From positions 512,001-576,000 of the forward strand of contig CAVSIV010000006.1 of NCBI GenBank assembly GCA_963728205.1: a DNA stretch of 64,000 nt. Direction: 5' to 3'. The notes beneath the pieces are model-generated. The model was not told the DNA's origin, searched no databases, and saw only the letters and a program-made list of their open reading frames with translations. The position numbers were made by a program, and so were the translations under genes. The stretch comes from an uncultured Chloroflexia bacterium. GTDB taxonomy: Bacteria; Chloroflexota; Dehalococcoidia; UBA2979. Shown one piece after another: positions 1 through 64,000 of this stretch (position 1 is the stretch's first letter; the number at the start of each line of letters is the position of its first letter).

Positions 1-2
1 TC

Positions 3-389
3 AGCGGCGGCGTGCGGGTCGCGCCCGGGCTGCTCGCCGTGCCGACGCCGGGCCACACGCCGGGGTCGTACTGCTACGTCGCGCCCGACCGCGACCTGGC
101 GTTCGTCGGCGACCTCGTGATCAGCCACGAGGACACGCTGGCCCGCCCGCTGAAGATGACGAACGACGACGACCCGCAGTACCTCGTGACGCTGGCGGCG
201 TTCGCCGAGCAGGCGCCGGCGATCGGCTGCGCCGGGCACGGGCCGCCGGTGACCGAGGACTTCGGCCCGCAGCTGCGCGCGCTGGCCGCGCTGCCGCGCC
301 GCGGCATGTTCTCGCCGTGGGGCATGCTCGACCGCGCGCGGCGCCTCGGCGTGTTCTCGCGCCGCATCCGCCGGCCGGGGGGACGGTAG
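3..389 (+). CDS. MBL-fold metallo-hydrolase (5' truncated by the window edge)
   Basis: TPGHTPGS, FVGD and C-terminal GHG motifs; frame is open to the window start. Confidence 0.8.
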   Translation, partial: SGGVRVAPGLLAVPTPGHTPGSYCYVAPDRDLAFVGDLVISHEDTLARPLKMTNDDDPQYLVTLAAFAEQAPAIGCAGHGPPVTEDFGPQLRALAALPRRGMFSPWGMLDRARRLGVFSRRIRRPGGR

Positions 390-532
390 GCGCGCGCAGC
401 AGCCGGCGCGCCTCAGCGTCGGCAGATCGGGCCGCCGACCCCGCGGCGGGCGCCCAGCCGCCTGTCGCCGGCGCGCGGCGACCGCCCGGTACACTCCCCT
501 CCTCCCACACACCCCGGATCGGAGCCCGACGC

Positions 533-1060
533 GTGCACACTCTTCGCATCTCCCACCCCGGCATCTCCGGCGCGCACACCGCCGCCACCATCCGCTTCTA
601 CACGGAGGTGCTGGGCATGGAGATCGTGCTGCGACAGCGGAACCTCGACTACGAGCCCGAGGACCACATCCTCTTCCACGTCGGCGACGACAACTTCATC
701 GCCTACTTCCTGCCGCGCGACGAGGGCGCGCGCGAATACCCGCAGGCGCAGGGTGGCTCCGGCCACATGGATCACCTGGCGATCGACGTCGACGCGGCCG
801 CGCTGGACGAGGCGGCGCAGCGGCTCGAGGCCGCGGGCGTGCCCTTCGAGCGGGCGGAGCGCGGGTACGAGCGGTCGCTCTACTTCCAGGACCCGAACGG
901 CGCGACGCTCGAGCTGCTCGCGTGGCACACACCGCCGCCGCCGGGCATGTCGCAGGCGGCGATCCTGCGCCGGGCGCAGGCGCTGCGCGAGGCGCGCGGC
1001 GCGGAGTTCGTCGAGGACGAGGACGTGCGCGCGGCGATCGTCGCGCTGCAGGGCGAGTGA
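533..1060 (+). CDS. VOC/glyoxalase family protein
   Basis: FYTEVLGM, DHLAIDV and SLYFQDPNGATLEL motifs; GTG at 533 with GGAG upstream. Confidence 0.85.
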   Translation: MHTLRISHPGISGAHTAATIRFYTEVLGMEIVLRQRNLDYEPEDHILFHVGDDNFIAYFLPRDEGAREYPQAQGGSGHMDHLAIDVDAAALDEAAQRLEAAGVPFERAERGYERSLYFQDPNGATLELLAWHTPPPPGMSQAAILRRAQALREARGAEFVEDEDVRAAIVALQGE

Positions 1061-1075
1061 GCGGGGCCCGTCGCC

Positions 1076-1487
1076 GGCGGCGGCAGATACGCCGCCGATG
1101 TGATCGCGGGCGGCTGCCCGCGTGCGGTGGCGCGGCGTCGCGGGCGCGTCGGCGGACGGTCTGCGGCGTGGGCCTGGGCGGCCCACCTCGTGTCGGCGGC
1201 GTGTCTGCCGCCGCTTGGGCCTTGCGGCCCAGGTCACGTCGGCGGCGTGTCTGCCGCCGCTTGGGCCTTGCGGCCCAGGCTCACATCGGCGGCGTGTCTG
1301 CCGCCGCTGGCGACGGGGCTCGGCGGCCTATGCCACATCGGCGGCGTGTCTGCCGCCGCTTGGGCTGGCGGCCCAGGTCACATCGGCGGCGTGTCTGCCG
1401 CCGCTTGGGCCTGGCGGCCCAGGTCGCATCGGCGGCGTGTCTGCCGCCGCTGGCGAGGGGGCTCGGCGGCGCATGCCACGTCGGCGG
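1076..1487. repeat. Cluster of REP-like family 1 hairpins (TCGGCGGCRTRTCTGCCGCCGCT): one copy followed by six inverted tandem copies
   Basis: 23-bp unit read directly, with recurring linkers in order A-A-B-A-A-B, between convergent genes. Confidence 0.9.
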
Positions 1488-1498
1488 GGCGGCACCGC

Positions 1499-2180
1499 TT
1501 ACGGGGCGAACGGCTCCCCCTCGAACGCGTCGACCCAGGTGAAGGCGGACACCGGGCGGCGCCGCAGGCGGCGCACCTCGTCGCGCGGGTGGCCGATCGC
1601 GATCAGCGCGGCGATGGCGAAGCCGTCGGGGATGCCGAGCAGCGCCTTCGCGGCGGGCTCCTCGCGGCACAGCACCGTCGTCATCACGCCGCCCAGGCCC
1701 TCGTTGCGTGCGGCGAGCAGCAGGTTCCACGCGAACGGGTAGATCGAGCCGCCGCCGACGATGCTCTGGCGGTCGAGGCCGTTGTCGGTGACGGCGAGCA
1801 CGCCGAGCTCGGCGCACAGCACGAGCATCACCGGCACGGTGTCGAGGTGATCGCCGAAGGCGTTGGGCGCGGGCGTCTTGCGCGCGGCGGCGAGGTCGAC
1901 GGCTGGGCCGGTCCACCGCCCGTGGTCGATCGGCGCGAAGGCGACCAGGCCGTCGCGCACGTGCGCCATGTACTCGCGCCAGCCCACCGTGTAGAGGTCG
2001 CGCAGCGCGCGGCGCTTCTCCGGGTCGCGCACGACGATCACCCGCCAGCCCTGGCGGTTGCCGCCGCTGGGGGCGAAGCGCGCGTGGTCGAGCATGCGGT
2101 AGAGGACGTCGTCGGGGACGGGGTCGTCGGTGAAGGCGCGCGTCGCGGGTGTCGTGCGCATCGCGGTGTAGTAGATCCAT
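1499..2180 (-). CDS. Nitroreductase family protein (probable 1-bp insertion after the start; alternative in-frame start at 2161)
   Basis: RTTPATRAF, ARFAPSGGNRQGW and LLLAARNEGLG motifs; the SD-preceded ATG at 2180 is out of frame by one base. Confidence 0.85.
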
Positions 2181-2361
2181 GAGGGCTGCTCCGTCCGTGG
2201 GGGCCCGCTCGATCCGACTGGGTCCCTCAGCCCGCCGACGCGGGGCCGTTCGCCGGCGGCGAGGGTAGCCTTCTGCCGTGGACTGCGCCGGGACGCCGCG
2301 CTAGCCTGCTGCACGGGGCCGTCGCCCCGCGGCCACGTCTCGACGAGGGAGGTAGCGCTCC

Positions 2362-2985
2362 GTGACGTTCGTGATCACCCAGCCCTGCATCGACACGATG
2401 GACCAGTCGTGCGTCGAGGTGTGCCCGGTCGACTGCATCCACTTCGACGAGGGCGCAGACCGGATGCTGTACATCGACCCGGTCGAGTGCATCGACTGCG
2501 GCGCGTGCCAGCCGGCCTGCCCCGTGAGCGCGATCTTCCCGGAGGGTGACGTGCCGGCCGCGCAGCGGCAGTTCGTCGAGATCAACGCGGGCTGGTACCA
2601 GGACAAGGCCGCCGCGCGCGCGAAGGTCGCGCCGATGGAGGCGCTCGCGCCGGCGGAGGGCGCCGCGCCGGCCGCGAGCGCGGCTCCGGCCGGGGCTCCC
2701 GCGGCGGCCGCCGCTGCGCCCGCACCCGCCGCGCCGGCCGCCGCCGCCGCCGAGCCGGCGAAGCCGCCCGCGAAGGCCGCCGCGCCGGAGCCCGCGACCG
2801 CGGGCGAGGAGGGCGGCGCCTTCAAGTACGGCGAGAACGGCGTCGAGGGGAAGTGCGCCATCTGCGGCCAGTACGTGATCAAGGGCGGCACGAAGTTCCG
2901 CTCGAAGTCCGTCCTCTGCCCCGACTGCGCCAAGAAGCGCGCGGAGATCGGCAACCCCTACCACGCGAGCGCCGGCCGCCGCTAA
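2362..2985 (+). CDS. 7Fe-type ferredoxin fused through an Ala/Pro linker to a CxxC...CxxC domain
   Basis: C-x7-C-x3-CP and CxxCxxCxxxCP motifs; C-terminal CAIC...CPDC; GGAGG SD. Confidence 0.85.
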   Translation: MTFVITQPCIDTMDQSCVEVCPVDCIHFDEGADRMLYIDPVECIDCGACQPACPVSAIFPEGDVPAAQRQFVEINAGWYQDKAAARAKVAPMEALAPAEGAAPAASAAPAGAPAAAAAAPAPAAPAAAAAEPAKPPAKAAAPEPATAGEEGGAFKYGENGVEGKCAICGQYVIKGGTKFRSKSVLCPDCAKKRAEIGNPYHASAGRR

Positions 2986-3009
2986 CCGCGGTCACGCCTC
3001 GAGCACAAC

Positions 3010-3037
3010 GACGCCGCCGGGTTCCCCCGGCGGCGTC
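3010..3037. terminator. GC hairpin between convergent genes, possible terminator
   Basis: GACGCCGCCGGG-ttcc-CCCGGCGGCGTC inverted repeat; no strong U tract. Confidence 0.5.
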
Positions 3038-3061
3038 TCTGCACTCGCCACCGCGCCCGAG

Positions 3062-3997
3062 CTACTGCCACACCTTCGCGATGATCGCCTGGTGCGCCGC
3101 GCCGAGGCTGTAGCCGTTCGCGCCGACGTTCAGCCTCCCCAGCACCGCCGTCCACGGCGTCGTCGCGTCGCCGGGGATCAGGTCGCCGAAGATCCACTCG
3201 TTGCTCGGGCAACCGTAGTTGGCGCGCTCGCCGTTCACGCCGCCCGTCGCGCCGGTGTTCACGCCGCAGACCGTCCCGTCCGCGAGCTGCACCAGCCAGG
3301 CGCTCTTCGCCGCCGTCGCCGACTGGTCCGCCGACGGCGCGTTCGCCGCCGGCAGCGAGCCGGTCAGCGTGAGCAGGAAGCCCGCGTCGCCGGTCGCCGG
3401 GTTCGCGTCACAGACGAGCGAGCCGTCCGCGAGCTGGAAGCACGGGTCGTGGATCGCGTTGCCGGTCATGCAGCGGAACGCGTCCGCACGCGCGGGCAGC
3501 GCGACCGAGCCGGCAAGGCAGGTGCCCTCCTGCGCCGTGGACGCGTCCGGCTTCGCGGGCACGTAGTGCATGACCTGCGTCCGCACGCTCGACGCCGTCG
3601 CGGCCCGGCAGCGCAGGGCGAGCGCCGTGCCGGTCGAGACATACGTCGGGAAGGCCGCGTTCACGAAGTCGGGAGCGCCCGGGATATAGACGACGTACGC
3701 GCCGCGGTTCGTCAGCGCGACCGACTGCGGCGCGCAGTCGAGCGCCGTGAGGGCCGTGACGATGTCCGACGGGCTGCCCGCGCCCTCCATCGAGACGAGC
3801 GAGACACCGTCCCGCGGCACGAACCCGGTAAAGGTGATGCCGGCCGCGGGCGTCGGCGTCGCCGTGGCGACGATCGGGGTCGCCGTGGGCGTGGGGGTCT
3901 GGGCGGAGATCGTCGCGGGCAGCAAGGCGATCAGCGCGGCGACCGCCAGCGCGGCGGCAACGCCGAGGCCACCGCGGGTGAGGCGGCGAGGGGTCAT
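3062..3997 (-). CDS. Secreted hypothetical protein (YxPGAP module plus Cys-rich C-terminal domain)
   Basis: Signal peptide ending ISA-Q, PT linker, several Cys; AGGAG SD before ATG 3997. Confidence 0.75.
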   Translation of the reverse strand: MTPRRLTRGGLGVAAALAVAALIALLPATISAQTPTPTATPIVATATPTPAAGITFTGFVPRDGVSLVSMEGAGSPSDIVTALTALDCAPQSVALTNRGAYVVYIPGAPDFVNAAFPTYVSTGTALALRCRAATASSVRTQVMHYVPAKPDASTAQEGTCLAGSVALPARADAFRCMTGNAIHDPCFQLADGSLVCDANPATGDAGFLLTLTGSLPAANAPSADQSATAAKSAWLVQLADGTVCGVNTGATGGVNGERANYGCPSNEWIFGDLIPGDATTPWTAVLGRLNVGANGYSLGAAHQAIIAKVWQ

Positions 3998-4312
3998 CAG
4001 TGCTCCTTCCGGGGCGACACGGTGGGCGCATCGAGCATAGGACGCTCGAGGAAGCACCCGCGTTCCCCGGGGAGGTCGGCGCACGCCGGTTCGAGCGGGG
4101 CCCGCTCGAGGCGCCGGAGCCCGTCGCGAGGTTCGAACCCGGGAACAAACCTCTGGCCCGCCGGGTGGCGGCGCGGGGGCGCGGGCTCCAGAGAGCGTAG
4201 AGTGAGATTGAGCACGACTCGCACGTCACCCTCGGAACCGCGCGTGGCCGGAGGCCACGGGCACCGCGGGGTGCACACCGCGATCGACGGCTCGTGATGT
4301 CTGGAGCAGCCA

Positions 4313-4663
4313 ATGCCCGTCCCGAGAAAGTCAATCACGAAGAAGATCGCGCCCACGGGCGCGGTCGCGAAGAAGATCGCGCCAACGGGCGCCGCGGCGA
4401 AGAAGATCGCGCCCACGGGCGCCGTCGCGAAGAAGATCGCGCCCACGGGCGCCGTCGCGAAGAAGGTCGCGCCCACGGGCGCCGCGGCGAAGCAGGGCGC
4501 GCCGGGGGGCCCGGCCGCGAAGAAGGCTGTCGCGCCGGCGGTCACCGGGCGCCGATCCTTCGCAACCGCGGCGGCGCCGCCCGTCGTGCACCCGGCGACG
4601 TGGCCCCCGCTGGTCACGTCACGCCATCGCACGACCGCGAAGTCGTTCGAACCTCGTACCTAG
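4313..4663 (+). CDS. Small basic protein with KKIAPTGA(V/A)A repeats, histone H1-like composition
   Basis: 30-bp repeats at 4340-4519 with synonymous variation in this frame; GGAG SD. Confidence 0.55.
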   Translation: MPVPRKSITKKIAPTGAVAKKIAPTGAAAKKIAPTGAVAKKIAPTGAVAKKVAPTGAAAKQGAPGGPAAKKAVAPAVTGRRSFATAAAPPVVHPATWPPLVTSRHRTTAKSFEPRT

Positions 4664-4847
4664 GTTCGAAAGCGGTCGACACCAGGAGACGTGCGGGCGC
4701 GCGGCACCTGCGCCCGCTGAGGCTCGCGCTCGTCGAGTCCGGTGGTTCGCCCACCACCCTCACTGCATCGTGCGCGCGACAGGTGCCCGCACCGCGCGAT
4801 GGCCCGCAGACCAACCACCGAAACGAAAGGTCCGAAAGGGGGCCGCT

Positions 4848-5054
4848 ATCGTCGCCGATACACAGACCGAGGTCCTGGATTGCGGATGCACCTGGGTGAT
4901 TGACGTTCCCCAGCTGCTCGCGCACTGCGTCACGACGTGCGACGCGCACGGGAAGGATCGGGGACGCCCGGCGTTGCTCCCCATGCCCCTTCCCGCCGAC
5001 TTCGCGTTCTCCGCGTGGGTCGACGCGAACGTGCGCCGGCGACCCACGCGTTGA
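4848..5054 (+). CDS. Small Cys/His-rich hypothetical protein (possible ATC start)
   Basis: CGC...HC...CxxH; AAGGGGG SD-like sequence just upstream of ATC. Confidence 0.35.
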   Translation: MVADTQTEVLDCGCTWVIDVPQLLAHCVTTCDAHGKDRGRPALLPMPLPADFAFSAWVDANVRRRPTR

Positions 5055-5281
5055 CGCGGAGGCGCCGGCAGGCCGATGGGGCGACCGCCTCCGCGATCAC
5101 CCCGCTGTCGGAGTCGTCGGCGTGAGAAATCGGAACGGGACGCGTGGGCGGCTCGGACCGGCGACCGGCGCTTCATCGTGCGCCGCTCGAAGCACGCTCG
5201 TGCCGGCCGAGGGGAACGCCCCGGCCGGAGGCGAGCGGCTCGCTCCGGCCGGGGCCGGGCGGCCCTCCGGCGTCGCCCAGG

Positions 5282-5632
5282 CTATTCGACGCCGGAGTCG
5301 ACCACCTGCTGGAGGACGTCGCGCGCCTGCTTCATCGGCCCGCGATGGATGCCGGCGAGCGGGTACTCGACGCCGACCACGAGGCTGAGCGCGACGTTCA
5401 CGCGGCCGAGCGCCTCGCGCCGGCCGCCGGACGCCGATGCCTCGGCGGCGTCGTTGCGCAGCGCGTCGATCAGCCGATCGCGCAGCCACGCGATGTGGCG
5501 CTCGGCGATGTCGACGTCTTCGCCCACCCGCTCGGGCGACTCGTCGAGCGCCTTCGTCAGCAGCTCGATGGCCTCGCGCGCGTGCTCGGTGAAGGTGCCG
5601 GCGCGCTCCTCGCGGTGGGCGATCACGTTCAC
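5282..5632 (-). CDS. Helical hypothetical protein, last gene of the FDH operon
   Basis: GTGA overlap with the nrfD stop; protein-like composition. Confidence 0.7.
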   Translation of the reverse strand: MNVIAHREERAGTFTEHAREAIELLTKALDESPERVGEDVDIAERHIAWLRDRLIDALRNDAAEASASGGRREALGRVNVALSLVVGVEYPLAGIHRGPMKQARDVLQQVVDSGVE

Positions 5633-6810
5633 GCGCGGGCTCCCTGGTCGTGCGCGGCGCCGTCGACGCCGTCGGGCTGCGTGATGCGGAAGTAGTCGCG
5701 CGGCTGCGCGACGGAGCCGCGCCCGCCGAAGAGGATGCCGGCGCGGTGCGCGTAGCCGCCGGCGAGCGTGGCCACGGAGGCGAGCGTCGCGAGGCGGCGG
5801 CCGCGGGTGCCGTCGGAGCGGCGCGACGCGACGAGCGACGCGAGGTGCAGCCCGCCGCCCGCGAGCATCCCCAGCCCGACGCCGCCGAGCCCGTAGCCCG
5901 CACCGGGCGCCCCGCGACGCAGCGGCCCGCCGGTGCCGGTTTCGCTCCAGCGATGCTCGGCGCCGGCGCTCAGCCCGAGCTCGGTCGCCGCCACGACGAG
6001 CGACAGCGCGCCGAGCGCCTCGTGGACGCGGCGGTCGTCGCCGCGCCCCGTGAGCCCGAGCGCTGCCGTCGCGCCCGACGCGGCGGACGCGCCGAACAGC
6101 GGCGCGAGCCAGCGGTGCGCGGTCGACCACAGCGGCACGCTCGTCGCGGCGAGCAACGTGCCGGTGTAGCAGGCCATCACGGCGCCGAGCGCCGCGGCCG
6201 GCAGCGAGCCCAGCCGCGCCAGCCGGCGCAGCGTCTGCGAGCCGAAGAGGTCGGCGCCGGCCTGCGCCACGGCCACCGCCGCGGTCGCGGTGCCGAACGC
6301 GCCGAGCACCCAGGCGCCGATCGACATCGCCGAGGTGCGGCGGAAGATGCGCATCATGTGGTGCCAGCGGCTCGGGGTCTCGAGGTCGAGGATCAGGAAG
6401 ACCGGGCACAGCGACACGCACGCCAGCGCGAGGTAGCGGGCGCGCCGCACGACGCCGCGCATCGCGCCGCCGCCGACGAGGTCCGCGACCGTGCCGAGCA
6501 CCTGGAGCGCCCCGGCCATTCCGCCGATGAAGAAGTAGGAGCTGATCAGCCAGCCCCAGCCCGGCGCCTTCAGCGCCGGGCGGTCGTAGTACGTCTCGTC
6601 CGCGTAGGCGCCGTCGCCGCCCGCGCCGTCGCGCGAGGCGCCGGGCGCGCGCTCGCGCGACCCCGGCGCCTCGCGCGACGGCGCGAGGTGGCCGCCGCCG
6701 CGCCCGTACGGCGCGCGGCGGCTGTCACGGGTCGCTGCGGGACGGGGCGAGCCGCGACGCTGGTCGCGGAAGGCACGCTGCGCGCCGGCGGCGTTCGGTT
6801 CGCGGCTCAT
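5629..6810 (-). CDS. nrfD: NrfD/PsrC-family membrane anchor
   Basis: WLISSYFFIGG, DLETPSRW and SAMSIGAW motifs; several TM segments; ATGA overlap with the beta subunit. Confidence 0.88.
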   Translation of the reverse strand: MSREPNAAGAQRAFRDQRRGSPRPAATRDSRRAPYGRGGGHLAPSREAPGSRERAPGASRDGAGGDGAYADETYYDRPALKAPGWGWLISSYFFIGGMAGALQVLGTVADLVGGGAMRGVVRRARYLALACVSLCPVFLILDLETPSRWHHMMRIFRRTSAMSIGAWVLGAFGTATAAVAVAQAGADLFGSQTLRRLARLGSLPAAALGAVMACYTGTLLAATSVPLWSTAHRWLAPLFGASAASGATAALGLTGRGDDRRVHEALGALSLVVAATELGLSAGAEHRWSETGTGGPLRRGAPGAGYGLGGVGLGMLAGGGLHLASLVASRRSDGTRGRRLATLASVATLAGGYAHRAGILFGGRGSVAQPRDYFRITQPDGVDGAAHDQGARA

Positions 6811-7757
6811 GAGCGGCCTCCCCATGTGAAGACGAGCGCGGCCGCCGCGGCGAGCCCCGCCACTGCCGCGACGCCGCGCCCGAGGCTCGGCGCCACCCGC
6901 CGCGAGGGCAGGTCGGGCGCCGAGGGCAGGTTGTAGACCTCCGGCCGGTCGAGCAGGAGGAAGAAGGCGTTGAGCGATCTGATGCCTCCAGTCGCGCCGG
7001 GCGCGCCCGGCGTGCCGTAGAGGTAGGCGCGGTCGACGCCGCGCGCGTGCAGCGCGTCGACCCTTCGCTCCGCGCGCGCCTGCAGCGTCGCCACCGGCCC
7101 GAACTGGATCGCGTTCGTCGGGCACGACTTCGCGCAGGCCGGCTCCAGGCCGCCCTTCGCGCGGTCGTAGCAGAGCGTGCACTTGTGCGCGGTGCCCGAC
7201 TGCGGCGCCGTCTCGATCACGCCGAACGGGCACGACGGCACGCAGTAGCCGCAGCCGTTGCAGATGTCCTGCTGCACCACGACCGACCCGAACTCGGTGC
7301 GGAAGAGCGCCCCGGTCGGGCACGACTGCAGGCACGCCGCCTGCTCGCAGTGCTTGCAGACGTCGCTCTGCATCAGCCACGTGCTCTGGAACGGCGGCAT
7401 CGACGTCGCGCGCTCGCCGGTCGCGAGGTCCGAGATCTCCTCGATGAACGTGACGTGCCGCCACGTGTGCGCGGAGAGCGCGCCGGTGTTGTCGTACGAC
7501 TGGCCGGTGAGGCCGATGTCGTCGGCCGGCAGGTTGTTCCACTCCTTGCAGGCCACCTCGCAGGCCTTGCAGCCGATGCAGAGGCTGGTGTCGGTGAGGA
7601 ATCCGTAGCGCTCGCCCGGCCGCACCGTCTCGCCGGCTGTGAGCTCGGCCTCGTCCGCGATCGGCCCCGAGAGCACGGAGTCGGCGTAGGCCTGCGCGCG
7701 CGCGGGGACGGGCGGCGGGTGGAGCACGCTCGTCAGCGGCAGCGTGGGTGCCGTCAT
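6807..7757 (-). CDS. fdnH: Formate dehydrogenase iron-sulfur (beta) subunit
   Basis: CIGCKACEVACKEWN, CKHC...CP, CNGCGYCVPSCP, KCTLC...CP; C-terminal TM helix. Confidence 0.92.
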   Translation of the reverse strand: MTAPTLPLTSVLHPPPVPARAQAYADSVLSGPIADEAELTAGETVRPGERYGFLTDTSLCIGCKACEVACKEWNNLPADDIGLTGQSYDNTGALSAHTWRHVTFIEEISDLATGERATSMPPFQSTWLMQSDVCKHCEQAACLQSCPTGALFRTEFGSVVVQQDICNGCGYCVPSCPFGVIETAPQSGTAHKCTLCYDRAKGGLEPACAKSCPTNAIQFGPVATLQARAERRVDALHARGVDRAYLYGTPGAPGATGGIRSLNAFFLLLDRPEVYNLPSAPDLPSRRVAPSLGRGVAAVAGLAAAAALVFTWGGRS

Positions 7758-10700
7758 CGTTCGGCCCTCCCCTCCGCGCGGCGACCGGCGCGATGGTCGC
7801 CGGCACCGCCGTCGCGCGCGGCGTCGCGACGTCCGCGCGACAGGCGCCCGCGCGCGATGTTGCACGTGAACGCCTTGCCCTCGTGGATGCTCGTGTTCGG
7901 GTCGCCGACCACCGCTGACAGCGTGTTCACGATGTCGCCGGTCGCGTAGCCCTGCCAGCCGTAGTGCCAGGGCATGCCGACCTGGTGGACGACGCGGCCG
8001 TCCATCTGCAGCGGCCGCATCCGTTCGGTGACGAGCGCCTTGGCCTCGATCTCACCGCGCGCCGTCGAGATCACCACCCAGTCGAGGTTCGCGATCCCGT
8101 GCACCGCCGCCAGCTCCGGCGAGAGCTCGACGAAGCCCTCCGGCTGCAGCTCCGCCGTCGACGGCACCATCCGGGTGGGGATGCCGCCCGAGTGGTGCTC
8201 GGTGAGCCGGTAGGTCGTGATCACGTACGGGTACGCCGGGTCGCCGACCGCGTGGTACGGGTTGTCCGCGCGCTCCCACTTCTTCGCCGCGGGGTTGTCC
8301 TGCTGGCGGTAGAGGGGGTTCTGGATCACCGACTCGACGGGCTCGTAATGGGTCGGCAGCGGACCGTCCTTGAGGCCGGACGGGACGAACAGCGAGCCGC
8401 GCCCGTCGGAGACCATGATGAACGGCGCGCGACCGTCCAGCGCGTCCATCCCCGTCTGGGGCGACGACCAGTCGGGCTCGTAGTCGGGCCGCTTCGAGGA
8501 CTGGAAGTCCACCGAGTCCTTGCCGGTCCACTTCCCTGCATCCTCGTCCCACCACACGTAGCGCTTCGCTTCGGACCACGGCTTGCCGTCCGGATCGGCG
8601 GAGGCGCGGTTGTAGAGGATGCGGCGGTTGGCCGGCCAGGCGAACGCCCAGCCGAGGTGCGTGCCGGGGCCGTCCGGCGCATCGGCCCGTCGCGACTGCG
8701 CGAGGTTGCGGCCGCGCTCCGGGTAGACGCCGGTGTAGATCCAGCAGCCGGCCGCGGTGGAACCGTCGTCCTTGAGATCCTGGAAGCTCGCGATCTGCTC
8801 ACGACCCTCCCACGTGTATCCGTTGATCTCGCGCAGCACCGCCGCGGCGGACGGCTCCGCGAGCGGGCCTTCCTCGGGGTAGTCCCACTCGAGGTTCTGG
8901 ATCGGCGCGTCCTTGCGCTCCTGGCTGTCCGCGTAGAGCGCCTTCAGGCGCTTCCCCAGGTGGTACGTGAACCAGAGATCGGAGCGCGCGTCGCCCGGCG
9001 GCTCGACGACCTTGTCGTGCCACTGGATCAGGCGGTGCGTGTTGGTGAACGTGCCCTCCTTCTCGCCGGGCAGTGCCGCGGGGAGCATGAAGATCTCCGT
9101 GCCGATCTGGTCGGGTCGCAGGTCGCCGTTGCGCGCCTCCGGGGAGGCGTACCAGAACGACGCCGTCTCGTTCTCGAAGATCTCGCGCACGACGAGCCAC
9201 TCGAGGTTCGGTAGCGACTCCCGCACCATGTGCGTGTTGTGGCCGCCCACGACCGGGTTCTGACCGATCAGCAGCAGGCCGCGGATGGCGCCGTCGCGGA
9301 TGGCCAGCATCATCGGCTCCTGCGAGTGGTCGCCGGTGATCTTCGGCACCCAGTCGTAGCCCCAGCCGTTCTCGCGGGTGGCGGCGTCGCCGTACCAGGC
9401 CTTGAGCAGGCTCACCGCGTACTGCGGGAAGTGGTGCCACCAGCCCGTCGGGTTGGTCTCCGTCTTCACATAGTCGTCGAAGGTCGCGTGCTGCTTCCAG
9501 GCGTGCGGCTGCGGGAGGTAGCCGGGCAGCATGTTGTACAGCGTCGGGATGTCCGTGCTGCCCTGGATGCTGCAGTGGCCGCGCAGCGCGAGGATGCCGC
9601 CGCCGGGGCGCCCGATGTTCCCGAGCAGCAGCTGCAGGATCGCCGCGGCGCGGATCATCTGCACGCCGGTCGTGTGGTGCGTCCAGCCCACCGCGTAACA
9701 CCACGCGGCGGTGCGCTCCGGGCCGGAGTTGCGCACGAGCGCGTCGGCGACCTGCAGGAACGTCTCGCGGGGGCAGCCGCTGACCCGCTCCACCATCTCC
9801 GGCGTGTACTTCGCGTAGTGCCGCCGCAGGATCTGGTAGACGCAGCGCGGGTGCTGGAGCGTCGGGTCGGTCTCCGGTGGACGGTCGCTCATGCGCTTCG
9901 TGTGGTCGCCGAACGACTCCGTCGTGTTCACGTAGTGCTCGGAGAGCGACGACGGGACAATCTCGCCGCGGTACTGCCACGAATCGACGGAGTACGACTT
10001 GCTGTCGGCGTTCCAGCCGGAGAACAGCCCGCCGAGGTCCTCGGCGTCCTCGTAACCGTCGTCGATGATGGTCGCGATGTTGGTGTAGTTCATCACGTAG
10101 TCGCGGAACCACAGGTCGTGCTCGATCACGTACTTGATGAGCCCGCCGAGGAACGCGATGTCGGAGCCGGCGCGCACGGGCGCGTAGATGTCGGCGAGGG
10201 CCGACGTGCGCGTGAAGCGCGGGTCGACGTGGATCAGCGTGGCGCCGCGCTCCTGCGCCTGCAGTGCGAAGCGGAACGCGATCGGGTGGTTCTCCGCCAT
10301 GTTCGACCCCATCACCACCACGCACTGCGCGTTGGCGAGGTCCCACTGGGCGGTGGTGGCGGCTCCGCGGCCGAAGGTGGCGCCCAGACTGGGCACCGAG
10401 GAGCTGTGTCAGATCCGGGCCTGGTTCTCGATCCAGGTCATCCCGAGCCCGCCGCCGAGGAGCTTCTTCAGCAGGTAGTTCTCCTCGTTGTCGAGCGTGG
10501 CGCCGCCGAGCTCGGCCATGGCCATCGTGTGGTTCACGGTCTCGCCGCCCGGGAGGGACTCGACGAACGTCTCGTCGCGCGTGCGCTTCACGAGGTGAGC
10601 GATGCGGTCCATCGCCCAGTCGAGCGGCCGCTCCTCCCAGTGATCGGAGTACGGCGCGCGATACTTCACCTTCGTCAGGCGCTGCGGGCTGGTGAGCCAG

Positions 10701-11014
10701 CCGAAGGTCGCCGCGCCCTTGGGGCAGAGGGTGCCCTGGTTGATCGGGCTGCGCGGGTCGCCCTCAATGGCGATGACGTCGTTGCCCTTCGCGTAGACGA
10801 GCTGCGCGCAGCCGACGGCGCAGTACGGGCAGATGCTGGTGCCGACGCGATCGGCCTGCTCCAGCCGCGGCCGCATGTGCGCGGAGTGCGGCGACTCGGC
10901 CGCCGCGCCCTCGGCGTCGGCGCCGCGCGCCTGCCGGAGCACGGGCCACGTCTCGAGCATGCCGCGCAGCCGGTCCCACGCGTGCTCGGCCGTCGCCTTC
11001 GACTCGTCGATCAT
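7754..11014 (-). CDS. fdnG: Selenocysteine-containing formate dehydrogenase alpha subunit (Sec UGA at 10409-10411)
   Basis: CPYCAVGC cluster motif; NQARI-UGA-HSSSVPSLG read-through joins two in-frame ORFs; ALRGH motif; C-terminal TYRLTEH molybdopterin domain. Confidence 0.95.
10379..10408 (-). promoter_or_regulatory. Bacterial SECIS element
   Basis: GGUGCCC-AGUCU-GGGCGCC hairpin starting 11 nt after the UGA, similar to the E. coli fdhF SECIS. Confidence 0.85.
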
Positions 11015-11115
11015 CGTGCTCTCCCTCTCGTCGTGCGCTGGCGGGTGGCGGTGGCCGGCGATGTCCGCGTCGGCGGCGGGCAGCGACCGCGTCGTCTCTC
11101 GGTTGCCGTGGCTCC

Positions 11116-11361
11116 TCACCCCGCTGACGCGGGGCCGTTCGCCGGGTGGCGGCGCACCCAGTGCGCCACGCCGGACTCGAGGTTGGGCTCGCCCTCGTAG
11201 CCGACCGCGACGTGCGCGGCGGTCTCGACGTCGTGCTCGAAATCGACCGCGTCGCCGGCGGCATCGTGCTTGAGGGTGAGCAGCAGGACCGCGCCGTCGT
11301 CGGTCTTCAGGCGGAACCGCTCCTCCTGGACGACGACGACGCGGCCCGTTGCCGTGTGCAT
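11116..11361 (-). CDS. Small beta-rich hypothetical protein in the FDH operon
   Basis: GRVVVVQEERFRL...LLLTL...VGYEGEPN; co-oriented between the SatP fusion and fdnG. Confidence 0.65.
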   Translation of the reverse strand: MHTATGRVVVVQEERFRLKTDDGAVLLLTLKHDAAGDAVDFEHDVETAAHVAVGYEGEPNLESGVAHWVRRHPANGPASAG

Positions 11362-11386
11362 GCGCGAAGCGGGTGGCACGGGGCGC

Positions 11387-12454
11387 CTACTGGCCCGCGC
11401 GCACGCCCGGCTGGCCCTGTGCGTACTGCACCGGCCGGCTGAGCTCGCTGCCCGGCACGTTGGCAGCGGACGAGTACTTGCCCAGCGGCAGCACGACACG
11501 CTTCCAGCCGCCTTCGAGCATCATCGCGCTCGCCAGGTAGAAGGCGATGAGCGCCGACGCCAGGAAGACCCAGCCCGCGGCGGTCATCCAGCCAGAGCTG
11601 CCGATCAGCTCGCCGATCGCCGCGACGGTCGCGCCGGCGGCGAGCGTCCCGAGCACGCCCGTCAGCACGATGTTCTCGCCGAGCGCGGCGAGTGCGCCGA
11701 CCCACGTGATCGCGGCGAGGACGAGGAACCAGTAGCCCAGCTCCACGAAGGTGCCCGAGGGCAGCGTGACGGTGCCGGTGGCGCCCAGGAAGTAGAGCAG
11801 CCCCCAGCCCATCCAGAACGCGCCCCACATGCCGTGCATCGCCGTCGCGATGCCGTCGCGGGCGCGGAACGACCACATGCCCGCGAGGAACTGCGCGAGC
11901 CCGCCGAAGAAGACGGCGAACGGCGCGAGCAGGAGCGGCGTGGTCGGCTCATTGCCGTACCACCCCGCCATGAACGTCGACACCATGAACGTGGCGCCGG
12001 CGAAGCCGAACAGTCCGAGGATCGACGGCGGCGCCATCGGCTGGAGCATCACGCGGGTCGCCGGCACGACGCCCTCGCTCGACTCCGGCAGGTCCTCGAA
12101 TGAGAGCGCACCCACCGGGTTGCCGTCGCGACGCAAGACGACGATCGCCGGCGAGTGATCCGCGCGCATGGCGCGCGCAGCGTGCGTCACGTCTTCGTCG
12201 ACGTAGACCCGGCGGCCGTCGCTCGCCATCGCGTCGCGCACGCTCGCCTGGGCGTAGTCGCCCGCGCGACCCGCCTCCCAGCGCACGATGTCGTGCTCCG
12301 TGATCGTGCCCACCATCGACTCGCCGCGATAGACGAGCAGGATGGGCGCGTCACCCGCCTGGAGCCGCTCCATCGCCTCCACGAGGGGTGCGTCGTCGGG
12401 GATGCGATTCGCCCGACGCTGTGCGATCTCTGAGATGAGCATGAGCCCTCCCAT
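11387..12454 (-). CDS. CBS-pair domain fused to a SatP/GPR1/FUN34/YaaH-family carboxylate channel
   Basis: N-terminal VGTITEHDI CBS motif; APPSILGLFGFA and GGLAQFLAGMW motifs, about 6 TM helices. Confidence 0.85.
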   Translation of the reverse strand: MGGLMLISEIAQRRANRIPDDAPLVEAMERLQAGDAPILLVYRGESMVGTITEHDIVRWEAGRAGDYAQASVRDAMASDGRRVYVDEDVTHAARAMRADHSPAIVVLRRDGNPVGALSFEDLPESSEGVVPATRVMLQPMAPPSILGLFGFAGATFMVSTFMAGWYGNEPTTPLLLAPFAVFFGGLAQFLAGMWSFRARDGIATAMHGMWGAFWMGWGLLYFLGATGTVTLPSGTFVELGYWFLVLAAITWVGALAALGENIVLTGVLGTLAAGATVAAIGELIGSSGWMTAAGWVFLASALIAFYLASAMMLEGGWKRVVLPLGKYSSAANVPGSELSRPVQYAQGQPGVRAGQ

Positions 12455-12947
12455 CGCGCGTCCCGGGGTGTTGCGTGGCGGGAGACTGGCTTGGGGAGAG
12501 TGCCCGGGCCGCTAGAGGTCACGCTAACGCGCGGGCGATTGCGCGCCCGTAACAGGTCCCACTGCGCCACGCGGCGGGCGCGGGATCGACGGGAGCGGCG
12601 ACGACGCGGGGAACCGGGCGGGGCTGCGTGCGCGAGCGCGCGCAGGTGATGGCGGGAGCACGCGTGAGCCCGGGGTGGCGCGCGCGAGCGCGGCGCCGGT
12701 GAGCACCCAATCCGCGCGCGTGCGGCGCACGAGCGGGGCACATGTCGTCACGGCGGCACCAGGACGCGTTCACGGAATCGCAACCCGATTGTGAGCCTCG
12801 CGCGCGGAGTCGCTTTACGATGCGGACGCTCGCAGGGCGCGCCTCGCCGCGAGCGCGGCGACGCGAGCGCGCGCACAGCGCTCGCGTCCGCTCCCGGCGA
12901 CCCGGCGCGTGCCGCGCCGCGCGCCGTGACGAGGAAACGGAGCCGTC

Positions 12948-14135
12948 ATGACCACCACTGCACGCCCGCTTGCGCCGGACCACCCCGGGTTCTTCCAGTA
13001 CTTCCCCGGCGAGTACCGCTGGTCCGCTGCCGTCGAGGGCCTGCTGGGCGCAGCGTCCGCCGGCGGCGCCGAGCTCGGCGAGGTCGACCGCGTGGCGAGC
13101 CGGCTGCGCGCCGACGTCGGCGACGACGACCGCTGGTTCGAAGAGTGGACGGCGATGGCCGACCACGTGCGCGGGCTCGCGCGTCGCGCCGAGCGCGCCG
13201 GCCACGCGCTCACCGCGGCGTCGGCGTACCTGCGCTCGTGCCTCTACGCGCAGTACGGCGAGCGCTTCCGCACGCCGAAGGACCGCGCGGCGCTCACCGC
13301 CTACCGGCGCGCCGTCGAGTCGTTCCATCGCTTCGCGGAGCTGAGCGACGGCCCGCGCATCGAGCCGGTCGAGGTGCCGTTCGAGCGCACGTCGCTGCCG
13401 GCGTACCTCGTCCATGCGCGCAACACGCGGAAGCGGCGGCCGCCGGTCGTGGTGTTCTTCGACGGCCTCGACGTGACGAAGGAAATCCAGTACGCGATGG
13501 CGGCGCCCGAGCTGGCGCGGCGCGGGATGAGCGTGCTGCTCGTCGACGGCCCCGGCAACGGCGAGGCGATCCGCTTCCGCCGCCAGTACCTGCGGCCGGA
13601 CAGCGAGTCGTACGGCGCCGCGGCGCTCGACTACCTGGAGACGCGCTCCGATGTCGACGCGAAGCGCGCCGGGGTCATGGCGGTGAGTCTCGGGGGCTAC
13701 TACGCGCCGCGGATGGCGAGCATGGAGCCGCGGTACCGCGCCTGCGTCGCCTGGGGCGCGATCTGGGACTACCACGCGACGTGGCAGCGGCGCGTCGAGG
13801 CCGCGTTCAAGACGGACCTCTCGGTGCCGGGCCATCACATCGAATGGGTGCTGCACGCGCGGTCGCTCGACGACGCGCTGCGCAGGCTCGAGCCGTTTCG
13901 GCTGGACGGCGTGGTGCAGCGAATGCGGTGCCCGTTCCTGCTGCTGCACGGCGAAGACGACCGGCAGGTGCCGCTCGCCGACGCGCAGGCGCTGTACCGG
14001 GCGGTCGGTTCGCAGGACAAGACGCTGCGCGTGTTCACGCGCGAGGAGGGCGGCGCGCAGCACTGCCAGCGGGACAATCGCACGCTCGGCGTGTCGACGA
14101 TCGCGGACTGGTTCGCCGAGCGGCTGGAGGCGTAG
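12948..14135 (+). CDS. Alpha/beta hydrolase (FrsA / dihydroxypseudooxynicotine hydrolase-like)
   Basis: FDGLD, DGPGNGE, VSLGGYYAPR nucleophile, HGEDD and QHCQ motifs. Confidence 0.85.
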   Translation: MTTTARPLAPDHPGFFQYFPGEYRWSAAVEGLLGAASAGGAELGEVDRVASRLRADVGDDDRWFEEWTAMADHVRGLARRAERAGHALTAASAYLRSCLYAQYGERFRTPKDRAALTAYRRAVESFHRFAELSDGPRIEPVEVPFERTSLPAYLVHARNTRKRRPPVVVFFDGLDVTKEIQYAMAAPELARRGMSVLLVDGPGNGEAIRFRRQYLRPDSESYGAAALDYLETRSDVDAKRAGVMAVSLGGYYAPRMASMEPRYRACVAWGAIWDYHATWQRRVEAAFKTDLSVPGHHIEWVLHARSLDDALRRLEPFRLDGVVQRMRCPFLLLHGEDDRQVPLADAQALYRAVGSQDKTLRVFTREEGGAQHCQRDNRTLGVSTIADWFAERLEA

Positions 14136-14315
14136 GCGGGGAACAGCGTCGACACCGACGGTGGGCGCGCGGCATGAAGCCTCGTGCTCGACCGCGACGC
14201 ACGTGACGTCCGGCGGGCCCCGGCGCCGCGAGGGAGCCACTCGATCGAGCACGGGCGTTCTGCCCGCGCTCGCCACGATCGCCGCGGACACGTCCGCGGC
14301 TGCGAAAGGACCCGC

Positions 14316-15611
14316 ATGCCGATCGACTGGACGGCGGCGCACGCCGAGGCGGAGGCGACGCTCCGCGAGTACCTGCGCATCGACACCGCGAATCCGCCCG
14401 GCAACGAGAGCGCGGCGGCGCGCTTCCTCGGCGACCGGCTCGCGGCCGAGGGCATCCCCGTCGAGTACGTCGAGCCGCAGCCCGGTCGCGCGCTCGTCGC
14501 GGCACGGCTGCGCGGCGACGGCAGCCGGCGGCCCTTCCTCCTCGGCAACCACACGGACGTCGTACCGGTCGAGGCGGAGTACTGGTCGGTGCCGCCGTTC
14601 GACGGATTGCTGCGCGACGGCCGCATCTACGGTCGCGGAGCCATCGACATGAAGGGCGCCGGCGTCATGCAGCTGATGGCCATGCTGCTGGCGAAGCGCG
14701 AGGGCCTGCCGCTGCGTCGTGACCTCGTCTTCCTCGCGACCCCGGACGAGGAAGCCGGCAGCACCTGGGGGATGCGCTGGGTGGTCGCGCACCGGCCCGA
14801 CCTCGTCGACGCGGAGTTCGCGATCAACGAGGGCTCGATGCCGCGCGAAACGGGCGGCCGGAAGCTGTTCGCCGTCGCGACCAACGAGAAGTTCGGTTGC
14901 GCGCTGCGGCTGGTCTCGGTCGGGCAGCCCGGGCACGGCTCGTTCGTGCACGCGGACAACTCGATGGTGCGGCTCGCCCGTGCGCTGGTGCGGCTCTCGG
15001 AGTGGGATCGCGGGCTGACGTTCACGCCCGACACGGACGCTTACGTGGCGCGGCTGGGAGAAGTCGGTGTCCTGCCCGGCAACGATGCCGGTGCGCTGCA
15101 CGCCGCGATCCGCGATCGTCGAGGCCTGCTCCCGATGTTCATGAACACGCTGAACGTGACGCTCGTGCACGCCGGCGTGAAGTCGAACGTGCTCCCGGCA
15201 CGCAGCGAGGCCACGCTCGACTGCCGCCTCCTGCCGGGACAGTCGCGAGAGGAGTGGCGACGGGCGGTCGAGCAGGTGGTCGACGACCCGCGGATCGCGG
15301 TCGAGTTCGTGTCTCCCGACGCGCCGGAGCCGCCGCCGGCAACGCCGTGGCACACGGAGCTCTTCGCCGCGATCGAGGCGACGGTGCACGACGTCTTCGA
15401 GGACGGCGTCGTGGTGCCGTCGCTCACGATCGGCGCGACCGACAACCGCTTCCTCCGCGCGGCGGGCGTGGTGGCGTACAACTTCGTGCCCGGGCTCTTC
15501 AGCCCGCAGGAGCTCGCGGGCTTTCACGGGAACGACGAGTTCATCACCACCGAGAACCTGCGCCTGGGCTGCGAGATGACGTACGACCTCGTGCGCCGGA
15601 TGTGCGCCTAA
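14316..15611 (+). CDS. M20/M25/M40 family metallopeptidase
   Basis: HTDVVP, GRGAIDMKG, DEE and GFHGNDE motifs. Confidence 0.92.
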   Translation: MPIDWTAAHAEAEATLREYLRIDTANPPGNESAAARFLGDRLAAEGIPVEYVEPQPGRALVAARLRGDGSRRPFLLGNHTDVVPVEAEYWSVPPFDGLLRDGRIYGRGAIDMKGAGVMQLMAMLLAKREGLPLRRDLVFLATPDEEAGSTWGMRWVVAHRPDLVDAEFAINEGSMPRETGGRKLFAVATNEKFGCALRLVSVGQPGHGSFVHADNSMVRLARALVRLSEWDRGLTFTPDTDAYVARLGEVGVLPGNDAGALHAAIRDRRGLLPMFMNTLNVTLVHAGVKSNVLPARSEATLDCRLLPGQSREEWRRAVEQVVDDPRIAVEFVSPDAPEPPPATPWHTELFAAIEATVHDVFEDGVVVPSLTIGATDNRFLRAAGVVAYNFVPGLFSPQELAGFHGNDEFITTENLRLGCEMTYDLVRRMCA

Positions 15612-15825
15612 GCGGCGGCAGACATGCCGCCGACGCCGTCCGGCGCGGAGCGCCGGCCGTCGGAGCGCCGGCCATCGGAGCGCCGGCCATCGGAGCGCCG
15701 GCCTCGGAGCGCGTCGCCGCGGGTCCCCGCGTCCGAGGCGCCGCCTGTCGTCGCCTGCTGAGCCGACGGCGCTCCCTCCGCTGGCGCCGCGGGCGCGCAC
15801 CCATGCCCCGTGGCATAGTCGCCGG

Positions 15826-17124
15826 ATGCTCAGCGCGAACGCCGCCGTCAGGCGGCTGACCGACCTGTTGCTCCCCGCCGCGCTCGCCGCCGTGGTCGCC
15901 GCGTGCGGCGGTGGCGCGTCGCCGACCCCAACCGTCACCGCCGCGTCGCCGTCCGCCGGCGCCGCCGCGACGGCTCCCGCCACGGAGACGCAGGCCGCCT
16001 CCGCGACGCGCGCCGCCACCGCGGTCGCGACCGCAGCGGCTGCGAGCGCAACCCCCGGGGGCAGCGCGGCCGAGCAAGCGGTGCGCCTGGCGATCGAGAC
16101 GTCGGGGCGTCACGAGACCGCCGTCGCCGAGCTGCGGACCGACGGGACCCCCGAGGAGGGACGCAGGCTCGTCGCGGCGCTCGTCGACGGCGCGCTGCAG
16201 ACGTACCAGGCGAGCGACATTTCCGTGCTGCCGGTCGGCCCGCCGCTGGCCATCGCGGACCTGGCCATCGCGGTCACCAGCATCACGGCGTATACCGGCC
16301 CGCCGTGGCCGGGGGCGGTATGGCTGGCCTCGTCCGCGGATCACGACGCGCACACCGTCGTCGGCCTCCTGAGCTGGACGCGGGACGACGGCTGGCGCGG
16401 ACAAATCTCGTGGACGGTGTACCAGCCCTGCGAGCTGACACCCCACATCTCCGATCTCGACGGCGACGGCACGCCCGAGATCATGCTGCCGAACGCCGGA
16501 CCGGCGCCGGCTGCTGCCGCGCCCCTGTGCGCCCCGCCGTCGCCGGAGCTGTTCCGCTGGACGGGCGGCGCGATGACGCAGGTGCGAGCGACGACGCTGC
16601 CGCCAGGCGCGCCGGGCGCGACGGCGAACAACGCCGCGGTCGCAGATGCGCTGAGCGGCGCGTGGGAGACCGCCGACGACGAGATTGCCGCTGCACGCGC
16701 AGCGGCCCCGGCGGACCCGATCGTGCGCTGGAACGCGGCGCTGATCGCCGGAGCGCTCGGCTACCGCGCGAGCGAGCGGGAACTCACCGAGCACGCGCTC
16801 GCGGTCGCCTCCGACGGCGACTTCGCGACGGCACTCCGATTCTCGTACCAGAGCTCGGTTGCGATCGCAGACGTCATCTCGCTCCACGAGGCGACCCGGA
16901 TCCTCGCGCACGCCTCCGCGGGCGAGCCCGCCATGTCGACGCCTGAGGCCGCCTTTGCGGCGTTCGCGGAACTGACGTTCCGCGTGGCCGCGCGCGAGGC
17001 GCTGGCGGATACGCCGGACGCGGATCCGGCGGCGCTCGCCGCCGATCGGGACGCGCTCGACCGGGCGCGCACGGCGGTGTTCGGCGAGGCGAGCGCCGTG
17101 GCGACGCCGACACCCGCCTCCTAG
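15826..17124 (+). CDS. Hypothetical lipoprotein with a DxDGDG Ca-binding-like loop (start uncertain)
   Basis: VVAA-C lipobox, Thr/Ala linker, DLDGDGTPEI. Confidence 0.6.
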   Translation: MLSANAAVRRLTDLLLPAALAAVVAACGGGASPTPTVTAASPSAGAAATAPATETQAASATRAATAVATAAAASATPGGSAAEQAVRLAIETSGRHETAVAELRTDGTPEEGRRLVAALVDGALQTYQASDISVLPVGPPLAIADLAIAVTSITAYTGPPWPGAVWLASSADHDAHTVVGLLSWTRDDGWRGQISWTVYQPCELTPHISDLDGDGTPEIMLPNAGPAPAAAAPLCAPPSPELFRWTGGAMTQVRATTLPPGAPGATANNAAVADALSGAWETADDEIAAARAAAPADPIVRWNAALIAGALGYRASERELTEHALAVASDGDFATALRFSYQSSVAIADVISLHEATRILAHASAGEPAMSTPEAAFAAFAELTFRVAAREALADTPDADPAALAADRDALDRARTAVFGEASAVATPTPAS

Positions 17125-17163
17125 GCCGTCCTGGGCGCGCGGCAGGCTTCAGGCCTCGTCGGA

Positions 17164-17310
17164 ACGTCAAAGCGGCGGCAGATATGCCGCCGACAGGACG
17201 CGGGCGCAGTCCGCGGCTGGCGCCGCGCTTCTGTCGGCGGCATATCTGCCGCCGCTTTGGGTGACGTTCATGCGCGCACGGCGCCCCACCGGGGCATGTC
17301 GACTGCCGTG
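17164..17310. repeat. Composite REPIN-like element (inverted REP pair, ~37-bp core, conserved flank)
   Basis: Near-identical copies at about 35479-35632, 41187-41333 and 60925-61068; shorter versions at 61820-61913 and 62975-63072. Confidence 0.9.
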
Positions 17311-17415
17311 TCAGGGGGTGCCCTGGCACCTCGGAGGTGGCCACCTCCCGGCAATTGAGGGGCGCACTGCACACGGCGGGCCTGAGGCCCGCCGCGCGCC
17401 CGGTCAGTGCCCCCG

Positions 17416-18474
17416 TCAGCCGGCGGCGCGCACCCGCTCCGGCCGGCACGCGCGCATCACCGCGCGCACGGAGTCGAGCCCCGGCCGCGACGCCACCACG
17501 CGCACGATCGCGGTGTCGAGGCCACGCGCGAGGCGCGCGAACGCGTCGGCCGCGCCCTCGGCGGGGCCGAAGTAGCCGACCGCGTTGAGGATCTCGTCGG
17601 GGAAGGCGTCGAGCAGCGCGTTCGCGTCCGCGCCGCCCTCGCGCATGCGGTCGACCTCGAGCAGCGCGTCGGCGAAGCCCATGCGCTCGAAGTGCGCGCG
17701 GTAGCCGAAGCGGCGGTCGCGCTCGCTCGGCACCGACTGCCCGAGCGCGTACCCCATCGTCGCGCGGGCCAGCGCGCGGCGCGCGCGTGGCACGTCGTCG
17801 TCGACCGCGACGCGGATGTACTCGGCCATGCGCAGCGCTGACGGGTCGCGCCCGGCCGTCGTCGCGCCGGCGTTCATGCGCTCGCGGCTCCACGTGACCT
17901 GGTCCGCGCTGCACCAGTTGAGCACCGCCCCGTCCGCCGTCTCGCCCGCGATCTCGAGCATCTTCGGGCCCAGCGCGGCGACGTAGACCGGCGTCCGCGG
18001 CGGCGGCGCGATGCCGAGCGACACGCCGTGCAGCGACACCGCCTCGCCGTCGTAGTCGACGGTCTCGCCGGCGAGCAGCGCCCGCGTCGTGACGAGGTAG
18101 TCGCGCATGATGCCGAGCGCCGACTTCCCGCCCATCCCGACCGAGCGCCGCATCGACGCGTTGTACGTCCGCCCCGACCCGATCCCGAGCACGAACTTCC
18201 CGCCGGTCAGCGCACCGAGCGACCCCGCGCTCATCGCGAACGCCGCCGGCCCGCGGTACGCGACGTTCGACACGCCGATGCCGGTCTCGAGCCCGCCGTC
18301 CACGACGTCGCACGACGCCTGCCAGCGCAGCAGGCAGAGCTGGAAGGAGTCGAGCCCGACGCCCTCCGGCGTCCAGGCGCTCTCGTACCCGAGCTCCGCC
18401 GCCTCGCGGGCCAGCGTCGCCTGGTCGTCGAAGGTCATCCCGAGCGAGAAGTCGAGGCCGACACCGATTTGCAT
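17416..18474 (-). CDS. LLM-class flavin-dependent oxidoreductase
   Basis: AEELGYESAWTPE, GKFVLGIGSG and AALGPKMLEIAGETADG motifs. Confidence 0.9.
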   Translation of the reverse strand: MQIGVGLDFSLGMTFDDQATLAREAAELGYESAWTPEGVGLDSFQLCLLRWQASCDVVDGGLETGIGVSNVAYRGPAAFAMSAGSLGALTGGKFVLGIGSGRTYNASMRRSVGMGGKSALGIMRDYLVTTRALLAGETVDYDGEAVSLHGVSLGIAPPPRTPVYVAALGPKMLEIAGETADGAVLNWCSADQVTWSRERMNAGATTAGRDPSALRMAEYIRVAVDDDVPRARRALARATMGYALGQSVPSERDRRFGYRAHFERMGFADALLEVDRMREGGADANALLDAFPDEILNAVGYFGPAEGAADAFARLARGLDTAIVRVVASRPGLDSVRAVMRACRPERVRAAG

Positions 18475-18692
18475 AGTCTCTCCGCGCTACCGGTCGGTCG
18501 GCGGACCGCCTGGCGGCGGACCGCCGACCTCCCTATCTGCCTGCGCTCCCTCCGCTGTCGCTGCGCTCGCTCCGGCGAGCGCGCGGGTGCTGCGGAGGGG
18601 GCGCGTGGTCGCGGGTCCGCACCCGCCGGGCAGCCTACCGCGTCACGCCATCCCGCGGTGCGCTAGGCTCCCTCGGCACCGAAGGAGCACGC

Positions 18693-19487
18693 ATGGATCT
18701 TGGCCTGACGAACAAAGTCGCCGTCGTCACCGGCGGCAGCGAGGGCATCGGCAAGGCCGCCGCCACGTCGCTCGCGCGCGAAGGGGCGCGCGTCGCCATC
18801 GCGGCGCGCCGACCGGATGTGCTCGAACGCGCCGCGGACGAGATCCGCGCCGCGGCCGGCGCCGGCGAGGTGATGGCCGTCCCCTGCGACGTCACCGACG
18901 AGTCGCAGGTGCGCGCGCTCGTCGCCGCGGTGGTCGCGAGCTGGGGCGGCGTCGACATCCTCGTGAACAACGCCGGCAAGTCGGCCGCGCAGCGCTTCGA
19001 AGACGTGACCGACGAGACATGGGAGACCGACCTCGGCATCAAGGTCTACGGCGCGATCTACTGCACGCGCGCGGTGCTCCCGCACATGAAGGCCGCCGGC
19101 GGGGGCCGCGTCATCAACATCACGACGCCCGGCGGCAAGGCCGCGGGCGGCAACTCGCTGCCGACCTCGATGGCCCGCGCGGCGGGTATCGCGCTGACGA
19201 AGGCGATGTCGCGCGACTTCGCCGCCGACGGCATCCTCGTGAACACGGTGTGCATCGGCCTGATCAAGAGCGGCCAGCATGAGCGCCGCTACGAGCGCAT
19301 GCAGGAGAGCAACCCGTCGATGACGCTCGAGCAGATGTACGAGCGGATGGGCGAGCGCGTGCCGCTCGGACGCGTCGGCGAAGCCGCCGAGGCCGGCGAC
19401 GTGATCTGCTTCCTCGCCTCGGAGCGGGCCTCGTACGTGACGGGCGCATCGGTGAACATCGACGGCGGATCGTCGCCGGTCGTGTGA
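18693..19487 (+). CDS. SDR family oxidoreductase
   Basis: TGGSEGIG, DILVNNAG and YVTGASVNIDGG motifs. Confidence 0.92.
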   Translation: MDLGLTNKVAVVTGGSEGIGKAAATSLAREGARVAIAARRPDVLERAADEIRAAAGAGEVMAVPCDVTDESQVRALVAAVVASWGGVDILVNNAGKSAAQRFEDVTDETWETDLGIKVYGAIYCTRAVLPHMKAAGGGRVINITTPGGKAAGGNSLPTSMARAAGIALTKAMSRDFAADGILVNTVCIGLIKSGQHERRYERMQESNPSMTLEQMYERMGERVPLGRVGEAAEAGDVICFLASERASYVTGASVNIDGGSSPVV

Positions 19488-19493
19488 GACGCG

Positions 19494-19622
19494 ACGCGGC
19501 AACGCGGCGACGCGGCCACGCGGCCACGCGGCAACGCGGCAACGCGGCAACGCGGCAACGCGGCAACGCGGCAACGCGGCAACGCGGCAACGCGGCAACG
19601 CGGCAACGCGGCAACGCGGCAC
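19494..19622. repeat. 8-bp tandem repeat (ACGCGGCA) of about 16 units
   Basis: Read directly; three variant units near the 5' end. Confidence 0.95.
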
Positions 19623-19708
19623 TCGCCTCAGCGGCGGCAGATATGCCGCCGACCTGTCGGCGGCATATCTGCCGCCGCTGAGGGTTCCGGACGACAGGGA
19701 GGCCACTC

Positions 19709-20515
19709 ATCGCATTCGCAACCATCAACAGCGCCCGGCTCTGGTACGACGACGACGGCGGGCCGGGCGAGCCGATCCTCTTCCACCACGGCTACACCGC
19801 CTCGCGCGTGAACTGGATGCCGGTCGCCGACCGGCTGCGCGGCCGCTATCGGGTCATCCTCATGGAGTGCCGCGGCACCGGCGAGAGCGAGCACACCGCC
19901 GACGGCTACAACATCCCGCAGTACGCCGCGGACGTGGTCGGGATGCTCGATCACCTCGGCCTCCAGCGCGTCAGCTACGCGGGACACAGCATGGGCGGGG
20001 GCATTGGCATGTGGCTCGGGCTCGAGCACGCCGAGCGCCTCGACCGCCTCGTGCTGATGGCGGCCGTCCCCGCGGACGGTGTCCCCGAGATCCCGCAGGC
20101 GTTCCGCGACGAGGCGCTCCGCCAGCGGACCGAGGGCGACCGCGAGGCGATGCTCCGCCAGTACCGCGCGCAGCGCATCCGCCCCGAGGTCGAGACCGAG
20201 GCGTGGTTCAACGACCGCATCGACCACGTCCTCGGCGTCTCGGACGGCCACTACGTGCAGTCGATGGAGTCGATGCAGTCGCTAAGCGTCGGCGACCGGC
20301 TCGGCGACCTGTCGACGCCGACCCTCGTGATCGCCGGCGCCGCCGATGGGCTGCTCCACGCGAACCTCCGCGACTTCACGCGCATGCCGAACGCGACGCT
20401 GCACGTGCTCAGCCGCGTCGGCCACGAGGTCGCCGTGCAGGCGCCGGACGCCGTCGCCGCCGCGATCGACGACTTCATGCAGCACGGCGTGGTCCGGGCG
20501 GGTCGCCTCGGGTGA
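19709..20515 (+). CDS. Alpha/beta hydrolase (apparent ATC start)
   Basis: ILFHHG, GHSMGG, GAAD and VGH motifs; GGGAGG SD 6 nt before ATC. Confidence 0.88.
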   Translation: MAFATINSARLWYDDDGGPGEPILFHHGYTASRVNWMPVADRLRGRYRVILMECRGTGESEHTADGYNIPQYAADVVGMLDHLGLQRVSYAGHSMGGGIGMWLGLEHAERLDRLVLMAAVPADGVPEIPQAFRDEALRQRTEGDREAMLRQYRAQRIRPEVETEAWFNDRIDHVLGVSDGHYVQSMESMQSLSVGDRLGDLSTPTLVIAGAADGLLHANLRDFTRMPNATLHVLSRVGHEVAVQAPDAVAAAIDDFMQHGVVRAGRLG

Positions 20516-20674
20516 GCGGCGCGCCGGCCGGCGCACCTCCGGGCGAGCGGCAGGCGTGAGGCCTGCCGTGGATCGTGGTCGGCTCCGGCCCCGAGAGGCG
20601 GCCGCCTCCACGCTTCGGACGTGGCGACTGCACACGGCGGGCCTGAAGCCCGCCGTGCGCCGGGCGGCCGCCTC

Positions 20675-22051
20675 ATGACCGCCGACCTCTGGCGCCTCGA
20701 CGCGACCGCACAGGCCGACCTCGTCCGCCGCGGCGAGGTGTCGCCCGGCGAGCTGCTCGATGCCGCGCTGGCGCGCATCGACGCGCTGAACCCGCACCTC
20801 AACGCCGTCATCGCGCGGCTCGACGACCTCGCCCGCGCTCAGGCCGCGGAGCGCACGGGCGGTCCATTCGACGGCGTACCGCTGCTGCTGAAGGACGCCG
20901 GCGTCGAGGTCGCGGGCACGACGTGCTTCCTCGGCACGCGGCTGTTGCGCGACCTCGGCTACCGCTCGCCGCGCACCGACGAGATGGGGCGCCGCCTGCG
21001 CCGCGCGGGCTTCGTCTTCGCCGGCAAGACGAACGTGCCGCCGCTGTCGAACGGCGCCACGACCGAGCCGCCGGCGTTCGGCCCGACCCGCAACCCGTGG
21101 GCGGTCGACCGCACCGCCGGCGGGTCGAGCGGCGGCGCCGCGGCGGCGGTCGCCGCGGGCATGGTCTCGATGGCTCACGGCGCGGATGCGACCGGCTCGC
21201 TGCGCTTCCCCGCCAGCGCGTGCGGCGTCGCGACGCTCAACCCCTCGACCGGCCTGATCCCGTGCACGACGCCCGCCGGCCAGCCCGATCCCGTCGGCGC
21301 CTGGCGCACCTTCGTGCTCACGCGCACCGTGCGCGACCTCGCCGGCGCCTTCGACGCGCTCACCGCGCCGGGGGCCGTTCCGGCCCCGCCCGACCCGCTG
21401 CCGCGCCTGCGGGTCGGCCTGCTCCCGGACTTCCCCGGCTCGCGCGCGCCGGCCGAGGCCGACTGCGCGCGGGCCGTCGAGGCGGCCGGCGCCACGCTGG
21501 AGTCGCTCGGCCACCACGTCGAGATCGCGCACCCGGCGGGGCTCGCGACCCTGTTCCGCGACATCGGCCCCGCGTTCGCCGCCATCGTCGGGCACGCGCG
21601 CGCGGCGCAGCTCGCGTGGCTCGAAGGCGTCGCCGGGCGCGCGGTCACCGACGAGGAGACGCAGGCCGGCCTGGTCGCGCAGGCCGCCGCCGGCCGCGGC
21701 GTGACGCCGGCGCAGCTCGCCGCCGCGAGCGCGGCGGTGCGCGCCGCGCTCGCACCGATCGTCGCGTGGTGGGACGACCACGACGTGCTCGTGGGCCCGG
21801 TGATGCGCCGCGTGCCGTGGCCGCTGGGCGAGGACGCGGGCGCGGCACATGTCGGCGGCTTCGTCCAGGCGTGGTCGCTCTCCGGCCAGCCCGCCCTGTC
21901 GCTGCCGCTGCACTGGACGGCCGGCGACCTGCCCGTCGGCGTGCAGCTCGTCGGCGCGCCGCGCGCGGACCGCCTGCTGCTCGCGCTGGCCGCGGAGGTG
22001 GAGCAGGCGGCGCCGTGGGCGCACCGCTGGCCGGTGGTGGCGGGCGCCTGA
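20675..22051 (+). CDS. Amidase signature family protein
   Basis: [26 protein letters not shown] and GSLRFPA motifs. Confidence 0.93.
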
Positions 22052-22054
22052 CGA

Positions 22055-22290
22055 CGCGCGGCAGCCTCGGACGCCTGCGACGTGGCAGCGGCGCGCGGCA
22101 GACGTCCGAGCCTGCGACGTGCCAGCGGCGCGCGGCAGGCGTCCGAGCTGCGACGTGGCGGCGGCGCGCGGCAGGCGTCCGAGCCTGCCGTGTGCAAGGT
22201 TCGCTCCGCAGAAACAAGGTGGCCACCTCTCGCATCGTGGAGGTGGCCACTGCACACGGCAGGCTTGGACGCCTGCCGCGCGCCGGGGGG
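22055..22290. repeat. Cluster of REP-like family 2 hairpins (GCGCGGCAGGC-N5/6-GCCTGCCGTGTGCA)
   Basis: Also at about 17368, 20629, 23300-23380, 29553, 32747 and 34231. Confidence 0.85.
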
Positions 22291-22307
22291 CTTACGCCCC
22301 CGCGCCG

Positions 22308-23249
22308 TTAGCGTTCCGGGCCCTCCGGCACCGTCGCCCTGCCGTCGCCGCCGCTGCCGGCCAGCGGACGGTCGACCGGCGCGCTCGCGTAGCGGCCGCG
22401 GAAGTCACGGAACGGACCGTCGCGCCACTCGAGCGCGCCCTTCAGGCCCTCCTCGCGCACGTGGCGGCCCCACTCCGACGCCGCCGGGCGGTGCTTGCTC
22501 ATCGCCTCGACGTCCGTGCCCGACATCAGCCCGTTGCGGATGCCCATGGCCTCGTACTGCCGGTTCACCGACCGCTTCGAGTACATGAGCATGTCGTTGT
22601 CGATATGCGCCATGCGGCGCGCGAAGCGCTCGGTGAACTCCACCAGCTGGTCGGCCGGCACGGCGTAGGTGGCCCAGCCGAGCTGCGCCATGTCGCGCCC
22701 GCTGAACGAGTCGCCGACATAGGCGAACTCGCGCGCCTTCGTCATCGGCAGGTGCCAGGGCGCCCACATGATGTCCATCGTGCCCATCGCGCGCACCGGC
22801 GGGTACCCGATCTGCGCGTCCTCGGCGACGATGCGGAAGTCGCAGAACGACGCCAGCTCGGTGCCGCCCGCGAGGCAGTAGCCGTGCACCTGCGCGACCA
22901 CCGGCTTCGCCAGCTCCCAGATGATCCAGTTCCCGAGCAGCACGTGGCGCGACCAGTCGTAGTGCGCGGGATGCGTCGTGCCGGTGTCGGGGAGCTTGGA
23001 GCGCGGGTGCACGTACGGCGAATCGGCGGACGCCTCGCGCGACGGGCTGAGGTCGTAGCCGGCGCTGAAGGCGCGGCCGGCCGCGCGCAGGACGATGACG
23101 CCCACCTCGCGGTCCGCCTCGGCCTCCTTCAGCGCGTGGAAGACCTCGCCGCGCAGCTCGTTCGAGAGCGCGTTGAGCTTCTCGGGGCGGTTGAGCGTGA
23201 TGTACGCCAGCCGGCCGTCGGTCTCGTAGAGAATGTTGTCGTAGGTCAT
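22308..23249 (-). CDS. Enoyl-CoA hydratase/isomerase
   Basis: ITLNRPEKLNAL, AFSAGYDL and KPVVAQVHGYCLAGGTEL motifs. Confidence 0.92.
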   Translation of the reverse strand: MTYDNILYETDGRLAYITLNRPEKLNALSNELRGEVFHALKEAEADREVGVIVLRAAGRAFSAGYDLSPSREASADSPYVHPRSKLPDTGTTHPAHYDWSRHVLLGNWIIWELAKPVVAQVHGYCLAGGTELASFCDFRIVAEDAQIGYPPVRAMGTMDIMWAPWHLPMTKAREFAYVGDSFSGRDMAQLGWATYAVPADQLVEFTERFARRMAHIDNDMLMYSKRSVNRQYEAMGIRNGLMSGTDVEAMSKHRPAASEWGRHVREEGLKGALEWRDGPFRDFRGRYASAPVDRPLAGSGGDGRATVPEGPER

Positions 23250-23387
23250 GGGGTCTCCTCCGTGAACGTGAGCCGCCGGGAGTATCCTGGCGGTTCGCCG
23301 GGCGCGCGGCAGGCGTCCGAGCCTGCCGTGTGCAGTGGCCGCCTCCGCAGGCGCGGCAGGCTCGGAGGCCTGCCGCGCGCCGTCCTC

Positions 23388-24632
23388 TTACTCGACGATC
23401 GACGAGTACACGAGCGAGTGCAGCTGCCGCCGGAAGTCGTACGTCGCCGACGGCATCAGCTGCGTCATGAAGATCACGATCAGGTCCTCGATCGGGTCGA
23501 TCCAGAAGATGGTGCTGGCGGCGCCGCCCCAGTAGTACGTCCCGACCGACGACAGCTGCTTCGACTTCGCCTGGTCGACGTGCACCGCGACGCCGAGGCC
23601 GAAGCCGTTGCCGGCGTTCTGCGTCTCGCTGAACGACGCGATTGCCATGTCGGTCAGGTCCTGCCCGCCGGGGAGGTGGTTCATCGACATCAGGTCGACC
23701 GTCTTCGGGCCGAGCAGGCGGACGCCGTCGAGCTCGCCGCCGTTCGCGAGCATCTGGCAGAAGCGCAGGTAGTCGCCGGCGGTCGAGACCAGGCCGCCGC
23801 CGCCGCTGAAGAACGTCGTCGGCCTGCGGTACTCGCTCGTCTCGGGGTCGTCGCCGAGCTCGAGCCGCGTCTTCGGCGTGCGGCGGTAGTTCGCCGCGAA
23901 GCGGTCGGCCTGCGCGTCGCTCACCATGAAGCCGGTGTCGACCATGCCGAGCGGGTCGAAGATGCGCTCCTTCAGGAACTGGTCGAACGGGACGCCGGCG
24001 ATCTCCTGCACGAGGTAGCCGATGACGTCGATGGCCAGCGAGTACTTCCAGCGCGTGCCGGGCGAGTACTCGAGTGGCGCCTCGGCCAGCCGGTCGACCA
24101 TCTCCTGCAGCGTGCCGGAGCGCCCGGCGCGCACGCCGAGCTTCTCGTACGCCTCGTCCACGGGGGAGTTCGCCGGGTCGAAGCCGTACGACAGGCCGGA
24201 CGTGTGCGTGAACAGGTCGCCGATCTGCATCGGCCGCTCGGGCGGCGCGGTGACGATGTCCGGGTAGCGGCCGGACTGGTAGACGCGCAGGTGCTTCCAC
24301 GAGGGGATGTAGCGGTCGACGGGGCGGTCGAGCTGGAACAGGCCCTCCTCGAAGAGCATGAGCAGCGCGACACACGCGATCGGCTTCGTCATCGAGTAGA
24401 TGCGGTAGATGGTGTCGCGCCGGGTCGCCCGGTCGCGCTCGACGTCCATGCGCCCGTGCGGCTGGAAGTAGGCGACCTCGTTGTCGCGGGCGACGACGGT
24501 GAGCCCGCCGGCGATGCGCCCCTCGTCGACGTAGCGCTGCGCCCAGGCGTCGATGCGGGCGAGGCGGTCGAGCGACAGCCCGGCGACGACGTCGTCGCCG
24601 GTGCGGGCGGTGTGGCGTTCCTCGGTGATCAT
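23388..24632 (-). CDS. Serine hydrolase (beta-lactamase class C-like esterase family)
   Basis: SMTK (SxxK), LFTHTSGL, PGTRWKYS and WGGAAST motifs. Confidence 0.92.
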   Translation of the reverse strand: MITEERHTARTGDDVVAGLSLDRLARIDAWAQRYVDEGRIAGGLTVVARDNEVAYFQPHGRMDVERDRATRRDTIYRIYSMTKPIACVALLMLFEEGLFQLDRPVDRYIPSWKHLRVYQSGRYPDIVTAPPERPMQIGDLFTHTSGLSYGFDPANSPVDEAYEKLGVRAGRSGTLQEMVDRLAEAPLEYSPGTRWKYSLAIDVIGYLVQEIAGVPFDQFLKERIFDPLGMVDTGFMVSDAQADRFAANYRRTPKTRLELGDDPETSEYRRPTTFFSGGGGLVSTAGDYLRFCQMLANGGELDGVRLLGPKTVDLMSMNHLPGGQDLTDMAIASFSETQNAGNGFGLGVAVHVDQAKSKQLSSVGTYYWGGAASTIFWIDPIEDLIVIFMTQLMPSATYDFRRQLHSLVYSSIVE

Positions 24633-24709
24633 GGTGCCCCCTGCGGTGTGCGGTGTGTCCGCCGGGATGATACGCGCGGGGTGCCGGTGCCGCCGTGGCC
24701 GGCGCGCGG

Positions 24710-24972
24710 CTCGGCGGCGTGTCTGCCGTCAGTCGCTGGTGCAATCGGCGGCAGACACGCCGCCGATACCATCCGCCGCGCCAGCGGCGACGCCGCGCGC
24801 GAGTGGGCTGCCGCCCACTTCAAATCGGCGGCGTGTCTGCCGCCGCTTGCGAGGTGGCCGGGGCGGCGTGTCTGCCGCCGCTTGCGAGGTGGCCGGGGCG
24901 GCGTGTCTGCCGCCGCTTGCGAGGTGGCCGGGGCGGCGTGTCTGCCGCCGCTCGCGAGGTGGCCGGGGCGGC
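24710..24972. repeat. REP-like family 1 cluster including about four tandem ~36-bp units
   Basis: GGCGGCGTGTCTGCCGCCGCTTGCGAGGTGGCCGG repeated. Confidence 0.9.
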
Positions 24973-24997
24973 GGCTCTGCCGTGCACCGAGCACCCG

Positions 24998-26005
24998 CTA
25001 GCGCGGGCGCAGGCCCGCGCCGACCCGCAACGTCGCCCGCAGCGCCGCCTCGTCCGCCTCGAGCGCCGGGAGGCGCTCGTCCAGCGACCGCCGCACCGAC
25101 TCCAGCAGCCACGGCCGGGGGTCGTGCGCCGCGATCGCGAGCGGCAACGCCGTGTTCCAGATCTCGTTCGCGACCATCAGCGCCGGCAGCAGGTCCGCCT
25201 CCTCCGGGCGCAGCCGCGGCTGCGCGTGCGCCGCGTAGCCGGCCATCCAGTAGTGGAGGAACGTGCGGTCCGGCCAGCAGTCAATCACAAGGCTGCGTGC
25301 CATATCCGCCACGCGCGCGTCGGCGTGCGCGAAGTCGAAGTCGAGCAGGCCCGTCACGTCGTTCTGCTCGAAGAGGACGTTGTTGCCGAGGCACTCGTTG
25401 TAGACGACGACGTCCGGCTCGGCGTCGTAGCCGAGGCGGCGCAGCTCATCGACGTTGCGCGCGCGGAAACCGGCGAGCGCACGCGCGCGGTCGAGGTCCT
25501 GGTCCGCGTACCAGTGCAGCAGCGCGTCGACCGAGTCGAAGCCCTGGCGGCGCAGGTGCACGTCGAGATCCGTGACGCGGCCCCACGCCGGCCGCTGGCC
25601 GGGCGCCGGCCAGTGCGTCATGTCCTCGTGGAGCAGCGCCAGCACCACGCCCTTGCGCTGCTGGAAGATCGTCTCGCGCGGCGGCGGCGCGCCCTCGAGG
25701 AACGGGAAGAGCGACCAGCGGCCGTGCTCCGTGTCGACGAGCGTGCGGCCGTCGACGCTCGGGATCGGCGGCGCGACCGGCCAGTCGCGGTCGGCGAGGA
25801 AGCGCAGCAGGTCGTGCTCGTAGGGAATCGACTCCTGCGCCTGGCGGGGGCGGTACCGGCGCAGCACGCGCGGCTCGCCGCCGGGCGTGCCGATGCGCCA
25901 GTGCTCGTTGACGGTCCCGCCCCCGAGCGGGTCCATGGTGAAGAAGTCGATGCCCCAGGCACCGAGAGCGTCGGCGACGGCGACGTCGTTGGAGTCGTCA
26001 GGCAC
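24998..26005 (-). CDS. APH / type II homoserine kinase-like phosphotransferase (catalytic loop diverged)
   Basis: GGTVN, YEHDLL and LLDFD motifs; the HxD...N loop reads YNECLGNN. Confidence 0.75.
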   Translation of the reverse strand: MPDDSNDVAVADALGAWGIDFFTMDPLGGGTVNEHWRIGTPGGEPRVLRRYRPRQAQESIPYEHDLLRFLADRDWPVAPPIPSVDGRTLVDTEHGRWSLFPFLEGAPPPRETIFQQRKGVVLALLHEDMTHWPAPGQRPAWGRVTDLDVHLRRQGFDSVDALLHWYADQDLDRARALAGFRARNVDELRRLGYDAEPDVVVYNECLGNNVLFEQNDVTGLLDFDFAHADARVADMARSLVIDCWPDRTFLHYWMAGYAAHAQPRLRPEEADLLPALMVANEIWNTALPLAIAAHDPRPWLLESVRRSLDERLPALEADEAALRATLRVGAGLRPR

Positions 26006-26260
26006 GCGGCATCCGGTCCGAGGTGACGGGTGGTGGTGGGCGCGGGCGTCGCGCCACGCACCCATCTTCGCACACGCGCCGCCGGGGGCGAGCGCCGGCG
26101 TGGACGCGCCCTCCACGCGCAGTCAACGGCGCGCTTCTAGATTCGCGTCGACGCGGCACGGCCGGGGGATCCCGACCGGCGCGGTCGCCGGTACCGGAGG
26201 GGGAACAGCGAGGCGCGCCGCCCGCCCCCGGACCGGCGAGAGGCGCGCCGGGAGCGTGAC

Positions 26261-27022
26261 GTGTTGCACGTCGACCTCGCCACGACGCTCGTCGGACTGC
26301 TGGTCGGCTTCGTCGTCGGCATGACGGGGATGGGCGGCGGCGCGCTGATGACGCCGCTGCTCGTGCTGCTGCTCGGCGTCCCGCCGCTCGCCGCGGTCGG
26401 CAGCGACCTCGCGGCGTCGGTCGTGATCAAGCCTGCGGGCGGCCTGCTGCACCTGCGCCGCGGGACGGTGCGGCTCGACCTCGTGCTCTGGCTCTCGCTC
26501 GGCTCGGTCCCCGCCGCGCTGATCGGGTCGCTCGCGGTGCGGGCCGCCGGGGGCGACGCCGCCGGCAGCCTGCTGCGCGAGGCGATCGGGCTCGCGCTGA
26601 TCGCGTCGGCGACGTCGTCGCTGCTGCGCGGGCGGCTGCGCGCGCGCCGCGCCGGGCGGCCGCTCGCGCTGCGGCGCCGCACCACCGTCGCGATCGGCGC
26701 GCTGGGCGGACTGCTCGTCGGGCTGACGTCGGTGGGCTCCGGGTCGGTCATCATCATGCTGCTGGTGTTCACGTACCCCGGGCTCAGCACCGCCGAGCTC
26801 GTCGGCACCGACCTGGTGCAGGCGGTTCCGCTGGTGGCCGCGGCGACGCTGGGGCACCTGGCGTTCGGCGACGTGCGGCCGGGGCTGACGCTGGCGCTGC
26901 TCGTGGGCGCGCTGCCGGGCGTCGTCGCCGGCGCGCACGTGTCGTCGCGCGCGCCGGAGCGCGTGGTGCGACCCGCGCTGGCACTGGTACTGCTGACGAC
27001 GGGGCTGAAGCTGGTGCTGTGA
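26261..27022 (+). CDS. TSUP/TauE-SafE family transporter
   Basis: GMTGMGGGALMTP, VGSDL, GLTSVGSG and VGTDL motifs; hydrophobic. Confidence 0.9.
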   Translation: MLHVDLATTLVGLLVGFVVGMTGMGGGALMTPLLVLLLGVPPLAAVGSDLAASVVIKPAGGLLHLRRGTVRLDLVLWLSLGSVPAALIGSLAVRAAGGDAAGSLLREAIGLALIASATSSLLRGRLRARRAGRPLALRRRTTVAIGALGGLLVGLTSVGSGSVIIMLLVFTYPGLSTAELVGTDLVQAVPLVAAATLGHLAFGDVRPGLTLALLVGALPGVVAGAHVSSRAPERVVRPALALVLLTTGLKLVL

Positions 27023-27061
27023 CGCCGGGCGGGCCGGGCGGGCCGAGGGGCCCGTGCCGGG

Positions 27062-27472
27062 CTAGACGTCGCCCCAGCGCGGGCGGCGCGCCGGAGCGCG
27101 CGCCGGCGCCGCCGGCTTCGGCTGCGTCTCGGCCCGCGCGCGGCGCGTGGACGTCACGCGCGCCGACGCATCGGCGCCGCGCCGCGCGTTCTGGCGCGGC
27201 ATCGCCCCGGTGATCGCCTTGTACTCGAAGAGCAGGTCGCGACGCCGGTCGTGCGGGAACGGAGTCGGCTCGACCACGAATCCCGTGATCTCCTCGTCCG
27301 AGCCGATCGACTGCGTGGCGAGTCGGGATTCCAGCGTCTCGCGCAGGCTGTGCTCCGCGACGCCGATGAAGACGACGTCGCGGCGGCAGAACAGCGCGAA
27401 GACCCCGGGCTCGTCCGGGACGGCCTTCACGTCGCGGGGGTCGAACGCGAACGGTTCGCCCGTGATCGGCAT
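27062..27472 (-). CDS. GIY-YIG-like small protein with degenerate motifs
   Basis: PGVF...FIG...LRETL...G-x-P-x-x-N pattern. Confidence 0.55.
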   Translation of the reverse strand: MPITGEPFAFDPRDVKAVPDEPGVFALFCRRDVVFIGVAEHSLRETLESRLATQSIGSDEEITGFVVEPTPFPHDRRRDLLFEYKAITGAMPRQNARRGADASARVTSTRRARAETQPKPAAPARAPARRPRWGDV

Positions 27473-27752
27473 GGCGTATTCCCATCGCAGGCCGGGGCCG
27501 GTCAACCCACAGCAATGAAGTTCACGGGATCATCGACCGGCCCGGCCGGCCCCACAGCCCCCAGGATTTCGCGCCCGCGCTCCGAAATCTCACGAAACCT
27601 CCGCGCGCCGGCGGCGCCGCCCTTCAGACGGGCCCGCCCCGTTCCGATAGTGGAATCGAGAGAGTCCGTGCCGGCGGCTGGACCGGTCCCCCAGAGATCT
27701 CCCCCCGACGAGGCGTCACCAGGATGGACGCCGCGTCGCGGAGGCTTCCGCC

Positions 27753-28562
27753 ATGCAGATCGCACTGGATCTCCCGGTGCTCCCCGCAGCCCACGCCCGC
27801 GTCCTGGCCATCCTGGGCCAGCAGGTCGCGAGCATCAGCGAGGTCGTGCTCGTGGTGGAGAGCGACCCGTCGCTGACGGCATCGGTGCTACGCACCGCCA
27901 ACTCCGCCGCCTCGGCGCCGCTCACGCGCATCGCCACGACGAACAACGCGATCATCCGCATCGGCCTCTCGATGACGCGCCGCGTCCTGACCGGCGCCGT
28001 GCTCAAGGAGACCTTCCGCGGTCTCGAGCGCTCGGGCGTCGACGTCGACGAGATCTGGCGCCACCTGCTCGTGACCGCGCTGCTCAGCGAGGGATCGAGC
28101 GGCGACAACGCGGAGCGCACGGCGGCCTTCACGGCGGGGCTGCTGCACGACGTCGGCCGGCTGGCCATGGCGTCGAGCGCGCCCGAGCTCTACCGCAACG
28201 TCACCGAGCGGGTCGCCCGCGGCGAGGACGCCGCGTACGCCGAGCGCTCGGTATTCGGCCTCGACCACGTGGAGTGGGGCGTCGAGGTCGGCCGCGCGTG
28301 GGACTTCCCCGAGGAGGTGCTCGGAGCGATCGGGCAGCACCACGACGGCGGCACGGCACTCGCCGCCCGCACGCGCCTTGCGCGCGAGACGTCGTGGCGG
28401 CTCGGCATCGGCGACGGCCTGGCGACCTCCGAGGACGCGGCGATCGAGGACCCCGCGCAGCAGGCGCTCGTGGACGGCGTCGGCGGCAGCGAGCAGCTCA
28501 TGAAGCGCGTCGAGTGGTACCGCGGCGCGCTGCAGGTCGCCGGACCGCGAGGCGCCCCGTGA
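27753..28562 (+). CDS. Stand-alone HDOD domain protein
   Basis: LPVLP, DPSLTASVLRTANS, AGLLHDVG and DHVEWG...WDFP motifs. Confidence 0.9.
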   Translation: MQIALDLPVLPAAHARVLAILGQQVASISEVVLVVESDPSLTASVLRTANSAASAPLTRIATTNNAIIRIGLSMTRRVLTGAVLKETFRGLERSGVDVDEIWRHLLVTALLSEGSSGDNAERTAAFTAGLLHDVGRLAMASSAPELYRNVTERVARGEDAAYAERSVFGLDHVEWGVEVGRAWDFPEEVLGAIGQHHDGGTALAARTRLARETSWRLGIGDGLATSEDAAIEDPAQQALVDGVGGSEQLMKRVEWYRGALQVAGPRGAP

Positions 28563-29524
28563 CCGAGGTGCTGCTCCCCTCCGACGGCCGCTGGGAACGT
28601 CACGTGACGGTGCCGACGCCGACGCACGGCGGGCCGCCGCACGGCGGGCCGCCGCAGTCGCCGCCGATACGCGCGCTCGACGACTTCGTCGCCGAGGCCG
28701 GCGACCTGCGCCCGCTGCCCGAGGTGGCGCGCCGGCTGCTCGACGTCGTCGAGGAGGACGACTTCTCGCTGCAGGACCTCGCGATCATCGTGGGCGCCGA
28801 CCAGGCGCTGACCGCGAAGATCCTGCGCGTCGCCAACTCGCCCTTCCACCGGCACGCGCGGCAGATCGGCACGATCCGCGACGCCGTCGTGCTGCTCGGC
28901 TTCCGCACGGTGCGCTCGGCCGCGCTCGCCGCGTGCCTGATGCAGTCGACGCCGGTGCGCACGAACGTTCTCGACTACGGCGACTTCTGGCGCTACTCGG
29001 TGGCGGTCGGCCTGCTCGCGAAGATGATGGCCGGCCGCACGATCGCCGTGCGCGACATGGCGTTCACGGCCGGCGTGATGCACAGCCTCGGGCGGCTCGC
29101 GCTCGACCAGATGGATCCGCGCAACCTCGCGCGTGCCGCTGGCATCGCGCGCGAGCGCGGCATCCGCCTGGCCGACGCCGAGCGCATGGTGCTCGGCTTC
29201 ACCGAGGGCGAGCTCGGCGCGGCGCTGGCGACGCACTGGAGCTACCCGCCGGAGCTGATCGAGGCCATCGCGCTCGACGACGTCGCCGGCCCGGCGCCGG
29301 CCGGCGCGCTCGCACGCATCGTCCGCGACGCGCGGCGCGCGGCGCTCAGCGCGCACCTGCGCGACGGCCTCCCCACGCCGCCCGGCACCGGCCCCTGGGA
29401 CGAGATCGACGCGCCCGACGCGGTGCGCGAGCTGGTGCGCTTCGGCGGCATCGACGAGCTGTGGGCGCGCGTCGACGCGTTCCTCGAGGGCGTCTTCCCC
29501 GACGGCATGGTCCGCGCCGCGTAG
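28559..29524 (+). CDS. Stand-alone HDOD domain protein (second copy)
   Basis: LRPLP, DQALTAKILRVANS and AGVMHSLG motifs; GTGA overlap. Confidence 0.88.
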   Translation: MTEVLLPSDGRWERHVTVPTPTHGGPPHGGPPQSPPIRALDDFVAEAGDLRPLPEVARRLLDVVEEDDFSLQDLAIIVGADQALTAKILRVANSPFHRHARQIGTIRDAVVLLGFRTVRSAALAACLMQSTPVRTNVLDYGDFWRYSVAVGLLAKMMAGRTIAVRDMAFTAGVMHSLGRLALDQMDPRNLARAAGIARERGIRLADAERMVLGFTEGELGAALATHWSYPPELIEAIALDDVAGPAPAGALARIVRDARRAALSAHLRDGLPTPPGTGPWDEIDAPDAVRELVRFGGIDELWARVDAFLEGVFPDGMVRAA

Positions 29525-29598
29525 CGGGCTGCCGCGACCCGAGAGGCGGCCGCTGCACACGGCAGGCTCGGACGCCTGTCGCGCGCCGGGGCGCGGGG

Positions 29599-30417
29599 TT
29601 AGGCGCCGGCCTCGCGCAGCAGCGCGCGCAGCGGCTCGAACAGCGCCGGCGGCGCGGCGATCACGGGACCCGCGCCCGAGGCAGCGTCCAGCCGTCCCGT
29701 CAGCCCGCCGGCCTCCTGCACGATCACCTCGCCGGCGGCGACGTCCCACGGCTGCACGCCCGTCTCGAAGTACGCATCCAGCCGCCCGCAGGCCACCGCG
29801 CACAGATCCAGCGACGCCGACCCCGCGCGACGGATGTCGCGCACCCGGCCGATCACGCGCGTCAGCACCTCGGCCTGGCGACGCCGCTCGTCCGGGTCAT
29901 ACGCAAAGCCGGTCCCCACGAGCGCCGACGACAGCTCGGCGCGCGCCGACACGTGGATGCGCACGCCGTCGCGATACGCGCCGCGACCGTGCAGCGCCGT
30001 GAAGCGCTCGGCGCGCGGGACGTCGAACACGACGCCGAGCAGCGGCGCGTCCTCGAACGTCGCGCCGATGGACACCGCGAACGCGGGGAAGCCGTAGACG
30101 AAGTTCGTCGTGCCGTCGATCGGGTCGACGAGCCAGCGCACGCCGGAGCGCCCGTCGTGCGACGCGCCCTCTTCGCCGACGATCGCGTCGTCCGGCCGCG
30201 CGGCGCGCAGCCGGCCGAGCAGCAGCTGCTCGACCTCGCGGTCGACCGCGGTGACGAGGTCCGTGGGCGACGACTTCGTCGCGACGTCGTCGTTGCGGCC
30301 GCCGTTGCGGCGCCGGATCAGGTCGACGGCCTCCTCGGCGATCTCGACCGCGAGCGCGAGGAGTGGGTCGGGGTCGGGGGCGTCGGGGGTGTCGGGGGCG
30401 TCGGGGGCGTCGGCCAT
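29599..30417 (-). CDS. suhB: Inositol monophosphatase family protein
   Basis: DLVT, GEE, DPIDGTTNF and WDVAAG motifs. Confidence 0.9.
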   Translation of the reverse strand: MADAPDAPDTPDAPDPDPLLALAVEIAEEAVDLIRRRNGGRNDDVATKSSPTDLVTAVDREVEQLLLGRLRAARPDDAIVGEEGASHDGRSGVRWLVDPIDGTTNFVYGFPAFAVSIGATFEDAPLLGVVFDVPRAERFTALHGRGAYRDGVRIHVSARAELSSALVGTGFAYDPDERRRQAEVLTRVIGRVRDIRRAGSASLDLCAVACGRLDAYFETGVQPWDVAAGEVIVQEAGGLTGRLDAASGAGPVIAAPPALFEPLRALLREAGA

Positions 30418-30439
30418 GAGTTCCTCCGGCCCCGTGGCA

Positions 30440-30645
30440 AGCGGCGGCAGACACGCCGCCGATGCTCGGCCGGCCGCTGCCGGCCACCTGTCGGCGGCAT
30501 GTCTGCCGCCGCTGTGGATTCCCCACCTCGTCGGGCATGCGGACCACCTTAACCGCGTCCTCGTCCACAGCGGCGACAGACATGCCGCCGACCGACGGCC
30601 GGCGTGTGAGTCGACCGGTGTCGGCGGCATGTCTGCCGCCGCTGT
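30440..30645. repeat. Two REP family 1 inverted doublets
   Basis: GCGGCGGCAGACAYGCCGCCGA and its reverse complement, twice. Confidence 0.85.
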
Positions 30646-30691
30646 GGTGTTGTCGGTATCGGCCGCCGCCGCCAGCCGAGACGCGGTTCGG

Positions 30692-32539
30692 CTACACCTC
30701 CGCGGGCACCTTCACCATGTCGCGCGCGGCGGAGGCGATGTGCGACGCGTCGATGCCCGCCGCGGCGAGCAGCTCGTCCGGCGTGCCGGAGCCCGGCATC
30801 GACCGCACCGCGAGCTTGCGCACCTTCGCGCCGGCGCCGGCCTCGGCCAGCGCCTCGAGCACCGCGTCGCCGAGGCCGCCCTCCGGCCAGTGGTCCTCGG
30901 CCACCACGATGCGCCCGGTCTCGCGCGCCGCGGCCACGAGCGTCGCCTGGTCGATCGGCTTCACCGAGTAGGCGTCGATCACGCGCGCCGCGATGCCGTC
31001 GGCGGCGAGCTGCTCGGCGGCGGCGAGCGCCGCGTGCAGCGTGATGCCCGCACCGACCAGCGTCACCTCGTCGTTCGCCGACGAGCGCACGACCTTGCTG
31101 CCGCCCACCGGGAACGCCTCGTCGGCGTCGTAGATCACGCGCATGCCGGGGCGGCTCGTGCGCAGGTAGACGATGCCCTCGAGGTCCGGCATCTGCTCCA
31201 CGAGCTTCACCGTCTGGTTGCCGTCGCACGGGTAGAGCACCGTGCTGCCGTGCACCGCGCGCAGCATCGCCATGTCCTCGAGCGCCATCTGCGACGGCCC
31301 GTCCTCGCCGATCGACACGCCGGCGTGCGACCCGACGAGCGAGATGTTCGCGCGGCTCACCGCCGCCATGCGAATGAAGTCGTACGCGCGCGACATGAAC
31401 GACGCGAACGTCGAGGCGAACGGCTTCCAGCCGCGCACCTGCATGCCGACCGCCGCCGCGACCATCTGCTGCTCGGCGATGTACTGCTCGAAGAAGCGGT
31501 CGGGGTGCGCCTCCTTGAAGTCCTCGGCGTGCGTCGAGTTGCTGACCTCGCCGTCGAGCGCGACCACGTCGCCGCGCTGCGAGCCGAGCGCGGCGAGCGC
31601 CTCGCCGTACGCCTTGCGCGTCGCGATCGACTTGCCGATCTCGTACGCCGGCGACGGGGCGCCGTCCGCCGCGAAGACGTGCGGCTTCGCGCTGCCGTCG
31701 GGGACGTGCACGTCGACGTGGATGTCGCGCCGGCCCCCCAGCTCCGCGATCGCCTTCGCGGCGTCGGGCAGCGGCTTGCCGTGGAAGCCGTTCTTGTTCT
31801 CGACCTCGGCGACGCCCTTGCCCTTCACGGTGCGCGCGATGATCACCGTCGGCTGCTCGGTGATGCTCTCCGCCTCGTCGTAGGCGCGGTCGATCGCCTC
31901 GATGTCGTGGCCGTCAATCTCGATCGTGTGCCAGCCGAACGACTGGGCGTGCTTCGCGAAGGCGTCGAGGTCCCACTCGTACATCGTGGGTCCGCGCTGG
32001 CCGAGGCGGTTGACGTCGATGATCGCGGTGAGGTTGTTGAGCTTCCAGAAGCCGGCGTGCTCGAAGGCCTCCCACATCGAGCCCTCGGCCATCTCGCTGT
32101 CGCCGCAGAGGCACCACACGCGGTACGGCAGGCGGTCGAGGTGCTTGCCGGCGAGCGCGACGCCGACGGCGTTACCCAGCCCCTGGCCGAGCGAGCCGGT
32201 CGCGACGTCGACCCACGGAAGGACCGGCGTGGGGTGCCCCTCGAGGCGGCTGCCGAACTTGCGGTAGGTGAGGAACTCGTCCTCGTTCACGGCGCCGACG
32301 GCGCGGAAGATCGAGTAGAGCAGCGGCGAGGCGTGGCCCTTCGAGAAGATCAGGTGGTCGTTGTCGGGCCGGTCGGGGTGGGCGAAGTCGTAGCGCAGGT
32401 GCTTCGAGATGAGGACCGCCATGAGGTCGGCGGCCGACATCGACGACGTCGGGTGGCCCGACCCCGCCTCGTCCACGACGCGCACGGAGTCCACGCGCAG
32501 CATTTGCCCGATCTCACGCAGCTGGTCGACTTCGGTCAT
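30692..32539 (-). CDS. tkt: Transketolase (short, 615 aa type)
   Basis: SGHPTSSMS, SKGHA, TGSLGQG, GDSE and GEDGPSQ motifs. Confidence 0.95.
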   Translation of the reverse strand: MTEVDQLREIGQMLRVDSVRVVDEAGSGHPTSSMSAADLMAVLISKHLRYDFAHPDRPDNDHLIFSKGHASPLLYSIFRAVGAVNEDEFLTYRKFGSRLEGHPTPVLPWVDVATGSLGQGLGNAVGVALAGKHLDRLPYRVWCLCGDSEMAEGSMWEAFEHAGFWKLNNLTAIIDVNRLGQRGPTMYEWDLDAFAKHAQSFGWHTIEIDGHDIEAIDRAYDEAESITEQPTVIIARTVKGKGVAEVENKNGFHGKPLPDAAKAIAELGGRRDIHVDVHVPDGSAKPHVFAADGAPSPAYEIGKSIATRKAYGEALAALGSQRGDVVALDGEVSNSTHAEDFKEAHPDRFFEQYIAEQQMVAAAVGMQVRGWKPFASTFASFMSRAYDFIRMAAVSRANISLVGSHAGVSIGEDGPSQMALEDMAMLRAVHGSTVLYPCDGNQTVKLVEQMPDLEGIVYLRTSRPGMRVIYDADEAFPVGGSKVVRSSANDEVTLVGAGITLHAALAAAEQLAADGIAARVIDAYSVKPIDQATLVAAARETGRIVVAEDHWPEGGLGDAVLEALAEAGAGAKVRKLAVRSMPGSGTPDELLAAAGIDASHIASAARDMVKVPAEV

Positions 32540-32912
32540 GTGTATCCCTCGCTCGTTCGCGTGCTCGTGGGTGTACGTGGGGAGACTGCCGTCGAGACCG
32601 ACCGCGCGTGTGCGGTGGGAAGGCCGGACCTCGGCGCTCCCGCACCTTCCACGTTAGATCACGCGGGAAGTGTGACCGGGCGCGGCGATCTGCGCCAGCG
32701 GCGGAGGTCGGCTGAGGGCCGATATGCTGCGTTCGGGCGCGCTCCAGGCGCGCGGCAGGCTTCAGGCCTGCCGTGTGCAGTGGCCGCCTTCCGGCAGCCA
32801 CCCACAGCGGCGGCAGATATGCCGCCGACCGGTCGGCGGCATGTCTGCCGCCGCTTTGGGTTGGCCGCGATGCGCCTCGCCGGCGGGATGCGCCGGAGGA
32901 GGAGGAGATGCG

Positions 32913-33497
32913 ATGACCCCACCCTCGGACGCCGCCGCCCTCCCCGACGACGTTCGCGCCGTCGCGCAGCGGCTGCACGACGCGCCGGCGGTGGCGGCGC
33001 TCGCGGTGACCGGCGCGGGGGCGAGCGCGCTCGCATGGCTGCTCGCGGTGCCGGGCGCGTCGCGCACGCTGCTCGAGGGGCGCGTCCCGTACGCGCGCTC
33101 GGCGCTCGACGAGCTCCTGGGCGGCGAGCCGCCCGGCCCCGTGGTCTCGCGCGACACCTCGGTGGCGCTCGCCCGCGCCGCCCGGGAGCGAGCGGTCGCG
33201 CTCGGCCGGCGCGACCACGCGGCGGCAACCGCGATCGGCGTCGCGTGCACCGCGACCATCGCGACCGACCGCGAGAAGCGCGGCGAGCACCGCTGCTGGG
33301 TCGCCACCGCCGCCGGCGGCGACGTCGCGACGTACGGCCTCGTGCTGACGAAGGGCGCGCGCGACCGGGCCGGCGAGGAGGAGGTCGTCTCGCGCCTCGT
33401 GATCTACGCGCTCGCCGCCGCGGCGGACATGCCGGCCGCGCTGGACCTGCGGCTGCTCCCCGCCGAGCGGCTCGAGGTCGGGAGCGCGCCGGCGTGA
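32913..33497 (+). CDS. CinA C-terminal (PncC)-like protein
   Basis: VPGASRTLLEG..PY and VVS...ALA pattern; strong GGAGG SD. Confidence 0.65.
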   Translation: MTPPSDAAALPDDVRAVAQRLHDAPAVAALAVTGAGASALAWLLAVPGASRTLLEGRVPYARSALDELLGGEPPGPVVSRDTSVALARAARERAVALGRRDHAAATAIGVACTATIATDREKRGEHRCWVATAAGGDVATYGLVLTKGARDRAGEEEVVSRLVIYALAAAADMPAALDLRLLPAERLEVGSAPA

Positions 33498-34114
33498 ACG
33501 TCGACGAGGACCTGCTGCGCGGGCTGCTCGACGCCGACGCCGACGGCGCGCCGCGCAGCCTGACCGTGCACGGCGACGGCCGCGCGCTCGCCGACGAGCC
33601 CGTCGCGGGCGCGCTGCTGCCCGGCTCGTTCAACCCGCTGCACGACGGCCACCGCGGCCTCGCCGACGTCGCGTCGGACGCCGCCGGCCTGCCCGTCGCG
33701 TACGAGCTGTCGGTCGTCAACGTCGACAAGCCTCCGCTGGACCTGCCCGAGATCGAGCGCCGCCTCGCCGGCTTCGCCGGCGAGCGCTGGCCGCTCGTGC
33801 TCACGCGCGCGCCGACGTTCATCGCGAAGGCGCGCCTCTTCCCCGGCGTGACGTTCGTGATCGGCTGGGACACCGCGGTGCGGCTCGTCCACGCGCGCTA
33901 CTACGGCGACAGCGAGGCCGCGATGCGCGACGCGCTCGCCGAGATGCGCGACCGCGGCTGTCGCTTCCTCGTCGCCGGCCGCGCCGTCGACGGCCGCTTC
34001 CGCACCCTCGCGGAGGCGGGCATCCCGGGCGCGTTCGCGGAGGCGTTCGCGGAGATCCCCGAGTCGCGCTTCCGCAGCGACCTCTCGTCGACGGCGATCC
34101 GCGAGCGCGGATAG
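33494..34114 (+). CDS. HxGH nucleotidyltransferase (NadD-like)
   Basis: PGSFNPLHDGH, GWDT and C-terminal LSSTAIR; GTGA overlap. Confidence 0.8.
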   Translation: MNVDEDLLRGLLDADADGAPRSLTVHGDGRALADEPVAGALLPGSFNPLHDGHRGLADVASDAAGLPVAYELSVVNVDKPPLDLPEIERRLAGFAGERWPLVLTRAPTFIAKARLFPGVTFVIGWDTAVRLVHARYYGDSEAAMRDALAEMRDRGCRFLVAGRAVDGRFRTLAEAGIPGAFAEAFAEIPESRFRSDLSSTAIRERG

Positions 34115-34302
34115 GGCGCCCGAACCACAGCGGCGGCAGACATGCCGCCGACAGCAGCGCGACGCCGGCCGCACGGACTCTCGTCCGCAGTCTGTCGGCG
34201 GCATGTCTGCCGCCGCTGTGGTTCGGGCGCCGCACACGGCAGGCTTGGATGCCTGCCGCGCGCCCGCACGTATCCTGATCGCGCACCCGATGGGAGCCCG
34301 CC

Positions 34303-35361
34303 GTGGCCGTCTTCGAACGCATCGCCTCGACCGGCCACGAGCAGGTCGTCTTCGCCTCGGACCCCGCATCGGGCCTGCGCGCGATCATCGCGGTCCATTC
34401 GACGCTGCTCGGCCCCGCGCTCGGCGGCACGCGCTGGCACCCCTACCCGTCCGAGGACGCGGCGCTCGACGACGTCCTCCGCCTCTCCGCCGCGATGACG
34501 GCGAAGTCCGCCGTCGCCGGCCTCGACTTCGGCGGCGGCAAGGCCGTCGTGATCGGCGACCCCGCGCTGAAGAGCGAGGCGCAGCTGCGCGCATACGCGC
34601 GCGCCGTCGACGCACTCGGGGGGCACTACCTGACCACCACCGACGTCGGCACGACGACCGCCGAGATGGAGCGGCTGCGCGAGCACACCCGGTACGTTGT
34701 CGGCCTCTCGCCCGAGCACGGCGGCGGCGGCGACACGTCGCTGCTGACCGCCGAGACGGTGATCAGCGGCATGCGTGCCGCCATGCGGGTGGCCTTCGAC
34801 GACGAGTCGTTCGACGGCCGGCACGTCGTCGTGATCGGCACCGGGAAGGTCGGCGCGCAAGTCGCGCGGCACGCGGCGCAGGGCGGCGCGCGCGTGACGG
34901 TGGCCGACGTGCGCGCCGACGCGGCGCGCGCGCTCGCCGACGAGATCGGCGCGGAGGTCGCGCCGGTCGAGGGCGCGTACACGATCGCGTGCGACGTGCT
35001 CTCGCCGAACGCGCTCGGCAGCGTGCTGACGCGCGCGACGATCCCCGAGCTGCGCTGCCGCGTCGTCTGCGGCGGAGCGAACAACCAGCTCGAGGAGGAC
35101 CCGGACGGCGCGCGCCTGCTGGCGCAGCACCACGTCGTCTACGCGCCGGACTACGTCGTCAACTGCGGCGGCGTGATCAGCGCGGCGGTCGAGTGGGGCG
35201 GCTACGACGAGGCGCGCGCCCGCGCGCTCGCCGACCGCGTCTACGACACGACGCTCGCGATCCTCCGCGAGGCCGCGCAGGCCGGCATGTCGACGGCCGA
35301 GGCCGCCGCGCGCCACGTCGCGCGCCGGCTCGCCGAGGCGCGCGCCGCGCAGATGGCGTAG
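34303..35361 (+). CDS. Leu/Phe/Val dehydrogenase
   Basis: GPALGGTR, GGGKAV, GTGKVG, GGANNQL and PDYVVNCGG motifs. Confidence 0.93.
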   Translation: MAVFERIASTGHEQVVFASDPASGLRAIIAVHSTLLGPALGGTRWHPYPSEDAALDDVLRLSAAMTAKSAVAGLDFGGGKAVVIGDPALKSEAQLRAYARAVDALGGHYLTTTDVGTTTAEMERLREHTRYVVGLSPEHGGGGDTSLLTAETVISGMRAAMRVAFDDESFDGRHVVVIGTGKVGAQVARHAAQGGARVTVADVRADAARALADEIGAEVAPVEGAYTIACDVLSPNALGSVLTRATIPELRCRVVCGGANNQLEEDPDGARLLAQHHVVYAPDYVVNCGGVISAAVEWGGYDEARARALADRVYDTTLAILREAAQAGMSTAEAAARHVARRLAEARAAQMA

Positions 35362-35408
35362 CGCGCTCCGGTCGCAACCGCCGGCCGCCGACGCCGACGC
35401 GGGTCGCA

Positions 35409-35715
35409 AGCGGCGGCAGACACGCCGCCGATGTGGGGCGGCCCGACTGGCCGCCTCCCGGCGCGAGAGGTCGGCGCTGCACACGGCAGTCGACGGCCCC
35501 GGTGGGGCGCCGTGCACATCAACGGCACCCAAAGCGGCGGCAGATATGCCGCCGACAGGACGCGGACGCAGTCCGCGGCTGGCGCCGCGCTTCTGTCGGC
35601 GGCATATCTGCCGCCGCTTTGACGTTCCGGCGAGCCCCAAGCCAGCCGCGCGCCCGGTCGCATGAGCGCGGCCCGATGTGCCGCTACCGTATCGGCGGCG
35701 TGTCTGCCGCCGCTT
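35409..35715. repeat. REP cluster including an inverted composite element
   Basis: Four family 1 REP copies plus the composite flanks. Confidence 0.85.
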
Positions 35716-35744
35716 GCCACGCACTGGAACGGAGCGGAGACCTC

Positions 35745-37082
35745 ATGCACGACGACCTGCGCTCCGCCATCGACGACGACTTTGCGACGACGCGCGCGCA
35801 CCTCGAGCAGCACGTGCGCATCGCCTCCGTCTCCGCCGAGGGCCCGGACACCCCGGCGATACGCGAGTCTGCCGAGTTCGTGGCGACGCTGGCCGCGGAC
35901 GCGGGGCTGAGCGGCGCGCGCCTGCTCGAGTCGCCGGGCGCCCCGCCGGCCGTCTTCGCGGAGCTCCCCGCGCCGGCCGGCGCGCCGACCGTCCTCCTCT
36001 ACGCGCACCACGACGTCCAGCCGGCCGGCGACCCCGCGCTGTGGACGTCGCCGCCGTTCGGCCCCGTCGAGCGCGACGGCCGCCTCTTCGGCCGCGGCGC
36101 CTCGGACGACAAGGCCGGCATCGCCGCGCACGTCGCCGCGCTGCGCGCGCTCGGCGGCCGCTCGCCCGTCGGCGTGAAGCTCTTCGTCGAGGGCGAGGAG
36201 GAGCTGGGCTCGCCCCACCTGCCGGCGTTCCTCGAGCGCTACCGCGACGAGCTCGACGCCGACCTGATCGTGGTCGCCGACTCCGAGCACTGGCGCGTCG
36301 GCCGCCCCGCAATCACGACGTCGCTCCGCGGACTGGTCGACTGCACGGTCGAGCTCCGGGTGCTGCACGCCGGCGTGCACAGCGGCCAGTTCGGCGGGCC
36401 GATCCTCGACGCCGTCACGCTGCTCGCGCGCTTGCTCGCGACGCTGCACGACGACCGCGGACGCCCCGCCGTTGCCGGCCTCGTCGCCGGCGACGCCGAC
36501 CCGCTCGACCTCACCGAGGCGCAGCTGCGCGAGGAGGCGGGCGTGCTCGACGGCGTGGAGCTGGTGGGCGACGGCGCGCTGACGTCGCGCCTGTGGATGC
36601 GCCCGGCCATCGCCGTGCTCGCCTTCGACGCGCCGCGCGTCTCCGAGGCGATCAACCAGGTGGTGCCGGTCGCGCGCGCGAAGGTGAGCGTGCGGCTCGC
36701 GCCCGGCGACGAGCCGGCGCGGGCGATGCGGGCGCTGGTCGCGCACCTGGAGTCGCACGCGCCGTTCGGGGCGCGCGTCACGGTCACGCCGGGATCGTCC
36801 GCCGCGCCGTTCCGGCTCGAGCCCGCCGGCCGCGGCTACGACGCGATGCACGCGGCGATCGAGGAGGCCTGGGGCGTGGCGCCGGCGCATATCGGCGTCG
36901 GCGGCTCGATCCCGCTGGTCGCGGAGTTCAAGGTCGCCTACCCGCGTGCCGAGGTGCTGCTCACCGGCGTCGGCGAGCCCCGCAGCCACATCCACGGCCC
37001 GGACGAGAGCCAGGACCTCGGCGAGCTGCGGCGCAACTGCCTCGCGGAGGCGATCGCGCTGCGGCTGCTGGGGGAGGGTTGA
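35745..37082 (+). CDS. M20 family dipeptidase
   Basis: YAHHDVQP, GRGASDDK, EGEEE, GGSIP and HGPDES motifs. Confidence 0.92.
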   Translation: MHDDLRSAIDDDFATTRAHLEQHVRIASVSAEGPDTPAIRESAEFVATLAADAGLSGARLLESPGAPPAVFAELPAPAGAPTVLLYAHHDVQPAGDPALWTSPPFGPVERDGRLFGRGASDDKAGIAAHVAALRALGGRSPVGVKLFVEGEEELGSPHLPAFLERYRDELDADLIVVADSEHWRVGRPAITTSLRGLVDCTVELRVLHAGVHSGQFGGPILDAVTLLARLLATLHDDRGRPAVAGLVAGDADPLDLTEAQLREEAGVLDGVELVGDGALTSRLWMRPAIAVLAFDAPRVSEAINQVVPVARAKVSVRLAPGDEPARAMRALVAHLESHAPFGARVTVTPGSSAAPFRLEPAGRGYDAMHAAIEEAWGVAPAHIGVGGSIPLVAEFKVAYPRAEVLLTGVGEPRSHIHGPDESQDLGELRRNCLAEAIALRLLGEG

Positions 37083-37125
37083 GGCGCGCGGACTGACGTC
37101 CGCGTTCGCCCCGTCGCCGCTCGTC

Positions 37126-37250
37126 AAGCGGCGGCAGACATGCCGCCGACGCTACCGGCGGCCCTCGCCGCCGCTCTGTCGGCGGCCCTCGCCGCCGCTC
37201 TGTCGGCGGCTTCGCCGCCGCTCTGTCGGCGGCATGTCTGCCGCCGCTTT
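37126..37250. repeat. REP family 1 doublet enclosing degenerate 24-bp tandem units
   Basis: GTCGGCGGCCCTCGCCGCCGCTCT-like units between two REPs. Confidence 0.8.
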
Positions 37251-38588
37251 TCACATCAGCAGGTACGGCCGCTCCAGCAGCTCCCCCACCCGCCCCAGGA
37301 ACCGCGCGGACGGGCCGCCGTCGACCACGCGGTGGTCGAACGTCAGGCTCAGCGCCGTCACGCGCGCGCGCACCACGGCGTCGCCCTCGAACGCGGGCAC
37401 CTCGCGCACGCGGCCGACGCCGAGGATCGCGGACTGCGGCGGGTTCAGCACCGGCGTGAACGCGTCGACCACCGTGCCCTCGAGCGAGGTCACGGTGAAC
37501 GTCCCGCCGGTGACGTCGTCGGGCGAGAGGGCGCCGGACTTCGCGCGCTCGTTGAGGTCGGCGACGGAGCGCGCGACGTCCTGCAGCGACCGCGTGGCCG
37601 CGTCGCGCACGACCGGCACCATCAGGCCGTCGTCGAGGTGCACCGCGAAGCCGACGTGCGCGACGGGCTCGTGGACGATGCGATCGCCCTCGAGGCGCGC
37701 GTGCAGTGCCGGGTGCTCGCCGAGCGCGAGCGCGCAGGCGCGCACGACCAGCGCGGTGAACGTGACCGCCACGCGCTCGCCACGCCACTCGCGGTTGAGG
37801 CCGTGGAGCATGCGCATCGCCTCATCGACGCGGGTCTCGGACGACAGCGTGAGCTGCGCGGACGACTGCAGGCTCGCGTGCATGCGCTCGCCGATCGTGC
37901 GGCGACGGCCGGCATAGGGTGTCGACGCCGCGGCGGGCGCGGGGGCGGCTCGTCCTTCGACAGGCTCAGGACGAACGGACGGAGCCGGCGGCTCGACACC
38001 GGCGGGCTGGCGGCTCGCTGCTCGCCCACGGCGTGCGACTGCCGCTTCGATGTCGCGCTCGATGACGCGGCCGCCGGGGCCGGAGCCCGCGAGCGTCGCC
38101 AGGTCGATGCCGGCCTGGCGGGCGAGGCGTCGCGCGTAGGGGCTCGCGACGACGCGGGCGGCCGGCCCGTCGCCGGCCGGCGCCGCCGGCGACTCCGTCG
38201 CGTGCAGCGCCTCCGCCGACGCCGCGACGCTCGCCTCGGCCGCCGCATCGGCCGCCGGCTCCGCCGCCACCGGCGGCGGCTCGTCGGACCCCGCCGGCGC
38301 GCTCCACTGCCGCGCCACCGCCGACAGGATCGCCGGCGGCACGCCGTCGTCGCCCTCCGCGAGCAGGCAGCCCACGACCGCGCCCGGCTGCAGCCGCGTC
38401 CCCTCCTCGACCAGCCGCGCGAGCCGGCCCTCGCCGTCGGCCTCCACCTCCATCTCGACCTTCTCGGTCTCCATCTCGAACAGCGCCACGCCGCGCCCCA
38501 CGGCCGCGCCCTCCGCGACGAGCCAGCGCGTCAGCGTCGCCTCCTCCATCGTCATCCCGACCTTCGGCAGGTGGACCGCGACCGCCAC
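37251..38588 (-). CDS. Dihydrolipoamide acyltransferase (E2)
   Basis: Lipoyl domain ETEK, ASPYARRLA...GSGPGGR E3-binding domain, FDHRVVDG. Confidence 0.93.
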   Translation of the reverse strand: MAVAVHLPKVGMTMEEATLTRWLVAEGAAVGRGVALFEMETEKVEMEVEADGEGRLARLVEEGTRLQPGAVVGCLLAEGDDGVPPAILSAVARQWSAPAGSDEPPPVAAEPAADAAAEASVAASAEALHATESPAAPAGDGPAARVVASPYARRLARQAGIDLATLAGSGPGGRVIERDIEAAVARRGRAASRQPAGVEPPAPSVRPEPVEGRAAPAPAAASTPYAGRRRTIGERMHASLQSSAQLTLSSETRVDEAMRMLHGLNREWRGERVAVTFTALVVRACALALGEHPALHARLEGDRIVHEPVAHVGFAVHLDDGLMVPVVRDAATRSLQDVARSVADLNERAKSGALSPDDVTGGTFTVTSLEGTVVDAFTPVLNPPQSAILGVGRVREVPAFEGDAVVRARVTALSLTFDHRVVDGGPSARFLGRVGELLERPYLLM

Positions 38589-38592
38589 CGCG

Positions 38593-39603
38593 CTAACCCT
38601 CGACCAGCCGCAGCACGGCGTCGTGGATGCCGTCGGCGTTCACGATCCACGCGCGTTCGAGCGGCGGGCTGTACGGCACCGGGCTCCACGGCCCGCCCAG
38701 CCGCGCCGGCGGCGCGTCGAGGTCGTCGAACGCCTCGGCCACGATCTGCGACGTGATCTCGGCGCCGATCCCACCGAACTGCACCGCCTCGTGCACGGTC
38801 AGCACCCGGTGCGTCTTGCGCACCGACGCCGCGATCGTGTCGATGTCGAGTGGCTGCAGGCTGCGCGGATCGACGACCTCGATCTCGATGCCGCGTTCGG
38901 CCAGCCGATCCGCCGCCGCGAGCGCCTCGTGCACCATGAACGCCGTCGCCACCACCGTCGCGTCGCGCCCCTCGCGCACCACGCGCGCCGAGCCGAGCGG
39001 CACGACGTGCTCGCCCTCGGGCACCGGCCCGCGCAGGCGGGCACAGCGCTTGTGCTGGATGAAGAAGACCGGGTTGTCCTCGCGGATCGCCGACGTGAGC
39101 AGGCCCTTCGCGTCGGCCGGGGTGCTCGGCATCACGACCTTCAGTCCGGGGATGTGGCAGAGGAGCGCCTCGAGGCTCTGCGAGTGCTGCGCCGCCATCC
39201 CGCCGCCGGCCCCCGCGTTGGCCAGCACCGTCAGCGGCAGCCGCGCCTTGCCGCCAAACATGTACTTGTTCTTCGCCATCTGGTTCAGGATCTGGTCGAA
39301 GCAGACGCCGATGAAGTCGATGAACATCACGCTCACGACGGGCCGCAGCCCCTGGAGCGCCGCGCCGATCGCGAGCCCGGCGATCGCGTTCTCCGAGATC
39401 GGCGTGTCGAGGATCCGCTCGGGGCCGAAGCGCGGCAGGATGCCGCGGGTCGTGCCGAAGACGTCGCCGCGTGCGGCGAGGTCGATGCCGGCGACGAAGA
39501 CGTTCGGGTCGCGCTCCATCTCGGACATGAGCGCCTCGTTCACGGCCTGCAGATAGGTGATCTCGCGCTGGCCGGTCGCGGTCGGTTCGGTGGTGGTGGT
39601 CAT
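38593..39603 (-). CDS. 2-oxoacid/acetoin dehydrogenase E1 beta subunit
   Basis: DTPISE, QHSQ and EVVDPRSLQPLD motifs. Confidence 0.93.
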   Translation of the reverse strand: MTTTTEPTATGQREITYLQAVNEALMSEMERDPNVFVAGIDLAARGDVFGTTRGILPRFGPERILDTPISENAIAGLAIGAALQGLRPVVSVMFIDFIGVCFDQILNQMAKNKYMFGGKARLPLTVLANAGAGGGMAAQHSQSLEALLCHIPGLKVVMPSTPADAKGLLTSAIREDNPVFFIQHKRCARLRGPVPEGEHVVPLGSARVVREGRDATVVATAFMVHEALAAADRLAERGIEIEVVDPRSLQPLDIDTIAASVRKTHRVLTVHEAVQFGGIGAEITSQIVAEAFDDLDAPPARLGGPWSPVPYSPPLERAWIVNADGIHDAVLRLVEG

Positions 39604-39715
39604 GGGTGGATCCTCCGCCCGCATCTGTGCTCGCCTCCCGGCCCCTCAGCGGCGGCAGATTGCCGCCGACCGGTCGGCGGCAATCTGCCGCCGCTGAGGG
39701 GAGCCGGGGCCGGGC

Positions 39716-40694
39716 CTACGCCGTATACACGTCCGTCAGCAGCTCGCTCGTGTCCGGGTAGGGCGACGCCTCGGCGAAGCGGATGCCCTCCTCCACCTCA
39801 CGCCGGATCTCGTCTCGCACGCGCTCGGCCGACTCGCCGCCGAGGATGCCCCGCGCCGCGAGCACGCCGGCGAGGATCTCGAATCGGGTCGCGCTGCCGC
39901 CACGCCGCACGCTCCTCGGCCGGGCGCGGGTCGTTCTCGCTCATGCCGGTGTGGTTGTAGAAGCGATAGGTGTCGGCCTCGATCAGCGTCGGGCCGTCGC
40001 CGGCGCGCGCCCGCGCCACCGCGTCGCGCGCCGCCGCGTAGACCGCGAGCACGTCCTGGCCGTCGACCGTGATGCCGGGGATGCCATAGGACGCGGCGCG
40101 GTCGGACAGCCGCGTGATCGCGCCCTGGTGATCCTGTGCGGTGAACTCGCCGTAGTGGTTGTTCTCGACGACGAAGATCGCCGGCAGCCGCAGCACCGCG
40201 GCGAGGTTCACCGCCTCGTGCCAGGTGCCCTCGTTCGTCGCGCCGTCGCCGGTGAAGCAGACGCACACGCGGCCGTCGCCGGCGTACTTCGCCGCGAACG
40301 CCGCGCCGGCGGCGATCGGCGGGCCGCCGCCGACGATGCCGTTCGCGCCGAGGATGCCGAGCTCGAGGTCGGCGATGTGCATCGAGCCGCCCTTGCCGCG
40401 GCAGTAGCCGTCGGCGCGGCCGAACAGCTCCGCGAACATGCGGCGCACGTCGCCGCCCTTCGCGATGCAGTGCCCGTGGCCGCGGTGCGTGCTCGTGATC
40501 GTGTCGGCCTGCTCGAGGTTCGCGCAGACGCCGACGGCGACCGCCTCCTCCCCGGCGTAGAGGTGGACCGCGCCCGGGATCTTCGCCTGCTCGGCGAGGC
40601 GGCCGGCCGCCTCCTCGAACTCCCGGATGCGCAGCATCGTGCGGTACATGTAGAGCAGCTGCTCGGCGTCGAGCTGCTCGGCCGTGGTGGTCAT
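39716..40694 (-). CDS. 2-oxoacid/acetoin dehydrogenase E1 alpha subunit with a +1 frameshift near 39882
   Basis: STHRGHGH, GKGGSMH and GDGA...N TPP motif; the C-terminal ...FAEASPYP...DVY tail lies in another frame. Confidence 0.9.
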
Positions 40695-40870
40695 GGCGAC
40701 CTCCATCCCAGACGCGGGCCATTCGCGGCGTGATGGTACGCCCGCGCGTTCCGGGCGCGCGCCGGCTTCAGGCCGGCCGCGTGCGGCAGCCGCCTCCGCG
40801 CCGGCGTTGATCGCACCGCGGCGGGCCCCTACAAGTTGGCAGCCGCTACCAGGTAAGGAGTTGCGCCCCG

Positions 40871-41137
40871 ATGACCCGCACCGCGCGCCGACTCGCCGTC
40901 GGCATCACCTTCGCCGCCCTCGCACTCACGCCCGCGTTCGCCACCGCCGCCACGCCGGGCAACGCCGACGCCGCGGCCGCGTGCCGTGGCGACGGCTACC
41001 AGGCATACGTGCGCGCCGACAACTCGGGCTTCGACACCGTCGGCGCATGCGTCAGCTACGCGGCCCGTGGTGGGACGCTCTACAGCAAGTCCTCGCCCGA
41101 CGCGATCCGCAGCCGGACCAAGCACAACGGCGACTAG
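40871..41137 (+). CDS. Small secreted protein with two Cys
   Basis: Signal peptide (AFA), C...CVSYAA.GG; AAGGAG SD. Confidence 0.7.
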   Translation: MTRTARRLAVGITFAALALTPAFATAATPGNADAAAACRGDGYQAYVRADNSGFDTVGACVSYAARGGTLYSKSSPDAIRSRTKHNGD

Positions 41138-41440
41138 CCGGTTCGCGCCGCCTCCGCGCGCGGCGAGCGACGGTCCTCGTCGGAAAGTCAAAGCGGCGGC
41201 AGATATGCCTCCGACAGGACGCGGACGCCGTCCGCGGCCGGCGCCGCGCTCCTGTCGGCGGCATATCTGCCGCCGCTTTGGGTGACGTTCATGCGCGCGC
41301 GGCGCCCCACCGGGCATGTCGACTGCCGTGCACACGCCGTCGGACCATGTGGCCCACGGCAGCGCTGACGGCTGTCGCTCGCCCGGAGGCGAACACGCGG
41401 CAAGCACCGACGCGGCGGGCGTGAAGCCCGCCGCGCGCCG

Positions 41441-41872
41441 TCAGCGCATCGCGTCCGCGATCAGTGCCCGCACGCGCTCCATGTGGGCCGCGTCCTCGTA
41501 CTTCGACCGCGGCCAGAAGAAGCCGCGCAGGCCGTCCTTGCGGCGGCGCGGCACGACGTGCACGTGCAGGTGCGGCACGCTCTGGCTCACGCGGTTGTTC
41601 ATCGCGACGAACGTGCCCTCGGCGTCCATCGCCCGCTCCACGGCGCGCGAGAGGCGCTGCGCGGTTGCGAAGAGCGGCGTCAGGAGGTCCGCCGGGAGGT
41701 CGCCCAGCGTCTCGACGTGCGCGCGCGGCACGAGCAGCGTGTGGCCGGGGAAGAGCGGGCGGTGGTCGAGGAACGCGATCACGTCGTCGTCGCGGTAGAC
41801 GACCGGGGCGTCGACGTCGCCGGCAACGATGTCGCAGAAGGTGCAGTCCGGCGCGCGCTTCGTTGCGGGCAT
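41441..41872 (-). CDS. HIT family protein
   Basis: CTFC, PGHTLLVP and HLHVH histidine triad. Confidence 0.93.
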   Translation of the reverse strand: MPATKRAPDCTFCDIVAGDVDAPVVYRDDDVIAFLDHRPLFPGHTLLVPRAHVETLGDLPADLLTPLFATAQRLSRAVERAMDAEGTFVAMNNRVSQSVPHLHVHVVPRRRKDGLRGFFWPRSKYEDAAHMERVRALIADAMR

Positions 41873-42063
41873 CAACCGCCTCCCCCGGCGAGAGCCTAGC
41901 GTCGCCGCCGCATCCGCGCGTCCGCCGCCGAGCAGCGTCCTGCGCTGGCCGGCATCCTCGGTTCGACGCGGTCGGCGGCGCCGAGGTCGCGCTTCGCGTG
42001 CGTCATGGCTGCGGTAGCATCCGTCCGACACCCACGTCAGCACAGCGCGTTCGGGAGTGCGTC

Positions 42064-42525
42064 ATGCCCTACGCCGTGGACTTCACCACCGTCTCGACCG
42101 TCGGGCTGGAGTCGTCGCCGGTCGCGGCCGCGCTCGCCGGCCTGCGGGCGAACGAGGCTCGCTACTACAAGAACAAGTACGACCACGTCTTCACGGTGGA
42201 GCCCGCGAGCGACGCGAAGGCGACCGTCGACTGGGTGCACCGGATCCTCAAGGAGGAACGCAACCTCGTCATCTCGTCTCGCCCGCTCGAGGCCACGGCC
42301 TTCGAGGTCGAGCACATCCGCATGGCCTACGTCTTCTATGAGAGCGGACTGTCGATCAACGTGATGTACACCGTCGATGGCCCCGAGAAGCGAGCGGTCG
42401 GCTTCAAGCTCTCCGACGGGATGGAAGTCCCCGCCGAGCTCGCGCAGTTCAAGTTCGCGAGACAGAAGTCGAAGCTGGCCGGAACCATCCGCGGCTCCTA
42501 CTTCGTCATCAAGAACGAATACTGA
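42064..42525 (+). CDS. Hypothetical protein with atypical (Lys/Tyr-rich) composition
   Basis: GGGAG SD; clean codon pattern; GC lower than neighbouring genes. Confidence 0.8.
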   Translation: MPYAVDFTTVSTVGLESSPVAAALAGLRANEARYYKNKYDHVFTVEPASDAKATVDWVHRILKEERNLVISSRPLEATAFEVEHIRMAYVFYESGLSINVMYTVDGPEKRAVGFKLSDGMEVPAELAQFKFARQKSKLAGTIRGSYFVIKNEY

Positions 42526-42543
42526 CCCCGAGTACGCCGCAGC

Positions 42544-44088
42544 GTGCCACGCGCCTCCGACACCCCCGAGCTCGCGCCGGACGACGCCCTGCGCCGTCTC
42601 GCCGCGCTCGTCCGCGACGACCCCACGGCGGCGCCGTTCGCCGGCACGTGCCTCGTCGGCGGCGCCGTGCGCGACGCGCTGCTCGGGCGCGCCGTCGAGG
42701 AGGCGGACCTGGCGGTGCCGGGCGACGTCGAGGCCTTCGCGCGCCTCGCCGCCGGCGCGCTCGGCACGAACGTCGTCGCCATCGGCCGCGACCCGTGGCG
42801 GCTGTTCCGGCTGCCGCTCGCGCCCGGCCGCCAGGTCGACGTCGTCGCGATGCAGGGCGCGCGCGACGACGACCTCGCGCGGCGCGACTTCACCGTGAAC
42901 GCGCTCGCCGTGCCGCTCGCCGACCTGCCGGCAGGCGGGCTCGTCGCGCTGCGGCGCGACGCCGTCGTCGACCCGCACGGCGGGCTCGCCGATCTCGACG
43001 GCCGCGTGCTGCGCGCCGTCGCGCCGGGCGCGATCGACGCCGACCCCGTGCGCGCGATGCGCGGCGTGCGGCTCGCCTGCACGCTCGGGTTCGCGATCGC
43101 GCCGGCGACCGTCGACGCGATCCGCGCGGCCGCGCCGCGGCTGCGCGACGTCGCGGGCGAGCGCGTCGGCGCCGAGCTGCTGCGTGTGTTCGCGAGCGAC
43201 CGCGCCGCGCACGGCGTGCGGCTGATGGACGCGACGGGGCTGCTCGACGTGGTGTTCCCGTCGCTCGTCGCCGGCCGCGACCTCGACCAGCGGCCGGTCC
43301 ACCGCTACCCGGTGCTCGAGCACGAGATCGTCGCGGCGGAGTGGATGGACGTGCTGCTCGCGGCGGCAGCGCCGGCCGACGGCAACGGCGACGCGACCGA
43401 GCGGGCGCGCGCGTGGCACGGGTTCTGGGACGCGGGGTGGCCGGACACGCGATGGGGGCCGCTGCGGCCGCACCTCGCGCGGCATCGCGTCGCGCTGCGC
43501 ATCGCGACGCTGCTGCACGACGCCGGGAAGCCGGCGACGCGTTCGGTCGCGCCGGACGGGCGCACGCGCTTCCTCGGGCACCCCGAGGCCGGCGCGGCGA
43601 TGGCGCGGGAGGACCTCGCGCGCTGGCGGCTGCCGCACGCGCTGGTCGAGCGCGTCGCGCTGCTGATCGAGCAGCACCTGCGCCCCGGCCAGGTCGCGTC
43701 GCCCGGACGGGCGCCGACCGCGAAGGCGCTGCACCGCTTTCACCAGGCGCTCGGCGACGCGACGCCCGACGTCTGTCTGCTCTTCCTCGCCGACTCGCTC
43801 TCGACGGTGGGCGCCGACGTGCTGCTGCTGCGCTGGCCGGCGTACGTCGCACACGTGCGGCGGGTGATCGAATGGCGGCCGCCCGCGCCGCCCGACGGCC
43901 GCGCGCGGCTGGTCGACGGCCGCGACGTGATCGGAGCCACCGGCCTCGCTCCGGGCCCCGCCGTCGGCCGCGTGCTCGACGCGGTCGAGGAGGCCGCCGC
44001 CACCGGCGAGGTGCGCACGCGCGAGGAGGCGCTCGCGCTGGCGCGGGCGCTGGCGGCCGCCGAAGCCGGCTCGAGCGGCGGGCGGTAG
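42544..44088 (+). CDS. tRNA nucleotidyltransferase family protein with HD domain (probably CC-adding)
   Basis: VGGAVRD, RRDFTVNA, DPxR and LLHDAGK motifs. Confidence 0.88.
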   Translation: MPRASDTPELAPDDALRRLAALVRDDPTAAPFAGTCLVGGAVRDALLGRAVEEADLAVPGDVEAFARLAAGALGTNVVAIGRDPWRLFRLPLAPGRQVDVVAMQGARDDDLARRDFTVNALAVPLADLPAGGLVALRRDAVVDPHGGLADLDGRVLRAVAPGAIDADPVRAMRGVRLACTLGFAIAPATVDAIRAAAPRLRDVAGERVGAELLRVFASDRAAHGVRLMDATGLLDVVFPSLVAGRDLDQRPVHRYPVLEHEIVAAEWMDVLLAAAAPADGNGDATERARAWHGFWDAGWPDTRWGPLRPHLARHRVALRIATLLHDAGKPATRSVAPDGRTRFLGHPEAGAAMAREDLARWRLPHALVERVALLIEQHLRPGQVASPGRAPTAKALHRFHQALGDATPDVCLLFLADSLSTVGADVLLLRWPAYVAHVRRVIEWRPPAPPDGRARLVDGRDVIGATGLAPGPAVGRVLDAVEEAAATGEVRTREEALALARALAAAEAGSSGGR

Positions 44089-44311
44089 GGCGCCCGATCC
44101 CTCCGTCGCCCGGCGTGCGCACGGGGCCGCCACCGGGAGGCCACGTGGCCCGGAGCGCGCCGCGGCGTGTTCGCTCGGGGGTGTCGCCTCGTCACCGTCC
44201 CCGGCGACGGTGCGATCGGCACCCTGCCGGCTGCCGCTGGAATCCGGTTGCGTGGACGGCCGCTCGTACGCTCGATCCGAACGCACCCCTGTCGCCCGCG
44301 TTGGAACCGAC

Positions 44312-45382
44312 ATGAGCACGACACGCCCCACCCGCATTCGCTTCGCGATCCTCGCCGCCGCGGCCGCCGCGTTCGCCGCCGTCCTGCTGGCGGCGCCGGG
44401 CGGCCCGACGCCCGCACTGGCCGCCGCGAACGCGCTGACCGCGCCGCCGGTCGGCGGCCTCACGCAGGGCGTCGCCGGCACCACGGACCCCGCGGCGCTC
44501 GCCGCCGCGCAGGCGTTCCCCGTCGAGGCGATCTCGATGCTCGACGTCGCGACGCAGCAGTGGCTCATCTACGTGCCCGGCGCGCCGTCGCAGGTCGACA
44601 CGCTGGGGTCGAGCGCGCTCACCGTGAACAGCGTCGTGACGATCCGCCGCACCGGCGCGCCGCCGGCGCCGGGCACGCCCGCCGCGGCCCCGTCCGGCGT
44701 CGCGCCGAGCGGCGCCGGCAACGCCCTGTCCGCGCCGGCACCCGGCGGCCTCACCGTCGGCGTCGCCGGCACGAACGACCCCGCGACGCTCGCGGCCGCG
44801 CAGTCGTTCCCCGTGGAGACGGTGACGCTGCTCGACATCCCGTCGCAGGCGTGGCTCGTCTACGTGCCGGGTGCTCCGGCCTTCGCCAGCTCGCTGCGCA
44901 CCGGCATGCTGCAGGCCGGCTCGGTGGTGACGCTCCGCCGCGCGGGCGGGGCGGGCGCGACGCCGACGTCGACCCCCACCGCCACCACGCCGTCCGGCAT
45001 CGACGCCGCGGCCGAGACGGCGCTGGTCACCGACGTGAACCAGGCGCGCGCCGCGGCCGGGTTGCCCGCGCTGGTCGTCGACGCGACGATCCGCTCGGTC
45101 GCGCGCTCGCACTCGCTCGACATGGTGCAGAACGACTACTTCGCGCATGACAGCCTGGACGGCACCGACCCGTTCCAGCGCATGCGCAACGCCGGCGTGA
45201 CGTTCACCTACGCCGACGAGAACATCGCCGCCGGCAACACGGCCGACGAGGTGCACAGCGAGCTGATGAACTCGGCGCCGCACCGCGCGAACATCCTCGA
45301 CCCGCGCATGCGGCGCATCGGCATCGGCGTCGCGACCGGCGGGACGTACGGGCTCACGGTGACCGAGGACTTCGCGGACTAA
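44312..45382 (+). CDS. Secreted CAP/SCP domain protein with two YxPGAP modules
   Basis: Signal peptide; ARSHSLDM...YFAH, ENIA and MNSAPHRANIL motifs; duplicated ~70-aa module. Confidence 0.9.
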   Translation: MSTTRPTRIRFAILAAAAAAFAAVLLAAPGGPTPALAAANALTAPPVGGLTQGVAGTTDPAALAAAQAFPVEAISMLDVATQQWLIYVPGAPSQVDTLGSSALTVNSVVTIRRTGAPPAPGTPAAAPSGVAPSGAGNALSAPAPGGLTVGVAGTNDPATLAAAQSFPVETVTLLDIPSQAWLVYVPGAPAFASSLRTGMLQAGSVVTLRRAGGAGATPTSTPTATTPSGIDAAAETALVTDVNQARAAAGLPALVVDATIRSVARSHSLDMVQNDYFAHDSLDGTDPFQRMRNAGVTFTYADENIAAGNTADEVHSELMNSAPHRANILDPRMRRIGIGVATGGTYGLTVTEDFAD

Positions 45383-45591
45383 CGCCGCCCAGCGGCGGGC
45401 GGATGCGCGCCGATCCGCTGCGCGGGACGCCGGCGGTTGCGTCCCGCGGCGAGCGGGGGGCGTGGCGCCCCCCGCTTCACGAACACGGAACCCGTGACGT
45501 CCGCGCGGAACCCGTGACGTCCGCGCGCGTAGTCGGAGGGCGACACGCCCTCCGCTCGCCGCGGGATGCGGGCGGCGCGCCCGCGTCCCGC

Positions 45592-46758
45592 CTACACCAC
45601 CCCGGCGTCGTACAGCGCCGCCCGCTCCGCCGGGCCGTAGCCCAGCTCCGCGAGCACCTGGTCGTTGTGCTGGCCGGGATCGGGCGCGGCCGTGCGCACC
45701 GCGCCGGGCGTCCGCGATAGCCGGTACGGCGGCGCGAGCAGCTCCAGCTCGCCGAGCTCCGGGTGGACCACCTTCGCGGTCATCTCCATCGCACGCACCT
45801 GCTCGTGCGCGAACACCTCGTCGATCGCGAGGATCGGGCCGGCCGGCACGCCCGCCGCGTTCAGCGCGTCAATCAGGGCCTCCGACGTAAACGTCGCGAT
45901 GCGCTCGGCGAGGATCGGCGTCAGCGCGTCGCGATGCGCGATGCGGTCCGGCGGACTGGCGAAGCGCGGGTCGCGCGCCAGGTCCGGCGCTCCCAGCACC
46001 TCGCACAGGCTCACCCACATCGCCTGCGTCGTGGCCGCGACGTTGACGAGGCCGTCGACCGTCGCGAAGCAGCCCGTGGGCGTCGTCGTCGGGTGGTTGT
46101 TGCCGGCCTGCGGCGGCACCTCGTGGTCGACGAGCCAGCGCGTCGCCTGGAAGTCGAGCATGTGCACCATCGCCTGCAGGAGCGACGTCGACACGCGCTG
46201 GCCGCGCCCGGAGCGCTCGCGCTCGAGCAGCGCGACGAGGATGCCCTGCGCGAGGAACAGCCCCGCGGTGAGGTCGGCGACGGGGATGCCGGCGCGCATC
46301 GGCCCGCGGCCGGGCTCGCCGGTGATCGACATCAGCCCGCCCATGCCCTGCGCGATCTGGTCGTAGCCGGGGCGGTCGCGCAGCGGGCCGTCCTCGCCGA
46401 AGCCGGAGATGCTCGCGTAGATCAGCCGGGGATTCACCGCGCTCAGCGTCTCGTAGCCGAGCCCCAGCCGGTCCATCACGCCGGGGCGGAAGTTCTCGAC
46501 GAGCACGTCGGAGCGCTCGACGAGCCGCTTCAGGATCGCGACGCCGCGGTGATCCTTGAGGTTGAGCGTGAGCGAGCGCTTGTTGCGGTTGACGTTCTGG
46601 TAGTCGGAGCCCCGCGTCGCGAACGGCGGCGGGCCGTCGCTGCGCGCCGCGACCTGGACGACCTGCGCGCCCATGTCGGCCAGCTGGCGCACGGCCGTGG
46701 GCCCCGAGCGGACGCGCGCCATGTCGACGACGCGCACGTGCTCCAGCGGCAGGGGCAT
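45592..46758 (-). CDS. CaiB/BaiF family III CoA-transferase
   Basis: NRNKRS, ENFRPG, GYDQIAQ and GGLMSITG motifs. Confidence 0.94.
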   Translation of the reverse strand: MPLPLEHVRVVDMARVRSGPTAVRQLADMGAQVVQVAARSDGPPPFATRGSDYQNVNRNKRSLTLNLKDHRGVAILKRLVERSDVLVENFRPGVMDRLGLGYETLSAVNPRLIYASISGFGEDGPLRDRPGYDQIAQGMGGLMSITGEPGRGPMRAGIPVADLTAGLFLAQGILVALLERERSGRGQRVSTSLLQAMVHMLDFQATRWLVDHEVPPQAGNNHPTTTPTGCFATVDGLVNVAATTQAMWVSLCEVLGAPDLARDPRFASPPDRIAHRDALTPILAERIATFTSEALIDALNAAGVPAGPILAIDEVFAHEQVRAMEMTAKVVHPELGELELLAPPYRLSRTPGAVRTAAPDPGQHNDQVLAELGYGPAERAALYDAGVV

Positions 46759-47116
46759 GCCCCGCTCCCTTCCCGCGATGGCATCCCGTCATACGGGATG
46801 CGCGCTCGTCATGGGGCCTCGCCGGCACGACCTCCGCACCGGGTCGCAGGCGACCGCTCGCCAGCGTAGCGCCCGGCTCCGGCTCGGATGTCTGCCGAAT
46901 CCGCCCCACCGGACCGCGGCGACCTCGCACGGGCGCGCGTGAGGTCGCAGACGTAATGACGTTGTCACGTTTTTGCGCGGTCGTAGTCGCTTCCGCAGCC
47001 AGGCGGGGTCTAGCCTCCGCAGCAGTCCGGGCGGGGTGTGATGTCTCCTCGCAACAGAGGCACAGGAGGAGGCTGTAGGTGACTATGGACCAGAGAGAAT
47101 CGAGCGGGGGACAGAT

Positions 47117-48802
47117 ATGAGGCGAACGATCGCGATTCTTGTCGCTGCCGTTCTGACCCTCGCGATTGTGGTGCCTGCGTCTGCGCAGACACCGCTCACC
47201 GTGACGCTTCCGGCCGGCGCGCCGGGGACGATCACGGCGTACGTGAACGGCCAGGCATGCGGCAGCGCCACGACGTCCGCCACCGGCACGTCGCTGCTCA
47301 CGTTGAACGCGACGTGCATCACGCCGGGCGCCACCGTCTCGTTCAAGAACGCCAACGGGCTGAGTCTCGTCGGCACCGTCACGATCCCGGCCAGCGGCTC
47401 GGGCTCGCTGACGCTCACGAGCCTGAGCCTGGCGTCCCCGGTCACGATCACCATCCCGTCCGGGCCCACGGGCCAGATCACGGCGATGGTGAACGGGCAG
47501 GTCTGCGGCACCGTCAACGTGTCGTCGACCGCGACGACGTCGATCGAGCTGCCGGCGACGTGTGTCATCCCCAGTGCAACGGTGACCTTCACCGGCCCGG
47601 GCGGCGGGTCGCTGTCGGGCACGGTGACGATCCCGGCTTCCGGGAGCGGCACCCTGACGCTGGCGAACCTGAACTCGACGTCGCCGGTGAACATCACGCT
47701 GCCCGCGGGTAGCGGCACGATCACGGCGTACGTGAACGGCCAGGCCTGCGGCACTGCCACGCTGTCGGCCGGTTCGACCACGACCCTGTCGCTGCCGGCG
47801 ACCTGCGCGCTCGCAGGCCAGACGGTCAGCTTCACCAACGGGAGCGGCGTGAACCTCGTCAACACGGTCACGATCCCGGCTTCCGGGAGCGGCACCGTCT
47901 CGCTCACGAGCCTGACGACGGTCGCGCCGGTGACCATCACGCTGCCGGCCGGCTCCGGCACGATCACGGCGTACGTGAACGGTGTGTCCTGCGGCAGCGC
48001 GACGCTGTCCGCCGGCTCCACGACGACGCTCACGCTGATGTCGTCCTGCGCCAGCCAGGGCGGGACGATCACGTTCAAGACCGCCCAGGGCGCCACGCTC
48101 GGCACGACCCTCACGGTCCCGGCCGGTGGCGGCTCCCTGACGGTCTCGAGCCTGAATCCGAGCGTCGTGATCGCGATTCCGTCCGGTCCGTCCGGCACGG
48201 TCACCGTGCTGGTGAACGGCCAGATCTGCGGCGTGGTGACGGTGAACCCGGACATGCCGTCCGCGTTCCAGCTGCCTAACTCGTGTGCGATCGCCGGGGC
48301 GACGGTCACGTTCACGACGCCGACCAATGCGTCGCTGAAGCAGACCCTCACGATCCCGGCGGTCGGCGGCACGATCACGCTGCCGAACCTGGACCTCACG
48401 CAGCCGCTCAACCTCGTGCTGCCTGCCGGCAACGAGACGGTCACCGTCCTCGTCAACGGCCAGGTCTGCGCGACGCAGACGCTGTCGGCGACGAGCACGA
48501 CGACCATTGCGCTCCCGTCGACCTGCGTGGTCCCCGGCGCGGTCGTGACCTTCAGGGGCACGGCGGGCCCGATCGCGACGACGCTCGTCGTCCCGATCTC
48601 GGGCACGGGCACGCTGATCCTGACGTCGCTGGCCGGCGGTCCGCCGACGGCGACGCCGACGGTGCCCGGCCCGGCGGCCACCGGTAACGGCGGCCTCCTG
48701 GCGGCCGGCCAGGGCGGCTTCGACTGGATGGCGCTGGCGCTGGTCCTCGCGACCGTCGGTGCCACCGGCGGAGCGGCGCTCGTGATCCGCAAGCGCAGCT
48801 AG
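47117..48802 (+). CDS. Secreted six-repeat surface protein with a sortase-type sorting signal
   Basis: Signal peptide (ASA-Q), six ~80-aa VNGxxC...C repeats, PAATGNGG + TM helix + RKRS. Confidence 0.88.
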   Translation: MRRTIAILVAAVLTLAIVVPASAQTPLTVTLPAGAPGTITAYVNGQACGSATTSATGTSLLTLNATCITPGATVSFKNANGLSLVGTVTIPASGSGSLTLTSLSLASPVTITIPSGPTGQITAMVNGQVCGTVNVSSTATTSIELPATCVIPSATVTFTGPGGGSLSGTVTIPASGSGTLTLANLNSTSPVNITLPAGSGTITAYVNGQACGTATLSAGSTTTLSLPATCALAGQTVSFTNGSGVNLVNTVTIPASGSGTVSLTSLTTVAPVTITLPAGSGTITAYVNGVSCGSATLSAGSTTTLTLMSSCASQGGTITFKTAQGATLGTTLTVPAGGGSLTVSSLNPSVVIAIPSGPSGTVTVLVNGQICGVVTVNPDMPSAFQLPNSCAIAGATVTFTTPTNASLKQTLTIPAVGGTITLPNLDLTQPLNLVLPAGNETVTVLVNGQVCATQTLSATSTTTIALPSTCVVPGAVVTFRGTAGPIATTLVVPISGTGTLILTSLAGGPPTATPTVPGPAATGNGGLLAAGQGGFDWMALALVLATVGATGGAALVIRKRS

Positions 48803-48919
48803 CGCTGCGGACTGCAGGGGCGCGTCCACCCCGGTGGGCGCGCCCCCTTCGCGCCGGCGCGCGGCTCACCCCGGTCGAGTCGCGCGCCGGCCATCCGATT
48901 GCCCCGAGGACACGGACTC

Positions 48920-49804
48920 ATGTCGACCTGGTGGAAGTACGCGACCGTCGCGGCACTGCTCGCGGTCGCCCTGGTCTCCGCGACCGTGCTGGTCTCGCAC
49001 GAGAGCACCCACAGCGGCACGCCGCTGGCGCGCTCGCTCACGGGCGCGCCGCACGGCTCGCAGGCAGCGGCCCCCGCCACCGGCGCCGCACGCGCCGACA
49101 GCGCCGGCAGCGCCGGCAGCGCCGCGAACGCGACCTCGGTCGCGGCCGGCCTGCTCGACGCGCCGACCGCCGTGGTCGGCGAGCTCGACGCGGGCGGCGA
49201 CGCGACTCCCGTCGCGAGCGCACACCCGGCGACGCGCGCCGCCGCGACCGCCGCCGCGCAGGCGGCCACCGCCGGCGCAACCGCGTCGGCATCGGCCGGC
49301 TCGCGCGGCGAGGCCACCAGTCGCGCGCCCGCCGCCGTCGCGTCGCACGACGAGCCGTCCGGCGCGATCGCGCGGCTGCTCGCGCCGGCAGCAGGCATCG
49401 ACGCCCCGGTCGTGCTCGGCGGCGTCGACGCGAACACGCACCTGATGGTCGCGCCACGCGGCCCGTGGGTCGTGGCGTGGTACGGCTACAGCGCGGTGCC
49501 GGGCCAGGGCGGCAACGCCGTCTTCGCCGGGCACGTCGACTACGTCAACGTCGGCGAGGCCGTGTTCTGGAACCTGCGCGACCTGCAGCCGGGCGACCGC
49601 ATCGCGGTGCAGCTGGCCGACGGCCGGACGCTCGACTACCGCGTGCAGTTCAATCGCGTGTACGGCGCGTCGTCCGGCCCGTGGACGACCCTCTTCAGCC
49701 CGTCCGCCGGCAACGACGTGATCACGCTCTACACGTGCGACGGCACGTTCCACGACGGCGAGTACTCGTCGCGGCGCGTCGTGCGGGCCGTGCGCGACGG
49801 CTGA
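48920..49804 (+). CDS. Class F sortase 1
   Basis: GNAVFAGHVDY, TLYTC and RRVVRA (His/Cys/Arg triad); N-terminal TM helix. Confidence 0.93.
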   Translation: MSTWWKYATVAALLAVALVSATVLVSHESTHSGTPLARSLTGAPHGSQAAAPATGAARADSAGSAGSAANATSVAAGLLDAPTAVVGELDAGGDATPVASAHPATRAAATAAAQAATAGATASASAGSRGEATSRAPAAVASHDEPSGAIARLLAPAAGIDAPVVLGGVDANTHLMVAPRGPWVVAWYGYSAVPGQGGNAVFAGHVDYVNVGEAVFWNLRDLQPGDRIAVQLADGRTLDYRVQFNRVYGASSGPWTTLFSPSAGNDVITLYTCDGTFHDGEYSSRRVVRAVRDG

Positions 49805-49922
49805 TCGCTCCGCCCCCGCACCGCGCGCGGCGGGCGTCGCCATGCGGGCCGCAGCCCGCACGATCTCACGCGCACGTCACCGCACGCGCCCGGCGCCGCG
49901 CGGTGTCCTCCGCCGGGGCCCG

Positions 49923-49936
49923 TCACGAATTCGTGA
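49923..49936. promoter_or_regulatory. Perfect 14-bp palindrome, candidate operator
   Basis: TCACGAATTCGTGA in the AT-richer spacer upstream of sortase 2. Confidence 0.4.
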
Positions 49937-50074
49937 TAGGCATGGTTCCCCCGATGGATTCAGTCGAGTCGCCGGTGATACGACTCTGTAACCACAGGCG
50001 CGGTCGATGCTGGCCCTCGTGGCTCGCCTGCCCCGTCTAGCCGTCCGGAACTCGCACTGCTGCTGGGGACTGCC

Positions 50075-50923
50075 TTGATCCGCACTCGCCTCTCGGCCGC
50101 GCTTCGCGCGCGCGCCCCCTTCACCATCGCGTCCACCCTGCTCCTCGTTGCGCTCGGCCTGCTGGCGGCCTGCGGTCCGTCCAGCGGCGTCGCCGCGACC
50201 GGTGTCCCGGCCACCGCCACGCCGGAGGCCGTCGTCGTCGCCGCACCGGCGATCGCGGCACGCGGCGAGATCGACGGCGGCGCCGAGGCGCCCCCCACCG
50301 CGACCGGCGCGAGCGTGCGCGGCTCGCTCGCCCGCGTCGCCGCCCAGGATGCCGTCGAGCACATCGCCGCCATCGCGCAACAGCGCGAGCAGGCGCTCGC
50401 GCAGAAGGTGGTCACCGGCGACCCGCACTTCACGACGTACAGCGACGCCCACGACCTCGCGCCGTCCGACACACCAGACCCCGTCGTCGAACGCATCCAG
50501 ATGCCGGCGGCCGGCATCGACACGCGCGTCGTGACCGGCTGGATCAGCTCGCAGAAGAACGTCATGCTCGCGCCGCGCGGCCCCTGGCCGATCGCGTGGT
50601 ACGGCTACAGCGCCGTCCCCGGCCACGGCGGCAACGCGGTCTTCGCCGGCCACTACGACTACGTCAACGTCGGCTCGGCCGCGCTCGGCAACCTCTACAA
50701 GATGCAGCCTGGCGACACGATCCAGATCGTGATGACCGACGGCACGGTCCTCACCTACCGCGTCGCCTGGAATCGCACGTACTCGCGCAACGACGGTCCG
50801 TGGACGACGATCTTCAGCCCCCACGACGGCAACAACGTGATCACCGTCTACACGTGCTCCGGCAACTTCGTCGGCGGCGACTACAGCAACCGCCGCGTCG
50901 TGCGCGCCGTGCGCGTGGGGTAG
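50075..50923 (+). CDS. Class F sortase 2 (lipoprotein)
   Basis: LLAA-C lipobox; GNAVFAGHYDY, TVYTC and RRVVRA motifs. Confidence 0.92.
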   Translation: MIRTRLSAALRARAPFTIASTLLLVALGLLAACGPSSGVAATGVPATATPEAVVVAAPAIAARGEIDGGAEAPPTATGASVRGSLARVAAQDAVEHIAAIAQQREQALAQKVVTGDPHFTTYSDAHDLAPSDTPDPVVERIQMPAAGIDTRVVTGWISSQKNVMLAPRGPWPIAWYGYSAVPGHGGNAVFAGHYDYVNVGSAALGNLYKMQPGDTIQIVMTDGTVLTYRVAWNRTYSRNDGPWTTIFSPHDGNNVITVYTCSGNFVGGDYSNRRVVRAVRVG

Positions 50924-51070
50924 GCGGAACGGGGGCGCACGGGTTGGCGGGCGACGCCGCTATCCCCTGCGCGCCACGAGTGATATCGAATGAGCGCCCG
51001 TTTCCGCGGGCGACATCGGCGGGGATGCAGCGCGTGACTGCGTGAGTCCGCGCCCGCCGGGGATCGCCGC

Positions 51071-51949
51071 ATGCGGAAGCAACTCGAGATCGTCCTGGTC
51101 GTGTTGATTGTGGTCGCGCTCGGCGCCGGGGTACTAGCGTCGCGCGGGCTCGTGCATGCGGGCGCGCACGAGCAGCGCGTGCTCGTCGAGCGGTCGGCCA
51201 CCGCCGCCCGCGCCGGCACGCCGGCGGAGGCGTCTGCGGCTGCGTCGGTCGTCTCCACCGGCGCCGAGATGGGCATCTCGATCGCACCGAGCGCGCGACG
51301 CCACGGCGGCGAGATCGACGCCGGCGGCGCGGCCACCGCTCCTCGCGCCGCGCTCACGGTCGCCTACGCGCGCGCGCTGATCGCGAGCGCGAGCGCCGCG
51401 GGGCCGAACGGCATCACCGGCGCCCAGGCCGGCGGCGGCGACGGTTACGTCACGAGCAACGCCGCCACCAATCCGCACGGCCTCGCGCCGTCCGACACGC
51501 CCAGCCCGATCGTCTCGCGCATCCGCGTCCCGGTCGCCGGCATCGACGCCGAGGTCGACACGGGCTACGTCGACCGCGGCACGAACGCCATGCTCGCCCC
51601 GCGCGGTCCGTGGGTCGTCGACTGGTACCCGTACAGCGCCGTCCCCGGCACGGGCGGCAACGCCGTGTTCGCCGGCCACGTCGACTACATCAACATCGGC
51701 GGCGCCGTGTTCTGGCACCTGCGCGACCTCGGCCCCGGCGACCACATCGAGATCACGCTCGCCGACGGCTCCGTGCTGACCTACGCGGTGGAGTACAACC
51801 GGCTCTACTCGGCGGCGTCGGGCCCGTGGAACGAGCTGTTCAACCCGGGCGCCGGCCACGACGTGCTGACCATCTACACCTGCGACGGCAACTTCGTGGG
51901 CGGCGACTACTCGAGCCGCCGCGTAGTGCGGGGCACTCGCGTGCGGTGA
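51071..51949 (+). CDS. Class F sortase 3
   Basis: N-terminal TM helix; GNAVFAGHVDY, TIYTC and RRVVRG motifs. Confidence 0.93.
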   Translation: MRKQLEIVLVVLIVVALGAGVLASRGLVHAGAHEQRVLVERSATAARAGTPAEASAAASVVSTGAEMGISIAPSARRHGGEIDAGGAATAPRAALTVAYARALIASASAAGPNGITGAQAGGGDGYVTSNAATNPHGLAPSDTPSPIVSRIRVPVAGIDAEVDTGYVDRGTNAMLAPRGPWVVDWYPYSAVPGTGGNAVFAGHVDYINIGGAVFWHLRDLGPGDHIEITLADGSVLTYAVEYNRLYSAASGPWNELFNPGAGHDVLTIYTCDGNFVGGDYSSRRVVRGTRVR

Positions 51950-51979
51950 TTTCCGCGCTCGCGCCGGCGGCAGCTGTTG

Positions 51980-52641
51980 CTGCCGCCGGCTGAATCCTCC
52001 TCCGCCCGCGTCAGCTTGCGCTGGGCACGGGCTCCGTCGGCGCGCGGTCGGCAGGAACATGCCACCGGTCAGGCCGGCGGTCGGTCGACCGGGGCCGGGT
52101 CGCGCGGCTGGCGCCGGCGCTCGCGTCGCGCCGCAGTTCCGCGGAACGATATGAGGAAGTCGAGCGATCCGCGCAAGCCGCCGCGGGCGCGAGCGCGGCA
52201 GAGCAAGCCACTTTGCCCAACCGCGCGCCGACGGAGGCCGTGCCCAGCGCCAGCTGACGCGGCCGGAGGAGGATCTAGCCCGCGGCCGCGCAAGCTGCCG
52301 CGGGCGCGAGCGCGGCACACCCAGCCACTTCGCGCCGACCGCGCGCCGACGGAGGCCGTGCCCAGCGCCAGCTGACGCGGCCGGAGGAGGATCTAGCCCG
52401 CGGCCGCGCAAGCTGCCGCGGGCGCGAGCGCGGGAAACACGGAGGCCGTGCCCAGCGCCAGCTGACGCGGCCGGAGGAGGATCTAGCCCGCGGCCGCGCA
52501 AGCTGCCGCGGGCGCGAGCGCGGCACACCCAGCCACTTCGCGCCGACCGCGCGCCGACGGAGGCCGCGCCCAGCGCCAGCTGACGCGGCCGGAGGAGGAT
52601 CTAGCCCGCGGCCGCGCAAGCTGCCGCGGGCGCGAGCGCGG
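51980..52641. repeat. Tandem repeat with 118/90-bp period (four ~85-bp cores) plus one inverted degenerate copy
   Basis: Core ACGGAGGCCGTGCCCAGCGCCAGCTGACGCGGCCGGAGGAGGATCTAG... starts at 52231, 52349, 52439 and 52557; inverted copy at about 51980-52052. Confidence 0.9.
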
Positions 52642-52694
52642 AAAGAACAAGCGCGCTAGCCGGGGACGGCGGACGCCGTCCCCGGCTAGCGCGC
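52641..52694 (-). terminator. Intrinsic terminator of the amt-P-II operon
   Basis: Perfect 20-bp stem, 4-nt loop, followed by UUGUUCUUUC on the minus strand. Confidence 0.85.
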
Positions 52695-52697
52695 GAA

Positions 52698-53036
52698 TTA
52701 CAGCGCCTCGTTCCCCCGTTCCCCGGTGCGGATCCGGATCACGTCCTCGACGTCGATGACCGCGATCTTGCCGTCGCCGATCGCGCCGGTGCGCGCGGTC
52801 TGCTCAATCGTCGAGATCACGGTCGGCGCGTGCGCGTCGTCCGTGAGCACCTCGATGCGTACCTTCGGCACGAAGGCCACCTCGTACTCGTTGCCGCGGT
52901 AGGTCTCCGTGTGCCCGGCCTGGCGGCCGAAGCCCTCGATCGCGCTGGCCGACAGTCCACTCACGCCCGCCTCGCGGAGCGCGTCGCGGATGTCGTCGAG
53001 CTTGAACGGGTTCACGTAGGCGATGATGAGCTTCAC
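52698..53036 (-). CDS. glnB: P-II nitrogen regulator (GlnB/GlnK)
   Basis: PFKLDDI, GFGRQ.GHTETYRG.EY, TGAIGDGKI and RIRTGE motifs. Confidence 0.95.
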   Translation of the reverse strand: MKLIIAYVNPFKLDDIRDALREAGVSGLSASAIEGFGRQAGHTETYRGNEYEVAFVPKVRIEVLTDDAHAPTVISTIEQTARTGAIGDGKIAVIDVEDVIRIRTGERGNEAL

Positions 53037-53046
53037 GCGTCTCTCC

Positions 53047-54708
53047 CTACGCCCGCACGGCCGCGCTGGCCGGGTGCATCGCACCCGGGACGCCCATGCC
53101 GTCCGTGTGGTAGCCCGGCAGGCCGAGCTCGGGGATGTCGAGGCCCTCGAGCTCCATCGCCTCCGGCACGCGGTTCCCGCCGATCACCCGGTCGAGGACC
53201 TTGAAGAAGACCCACGCGGTGCCGAACGCCCACACGAAGCAGACGATCATGCCGATCAGCTGCGCGACCAACTGCCCGGCGTCGCCGAAGAAGAGGCCCT
53301 TCGGCGCGAGCCCGCCGTAGTTCATCGTGCCGTCGGCGAAGAGGCCGACGCACAGCTGACCGAACGCGCCGTTCACGCCGTGGACGCTGATGGCGCCCAC
53401 CGGGTCGTCGATCTTCAGCACGCGGTCGACGAAGTTGACCGACCACACGACGAGCACGCCGGCGATCACGCCGATCAGCACGCCGATGTACGGGCTCACG
53501 AAGCCGCTGGGTGCGGTGATCGCGACCAGGCCGGCGAGCAGGCCGTTGATCGACATGCCCGGGTCCGGCTTGCCCTGCGTCCACCACGTGTAGGCCATCG
53601 CGCTCACCGCGCCGCCGGCCGAGGCGAGCATCGTCGTCGTCGCGATGATCCCGATGCGCAGGTTGCCGTTGCCGGCCGCGCCGAGCGTCGAGCCCGGGTT
53701 GAAGCCGAACCAGCCGAACGCCAGGATCAGCGTTCCCAGCACCGCGATCACGATGTTGTGGCCCGGGATCGCGTTGCTCGTCCCGTCCTTGTTGTACTTC
53801 CCGATGCGCGGCCCGAGGACGAGCGCCCCGGCCAGGCCGGTCCAGCCACCGACCGCGTGCACGACGCCGCTGCCGGCGAAGTCCAGGTACCCCGCGCCGA
53901 AGCCCTTGGCGCCGAGCTGCGACAGCCAGCCGCCGCCCCAGACCCAGTTGCCGAACACCGGGTAGATGATGATCGAGACGAAGAACCCGTAGCAGACGAA
54001 CGACAGCCATCGCCACCGCTCGGCCATCGCGCCGGTGGGGATCGTGGCGGTGGTGTCCATGAACACCATCTCGAACAGGAAGAGGACGGCAACCCCGACG
54101 TCATATGAGGTGCCGGACAGGAAGAATCCCTTGTAGCCGAACAGGCCCCAGTCGACGCCGGCGAGGTGGACGGTGAATTCCTTGTTCAGGACCGCCAGCC
54201 CTCCGAGGTTCCCCACCCCGACGAGCCCCACGCCGCCCATCTGGATCGCGAAGCCCGCGATCCAGTAGCCGAGCATGCCGATGCCGTACACCATGTAGTT
54301 CATCAGCATGACGTGCATGGCGTTCTTCGCGCGGCAGAACCCGGTCTCGACCAGCGCGAAGCCGGCCTGCATGAACATGACCAGGTAGCCGGTCACGAGC
54401 ACCCACGTGAAGTTGATGCCGAGGCGGTTCTGGTCGACCAGGTCGGCCAGCTTCACCGCGAACGGCTCGGACTTCATCGCGGCGTTGTAGTCGTCTTGCG
54501 TGATCGTGCCCGGCGCGACGCCGACGAGGTTCGAGCCCGAGCTGGTCGTCAGACCGGACTGGTCAGCCTTGGGCGCCGTCGTGGGACCGTCGGCGTGGGC
54601 CACCCCGCTGCCCGCCACGAAGGCCAGGGCGAACGCGGCGACGAACACCGGCAGCACGACGAGCGCGAGGCGGCGCAGGGACAGCTGCGTCAACAGGCGA
54701 GCCACCAT
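53047..54708 (-). CDS. amt: Ammonium transporter
   Basis: FMQAGFALVETG, DFAGSGVVH, FGWFGFNPGS and DDPVGAISVHG motifs. Confidence 0.96.
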   Translation of the reverse strand: MVARLLTQLSLRRLALVVLPVFVAAFALAFVAGSGVAHADGPTTAPKADQSGLTTSSGSNLVGVAPGTITQDDYNAAMKSEPFAVKLADLVDQNRLGINFTWVLVTGYLVMFMQAGFALVETGFCRAKNAMHVMLMNYMVYGIGMLGYWIAGFAIQMGGVGLVGVGNLGGLAVLNKEFTVHLAGVDWGLFGYKGFFLSGTSYDVGVAVLFLFEMVFMDTTATIPTGAMAERWRWLSFVCYGFFVSIIIYPVFGNWVWGGGWLSQLGAKGFGAGYLDFAGSGVVHAVGGWTGLAGALVLGPRIGKYNKDGTSNAIPGHNIVIAVLGTLILAFGWFGFNPGSTLGAAGNGNLRIGIIATTTMLASAGGAVSAMAYTWWTQGKPDPGMSINGLLAGLVAITAPSGFVSPYIGVLIGVIAGVLVVWSVNFVDRVLKIDDPVGAISVHGVNGAFGQLCVGLFADGTMNYGGLAPKGLFFGDAGQLVAQLIGMIVCFVWAFGTAWVFFKVLDRVIGGNRVPEAMELEGLDIPELGLPGYHTDGMGVPGAMHPASAAVRA

Positions 54709-54764
54709 TCGATGTGTTTCTCCTACTGCACTTCGGGATGGGGCGAACGAGTCCTGTCTCTGGC

Positions 54765-55367
54765 TCACCCTTCCTTTCCATGCGCCCCGCGCGCGCCACT
54801 CGCCTGCGCTCCGCGTGCGCCACTTGGATGCGCTCCGCGCGGGCCCTTGCGAGAGCCACGCGTGCCGCGTCCAGGTGCCGCGCTCGGCGCCGCGGGGGCG
54901 GCGCTCCGTCCGGCACGTGGGGCGCGCGGGAGGTGGACGACCCGGAGCGCTTCCTCGCGGTGCGCACCGAGGAGGGGGATGTCGAGGTTTCGCATGCCCG
55001 GGACGGCGACGAATCGCACGCCGCGCGGCGTCGTCTCGACGGCTTCGAAGTCGCCGAGCGGGCGGTACACGACGTTGTTCACGGCGAGGCCGCTCGTCAT
55101 CACGCGCAGCCGCACGGGGATCGTGAGGATGCCGACGGTCGCGAGGATCACGACGAGCTCGGCGACGGGCGATACGAGCCCGCCGGCCGCCGTCAGCAGC
55201 AGCACGACGCCGATCGCGTAGACGTTCTTGCGCTGGAGCAGCGTGCGCTCGCGGAAGGTGAGGGCAATCTGGCGGACCTCGCGGCCCTCGACCTTCGCGC
55301 CGATGGGGAGCATCACCCGCATCAGCATCATCCCGAGCATCAGGGCGAACAGCAGCAGGACGGCCAT
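54765..55367 (-). CDS. Hypothetical membrane protein (about 3 TM plus a small soluble domain)
   Basis: Hydrophobic segments; TGATG coupling to the upstream gene. Confidence 0.7.
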   Translation of the reverse strand: MAVLLLFALMLGMMLMRVMLPIGAKVEGREVRQIALTFRERTLLQRKNVYAIGVVLLLTAAGGLVSPVAELVVILATVGILTIPVRLRVMTSGLAVNNVVYRPLGDFEAVETTPRGVRFVAVPGMRNLDIPLLGAHREEALRVVHLPRAPRAGRSAAPAAPSAAPGRGTRGSRKGPRGAHPSGARGAQASGARGAHGKEG

Positions 55368-55993
55368 CAGGCTCCCCTTTCCTCGACGGCGGCGGCCGCG
55401 CCGGCAAGCCGGTCGCGACGCCGCCGCTCGCGCTTGGTCTGGAACAGGCGCTGCACGGCGCGCCCGATCGACGCGAAGCCCCCGGCGGCCTCGACGCCGC
55501 CGAACTCCGCCTTCGCGTGCTCGCGCAGCAGCGTGAGCGCCCGGCGCAGGTGTGCCTCGAGCGCCGGGTCGCTGCCGTCGCAGTCGTGGAGCGCCTGCCG
55601 CAGCTCGGCGCGTGCGCGCGGCGTCACGCCGAGGCGCAGCCAGTAGTCGCCGAGCTGGAGCCGCGCGAAGGGCGAACGCGGGTCGATCTCGAGCGCGCGG
55701 TCGATCAGCGCGCGCGCCTCCTCGACCTCGAGCCGCAGCAGCGCGACGTGCGCCTGCAGCGCCAGGAGGTCGACGTCGTCCGGCGCGGCGGTCAGCGCCG
55801 CGTCGAGCAGCGCCTGCGCGCCGTCGAGGTCGTCGCGCCGCAGCAGCGCCTCGACGCGCGTGCGCAGCGGCTCGGCGGCGGCGGCGGACGGCGACGCGGC
55901 GAGCGGCGCCCCGCAGTGCGCGCAGAAGCGGGCGGCCGGCGCGCGGGCGCTCCCGCACGCCGGGCAAAACGGGAGATCGGTGCCTGCGGTCAT
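55367..55993 (-). CDS. Zinc-ribbon plus TPR protein
   Basis: CPACG...FCAHCG; AL..DP TPR-like helices; GGAGG SD. Confidence 0.8.
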   Translation of the reverse strand: MTAGTDLPFCPACGSARAPAARFCAHCGAPLAASPSAAAAEPLRTRVEALLRRDDLDGAQALLDAALTAAPDDVDLLALQAHVALLRLEVEEARALIDRALEIDPRSPFARLQLGDYWLRLGVTPRARAELRQALHDCDGSDPALEAHLRRALTLLREHAKAEFGGVEAAGGFASIGRAVQRLFQTKRERRRRDRLAGAAAAVEERGA

Positions 55994-56312
55994 CGTTCCC
56001 TCCCCGTCGGATGCGGGATCCCGCGATCCCGCGATGCGATGTGTCTCGGTGTGCTTCTCCCGCGTCGGGCAGCACGCATCCAGCCCGACTCATTGCCGAG
56101 AGAAGACGACAGCGGAGAGTGCTCCGCAGTGTCGCGGTCAGATGTAGGACTGCTGTGCGGTACGAACCGTCAGATAACCGAGGCTGGCATCCGTTCTTTC
56201 CGGCGGTGGGAGGGCCGGGAATGCCGACAGTTGTAGGAGCCGCGTGTGTCGTCGAGGTTTCGCACCGGTTTCACCGGGGATAAATCCGTGCTTCGGGATG
56301 GACGGTTCGCGT

Positions 56313-56512
56313 CGATCCCGTCGCTTCCGCTCCGGGCTCGAACCGGCTTCGGGGGGCGACGTCGGGCCGATCCCGTCGCTTCCGCTCCGGGCTCGAACCG
56401 GCTTCGGGGGGCGACGTCGGGCCGATCCCGTCGCTTCGGCTCCGGGCTCGAACCGGCTTCGGGGGGCGACGTCGGGCCGATCCCGTCGCTTCCGCTCCGG
56501 GCTCGAACCGGC
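56313..56512. repeat. 55-bp tandem repeat (about 3.6 copies) with a partial copy at 57524-57558
   Basis: Units start at 56313, 56368, 56423 and 56478. Confidence 0.93.
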
Positions 56513-56535
56513 CATGAGTCCGCTACAGTCGCGGC

Positions 56536-57504
56536 ATGCACATCCTCGTGATGACCGGGATGACCCTTCCCGCCGTCTCCGATGACGACGTCGCGCGCAT
56601 CCGCGACGCCGGCGGCGAGGGCACGCGCGTCACGGTCGTCGACAGCGTCGGCGAGGCCCTCGAGGTTTCGTCCGACGTCGAGGTGGTGATGGGCCGCGTC
56701 ACGCCCGAGCTGTTCCGCGCGGCGCCGCGGCTGCGCTGGGTGCACGCGGTCGTCTCCGGGGTCGACGCGTTCCTCTACCCGGAGATGCGCGCGAGCGACG
56801 TCGTGCTCACGGGCGAGAAGGGGCTCGTCGGCGGGCACCTCGCGGATCACGCGTTCGCGCTGCTGCTCGCGCTCACCCGCGGCGTCGCGCAGGCGGTTCG
56901 CTATGGCGACGCCGCGTGGGACCACCGCATGGAGTTTCGCCGCGCCAACGTCGAACTCGCCGGCATGACCATGGGGATCGTCGGCCTCGGCGGCACCGGC
57001 CGCGAGATCGCACGGCGCGCCGTCGCCTTCGGCATGCGCTGCCGCGCGGTCGACCTCGCGGCGGTCCCGCCCTCGGACGACGTGCCGCTCGTCGCGGGGA
57101 TGGACGCGCTCGATGCGCTGCTCGGCGCGTCGGACGTCGTGGCCGTCTGCTGCCCGCTCACCGACGCGACCCGGGGCCTCTTCGACGCCGCGGCCTTCGC
57201 GCGCATGCGGCCGACCGCGTGGCTCGTGAACGTCACGCGCGGCGGCATCGTCGACGACGCCGCGCTCGTCGATGCGCTCCGCGCCGGCCGCATCGCCGGC
57301 GCGGGGCTCGACGTCGTGCCGGAGGAGCCGCTGCCGCGCGGCCACCCGCTGTGGTCGTTGCCGAACGTGGTGCTGACGCCGCACACCGCCGGCGCGAGCC
57401 AGCTGCGCGCCGGGCGCAACGTCGAGCGCTTCTGCGCGAACCTGCGGCGCTGGCGCGCCGGGGAGCCGCTGATCGGGCTCGTTGATAAGGAGGCGGGGTT
57501 CTAG
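56536..57504 (+). CDS. D-2-hydroxyacid dehydrogenase
   Basis: GIVGLGGTG, NVTRGGIVD, GLDV..EP and TPHTAG motifs. Confidence 0.93.
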   Translation: MHILVMTGMTLPAVSDDDVARIRDAGGEGTRVTVVDSVGEALEVSSDVEVVMGRVTPELFRAAPRLRWVHAVVSGVDAFLYPEMRASDVVLTGEKGLVGGHLADHAFALLLALTRGVAQAVRYGDAAWDHRMEFRRANVELAGMTMGIVGLGGTGREIARRAVAFGMRCRAVDLAAVPPSDDVPLVAGMDALDALLGASDVVAVCCPLTDATRGLFDAAAFARMRPTAWLVNVTRGGIVDDAALVDALRAGRIAGAGLDVVPEEPLPRGHPLWSLPNVVLTPHTAGASQLRAGRNVERFCANLRRWRAGEPLIGLVDKEAGF

Positions 57505-57570
57505 GCCCCCCGGCGATCCGGGGCGATCCCGTCGCTTCCGCTCCGGGCTCGAACCGGCGGCGGGCGCGCG

Positions 57571-57813
57571 CTAGGCGATTTGCTTCGCGAAGCGCTTCAC
57601 CTGCTGGTCGAACTCCCGCGTCGACACGTCCACCAGCGTCTTGCCGTCCTCGTCCGACAGCACCAGCGTCACGAACCCGCCCCCTCCCGTGAACTGCAGG
57701 CCGGCCGCGTCCATCGATGCCTCCAGGCCGAGCCCGCCGTCGCCGAAGAACGCGCGCGCCCGCCGCATCACATCGGTCGGCGACTGCTTCGACGTGACCG
57801 TGAGTCGCAGCAT
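57571..57813 (-). CDS. Small hypothetical protein (80 aa)
   Basis: AAGGAGG SD; FFG..GLGL...F.GGGG.V...TRE.D pattern. Confidence 0.75.
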   Translation of the reverse strand: MLRLTVTSKQSPTDVMRRARAFFGDGGLGLEASMDAAGLQFTGGGGFVTLVLSDEDGKTLVDVSTREFDQQVKRFAKQIA

Positions 57814-58271
57814 GGCCGCCTCCTTCCGCATGAGAGCGTACGCCCGCCGGGCGACGCCGCTGCCGGTCGCCGCCCGCGAGAGAGGTGACGTGATCCGGCG
57901 ACGAAACGACGGACAGCAAGCGCGCGATCCGCGCGAGTGAGGCGTTTGCTGAGCCCGCCGCAATCGGGTGATCTCGAGCCACCGGCCGGCCACATGCCGA
58001 ACCTGCTCGATAAACAGTCGCCGAGCGGGAACCTCCGATGCGAGATTTGCCGGCAGGTTGCAACGAAACCGACACGCCCGCTGGATCGCCCCCCGTGGTG
58101 TCGACGTTTATCATCGTCGTCGGAAGCCACCCGCGTCGTCGCCCGCCGGCGGCCGCCGCGGATGCCCGCTTCCGACTCGATCGCGGGTTTCCGGGCCGGT
58201 CATCACCGTTTGGAGTCGACGGCGGCGCTGCAGCGACGCGTGCCCGGTCGGCGCGTGCAGAGGAGTGGACG

Positions 58272-58529
58272 ATGGCGAAGTTCAGGGCGCTCGACCCGAA
58301 GTCGGTCGTGCTGGGGCGCGGGATCTCCGCGCGCGAGGCCCGGCGCCCGTACATCGAGGCGCTGCGGCAGGGCGACGCCGGTCGCGTCGACATCGAGCGC
58401 GGCGAGCGGCCGGGCTCCGTGAAGCGCCATCTGCAGGCGGCAGCGAAGGAGGTCGGCGTGCGCGTGCGCTCCTCGTGGGCGGACGGCAAGCAGCAGAGCC
58501 TCTACTGGAAGAAGGCGCGCTCGCGCTGA
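58272..58529 (+). CDS. Small basic hypothetical protein, possibly DNA-binding
   Basis: GAGGAG SD; Arg/Lys-rich helix-strand pattern. Confidence 0.7.
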   Translation: MAKFRALDPKSVVLGRGISAREARRPYIEALRQGDAGRVDIERGERPGSVKRHLQAAAKEVGVRVRSSWADGKQQSLYWKKARSR

Positions 58530-58558
58530 TCCCCGCGGGGATCGGCACGAGCCGGCCC

Positions 58559-58894
58559 ATGGCGGCACGTCCGCTGCAGCTGCCCGACCGCTTCGAGCGC
58601 CTCCTCGAGGAGTTGCGCGAGGTCGACCCGCTCGACCACGAGCGCGCCGACGAGGACGTCGAGTCGCTCGTCTACCGCGCCGCCCGCACGGGCGACGCGC
58701 TCCATCGCTGCGACGTCTGCGGCCGCCTGATCGTCGAGGTCGATGGCACCGTCGCTTTTCTCGGCGCGCACTACGGCCTCGACGACGACCAGCGCACCGC
58801 GCTGGGGGAGGCGATCATGCGCACCGAGGTCGAGACCGGCGACACCCTCAGCCCGAACTACTGCAGCTACCACGCCCAGATCACGAGCGAGTAG
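58559..58894 (+). CDS. Hypothetical protein with CxxC...CxxH putative zinc site
   Basis: CDVC and CSYH motifs; clean codon usage. Confidence 0.65.
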   Translation: MAARPLQLPDRFERLLEELREVDPLDHERADEDVESLVYRAARTGDALHRCDVCGRLIVEVDGTVAFLGAHYGLDDDQRTALGEAIMRTEVETGDTLSPNYCSYHAQITSE

Positions 58895-59039
58895 CCGAAG
58901 GCGGCCGCCTCCCACAGCGGCGGCAGATATGCCGCCGACAAATCCGCGGACGCAGTTCGCTGCGGCGGCCCCCCCTGTTCGCCCCCTTGTCCGCCCCGTT
59001 TCGGTACGATGTTCCTCCCACCACCGGAGAGCAGGGCGC

Positions 59040-59354
59040 ATGACGATCGAGATCGAGTGGCAGGACCGGCAGGCGCGGCCGCGCTGCTTCTGCGATCACT
59101 GCCACGACGCGATCGCCGACGTCGACGACGGGCTCGCGCTCTGGGAAGAGCGCGACGTCACGGCCGTCGGCCGGCGCGGCGTGTTCCAGGTGCACCGCGG
59201 CTGCGTCGGCGACTTTCGCGGTTCGCGGATGTCCTGCACGGTCGGCGACTGGCTGTCGCAGGACCTCGCGTGGTTCCTCGCGAGCCTCGCGGACGGCGTC
59301 GGCTTCCGCACGGAGGAGCACGTCGAGCGCCTCGCGCGGACCGTCTCGATCTGA
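59040..59354 (+). CDS. Hypothetical protein with CxxC...HxxC putative zinc site
   Basis: CDHC...HRGC; GGAG SD. Confidence 0.65.
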   Translation: MTIEIEWQDRQARPRCFCDHCHDAIADVDDGLALWEERDVTAVGRRGVFQVHRGCVGDFRGSRMSCTVGDWLSQDLAWFLASLADGVGFRTEEHVERLARTVSI

Positions 59355-59433
59355 GCGGCGGCAGCGGGCCGCCGACCTGTCGGCGGCATGTCTGCCGCCG
59401 CTTTGGGAGACGGCGGACCACGCCGCCTGCGGC

Positions 59434-59502
59434 CCGGCGACGAGCCGCGTGTGGCCGGCGACGAGCCGCGTGTGGCCGGCGACGAGCCGCGTGTGGCCGG
59501 CG
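59434..59502. repeat. 21-bp tandem repeat, three copies
   Basis: GGCGACGAGCCGCGTGTGGCC repeated. Confidence 0.8.
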
Positions 59503-59637
59503 ATGTTGCTGCACACAGACCAAGCGTCGCGCCGCCGACCGGGCCGGCGCGACCGGGCCAGGTTCACCGCACGGACCGGTTGCTGGGAACCACCCGCGAA
59601 CGCGAGCGCGCCGCCGGTGCGCGGAGGGAGGACCCGG

Positions 59638-60867
59638 ATGAGCTCCGCAATGCCCCGCGGCGGCGCCGCCGCCGGCACAGCCGTGCGGTCGGCCGCCGGC
59701 GCCACCAGCGCCGCGGCGATCGAGAGCGGCCCCACCTGGGACGCCGCCACCGACGCCGTGATCGCGGCGCTCGCCGGCGCCGAGGACGCGCACCTCGCCG
59801 TCGTCTTCGTCGACTCGCGCTTCAGCGACCACTACGTCGACGTCCTCGCGCGCCTGCGCGCGGCGCTGCGCCCCGGCCGGCTCGTCGGCTGCAGCGGCCA
59901 GGCCGTGATCGGCCCCGGCCGCGAGGCCGAGGACGCGCCCGCCGTCTCCGTGCTCCTGCTCCACCTGCCGGGCGCCGCGCTCACCCCGCTCACGCTCGAC
60001 CCGGAGACCGCCTCCGCGCACGACCTCGACGCGCTCGACGGCGCCGCGGCCACGGCGCTGCTCGTCTTCGCCGACCCGTTCTCCGTGCACGTCGAGCACC
60101 TGCTCGCCGCCATCGAGCAGCGCCGCCCCGGCCTCACGCTGCTCGGCGGGATGGCGTCCTCGCACGACGGCGCGCGGCGCACCGCGGTCTTCCTCGACGG
60201 CGACGTGCACGACGCGGGCGTCGTCATGCTCGCGATCGGCGGCGCCGTGGAGCTGCGCACCGTCGTCGCGCAGGGCGCCGAGCCGATCGGCGAGGCGTGG
60301 ACGATCACCGACTGCGAGCGGAACCTCGTGAAGACGCTCGGCAACCGGCCGCCGGTCGAGGTACTGCGCGAGACCATCGACGCGCTCGACCCGGAGACCA
60401 GCGCGCGCGCCAGCCGCAACCTGCTCGTCGGGCTCGCGCTCGACGAGTATCGCGACGCCTACGGCCGCGGCGACTACCTGATCCGCAACCTGCTCGGCTT
60501 CGACCAGGAGAGCGGCGCGATCGCGGTCAGCGCGAACGTGCACGTCGGCCAGACGCTGCAGTTCCAGTTCCGCGACGCCGTCGCCGCCGACGCCGACCTG
60601 CGCGAGCAGCTCGCGCGCTTCCCGGCCACGCTGGCCACCGGCGAGCACGTCGTGGGTGCGCTGCTGTGCACCTGCAACGGTCGCGGGCGCGGCCTCTTCG
60701 GCACGCCCGACCACGACGCGCGCGCCATCGCCGACGCGCTCGACGCGCTCCCGACCGCCGGCCTGTTCTGCAACGGCGAGATCGGCCCGGTGTCGGGGAA
60801 GGCGTTCCTCCACGGCTTCACGGCGAGCGTCGGCCTGTTCACGACGCGGTCGTTCCCCGCGCAATAA
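59638..60867 (+). CDS. FIST N/C domain signal-transduction protein
   Basis: GCS...E.ED, DPFS, GGMAS, QGAEPIG, CNGRG, GLFCNGEIGP and LHGFT motifs. Confidence 0.92.
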   Translation: MSSAMPRGGAAAGTAVRSAAGATSAAAIESGPTWDAATDAVIAALAGAEDAHLAVVFVDSRFSDHYVDVLARLRAALRPGRLVGCSGQAVIGPGREAEDAPAVSVLLLHLPGAALTPLTLDPETASAHDLDALDGAAATALLVFADPFSVHVEHLLAAIEQRRPGLTLLGGMASSHDGARRTAVFLDGDVHDAGVVMLAIGGAVELRTVVAQGAEPIGEAWTITDCERNLVKTLGNRPPVEVLRETIDALDPETSARASRNLLVGLALDEYRDAYGRGDYLIRNLLGFDQESGAIAVSANVHVGQTLQFQFRDAVAADADLREQLARFPATLATGEHVVGALLCTCNGRGRGLFGTPDHDARAIADALDALPTAGLFCNGEIGPVSGKAFLHGFTASVGLFTTRSFPAQ

Positions 60868-61108
60868 GCGCGCGCGGTACGGCCTGTCCTGAAGCCGTCG
60901 AGGGGTTTCAGGTCTCGTCGGGCAGTCAAAGCGGCGGCAGACATGCCGCCGACAGGACGCGGACGCAGTCCGCGGCTGGCGCCGCGCTTCTGTCGGCGGC
61001 ATATCTGCCGCCGCTTTGGGTGACGTTCATGCGCGCACGGCGCCCCCGGGGGCATGCTGACTGCCGTGGACCGTGGGCCCCCTGGCGACCAGAGGCCACC
61101 CGCGCCGG

Positions 61109-61804
61109 CTATTCCACCGTGAACGGCGTGTGCATGCCGGTCTGGTAGTGGTCGACCGTCGACCCGGCCTCGCCGGGGACGATCAGGCACGCCAGCTCGT
61201 ACTGCCCCGGCCGGAGGTCGACGAGGAACTGCGCCTCCTGCGCGGGCTTCAGCCCCTCGACGTCCGCCACCTCGTGCCTCTGGCCATCCGCGCCCACGGA
61301 CACGACGGCGAGTTCGTGCGTCATCGACGTCGACCGGTTGTGCGCGACGAAGAGGATGGTGCCGGCGGGCACGCTCTTGACGTCGGGCGTGACGGCCCAC
61401 TCCGTGAGGTCGACGTTGACCGTCGCGTCCGCGTCCTCGCCGGTCTGGCGGGCGGCCCCGGTCGGCGAGAGCTCGACGATCGTCGAGGGCCCGCCGGGGA
61501 TGTAGCACTTCACCTTCTGCGCGGTGCCGTCGGAGGGCATCGTGAAGTCGATCTTCCGGGTGCGGCCGTCCGGGACGAGCACCTCCTCGACCTTGGTGCC
61601 GTCCACGCCCTCGACCTCGCGGTCGGCGCCGGCCTCGTTCTTCACGACGATCGTCAGCCGCTCGCCGGCGGCCGCCTGGATCGACGTGGGGGCGCAGGCG
61701 TCGGCGTGCGCGACGATGTTCACCTCGCGTCCGCCGCCGCCGCTCGAGCACGCGGCCAGCGCGGCGGCGGCGAGCAGGACGAGCGCCGTTGTCGGCATCT
61801 TCAC
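61109..61804 (-). CDS. Lipoprotein with two cupredoxin domains
   Basis: LAA-C lipobox; EfeO-N-like first domain; H...C...H...M type 1 copper ligands in the second. Confidence 0.8.
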   Translation of the reverse strand: MKMPTTALVLLAAAALAACSSGGGGREVNIVAHADACAPTSIQAAAGERLTIVVKNEAGADREVEGVDGTKVEEVLVPDGRTRKIDFTMPSDGTAQKVKCYIPGGPSTIVELSPTGAARQTGEDADATVNVDLTEWAVTPDVKSVPAGTILFVAHNRSTSMTHELAVVSVGADGQRHEVADVEGLKPAQEAQFLVDLRPGQYELACLIVPGEAGSTVDHYQTGMHTPFTVE

Positions 61805-61933
61805 GGTGGTGGTCCTTCCCACAGCGGCGGCAGACATGCCGCCGACCGAGCGCGGAGCACGTCCGCGGCTGGCGCCGCGTCCCCGTCGGCGGCATGTCTG
61901 CCGCCGCGGTGGGACGAGCTGTCTTGAGTCCAC

Positions 61934-62800
61934 CTACGCCGCGCCGGGCGAGTCGCCCCGCCGCGCCTCAGGCGCCGGCGCCGGCGCGCGGCGCGGGCCG
62001 CCGACGCCGGCGAGGAACGTCGTGAGCCCGACGGCCAGGTAGGCCCAGAACAGGACGATCTGGCCCCATGTCGGCGCCGGGTCGTAGCCGAGCAGCGTGT
62101 GCAGGAACTTCCCGCCGGTGGTGGTGATCGAGAGCAGCGCGTTCGTGTCCCATGGCCGCGCGCCGAGGTTCGAGATCACGCCGGAGACCTGCAGCGCGGC
62201 GATGCCGTTCGAGAGCAGGCCGGCGCCGATCACGAGCACGACGACGCCGGTGATCGTGAAGAACTGCCGGATCGGCAGCCGGTGCGACCCGCGGTAGACG
62301 CCGTACCCCAGCACCGCCGCGATCGCGAAGCCGGCCGCGCCGCCCGTCCAGAACAGCAGCCCCGACCCGCGCGAGGCGGTCGACCCGGCGAAGAGGAAGA
62401 GCGCCGTCTCGATGCCCTCGCGGATGACCGCGGAGAACGCGAGCCCGGCGAGCGCGAGCACGGAGCCGCCCTCGACGGCGACCTCGACCTGCGAGCGCAG
62501 CTCGCGGCCGATGCCAGCGGCCTGGCGGCGCATCCAGAACACCATCCAGGTGAGGACGCCGACGGCGACGAGCATCGTGCCGCCCTCGAACGCCTCCTGG
62601 GCGGCGCCCGAGAGCTCGGCGGCGGTGAACTGCAGGAAGACGACGACCGCGGCCGTGACGGCGACGGCCGCGGTCGTGCCGAGCCAGATCTCGCGGAAGT
62701 GCCGGCGGTTGCCGGTGCGCGCCAGGTAGCCCAGCACGATGGCGACGACGAGCGCGATCTCGAACCCCTCGCGCAGCGTGACGAGGAAGGAGAAGAGCAA
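61934..62800 (-). CDS. efeU: FTR1-family iron permease
   Basis: Two REGxE motifs (REGFE, REGIE); WMVFWM; several TM helices. Confidence 0.93.
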   Translation of the reverse strand: MLFSFLVTLREGFEIALVVAIVLGYLARTGNRRHFREIWLGTTAAVAVTAAVVVFLQFTAAELSGAAQEAFEGGTMLVAVGVLTWMVFWMRRQAAGIGRELRSQVEVAVEGGSVLALAGLAFSAVIREGIETALFLFAGSTASRGSGLLFWTGGAAGFAIAAVLGYGVYRGSHRLPIRQFFTITGVVVLVIGAGLLSNGIAALQVSGVISNLGARPWDTNALLSITTTGGKFLHTLLGYDPAPTWGQIVLFWAYLAVGLTTFLAGVGGPRRAPAPAPEARRGDSPGAA

Positions 62801-62866
62801 ACCGGCCCCCGCTCGGTTGCCGCGCGCCCTCGACGGGGCGCACGCGTTAGTCCCTGTGATGTTTCA

Positions 62867-62886
62867 AGATTAGGTGATCCTAATCT
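62867..62886. promoter_or_regulatory. DtxR/IdeR-like iron box
   Basis: AGATTAGG-TGAT-CCTAATCT palindrome 66 bp upstream of the FTR1 gene; TTAGG-N4-CCTAA core. Confidence 0.7.
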
Positions 62887-63089
62887 CGACGTATAGTCTC
62901 CACGCTGACAAGGAATGAGTAGGGTCAGATGGACAGGGATGGTCTCGGCATTTTGGCGTAGCGGCGGCGGACTCCCCAAAGCGGCGGCAGACATGCCGCC
63001 GACAGAACGCGGACGCACGTCCGCGGCTGGCGCCGCGCCCCTGTCGGCGGCATGTCTGCCGCCGCTTTGGGGAGTCGCGCCGTGTCGGC

Positions 63090-64000
63090 CTACGCCCAGC
63101 TCTTGCCGCTCGGCGTGCGCAGCGCCTCGGACGGGAGCACCTCCGCGAGCGACTCGGCGATCAGCGTGCGCTGCTCGCCGGCACGCTTCTCCAGCACGCC
63201 ATGCACGCGCACGAACGCCGCGGCGCGCACCTCGTCGCGGTACTGCTCGGTCAGCTCGCGGCTCACCAGCACGTTGACCAGCCCGAACTCGTCCTCGAGC
63301 AGCAGGAAGATGATCCCCTTCGCGGTGAGCGGACGCTGGCGGCACACCACCAGGCCGGCCACGTCGACCCGCCGCCCGCCGGGCAGCGACCGCAGGTGGA
63401 GGCTCGACGCCACGCCCTCGCCGAGCGCCGGGCGCAGGAACTGCATCGGGTGGCTGTCGGGCGACAGCGACAGCAGCTCGTAGTCGGCGGCCATGCGCTG
63501 GTAGGGGTCGAAGTCCGGCAGCGACACCTCGTCCTGCGCGGTCGGCAGCGCGAGCCGCAGCTGCCGCTCCGCCTTCGGCCGGCGCAGCGCCGCCTGCGCG
63601 AGCCCGCCCCCGAGCAGCCCCAGCTGCCAGATCAGCTCGCGCCGGTTCAGCCCGAACGCGTCGAACGCGCCGACGCGCACGAGGTTCGTCGTCGCCCGCC
63701 GGCTCAGCCCCGTGCGCTGCATGAAGTCGAACAGCGAGCGAAACGGCGCGTCCTTGCCGTCCTCGCCGTCCTCGCCGTCTTCGCCGTCCGCGCCTCGCCG
63801 CGCCGCCTCGACCCGCGTCCCGCCGGCCTCGCCCACCCCCTGCACGTAGCCCAGCCCGACCCGGATCGCGTCCGGGCCCTCCGCGGTGCACACCGCGCGG
63901 CTGACGTTGACGTCGGGCCGCCGCACCTCCACCCCGTGCCGCTTCGCGTCGTTCGTCAGCACGTGCGGCGGGTAGAAGCCCATCGGCTGCTCGTTGAACA
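63090..64000 (-). CDS. dnaE2: Error-prone DNA polymerase III alpha, C-terminal part (5' truncated)
   Basis: QPMGFYPP...DAKRHG, RRELIW, RQRP.TAKG..FLLLEDE OB-fold motifs. Confidence 0.9.
   Translation of the reverse strand, partial: FNEQPMGFYPPHVLTNDAKRHGVEVRRPDVNVSRAVCTAEGPDAIRVGLGYVQGVGEAGGTRVEAARRGADGEDGEDGEDGKDAPFRSLFDFMQRTGLSRRATTNLVRVGAFDAFGLNRRELIWQLGLLGGGLAQAALRRPKAERQLRLALPTAQDEVSLPDFDPYQRMAADYELLSLSPDSHPMQFLRPALGEGVASSLHLRSLPGGRRVDVAGLVVCRQRPLTAKGIIFLLLEDEFGLVNVLVSRELTEQYRDEVRAAAFVRVHGVLEKRAGEQRTLIAESLAEVLPSEALRTPSGKSWA

What the first reader, a model, noticed from the sequence alone, without database searches (positions are those of the whole stretch)
47117..51949. One surface protein plus three tandem class F sortases: candidate undescribed surface-assembly system
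Seen: a secreted repeat protein ending in PT-linker, PAATG-NGG, TM helix, RKRS, followed on the same strand by three paralogous sortases with intact His/Cys/Arg triads. Two are TM-anchored, one is a lipoprotein, and all have long Ala-rich stalks. Known: multi-sortase clusters beside a substrate are typical of class C pilus loci, whereas class F enzymes are little characterised and the canonical motif is LPxTG. Inference: a dedicated system that anchors, cross-links or polymerises a surface layer or fibre through a PxxTG signal, probably in a Chloroflexota envelope where the acceptor may not be standard lipid II.
Basis: partly seen in the sequence, partly recalled or inferred. Interest (0 to 1): 0.85.

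Follow-up and report, generated by a model that had tools for sequence, protein, structure and literature searches.

The report
Sortase trio beside its surface substrate
A soil Chloroflexota genome carries a small gene cluster for one bead-like surface protein and three sister enzymes that probably fasten it to the cell wall through an unusual version of the classic attachment signal.

Summary
Window 47117-51949 (+) encodes a secreted protein followed by three paralogous sortases. The protein has six (not seven) ~80-aa Cys-pair Ig-like repeats, a PT linker, PGPAATG, a 14-aa spacer, a TM helix and RKRS. All three sortases keep His/Cys/Arg. Two are TM-anchored and one has a canonical lipobox. 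Their linkers are 104-116 aa, Ala-rich and disordered.

"Class F" is only their best match: 71-87 bits against a cut-off of 166.

The signal is not private to this protein. P-x-P-A-x-[TS]-G stands before 13 of 214 TM+basic tails in this genome (0.15 expected), and is invariant in 12 of 12 homologues of the substrate. The genome holds nine sortases, peptidoglycan genes and no Omp85.

The trio is a lineage-specific triplication in a variable region, missing from three same-genus genomes. Other Chloroflexota have older, position-conserved arrays of 2-4 sortases next to xPxTG-tail proteins.

No conserved Lys, lid or second pilin supports polymerisation. The best reading is wall anchoring by a divergent sortase system: a new variant of a known kind.

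The parts
47117..48802 (+). Substrate gene (561 aa): signal peptide, six Ig-like repeats, PT linker, sorting signal
   Evidence: ORF. AF2 model with mean pLDDT 77.8 shows six all-beta domains. Seventeen homologues at 40-46% identity, none with a Pfam domain.
47117..47185 (+). Signal peptide ending ASA|Q. Ser22 is nearly invariant; Ala23 and Gln24 are invariant in 12 of 12 homologues.
   Evidence: Helix 2-18 in the model; invariant columns in alignment A3.
47192..48640 (+). Six tandem ~80-aa repeats, each with two invariant Cys and a seven-strand beta sandwich
   Evidence: Six HMM domains; alignment A5; Foldseek best matches are tandem Ig-like arrays 4p99 and 6fwv.
48665..48685 (+). Sorting motif P-G-P-A-A-T-G (residues 517-523), with the predicted scissile bond between T522 and G523
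   Evidence: P517, P519, A520, T522 and G523 are invariant in 12 of 12 homologues. Genome-wide enrichment is 13 observed against 0.15 expected. The cleavage position is inferred from other sortases (PMC4155245 passages).
48728..48799 (+). C-terminal TM helix (residues 538-558) and basic tail RKRS
   Evidence: Helix 538-558 in the AF2 model; sequence.
48899..49804 (+). Sortase S1: TM-anchored, 116-aa Ala-rich disordered linker, catalytic domain about residues 150-300
   Evidence: Pfam 75.7 bits. AF2 shows TM 9-32 and a catalytic domain with pLDDT above 90. Foldseek finds sortases at E 3e-10. The public gene call starts at 48920.
50075..50923 (+). Sortase S2: signal peptide with lipobox LLAAC (predicted lipoprotein), 104-aa linker
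   Evidence: Pfam 60.8 bits; sequence; Lgt and LspA present in the genome.
51071..51949 (+). Sortase S3: TM-anchored, 114-aa linker
   Evidence: Pfam 64.1 bits; sequence. A metagenome protein, P0019, is 72% identical to the query (S1 catalytic domain) and has an S3-like N-terminus.

Best explanation
This is an accessory four-gene unit, probably an operon, of a peptidoglycan-containing Chloroflexota bacterium that appears to be monoderm.

Proposed steps:
1. The first gene product is exported by its signal peptide and held in the membrane by its C-terminal TM helix and RKRS tail.
2. One or more of the three paralogous class-F-like sortases attacks the Thr-Gly bond of P-x-P-A-A-T-G with its Cys, helped by the His and Arg of the triad, and forms an acyl-enzyme.
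3. An amine of the wall precursor or wall (lipid II stem peptide) resolves the acyl-enzyme. This leaves a ~485-residue, almost uncharged string of six disulfide-braced Ig-like beads covalently fixed to the cell wall.

The PAxTG-N-[AG]-G-L tail is this lineage's general sorting signal. The trio may therefore also serve the other twelve tail-bearing proteins of the genome. The three enzymes are recent duplicates that differ mainly in anchor (two TM, one lipoprotein) and linker, so they are partly redundant or sub-functionalised by position in the envelope.

Shown: gene order, fold, catalytic triad, motif conservation and enrichment, envelope gene content, and phylogeny.
Inferred: cleavage at T/G, the acceptor, which sortase acts on which protein, and co-transcription.
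For: - Sortase identity: Pfam hits; triad invariant in 43 of 43 aligned sequences; AF2 catalytic domain with pLDDT above 90 and Foldseek sortase matches at E 3e-10.
- The substrate has the full tripartite signal plus a signal peptide.
- PxPAxTG is invariant in 12 of 12 substrate homologues while the flanking tail residues vary.
- The same motif stands before 13 of 214 TM+basic tails in the genome against 0.15 expected.
- An analogous unit exists in another family of the class. G030 has a single-domain protein with the tail PKPAATGNGGLL followed by two sortases, the first of which is among the nearest relatives of S1-S3.
- Of 79 related loci, 28 have a TG-tail ORF within 1 kb of the sortase(s), including 9 of 16 triple arrays.
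- PBPs (6 matches), MraY and SEDS (3 matches) are present, and Omp85 was not found.
- All four genes are on one strand, with SD-like motifs and no terminator-like site on the + strand inside the cluster.
Against: - No biochemical evidence exists for cleavage or for the acceptor.
- The class F HMM cut-off is not reached, and no solved close relative exists (best PDB sequence match E 7.5e-6).
- The substrate family is not generally linked to sortases. None of the 2 other loci examined has a sortase beside it: L121 with 10 kb either side, and L122 with only about 1 kb downstream.
- A same-genus genome that lacks S1-S3 still has a PAATGNAGL tail on its fasciclin protein. PAxTG processing therefore does not need this trio, and the trio's specific role is open.
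- The genome is 89% complete, so the missing Omp85 is weak evidence.
- The terminator scan is weak in 74% G+C DNA.
Confidence: 0.6

Rival explanations
1. Assembly line: the three sortases divide labour as in pilus loci. One or two polymerise or cross-link the bead protein into a fibre, sheath or surface layer, and another ends the chain on the wall.
For: - Several sortases beside a substrate is the pilus-locus pattern.
- The best Foldseek and PDB sequence matches of S1 are class C sortases, though only marginally ahead of classes D, E and A.
- The substrate is a rod of Ig-like beads like pilins and adhesin stalks.
- In other Chloroflexota the triads are ancient and position-conserved. Positions p1, p2 and p3 form clades of 10 of 10 rows each, supported at 100, 100 and 98. 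The p1 enzyme is lipobox-like in 11 of 11. This argues for non-redundant roles there.
- The window's trio has independently arrived at the same composition of one lipoprotein plus two TM-anchored enzymes.
Against: - There is only one substrate gene.
- No Lys is conserved in the mature protein. The window protein has 3 Lys, none conserved in 12 homologues, and some homologues have none.
- The invariant N-terminal Gln after the signal peptidase site could cyclise and block the amine (inference).
- There is no C-terminal TM helix, and I saw no DPW-type lid motif by eye in the sequences. The class C HMM gives 28.7 bits against a cut-off of 160 for S1 and no hit at E 0.01 or better for S2 or S3.
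- S1-S3 are recent paralogues with similar loops around the active site.
Confidence: 0.12
2. General housekeeping sortases: adjacency to this protein is incidental or only regulatory. S1-S3 are the main enzymes for all PAxTG proteins of this genome, amplified for dosage.
For: - Thirteen PAxTG-tail proteins are scattered over the genome.
- The three catalytic domains are 59-63% identical, with every family-invariant residue kept.
- The window's genome is larger (4.1 Mb) than its same-genus relatives (2.5-3.1 Mb).
Against: - Six other sortases exist in the genome. Several lie 5-11 kb from other tail-bearing genes.
- Same-genus genomes use the same tail without this trio.
- The G030 unit pairs the same sortase clade with the same domain family and the same PAATGNGGLL tail, which points to a cognate pair.
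Confidence: 0.15
3. Non-peptidoglycan acceptor: the sortases transfer the protein to another envelope polymer or lipid, reached through their ~110-residue flexible linkers.
For: - The linkers are unusually long. Relatives are mostly 204-250 aa in total against 282-301 aa here.
- A long conserved spacer, N-[AG]-G-L..., follows the cleavage site.
Against: A full set of peptidoglycan synthesis genes is present, and nothing in the cluster encodes a polymer synthase.
Confidence: 0.08
4. Unprocessed membrane protein: the tail is merely a C-terminal TM anchor and the motif is compositional.
For: The genome is 74% G+C, so P/A/T/G-rich strings are common.
Against: The motif is invariant in 12 of 12 homologues. 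It is enriched about 85-fold before TM+basic tails, while scrambled controls give 0-1 hits. It recurs next to sortases in relatives.
Confidence: 0.05

Closest known systems
Class F sortase (the only characterised member is Propionibacterium acnes SrtF; NCBIfam NF033748)
   Same: It is the best-scoring class for all three enzymes. NCBI names relatives at 40-52% identity 'class F sortase'. The enzymes have an N-terminal anchor, a His/Cys/Arg triad and no lid. The physiological role of class F is unknown (passages of PMC13251363 and PMC8225981).
   Different: Scores are 71-87 bits against a cut-off of 166, and the NCBI-named relatives also score only 90-125 bits. The neighbouring signal is PAATG, not the LPXTG reported for P. 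acnes SrtF (PMC8225981 passage). The linkers are about 110 aa and one enzyme is a predicted lipoprotein.
Class E sortases with LAXTG signals (Streptomyces SrtE1/E2, Corynebacterium)
   Same: Ala sits at position P3 of the signal in place of the canonical Pro, and the hosts are high-G+C soil bacteria. Class E enzymes are proposed to read Ala at P3 with a Tyr in the beta3/beta4 loop (PMC5148588 passages). This family has an invariant Tyr195 at the end of beta3. Equivalence of the two Tyr residues was not tested by superposition.
   Different: P4 is Pro, not Leu. The class E HMM gives 29-42 bits against a cut-off of 160. A conserved N-[AG]-G-L follows the cleavage site.
Clostridium difficile SrtB with (S/P)PXTG signals
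   Same: It is a precedent for a non-Leu residue (Pro) at P4 and for one enzyme serving several surface proteins, with cleavage between T and G shown by MS (PMC4155245 passages). Relatives of the window's sortases sit next to PPxTG, GPxTG and FPxTG tails.
   Different: C. difficile SrtB is a class B enzyme of Bacillota. In the window's lineage the canonical Pro at P3 is itself replaced by Ala.
Class C pilus loci (Corynebacterium, Actinomyces, streptococci)
   Same: Several sortase genes stand beside genes for Ig-like-domain substrates. Class C structures top the Foldseek list for S1.
   Different: There is no C-terminal TM helix, no DPW-type lid motif seen by eye, no pilin-motif Lys and only a single substrate gene. 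The class C HMM scores far below its cut-off.

Membership tests
Sortase superfamily (Pfam PF04203) | HMM score above the gathering cut-off | tested here: met
   75.7, 60.8 and 64.1 bits against 26.6.
Sortase superfamily (Pfam PF04203) | Catalytic His-Cys-Arg triad with a TLxTC-type Cys motif | tested here: met
   H212, C280 and R292 are invariant in 7 of 7 and 43 of 43 sequences. The motif reads T[LVI]YTC.
Sortase superfamily (Pfam PF04203) | Sortase beta-barrel fold | tested here: met
   AF2 catalytic domain with pLDDT above 90. Foldseek gives 121 PDB matches at E 0.001 or better, and all 35 rows listed are sortases.
Class F sortase (NCBIfam NF033748) | HMM score at or above the curated cut-off of 166 bits | tested here: not met
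   86.7, 71.2 and 72.5 bits. It is still the best class for all three.
Class F sortase (NCBIfam NF033748) | LPXTG substrate, as for the one characterised member | tested here: not met
   The neighbour carries PGPAATG. Only 1 LPxTG tail was found in the genome against 13 P.PA.[TS]G tails. Enzyme specificity itself is not testable here.
Class C (pilus) sortase | Class HMM, C-terminal TM helix, lid over the active site, and pilin partner with a conserved Lys | tested here: not met
   NF033745 gives 28.7 bits against 160 for S1 only. The model ends with the catalytic domain. No Lys is conserved in the substrate. The lid was judged by eye only.
Class E sortase | Class HMM and an LAXTG signal | tested here: not met
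   NF033747 gives 41.7, 28.7 and 28.9 bits against 160. The signal has Ala at P3 but Pro at P4.
Cell-wall sorting signal (LPXTG-type) | N-terminal signal peptide plus C-terminal motif, hydrophobic stretch and basic tail | tested here: met
   Sequence and AF2 model.
Cell-wall sorting signal (LPXTG-type) | Recognition by curated anchor models (Pfam Gram_pos_anchor, NCBIfam LPXTG anchor; model names recalled) | tested here: not met
   None of the 4 tail-bearing proteins matched any anchor model at E 1 or better in Pfam or NCBIfam.
Cell-wall sorting signal (LPXTG-type) | Cleavage between T and G and linkage to peptidoglycan | not testable with these tools
   Needs enzyme assays and MS.

The most novel reading that the evidence does not exclude
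The trio is a division-of-labour machine. The membrane-proximal lipoprotein sortase and the two TM-tethered sortases on ~110-residue flexible leashes act at different depths of the envelope. Together they build a covalent surface layer or fibre from an almost uncharged, disulfide-braced Ig-bead protein, using a nucleophile other than the pilin Lys. The same 'one lipoprotein plus two TM' composition arose independently in the old, position-conserved triads of other Chloroflexota. That would make multi-sortase assembly a recurrent, undescribed envelope-building strategy of the phylum.
Probability: 0.12. Interest if true: 0.8.

Novelty: new variant of a known kind. Interest (0 to 1): 0.5.

Why it matters
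Class F sortases are widespread in high-G+C monoderms, but their physiological role is unknown. A quadruple class F knockout in Actinoplanes showed no phenotype (PMC13251363 passages).

This locus and its relatives offer explicit enzyme-substrate pairs for a class-F-like clade. They also define an extended signal, P-x-P-A-x-T-G-N-[AG]-G-L. No curated anchor model detected that signal in the four tails tested, so surface proteomes of Chloroflexota are probably under-annotated.

Predicted lipoprotein sortases and position-conserved sortase triads are features worth testing. The enzymes may also interest protein-ligation work as a source of non-LPXTG specificity.

Tried and rejected
- Substrate homology to the upstream proteins of the relatives' triads: BLASTP found none. 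Those proteins have different bodies but similar tails.
- The repeat HMM against all own-genome ORFs found only the substrate itself, plus one weak hit at E 0.0017. The by-eye similarity to two small tail-bearing proteins is therefore not supported.
- ESM Atlas: best scores were 0.87 or lower, which are leads only.
- Sequencing runs: four soil DNA runs with small shares (0.05-0.09) and no RNA holder listed. I did not lay reads.
- The metagenome scan for the substrate family gave a single locus.
- A cupredoxin-like tail-bearing protein (L139) had no match in five related genomes.
- Literature: searches for sortase with Chloroflexi, Chloroflexota, monoderm and lipobox listed nothing on Chloroflexota sortase signals or lipoprotein sortases by title or abstract start. 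For one search only 12 of 68 hits were listed, and none were read. The sortase tree in the supplement of PMC13251363 could bear on class assignment.
- Complex prediction was not used, because an enzyme-substrate pair would be of little evidential value under the tool's own guidance.
- Sutcliffe's and Malik & Kim's surveys of sortases are recalled only. They were not seen and were not used as evidence.
Full report
**What is there.** The window is 72-77% G+C. On the + strand, 47117-51949 holds four ORFs: a 561-aa protein and three sortase paralogues of 301 (or 294), 282 and 292 aa. The gaps between them are 96-117, 270 and 147 nt. Each start is preceded by a GGGGA/GAGGA motif. The terminator scan found no terminator-like site on the + strand inside the cluster, but that scan is weak in DNA this G+C-rich.

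All three enzymes pass Pfam Sortase at 75.7, 60.8 and 64.1 bits (cut-off 26.6). In NCBIfam their best class is F, but at 86.7, 71.2 and 72.5 bits against a cut-off of 166. Class E follows at 29-42 bits. His212, Cys280 and Arg292 are invariant in 7 of 7 own-genome sortases and in 43 of 43 aligned relatives.

An AF2 model of S1 was built from a 43-row alignment. It shows:
- a TM helix at residues 9-32;
- a low-confidence linker, with pLDDT below 50 over 34-113 and 133-145;
- a confident catalytic domain, with pLDDT above 90.

Foldseek finds sortases only among the rows listed. Class C structures come first at E 3e-10, closely followed by classes D, E and A. By sequence the nearest solved chain is a class C sortase at E 7.5e-6.

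S2 has a canonical lipobox (LLAAC), and the genome has two Lgt matches and LspA. The linkers are 116, 104 and 114 aa with 26-35% Ala. Most relatives are 204-250 aa in total.

**The substrate.** It has a signal peptide ending ASA|Q and six ~80-aa repeats, not seven. Each repeat has two invariant Cys. These are followed by a PT linker, PGPAATG, a 14-residue spacer, a TM helix (538-558) and RKRS.

The AF2 model (mean pLDDT 77.8) shows six seven-strand beta sandwiches and a disordered tail. Foldseek's best matches are tandem Ig-like arrays: the extender of an ice-binding adhesin (4p99) and the B. anthracis TIE protein (6fwv).

The mature 485 residues contain only 3 Lys, 1 Arg, 2 Asp, 2 Glu and no His.

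The family is small:
- 17 proteins at 40-46% identity, all 'hypothetical' and without Pfam domains. The three that carry an NCBI name are labelled Dehalococcoidia.
- 2 of 401 genomes of the class have a match.
- A profile of the repeat finds 31 representatives at E 0.001 or better among 1.84 billion.

In 12 aligned members, P517, P519, A520, T522 and G523 are invariant, and no Lys is conserved. Small single-domain members also end in PPATGN[AG]G tails.

**The signal is genome-wide.** Among 21,492 six-frame ORFs of 100 aa or more, 214 end in a hydrophobic stretch plus a basic tail. P.PA.[TS]G lies just upstream in 13 of them. The expected number from the motif's six-frame density is 0.15. Six scrambled controls gave 0-1 hits, LP.TG gave 1 and LA.TG gave 0 in that scan. 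An earlier, looser scan also showed one LAYTG tail.

The passengers are diverse: a fasciclin protein, a cupredoxin-like protein (assignment by eye only) and Cys-rich repeat proteins. Most tails continue N-[AG]-G-L. No curated anchor model in Pfam or NCBIfam matched any of the 4 tails tested at E 1 or better.

The genome has nine sortase-like genes. Pfam finds seven, and two more are found with the trio's profile. Eight are class-F-like. By eye, four have a lipobox or a lipobox-like signal: S2, C6:827k, C1:406k and C6:103k.

**Envelope.** Six PBP transpeptidase matches, MraY and three SEDS genes are present. Omp85 was not found, in a genome that is 89% complete. An ordinary wall acceptor is therefore available, and the cell is probably monoderm.

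**Relatives and synteny.** Seventy-nine loci were fetched with the trio's alignment. Most come from MAGs labelled Dehalococcoidia, Chloroflexi, Chloroflexota, Chloroflexia or Thermomicrobia. A few are labelled Dormibacterota, Patescibacteria and others.

The sortases stand in arrays of the following sizes (ORFs under 90 bits dropped):

| Array size | Loci | With a TG-tail ORF within 1 kb |
|---|---|---|
| 1 | 47 | 18 |
| 2 | 10 | 1 |
| 3 | 16 | 9 |
| 4 | 6 | 0 |

In total 28 of 79 loci have a TM+basic-tail ORF with a TG motif within 1 kb. Five of the seven negative triples have under 1.7 kb of upstream sequence. Five of the six quadruple arrays have one to three such ORFs 2.3-5.6 kb upstream.

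Those tails read [PGF]-P-x-T-G-[NT]-G-G-[YF]-L. Their protein bodies are unrelated to the window's substrate.

**Phylogeny.** I built a FastTree of 147 catalytic domains and an IQ-TREE quick tree of 67 rows. The 67 rows were:
- ten triple and five quadruple loci;
- the G030 pair;
- eight rows from six other loci;
- the three window sortases and four of the six other own-genome sortases (C6:827k and C2:301k were in neither tree).

L013, L022 and all other loci were left out of the 67-row tree.

In the relatives' triples, positions 1, 2 and 3 each form a clade of 10 of 10 rows, supported at 100, 100 and 98. These are old, order-conserved triads. Their position-1 enzyme has a signal peptide ending A-x-A-C-[GS]-G-G in 11 of 11 cases, read from the printed segments. 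My strict regular expression caught 7 of these.

The window's S1-S3 instead group with each other (support 88). They sit inside a five-row clade with L005_p1 and G030_p1 (support 99). AU tests reject joining S1, S2 or S3 to the p1, p2 or p3 clades, with p = 0.012, 0.0015 and 8e-7. These groups were named after I had seen the tree.

The window's trio is therefore an independent triplication.

**Accessory status.** In three same-genus genomes (80-95% complete) the best match to the trio's profile is 99-106 bits, against 485-511 bits for the trio itself. The substrate has no match in them.

In two of these genomes the flanks are syntenic (window 42.6-46.8 kb and 58.3-60.8 kb). The stretch between holds other genes.

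One of them, G003, still has a fasciclin orthologue ending APAPAATGNAGL. Tails such as PAPAKTGNAGLL also sit next to sortases in other genera of the family.

The nearest analogue is in G030, which belongs to another family of the class. It has a single-domain protein with two Cys, a VSFTVDG motif and the tail PKPAATGNGGLL, followed by two sortases.

Two other loci of the substrate family have no sortase beside them.

**Reading.** The simplest account is classical sortase anchoring with a variant signal. Ala at P3 matches class E LAXTG (PMC5148588 passages). Pro at P4 has a precedent in C. difficile (S/P)PXTG (PMC4155245 passages).

Polymerisation is not excluded, but it lacks its usual marks. 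The independent recurrence of 'one lipoprotein plus two TM sortases' is the most intriguing point in favour of divided roles.

NCBI labels relatives 'class F sortase'. The four labelled relatives I scored reach only 90-125 bits. The group is best called class-F-like.

Noticed in passing
window 52169-52641, and an inverted partial copy at 51946-52052: Tandem 90-118-nt repeats (95-100% identical copies) lie just downstream of S3. They belong to a dispersed repeat family with 94 BLAST HSPs on contigs C6, C1 and C4 of the genome. One inverted copy abuts the S3 stop codon. This is possibly a REP/MITE-like element at the edge of the variable region.
   Followed up: partly
window 44210-45382 (+) and L003:11065-11970 (own genome, C6:633k): The CAP/YkwD-domain protein two genes upstream carries two ~70-aa N-terminal repeats. 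They are 51-55% identical (E 1e-18 and 6e-17) to a C-terminal extension on another sortase of the genome. This is an unnamed domain shared by a sortase and a CAP protein, perhaps a wall-binding module.
   Followed up: partly
window about 46.8-58.2 kb: Relative to two same-genus genomes, this whole stretch (sortase cluster, repeats, P-II, ammonium transporter and more) is replaced by about 4.8 kb of other genes. The flanks at 42.6-46.8 kb and 58.3-60.8 kb are syntenic.
   Followed up: partly
L007, L008, L009, L010, L012, L013, L016, L019, L021, L030, L038: These Chloroflexota loci carry position-conserved sortase triads. Position 1 has a lipobox-like signal (A-x-A-C-[GS]-G-G) in 11 of 11, and positions 2 and 3 are TM-anchored. 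Nine of the eleven listed loci have an upstream protein ending PPxTG[NT]GG[YF]LGQ, of about 490-580 aa in most; L008 and L013 have none within 1 kb. In two loci (L019, L021) the position-2 enzyme lacked a T..TC match to my regular expression.
   Followed up: partly
own genome C6:672639-675530 and C6:1350486-1352567: Two adjacent PAATGNGGL-tail proteins (574 and 389 aa ORFs) were seen. One has repeated QCNG..NGGG Cys-rich units that recur in a third, 694-aa tail-bearing protein. The family was not named.
   Followed up: no
window 52651-52694 (- strand): A strong terminator-like hairpin (20 pairs, 17 of them G-C, followed by a T-rich run) lies just downstream of the P-II (glnB-like) gene.
   Followed up: no
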